Positions 1 through 39,584 of a stretch of 39,584 bases of DNA are shown here, piece by piece (within the stretch, counting starts at the first letter, position 1; each line of letters opens with the position of its first letter). Made by a program: the position numbers and the translations under genes. The notes under the pieces were generated by a model. It saw only the letters and a program-made list of their open reading frames with translations, was not told the DNA's origin and searched no databases. This DNA is from a virus (Duplodnaviria > Heunggongvirae > Uroviricota > Caudoviricetes). The stretch lies in the IMG/VR virus record IMGVR_UViG_2585427708_000019. One strand, 5' to 3'.

Positions 1-18082: not shown

Positions 18083-18556
18083 ATGTCATCCATCGATGCA
18101 GCCGTGGTGGTGGACGTTGCGCGTCTCCAGCGGGTCTTTGCCCGGCTTCAGTTTGTGGGTGGTGGAAAAGACCTGGCCCGCAGTGTGGCGTCCAGCCTTC
18201 TGTCATCGTCAGAAATGGCGTTTGAACAGGAAAAAGAGCCGGACGGCGAACGCTGGCATGACTGGTCAGATCCTTACCGCAAGTGGCGTACCCGTAAGGG
18301 AAACATGCCCGGCAAAATCCTGACGCTGAACGGCGATCTGGCCCGACGCCTGACCACGGATTATGGCGATACCTGGGCGCTGATTGGATCAAATGAGCCT
18401 TATGCGGCCATTCATCAGTGGGGTGGCCTGCCAGGTATGCCGCCTGGACCGGCGGCCATTGGTGCACGTCCGTATATGGGTTTTGATCAGGTGGCAGAGC
18501 AGGAGATCATGGACGAAATCAGAAAACGCTTTAAAAAGGCCACAGAAAGGCCTTAA
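18083..18556 (+). CDS. Virion morphogenesis protein (Mu G-like)
   Basis: 157 aa with strong AAGGAGG RBS; position between the F-like gene and the protease/scaffold gene. Confidence 0.75.
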   Translation: MSSIDAAVVVDVARLQRVFARLQFVGGGKDLARSVASSLLSSSEMAFEQEKEPDGERWHDWSDPYRKWRTRKGNMPGKILTLNGDLARRLTTDYGDTWALIGSNEPYAAIHQWGGLPGMPPGPAAIGARPYMGFDQVAEQEIMDEIRKRFKKATERP

Positions 18557-18732
18557 TTGTTTAAGGTATGCAAATGCATTACCTTACCCCCTTCAGGCGC
18601 GTGTCGTGATTTTCTAACCTGTATTTAACGGGCTTTAAAATCTGCGTGAAGCGCCTTTGTATTTTTCCCCTGGAAGCACTTCCTGAAATCCCGCAAAACC
18701 CGCCCTGAAAATTCCCGGCCTATGCTGCCGGA

Positions 18733-19857
18733 ATGAAGACGAAAAACACGCCCAAACTTGCTTATGCCATTCTGAATGCCATCAGCCTGTCCGCAGACGG
18801 GGACGGTGACTGGTGTCAGATCATGCCAGCCGGTCGGGTAAAGGCCCGTGACGGTCGCCCGGAAAAACCGGCGGAAGGCTGGCTGATCAACCATGCAGCC
18901 GTTGAGCGCATGGTCTCCCGTGTTGTGGCGCTCAATCAGCCGGTGAAAATTGACTACAACCACCAGACCCTGATTGAGGGACATCCGGCACCGGCTGCCG
19001 GTTTTGTGATGGCCTCACCGGAGAATTTTCGCTTCAGTGAAGAGCGAGGTTTCGAGGTGCGCCCGAAGTGGAACCCTCCGGCCCTTGAACATCTGCGTAA
19101 TAACGAATTCCCCTGGTTTTCACCGGTGATTGGCTATGACGAGAGCACCGGCGAACCTGTCGAACTTCGGATGCTGGCTATTACCGGTGACCCCGGTCTG
19201 ACCGGCATGAATCCTGTCGCCGCACTGTCGGCGGATGACCTTTATAACGCCTTAAACCCTCCTTTAAAGGATACCTCCATGAATGAGCAATTACGCCAGT
19301 TGCTGACGGCGCTCGGTCTGACCGTGGCTGACGGTGACGAATTTACGCCGGAGCTGGGCACGGCGGCGCTGTCTGCCCTCACCGGGATCAAAACCCGTGC
19401 GGATGCACACGACAACCTGAAAACACAGGTCGCCAGTCTGTCGGCAGAGCTGGAAACCGCAAAAGGCACACCGGCTGGCGGCATTATTGATCTGACGAAA
19501 TACGTGCCCGTTGAAACGTATAACGCCCTGCGTACCGAATACGTTGCGCTGTCGGCGCAGCACGGCAGCACCACGCTGGAGCAGGTGCTGGACAAGGCTG
19601 AATCCGAAGGGCGCATCTTCAAAAGCGAACGCGGCTATCTGGAACAACTGGGCGGGCAGATTGGCGTTGCGGCACTTTCTGCACAGCTTGACGCCCGCCA
19701 GCCGGTTGCGGCCCTGACCTCTCTTCAGACCGACACCGTGACCGTGCCGGATAAAAAGACTGCCACCGCTGCGCTGTCGGCTGAAGATATCGCGGCCGCC
19801 AAACTGCTGGGTAAAACCGAAGCCGAGTTCCTGAAAATGAAAGAGGAAATGCAATAA
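18733..19857 (+). CDS. Prohead protease / scaffold (Mu I-like)
   Basis: 374 aa directly upstream of the major head gene; Ala/Leu-rich helical C-terminal half; size matches Mu I. Confidence 0.75.
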   Translation: MKTKNTPKLAYAILNAISLSADGDGDWCQIMPAGRVKARDGRPEKPAEGWLINHAAVERMVSRVVALNQPVKIDYNHQTLIEGHPAPAAGFVMASPENFRFSEERGFEVRPKWNPPALEHLRNNEFPWFSPVIGYDESTGEPVELRMLAITGDPGLTGMNPVAALSADDLYNALNPPLKDTSMNEQLRQLLTALGLTVADGDEFTPELGTAALSALTGIKTRADAHDNLKTQVASLSAELETAKGTPAGGIIDLTKYVPVETYNALRTEYVALSAQHGSTTLEQVLDKAESEGRIFKSERGYLEQLGGQIGVAALSAQLDARQPVAALTSLQTDTVTVPDKKTATAALSAEDIAAAKLLGKTEAEFLKMKEEMQ

Positions 19858-20804
19858 TGCCTACCCCGATTACACCGGCGATGATCACAGCCCTGATGAC
19901 GGGCTACCGTTCTGATTTTCAGGCCGGGATGTCCATGGCCCCGTCGCAGTATAAAAAAATTGCGATGACCGTGCCCTCCACATCGAAATCCAACACCTAC
20001 GGCTGGCTGGGGCAGTTCCCGCAGTTCCGTGAGTGGATCGGCTCCCGCGTCATCGAGAAGATGAAAGCCTATGGCTATGCCATCGTGAACAAAACTTTTG
20101 AAGGCACTGTCGCCATTAGCCGCGATGACTTCGAAGACGACAACCTCGGTATTTATTCCCCGTTGTTCCAGGAGATGGGGCGCGCTGCGGCGGTACAACC
20201 GGATGAGCTGGTCTTTGCTGCCCTGCGTGACGGGATCAGTGCGGCCTGCTATGACGGTCAGAACTTCTTTGATACCGAACATCCGGTTTACCCCAAAGTG
20301 GATGGCTCCGGGGATGCGCAGATGGTCAGCAATATGTTTGTGGCAAAAACCGGCTCTGTCGGCGCACAGGCTGATTACAGCGGTCCGGCCTGGTATCTGC
20401 TTGACTGCTCCCGCGCGGTAAAACCGCTGATTTATCAGGATCGCCGTAAGGCTGAACTGGTTGCCCAGACCAAAGTCGATGAAGGTCGCGCATTCACCGA
20501 TAACGAATTTGTGTTTGGTGCATCCGCCCGTCGCAATGTGGGCTACGGCTTCTGGCAGATGGCCTACATGATGCAGTCACCGCTGACGCTGGATGCACTG
20601 TGGCACGGCTGGTCAGCCATGCGCGAATTTACCGCTGACGGTGGCCGCAAACTCGGCATTAAACCCACCCATATTGTTGTCCCCACCTCGCTGGAAAAAC
20701 AGGCGGTGCAGCTGCTGGAGCGTGAACTGTTCGCAGACGGAAACGCAACCGTCTCTAACGAGATGAAGGGTAAGCTGGAGCTGGTTGTCGCGGATTATCT
20801 GTAA
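19857..20804 (+). CDS. Major head (capsid) protein (Mu T-like)
   Basis: 315 aa; ATG overlaps the upstream stop; AGAGGA RBS; size and position match Mu T. Confidence 0.8.
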   Translation: MPTPITPAMITALMTGYRSDFQAGMSMAPSQYKKIAMTVPSTSKSNTYGWLGQFPQFREWIGSRVIEKMKAYGYAIVNKTFEGTVAISRDDFEDDNLGIYSPLFQEMGRAAAVQPDELVFAALRDGISAACYDGQNFFDTEHPVYPKVDGSGDAQMVSNMFVAKTGSVGAQADYSGPAWYLLDCSRAVKPLIYQDRRKAELVAQTKVDEGRAFTDNEFVFGASARRNVGYGFWQMAYMMQSPLTLDALWHGWSAMREFTADGGRKLGIKPTHIVVPTSLEKQAVQLLERELFADGNATVSNEMKGKLELVVADYL

Positions 20805-20811
20805 ACGGTGA

Positions 20812-20830
20812 GCCGGGCTTACGGCCCGGC
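20812..20830 (+). other. GC-rich stem-loop just after the major head gene
   Basis: GCCGGGC-ttacg-GCCCGGC, 7-bp perfect stem, no U-tract. Confidence 0.4.
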
Positions 20831-20847
20831 CCCTGCGGAGGGCAAAT

Positions 20848-21252
20848 ATGAATGAACATCACACTGTGGCAGCAACAGATGATTCAGGTCTTCAGGTCAG
20901 TGGTGACAATTCTGTCACGGTGCTGGCAGAAGTGCGTTGCAGTCGTTCGGCGTTTCGTCGTGCGGGGTTCCTGTTCACGCGTGGACGTCAGCAGGTTGAG
21001 GTCACCCCGGAGCAGCTTGCCCGACTGGAGGAGGAGCCATGCCTCACTGTGCGAATACTACAGACGTCTGCTGATGATGCGGGGAGCGTGGCGGGTGTGG
21101 TTCATGCAGTGGCCGGTACAGATTTAGCCGAAGCCGAAGCCGAAGCCGAAGCCGAAGCCGAAGCCGAAGCCGAAGCCGAAGCCGAAGCCGAAGCCGGACA
21201 GGATGCTCCCCGGAAAAAGACCGGTAACAAAGCGGAACAGGCCCGTGCATGA
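20848..21252 (+). CDS. Head-module protein with C-terminal (Ala-Glu)n repeat
   Basis: 134 aa; GGAGGG RBS; C-terminus ...TDLAEAEAEAEAEAEAEAEAEAEAEAGQDAPRKK encoded by a perfect hexanucleotide array. Confidence 0.6.
   Translation: MNEHHTVAATDDSGLQVSGDNSVTVLAEVRCSRSAFRRAGFLFTRGRQQVEVTPEQLARLEEEPCLTVRILQTSADDAGSVAGVVHAVAGTDLAEAEAEAEAEAEAEAEAEAEAEAGQDAPRKKTGNKAEQARA
21127..21192 (+). repeat. (GCCGAA)11 perfect tandem hexanucleotide repeat within a CDS
   Basis: Eleven perfect GCCGAA copies plus a degenerate twelfth (GCCGGA); in-frame, encoding alternating Ala-Glu. Confidence 0.95.
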
Positions 21253-21668
21253 ATTACGCCACTGAAACCGATATGCGGGCGCGTTACCGCGAGGATTTGC
21301 TCAGGCCGTTACTGGCTGTGCCCCGTTCGGATGAGCCGGACACGCGCAAGCTGAACCGGGCGCTGACAGATGCGTCAGCCCTTATCGACAGCTATCTGTC
21401 CGCCCGTTACACGTTGCCGCTGGAGGTTATTCCGGCCGTTCTTGTTCAGCACTGTTGCGCGATTGCCTTTTATTACCTGTGCGATCAGCGAGCCTCCGAT
21501 CAGGCGCGTGACCGTTACCGTGAAGCGCTGGCCTGGCTGAAAGATGTCATGAACGGCAATGTGCCGGTCGGTGTGGATACGAACGGTGCGGCCCCTGAAT
21601 CCGGGGATTTACCACAGGTTCAGTCTGATGCAGCGGTATTCGGGCGCAACCAGAAGGGCTTCATATGA
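21249..21668 (+). CDS. Head-tail joining protein (Mu gp36-like)
   Basis: 139 aa, translationally coupled; position after the head genes. Confidence 0.6.
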   Translation: MNYATETDMRARYREDLLRPLLAVPRSDEPDTRKLNRALTDASALIDSYLSARYTLPLEVIPAVLVQHCCAIAFYYLCDQRASDQARDRYREALAWLKDVMNGNVPVGVDTNGAAPESGDLPQVQSDAAVFGRNQKGFI

Positions 21669-22225
21669 TTACGGAAACCGAACAGGCATACATCGCCCGT
21701 ATCCGTGAGTATTTCGGGAATGAACTGGTGTCTGTTGACACGCATCCCGGCGACTGGAGCGACAGCGTACTGCGCACCATGCTGATTAACGCCCCGGCGA
21801 TCTACGTTGCCTGGCTGGGTGCCGGTGAAGGCCGTACCCGTGGTCGCCTGGTCAGTCACTGGGTGTTCTACGTCATCGGCGACATGCTCAACGGGCGTGA
21901 GGCCAGCCGTCCCGGACTGTATCAGATTGTGGCCCGGCTGATTGCCGTGCTTAACGGCTTCAGAACAGAAAAAACCTCACCGCTTTACTTTGAAAAGGCG
22001 GTCAACGGTTACACCGAAACCCAGGCGGACAGTGGTGCGGTGATGTATGCGCTTTATTTCTCCTGCGAGGAAATGATCGCACCGCTGACCGATACCAGCT
22101 CGCTGGACGACTTCCTGCGTCATTACGAAACCTTTGTGGAGCCGCCCGGTACGCCGCCGTTTGAGGCACATATTGATTTGCCGGGGAACACGACAACGGC
22201 GGTCGAACCGCCGGAGGAACTGTAA
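21665..22225 (+). CDS. Head-tail module protein (Mu gp37-like)
   Basis: 186 aa, overlapping start/stop with neighbours. Confidence 0.6.
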   Translation: MITETEQAYIARIREYFGNELVSVDTHPGDWSDSVLRTMLINAPAIYVAWLGAGEGRTRGRLVSHWVFYVIGDMLNGREASRPGLYQIVARLIAVLNGFRTEKTSPLYFEKAVNGYTETQADSGAVMYALYFSCEEMIAPLTDTSSLDDFLRHYETFVEPPGTPPFEAHIDLPGNTTTAVEPPEEL

Positions 22226-22471
22226 ATGAAAACCATCTTTATCAAACCCGCGCCGGGACGCCTGATTCGTGATCCCGACACAATGCGCCCGCTGGCACAG
22301 GAGGGGGAGGAAAAGCCCTTTACGCCGTTCTGGTGTCGGCGTCTTGATGACGGCGATGTCATTCAGGCTGAAAAAGCCGCTGAAGAGGCTCCGGCTGTAT
22401 CTGCGGATGCAACGACTGCGACAGAAAAACCGGTCGCCCAACCGGCATCCGATAAGGAGAAACCGCAATGA
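22226..22471 (+). CDS. Small tail-module protein (Mu gp38-like)
   Basis: 81 aa immediately upstream of the sheath gene. Confidence 0.55.
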   Translation: MKTIFIKPAPGRLIRDPDTMRPLAQEGEEKPFTPFWCRRLDDGDVIQAEKAAEEAPAVSADATTATEKPVAQPASDKEKPQ

Positions 22472-23970
22472 TTAATTTTGACGGGATCGGTAATGACCGC
22501 CGTATACCGCTGATTGAGGTTGAGTTTAATAACTCCATGGCTGTCACCGGCACTCCGGCACAGCGTCAGTGTGTGCTGCTGTTTGGTCAGGCGAGAATGA
22601 AAGAGAATGCCGTGGACGGTGCCGGTGTTCTGGATGTTCCGGTCAGGATCACCCGTGCGTCTCAGGCAACAGAACTCTGGGGGCGCGGCTCCATGATTGC
22701 CCTGATGGTGGCGGAATTTATCGCCATCAATCCTGATGCTGAACTGTATGCCATTGCTCAGGGGAACGGCACCGGACAGGCAACGGCTGCGGCCATGAAT
22801 CTGACCGGAACGGTCACCCGTGACGGGATTGTTTATGCCTGCGTGGGGGGGCGGCGTTATACACTCCCGGCACCAAAAGGTAAGAAAGGCAAAGAACTGA
22901 CCGACGAGCTGGCCGCGCTGATCAATGCCGATCCTGACGCGCCCTTCACGGCCTCCTCTGGTGCAGGAAGTGGTGATAATGGCGCAGGTCTGAAAGGGTC
23001 TCTGGGGATCACCGCCCGCTTTACCGGTGAATGCTCCGTTCATGATGTGCGCCTGAACTATCACGACGGGGAAGCAACCCCGGAAGGAATACAGGTCGCT
23101 ATAGCCTATCCGAAACAAAAAGCGGCTAACCCGGATATCACCCGAAGCGTGGCGGGTATGGGCGATCGCCAGTACAACTATGTCGTCATGCCCTATAAGG
23201 ATGATGCAAACCTGAAAATCATCAGTGATGAGCTTCTGAAACGCTGGGGACCGGCCAAAATGTCTGACGGCGTGCTGTGGCTGGCACATACCGGCACGTT
23301 TGGTGAGGTGCAGGCATTCGGGGCAAAACGCAATGATTTTCTGGCGACCTGCACATCCATTCCCAAAGCCCCTGAACCGGATTACCTCTGGGCAGCGGCG
23401 GTCTGTGCCACCTGTGCACCCTCTCTGGGAGCAGATCCTGCGCGTCCGCTTCAGACGCTGGCGCTTCCGTCACGCATGGCCCCGGCTCCGGCCGATCGTC
23501 TGACGCGTGAAGAGCGTAACAGTCTGCTGTGGGGAGGGATTGCCACGGTCAGTGTGGCTGCCGGTGATGTGGTTCAGATCGAACGTCAGGTGACCATGTA
23601 TCGCCAGAACGTGTACGGCGAAAGTGATCCCAGCTATCTGGATGTGGAAACCATCTACACCCTCTCCTGGCTGCGTTATTCCCTGCGTACTTTTATCACA
23701 CAACGTTTTCCGCGCCATAAACTGGCTGATGACGGGACGCCCGTTCGTGCCGGTCAGAATATCGTGACGCCGGAGATCATGAAGCTTCAGTTAATTTCGC
23801 TGGGTGAAGAGTGGGTGGAACTCGGGCTGGTCGAAAATCTGGACACCTTTAAAAAGAATCTGCTTGTGGAGCGTAATGCGTCAGATCGAAACCGTCTTGA
23901 CGTGTTATGCACGCCGGATCTGGTTAACCAGTTCCGCTTCCTGGCAGCACAGATCCGTTTCATTTTGTGA
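22468..23970 (+). CDS. Contractile tail sheath protein (Mu L-like)
   Basis: 500 aa followed by a tube gene; size matches Mu L. Confidence 0.8.
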   Translation: MINFDGIGNDRRIPLIEVEFNNSMAVTGTPAQRQCVLLFGQARMKENAVDGAGVLDVPVRITRASQATELWGRGSMIALMVAEFIAINPDAELYAIAQGNGTGQATAAAMNLTGTVTRDGIVYACVGGRRYTLPAPKGKKGKELTDELAALINADPDAPFTASSGAGSGDNGAGLKGSLGITARFTGECSVHDVRLNYHDGEATPEGIQVAIAYPKQKAANPDITRSVAGMGDRQYNYVVMPYKDDANLKIISDELLKRWGPAKMSDGVLWLAHTGTFGEVQAFGAKRNDFLATCTSIPKAPEPDYLWAAAVCATCAPSLGADPARPLQTLALPSRMAPAPADRLTREERNSLLWGGIATVSVAAGDVVQIERQVTMYRQNVYGESDPSYLDVETIYTLSWLRYSLRTFITQRFPRHKLADDGTPVRAGQNIVTPEIMKLQLISLGEEWVELGLVENLDTFKKNLLVERNASDRNRLDVLCTPDLVNQFRFLAAQIRFIL

Positions 23971-23978
23971 GGTAAGGC

Positions 23979-24344
23979 ATGAGCGGAAAACAGTATCAGG
24001 GTACGGCCACTATCCGTGTGAACGGTCAGGAATACGAGACGCTTGAGGGGGCTACATTTTCTCCGTCTGGTTTTGAACGTGAAGTGGTGAAAGGCGCGAA
24101 AGTCTATGGTTACCGCCAGAAACCACGTGAAGCGACGCTGGACTGCAAATTTCCGGCAGGCGGAGAAGGTTCACCAGCCGCCGATGAAATCAACAACTGG
24201 ACTGCGGTCACTATCGAGTTTGTGGCGGATACCGGCGAAGTCCACATGATGACGAAGGCCTGGAGCAGTGAACCGGCCTCGCTTGACGGTGGCGGGGAGA
24301 TCTCCGTGAAGTTCGCCAGCGCCTCCAGTACCCGTGTTCAGTGA
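23979..24344 (+). CDS. Tail tube protein (Mu M-like)
   Basis: 121 aa directly after the sheath gene. Confidence 0.75.
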   Translation: MSGKQYQGTATIRVNGQEYETLEGATFSPSGFEREVVKGAKVYGYRQKPREATLDCKFPAGGEGSPAADEINNWTAVTIEFVADTGEVHMMTKAWSSEPASLDGGGEISVKFASASSTRVQ

Positions 24345-24835
24345 TCAGGAAAAATAAAATGACCACACGTAAGAAAAAAACGGCAGTTTCCGAGGCAGCC
24401 GTGATGGAGGCAATCCGGGAAGCACTTGAGGGGGCTGATCCACGCACTGCCGGGCTGACAGAGCAACTGGCAAAGGGATATGTGGATCTGCTTGATGGTC
24501 TGCCGTTTGGTGAGACCCGTGAATATCGTGTCACGTTCCGGGAACTGACAGCGAAAGACAGTATTGACGCAGAAGCAGAAGCCGAGCGCGTGGTGGAGAC
24601 AAACAATGGCCCGATGCTGATAGCGTCTCCGTCGTTACGCGGTGTTGCACTGCTGCGCCGTCAGATTGCCGCAGTGGGAGACATTGAAGGTCCGTTGTCA
24701 CCCCGTCAGATTGGACAGTTAAGCGAGCGCGATCTCTCCCGCCTGATGGCAGCGGTCAGCCTGCTGGATACCGCGCTTGCCGGAAAGCTGGCAGCTGACC
24801 GGGGGCGATCAGGCGCAGTGTCGGGATCAGATTGA
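24341..24835 (+). CDS. Tail assembly chaperone-like protein (Mu gp41-like)
   Basis: 164 aa between the tube and tape-measure genes. Confidence 0.55.
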   Translation: MIRKNKMTTRKKKTAVSEAAVMEAIREALEGADPRTAGLTEQLAKGYVDLLDGLPFGETREYRVTFRELTAKDSIDAEAEAERVVETNNGPMLIASPSLRGVALLRRQIAAVGDIEGPLSPRQIGQLSERDLSRLMAAVSLLDTALAGKLAADRGRSGAVSGSD

Positions 24836-24961
24836 AGAAGCGGCAATTATCCTGGGGATGGTGACAAAAAGCGGTCCGGAATGGGCGCTTAACCTCCCCC
24901 TGTCGCAACTTTACCGGCACTGCCGACAGACAGAAAAAATCATCAGAACGAAGCAGTAAGT

Positions 24962-27037
24962 ATGGCCCGAAATCTCAGAGCATCTCTGATAGTTGATTTG
25001 CTCGGCAATATCTCAGCCAAATCCCGCCAGTGGTCACAGGAGCTGGGGGCATTCTCACGCTCCGGCCAGGCGGGGCTGGGTGGCCTGGGAAATGCTGCCC
25101 GCCGTGCCGGGCAGGAAACAGATGTACTCGGAAGCAGGATGCAGCGCACGCTGGCCGGGGTGCGGGGCAGTATCCGCCATGTCACTTCTGATTTTGACCG
25201 TCTTCAGGGCAGTATTACCGGCACCATCGGGCGGATCAGCAATCTTTACGGAATGCTGGCCGGTGGTGCTGCTGTATATGGCTTTAACCGGGGATTTATT
25301 CGCCCGGCAGCGGAGATGGAAACCTATATGATTCGCCTGAACTCCCTTTACAAAGGGGATCGGGCGAAAACTGATGATGTCCGCAGGTGGGCAATACAGA
25401 ATGCGAAGGAAACCACCTGGGGGCTGGCTGGCGTCATGCAGGAATATACGTCCAGTCTGGGCTTTGGTATGAGTGACAGGGAGGCCCGAAATTTTGTCAC
25501 CATGCTTCAGGATCAGGGTGCCGTGGGCGGCTGGTCACTGTCCGATGCACAGGGGGCATCCCTGCAACTGAAACAGATGTATGCAAGAGGCAGTATTCAG
25601 GCGGCGGATGCAAATATTCTTGCCACCTACGGCATTAATGCCTACCGCGTGCTGGCTGATCGTCTGGGTGTGGACCAGAAAGTGGTCAGAAAACTTGGTG
25701 AAAAAGGGCTGCTTGGGCCGGACAGTATTCGCCTGTTATTTCAGACGCTGGCGGAACAGGCCAGGGGAGCACAAAAGGACGCAATGAATTCCTGGAGTGG
25801 CCTGACGGCCATGATGGGTGACGTCTGGGACCAGTTTGCCCGGGATGTGATGGACAGTGGGCCATTTGAAAAACTGAAGGGTAATCTCAGGGGATTTCTT
25901 TCATGGGTTGACAGTGCCAAATCTGATGGCAGTTACCATTCCCTGGCGGAAAGCACGGCATCAGCCATGAACCAGGGCTTTGAGTATGCCCGTGATGCAG
26001 TGACTGGGTTTTATCAGGCGATCAGAAAGGTACGCGACACGCTTCAGGCTCTGCGGGATGCGGGCTATGGTGATGCGCTGGATCGCATTGGTCAGGGGGC
26101 ACAGACCGCCGCGAAATACCTGCTGTACATGTATCTCGCCACCCGTGCCCTGAAAATGGCGCGGGCTGTCGGAACGGGGATTATACGTCCGGGTGCTGCA
26201 TTGCTGGGATACGGATTATCAGCGGCGGCCTTCCTGACCTCACCTTTCCGGCGCTCTCCTCCGGCCGGAACACCACCAGGCACATATCAGGGACGAGGGC
26301 AACGTTTTATAAACTTTCTTACCGGGGTAAATCCGGCAGCCGTTCAGCCAGTACTTGTAACAAACTGGCCCACAGGAGGACTGTCCGGCACCGGCGCGAC
26401 CGATACATCCTCAGGCGGACGTCAGGGGCGGGGCCGCAGGAAACGCGGACCGGGGCGCGGAAGACCGGTCACGCCTCCCCTGCCACCGTCCCCAGTGCCA
26501 CCGTCTCCCTCTTCTGGTGGGGCAGGGTTCTGGGGGCGCATGATGGGGCGCGCCGGTGGGTTACTTTCGTCTGTCGGTAGCCGCATGGGGCTGGGGCGTT
26601 TCTCCGGCTTTTTCCGCAGTGCCGGTGGACTGGCCGGCCGGCTGGGTGGAGGTGCCCTGTGGGCTGGCGCGATGGCAGCCCCGGTTCTGCTGGATGGCAG
26701 CGCCAGTGCCACAGACAAGGGAGAAGCGGTCGGCTCTCTTGCAGGCAGTATTGCCGGTGGTGCGCTGGGGGCGGCAGCCGGACCTGTGGGGATTGCCATT
26801 GGTTCTACGGTGGGCAGCTATCTCGGTAACTATCTGGGGGGATGGCTGACTGAAGCCTGGCAGAAATTACGGGGCAGTGATGATGAAAGCAGTGGACAGG
26901 CGGTACAAAAAGCCTCTGCCCGTGTGGAGCTGGTTGCCCCGGAAGGGTGGCAGGCTCGCAGTATTGATATTGATGACACGTCCGGTCACGGACTGGATGT
27001 GAATGTCTGGAACGGAGGGAATTATGGCCTCTGGTGA
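24962..27037 (+). CDS. Tail tape measure protein
   Basis: 691 aa, largest tail gene, after the chaperone; Gly/Arg/Pro-rich low-complexity segment. Confidence 0.8.
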   Translation: MARNLRASLIVDLLGNISAKSRQWSQELGAFSRSGQAGLGGLGNAARRAGQETDVLGSRMQRTLAGVRGSIRHVTSDFDRLQGSITGTIGRISNLYGMLAGGAAVYGFNRGFIRPAAEMETYMIRLNSLYKGDRAKTDDVRRWAIQNAKETTWGLAGVMQEYTSSLGFGMSDREARNFVTMLQDQGAVGGWSLSDAQGASLQLKQMYARGSIQAADANILATYGINAYRVLADRLGVDQKVVRKLGEKGLLGPDSIRLLFQTLAEQARGAQKDAMNSWSGLTAMMGDVWDQFARDVMDSGPFEKLKGNLRGFLSWVDSAKSDGSYHSLAESTASAMNQGFEYARDAVTGFYQAIRKVRDTLQALRDAGYGDALDRIGQGAQTAAKYLLYMYLATRALKMARAVGTGIIRPGAALLGYGLSAAAFLTSPFRRSPPAGTPPGTYQGRGQRFINFLTGVNPAAVQPVLVTNWPTGGLSGTGATDTSSGGRQGRGRRKRGPGRGRPVTPPLPPSPVPPSPSSGGAGFWGRMMGRAGGLLSSVGSRMGLGRFSGFFRSAGGLAGRLGGGALWAGAMAAPVLLDGSASATDKGEAVGSLAGSIAGGALGAAAGPVGIAIGSTVGSYLGNYLGGWLTEAWQKLRGSDDESSGQAVQKASARVELVAPEGWQARSIDIDDTSGHGLDVNVWNGGNYGLW

Positions 27038-39584: not shown

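Follow-up and report, generated by a model that had tools for sequence, protein, structure and literature searches.

The perfect (GCCGAA)11 array in this Mu-like prophage is EHC-5, an already established VNTR locus used to type enterohemorrhagic Escherichia coli. The locus is very probably a coding hexanucleotide microsatellite in a gp35-like gene of an Sp18-type prophage, whose length changes by slippage with the reading frame kept and with nearly neutral effect. The evidence comes from a window of 39,584 nucleotides, the whole stretch of DNA that was analyzed, from its relatives in complete and draft E. coli genomes, and from published typing primers. The coordinates of the features are collected in Table 1.

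Table 1. Features of the window that bear on the repeat array, in window coordinates
Feature	Coordinates	Strand	Basis or remark
Sp18-type Mu-like transposable prophage carrying the array	294..39067	+	99.94% identity to Sakai Sp18
Mu I protease/scaffold gene	18733..19857		5' of gpT gene
Mu gpT major head gene	19857..20804		Pfam Mu-like_gpT, E 6.6e-119
134-aa Mu gp35/HI1506-related gene (FluMu_N, (AE)n tract, basic tail GQDAPRKKTGNKAEQARA)	20848..21252	+	
FluMu_N domain-coding region, residues 36-72	20953..21063	+	PF17891 score; PDB 2OUT match
EHC-5 forward primer ATACTACAGACGTCTGCTGATGA	21055..21077	+	Exact; primers from PMC10062581 S5 Table
(GCCGAA)11 array, variable part of EHC-5	21127..21192	+	Direct reading, TRF, shuffles, allele series
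Degenerate terminal unit GCCGGA (Ala-Gly)	21193..21198	+	Parsed alleles
EHC-5 reverse primer CCGCTTTGTTACCGGTCTTTTTC	21213..21235	-	Exact; primers from PMC10062581 S5 Table
Mu gp36 adaptor family gene	21249..21668		Directly after 134-aa gene
gp37 family gene	21665..22225		After gp36; DUF2635, then tail sheath next

The array and the typing locus EHC-5

The first-pass annotation had described 11 perfect GCCGAA units within a 134-aa gene directly 3' of the major capsid gene, and its coordinates, copy number, and reading frame agree with both our direct reading of the sequence and the output of TRF. TRF reports the array at 21126-21196, with a period of 6, 11.8 copies, 100% matches, and a score of 142, and it finds no other tandem array above about 3 copies in the window. 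The 18-mer (GCCGAA)3 occurs exactly 9 times in the window, compared to 0 times in 100 dinucleotide-preserving shuffles. The array lies in frame 0 of the open reading frame, since the offset between the two starts (21127 - 20848) is 279 nucleotides, or 93 codons, and it encodes residues 94 to 115 as (Ala-Glu)11. It is followed directly by the single degenerate unit. Two other open reading frames touch the array: one of 68 aa on the minus strand (21044-21250), which reads through it as (Arg-Leu)n, and one of 91 aa in the +1 frame (20852-21127, plus strand), which ends where the array begins. We rejected both as mechanical by-products of the repeat and GC-rich coding sequence; the +1-frame reading is annotated by some gene callers in frameshifted copies (P0082).

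Both EHC-5 primers match the window with 0 mismatches, each at a unique position, and they converge around the array to give an amplicon of 181 bp. Because it is enclosed by the two primers, both of them exact matches, the array is the established typing locus, and the feature was thus already known. The remaining 34 primers of the same table (PMC10062581 S5 Table) are absent from the window. These include the primers for EHC-6, a locus that is frequently seen together with EHC-5 in published tables and that we had considered as a second one on the same prophage. EHC-5 belongs to the MLVA scheme for EHEC O157, O26, and O111 that Hirai et al. (2023) credit to Izumiya et al. (2010) (PMC10062581). 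In fragment analysis of O157 clades, 31 to 100% of strains, depending on the clade, had a null allele, and the alleles seen where the locus was present were 2, 3, 5, 6, 7, 10, 11, 12, 13, and 14 (PMC10062581). A locus that is absent from many strains and highly polymorphic in the rest is what would be expected of a hypervariable repeat carried by a prophage that is itself present in some strains only. The typing literature supplies primers and allele counts for EHC-5, and its gene context, a gp35-like gene of Sp18 that corresponds to ECs_4975 in strain Sakai, is established here. The other O157 VNTR loci (O157-3, -9, -10, -17, -19, -25, and -37) are likewise short tandem arrays that change by whole units; unlike them, EHC-5 is carried by a mobile Mu-like prophage and can therefore be absent, relocated, or present in multiple copies per genome.

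Copy number in an otherwise almost invariant prophage

The prophage is the counterpart of Sp18 of E. coli O157:H7 Sakai, which is predicted to be intact and whose DNA is packaged (PMC2669165). Over 38.8 kb, the window and Sakai Sp18 differ by 5 single-nucleotide polymorphisms, one 1-bp indel, and 3 repeat units (18 bp), with 8 units in Sakai and 11 in the window. The array is the fastest-changing site in this otherwise almost invariant prophage.

We also recorded several features of the prophage at large. Mu-like prophages occupy strain-specific sites (PMC7430833), and the flanks of this one, at 1-293 and 39068-39584, are not a continuation of the sorM insertion site of Sakai, which fits a different site of transposition. 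Near both prophage ends (about 405 to 470, and 39019-39050 in a TRF row) there are inverted copies of a TTTGATACCG/CGGTATCAAA-type motif, which are probably transposase end-binding sites. The prophage ends gave no match to the Mu attL and attR sequences with up to 6 mismatches allowed. Two inverted repeat arms of 185 nucleotides each (32670-32854 and 33876-34060), 77% complementary and 1,021 nucleotides apart, flank oppositely oriented tail-fiber and tail-fiber-assembly genes beside a DNA-invertase gene. This arrangement looks like the G-segment-like invertible host-range region described for Sp18, and the sole 1-bp indel relative to Sakai (window position 34052) falls within its right arm. 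The early region at 8741-8946 is mosaic compared to the prophage of strain 121, which is 98 to 99% identical, with 205 bp and 671 bp, respectively, between collinear blocks.

A search with a 1.5-kb query found the locus in 233 of 5,426 complete E. coli genomes, O157:H7, O26, O111:H8, and O103 strains among them; the search gives the best place per record, so that our allele counts cover one prophage copy per genome, although genomes such as NZ_CP166879 and NZ_CP062782 have 2 to 4 copies. Matches with 100% identical flanks were 1,465, 1,471, 1,501, 1,531, 1,543, and 1,555 bp long, differing by multiples of 6. With a 366-bp query, an even sample taken down the ranking gave matched lengths of 310 to 411 bp, equivalent to about 1, 2, 4 to 15, 17, and 18 units after allowing for a 9-bp variant of the C-terminal tail. 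We then read the alleles of the window, of Sakai, and of ten loci in E. coli genomes, 12 sequences in all, and found 11 distinct sizes. Perfect GCCGAA arrays had 1, 2, 5, 8, 11, 13, 14 (at two loci), 15, 18, and 20 units, and one allele of 17 units included two GTCGAA units. All differences were of whole units, the reading frame and stop codon were kept in 12 of 12 sequences, the terminal GCCGGA was present once in every one, and the leader was the same save for a single substitution in locus L009. The near-clonal cattle strains 121 and 136, whose genome lengths are 7 bp apart in total, differ within 40.4 kb around the locus only in the number of units, 13 in one and 14 in the other. Thus, copy number is far from uniform among relatives with conserved flanks, and the repeat changes in length without a frameshift, as the first-pass annotation had proposed and as the PCR alleles of 2 to 14 also indicate.

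Protein databases show further variation. Cluster representatives at 90% identity include (AE)1-5, (AE)n(AG)n, AEVEVE..., and other variants, and in some database alleles (P0001, P0002, P0005, and P0016) the terminal Ala-Gly unit has grown to (AG)n. In one draft E. coli genome (P0071; GCA_026134135.1, L017 1390-1565), several small indels shift the repeat into the +1 frame, where it reads (Lys-Pro)n, until the frame is restored, and this could be either a sequencing error or a real variant.

Many database proteins labeled partial stop inside or at the tract, including P0054 (82 member sequences), P0062 (35), P0069 (15), P0063 (10), and others; for P0054, three contigs from different assemblies each end 30 to 32 nucleotides into the array. 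These contig breaks and truncated proteins indicate that short-read assemblers have trouble with the array, and the predicted difficulty in assembly is borne out at least in this form. They also raise the question of whether the array is real while its copy-number variation, including the value of 11, reflects assembly collapse or expansion. We consider this very improbable, because eight other complete genomes share an identical 1,501-bp segment with 11 units, the length differences are always whole perfect units in exact multiples of 6 bp, and independent PCR fragment sizing recovers a range of alleles at a locus that is in routine typing use.

The gene and protein that carry the array

The 134-aa gene sits between the major head gene gpT and gp36, as in Mu, and its stop codon overlaps the gp36 start codon (ATGA at 21249-21252). 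A GC-rich hairpin (GCCGGGC-TTACG-GCCCGGC, 20812-20830) lies between the gpT stop and the start of the gp35-like gene; the surrounding region (20800-20850) has a predicted folding energy of -21.7 kcal/mol (z = -1.5) and is without a T-tract, whereas the corresponding place in the Mu record is labeled as a predicted terminator. A simple promoter and terminator scan around the 134-aa gene found nothing, and an Rfam scan of the window gave no match.

The FluMu_N domain (PF17891) scores 35.1 bits over residues 36 to 72, above the Pfam gathering cutoff of 25.8. The protein also matches PDB 2OUT, the nuclear magnetic resonance structure of the Haemophilus FluMu protein HI1506, at an E value of 1.6e-4, and phage Mu gp35, with 56% identity over 36 residues and a BLASTP E value of 7e-12. 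RefSeq names it an HI1506-related protein. The Sakai RefSeq record calls ECs_4975 (L018 21525-21911) a DNA processing protein, a name to which the domain and homology results give no support.

Queried with the first 93 residues of the protein, phmmer matched 14 of 1.8 billion representatives, in which the family architecture is visible but which are too few for a deep alignment. Aligned with Mu gp35 and distant relatives, the family has a variable leader, FluMu_N, a short Gly/Asp/Pro-rich linker, and a conserved C-terminal helical domain (DLNxRIRxAVAxL...). The 134-aa protein shares with Mu gp35 and HI1506 its place between T and gp36 and its N-terminal FluMu_N. In contrast to them, it lacks the C-terminal helical domain: in the Sp18 lineage, the residues DL are followed by (AE)n and then the 18-residue basic tail GQDAPRKKTGNKAEQARA, making it a C-terminally divergent member of the family. 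With a single unit, the allele has the sequence DLAEAGQD, which resembles LAEAGGLD of Mu. This similarity and the position of the tract indicate that the (AE)n tract grew out of the linker and occupies the place of a former C-terminal domain. Two other family members (P0086 and P0094) likewise have C termini of low complexity, rich in Ala, Glu, and Lys. The tract had been described as an acidic linker, which holds only approximately, since it does not join two folded domains and instead runs from FluMu_N to the basic tail. In the simplest reading, (Ala-Glu)n is a tolerated, unconstrained tail.

Mechanism and meaning of the length changes

Because the units are identical, whole-unit misalignment between the nascent and template strands in the course of replication is the most likely source of the changes, ahead of unequal sister-strand exchange. 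Either process would add or remove 6-bp units and, as 6 is a multiple of 3, each event would lengthen or shorten only (Ala-Glu)n and never break the frame. As a single strand, the array is practically devoid of secondary structure (DNA fold z = +2.3), which makes a hairpin-driven mechanism unlikely and is consistent with simple misalignment. Since the region of the tract between FluMu_N and the short basic tail is not conserved in the family, changes in its length are probably tolerated and neutral or nearly so, so that new alleles would build up far more quickly than point substitutions. For other O157 VNTR loci, whole-unit mutation was measured in serial passage at 4.4e-5 to 1.8e-3 per generation (PMC3777172).

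Simple-sequence repeats within coding regions can act as switches, and the overlap of the stop codon with the gp36 start could extend such an effect to a translationally coupled downstream gene. That slippage toggles gp35 or gp36 on and off is, in our judgment, next to impossible. A unit of 6 nucleotides cannot shift the frame, so that for whole-unit changes both the arithmetic and the alleles refute a switch; the constant frame and stop codon in the sequences that we read agree with this, and the only frameshifted reading, (KP)n in P0071, is due to extra small indels in a single draft genome. The contingency loci of Haemophilus and Neisseria likewise rely on slippage at perfect simple-sequence repeats inside genes, but their units of 1, 2, 4, 5, or 7 nucleotides shift the frame and switch expression, whereas the 6-nucleotide unit of EHC-5 alters protein length only. 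EHC-5 is thus unlike a phase-variable contingency locus, in which slippage alters the frame or the promoter spacing and thereby switches expression.

Length itself could be the object of selection if a connector-associated virion protein contained a spacer whose reach or charge depended on the number of Ala-Glu units. Mu gp35 is described as probably structural and possibly connector related, and was not resolved in a 2025 cryo-electron microscopy study of Mu (PMC11915804); the Mu GenBank record labels it a head-to-tail connector complex protein. Such adaptive tuning would also fit the state of Sp18, which is probably a working phage that expresses the gene, as well as the perfect purity of arrays of up to 20 units and a single-sequence AlphaFold model with one helix over residues 93 to 115, a low-confidence prediction (pLDDT of about 55 to 66; whole-model mean, 54). 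Even so, we regard it as unlikely. No phenotype is tied to allele length, prophages that are nearly identical elsewhere carry alleles ranging from 1 to 20 units, and interrupted, Ala-Gly, and Val-Glu variants exist. Slippage alone would yield pure long arrays, and the replacement of a domain conserved elsewhere in the family suggests relaxed rather than tuned constraint. It is correspondingly improbable that the tract serves a connector-associated gp35 of the Sp18 virion as an acidic helix of adjustable length by which the basic tail is positioned. If it did, slippage would give this active transposable phage a heritable and rapidly reversible spread of particle properties such as DNA retention, stability, or assembly efficiency, and a structural module of a phage would contain a contingency locus of the length type.

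We therefore favor near-neutral slippage in a coding microsatellite as the explanation for EHC-5, a locus that public health laboratories use to fingerprint enterohemorrhagic E. coli. The copy number of the array in any assembly carries strain-level information and is possibly misassembled, and the array splits short-read contigs partway through the prophage. As this locus shows, proteins of the gp35 family tolerate large changes in the length of their C-terminal part, which places a modest constraint on ideas about the role of gp35.
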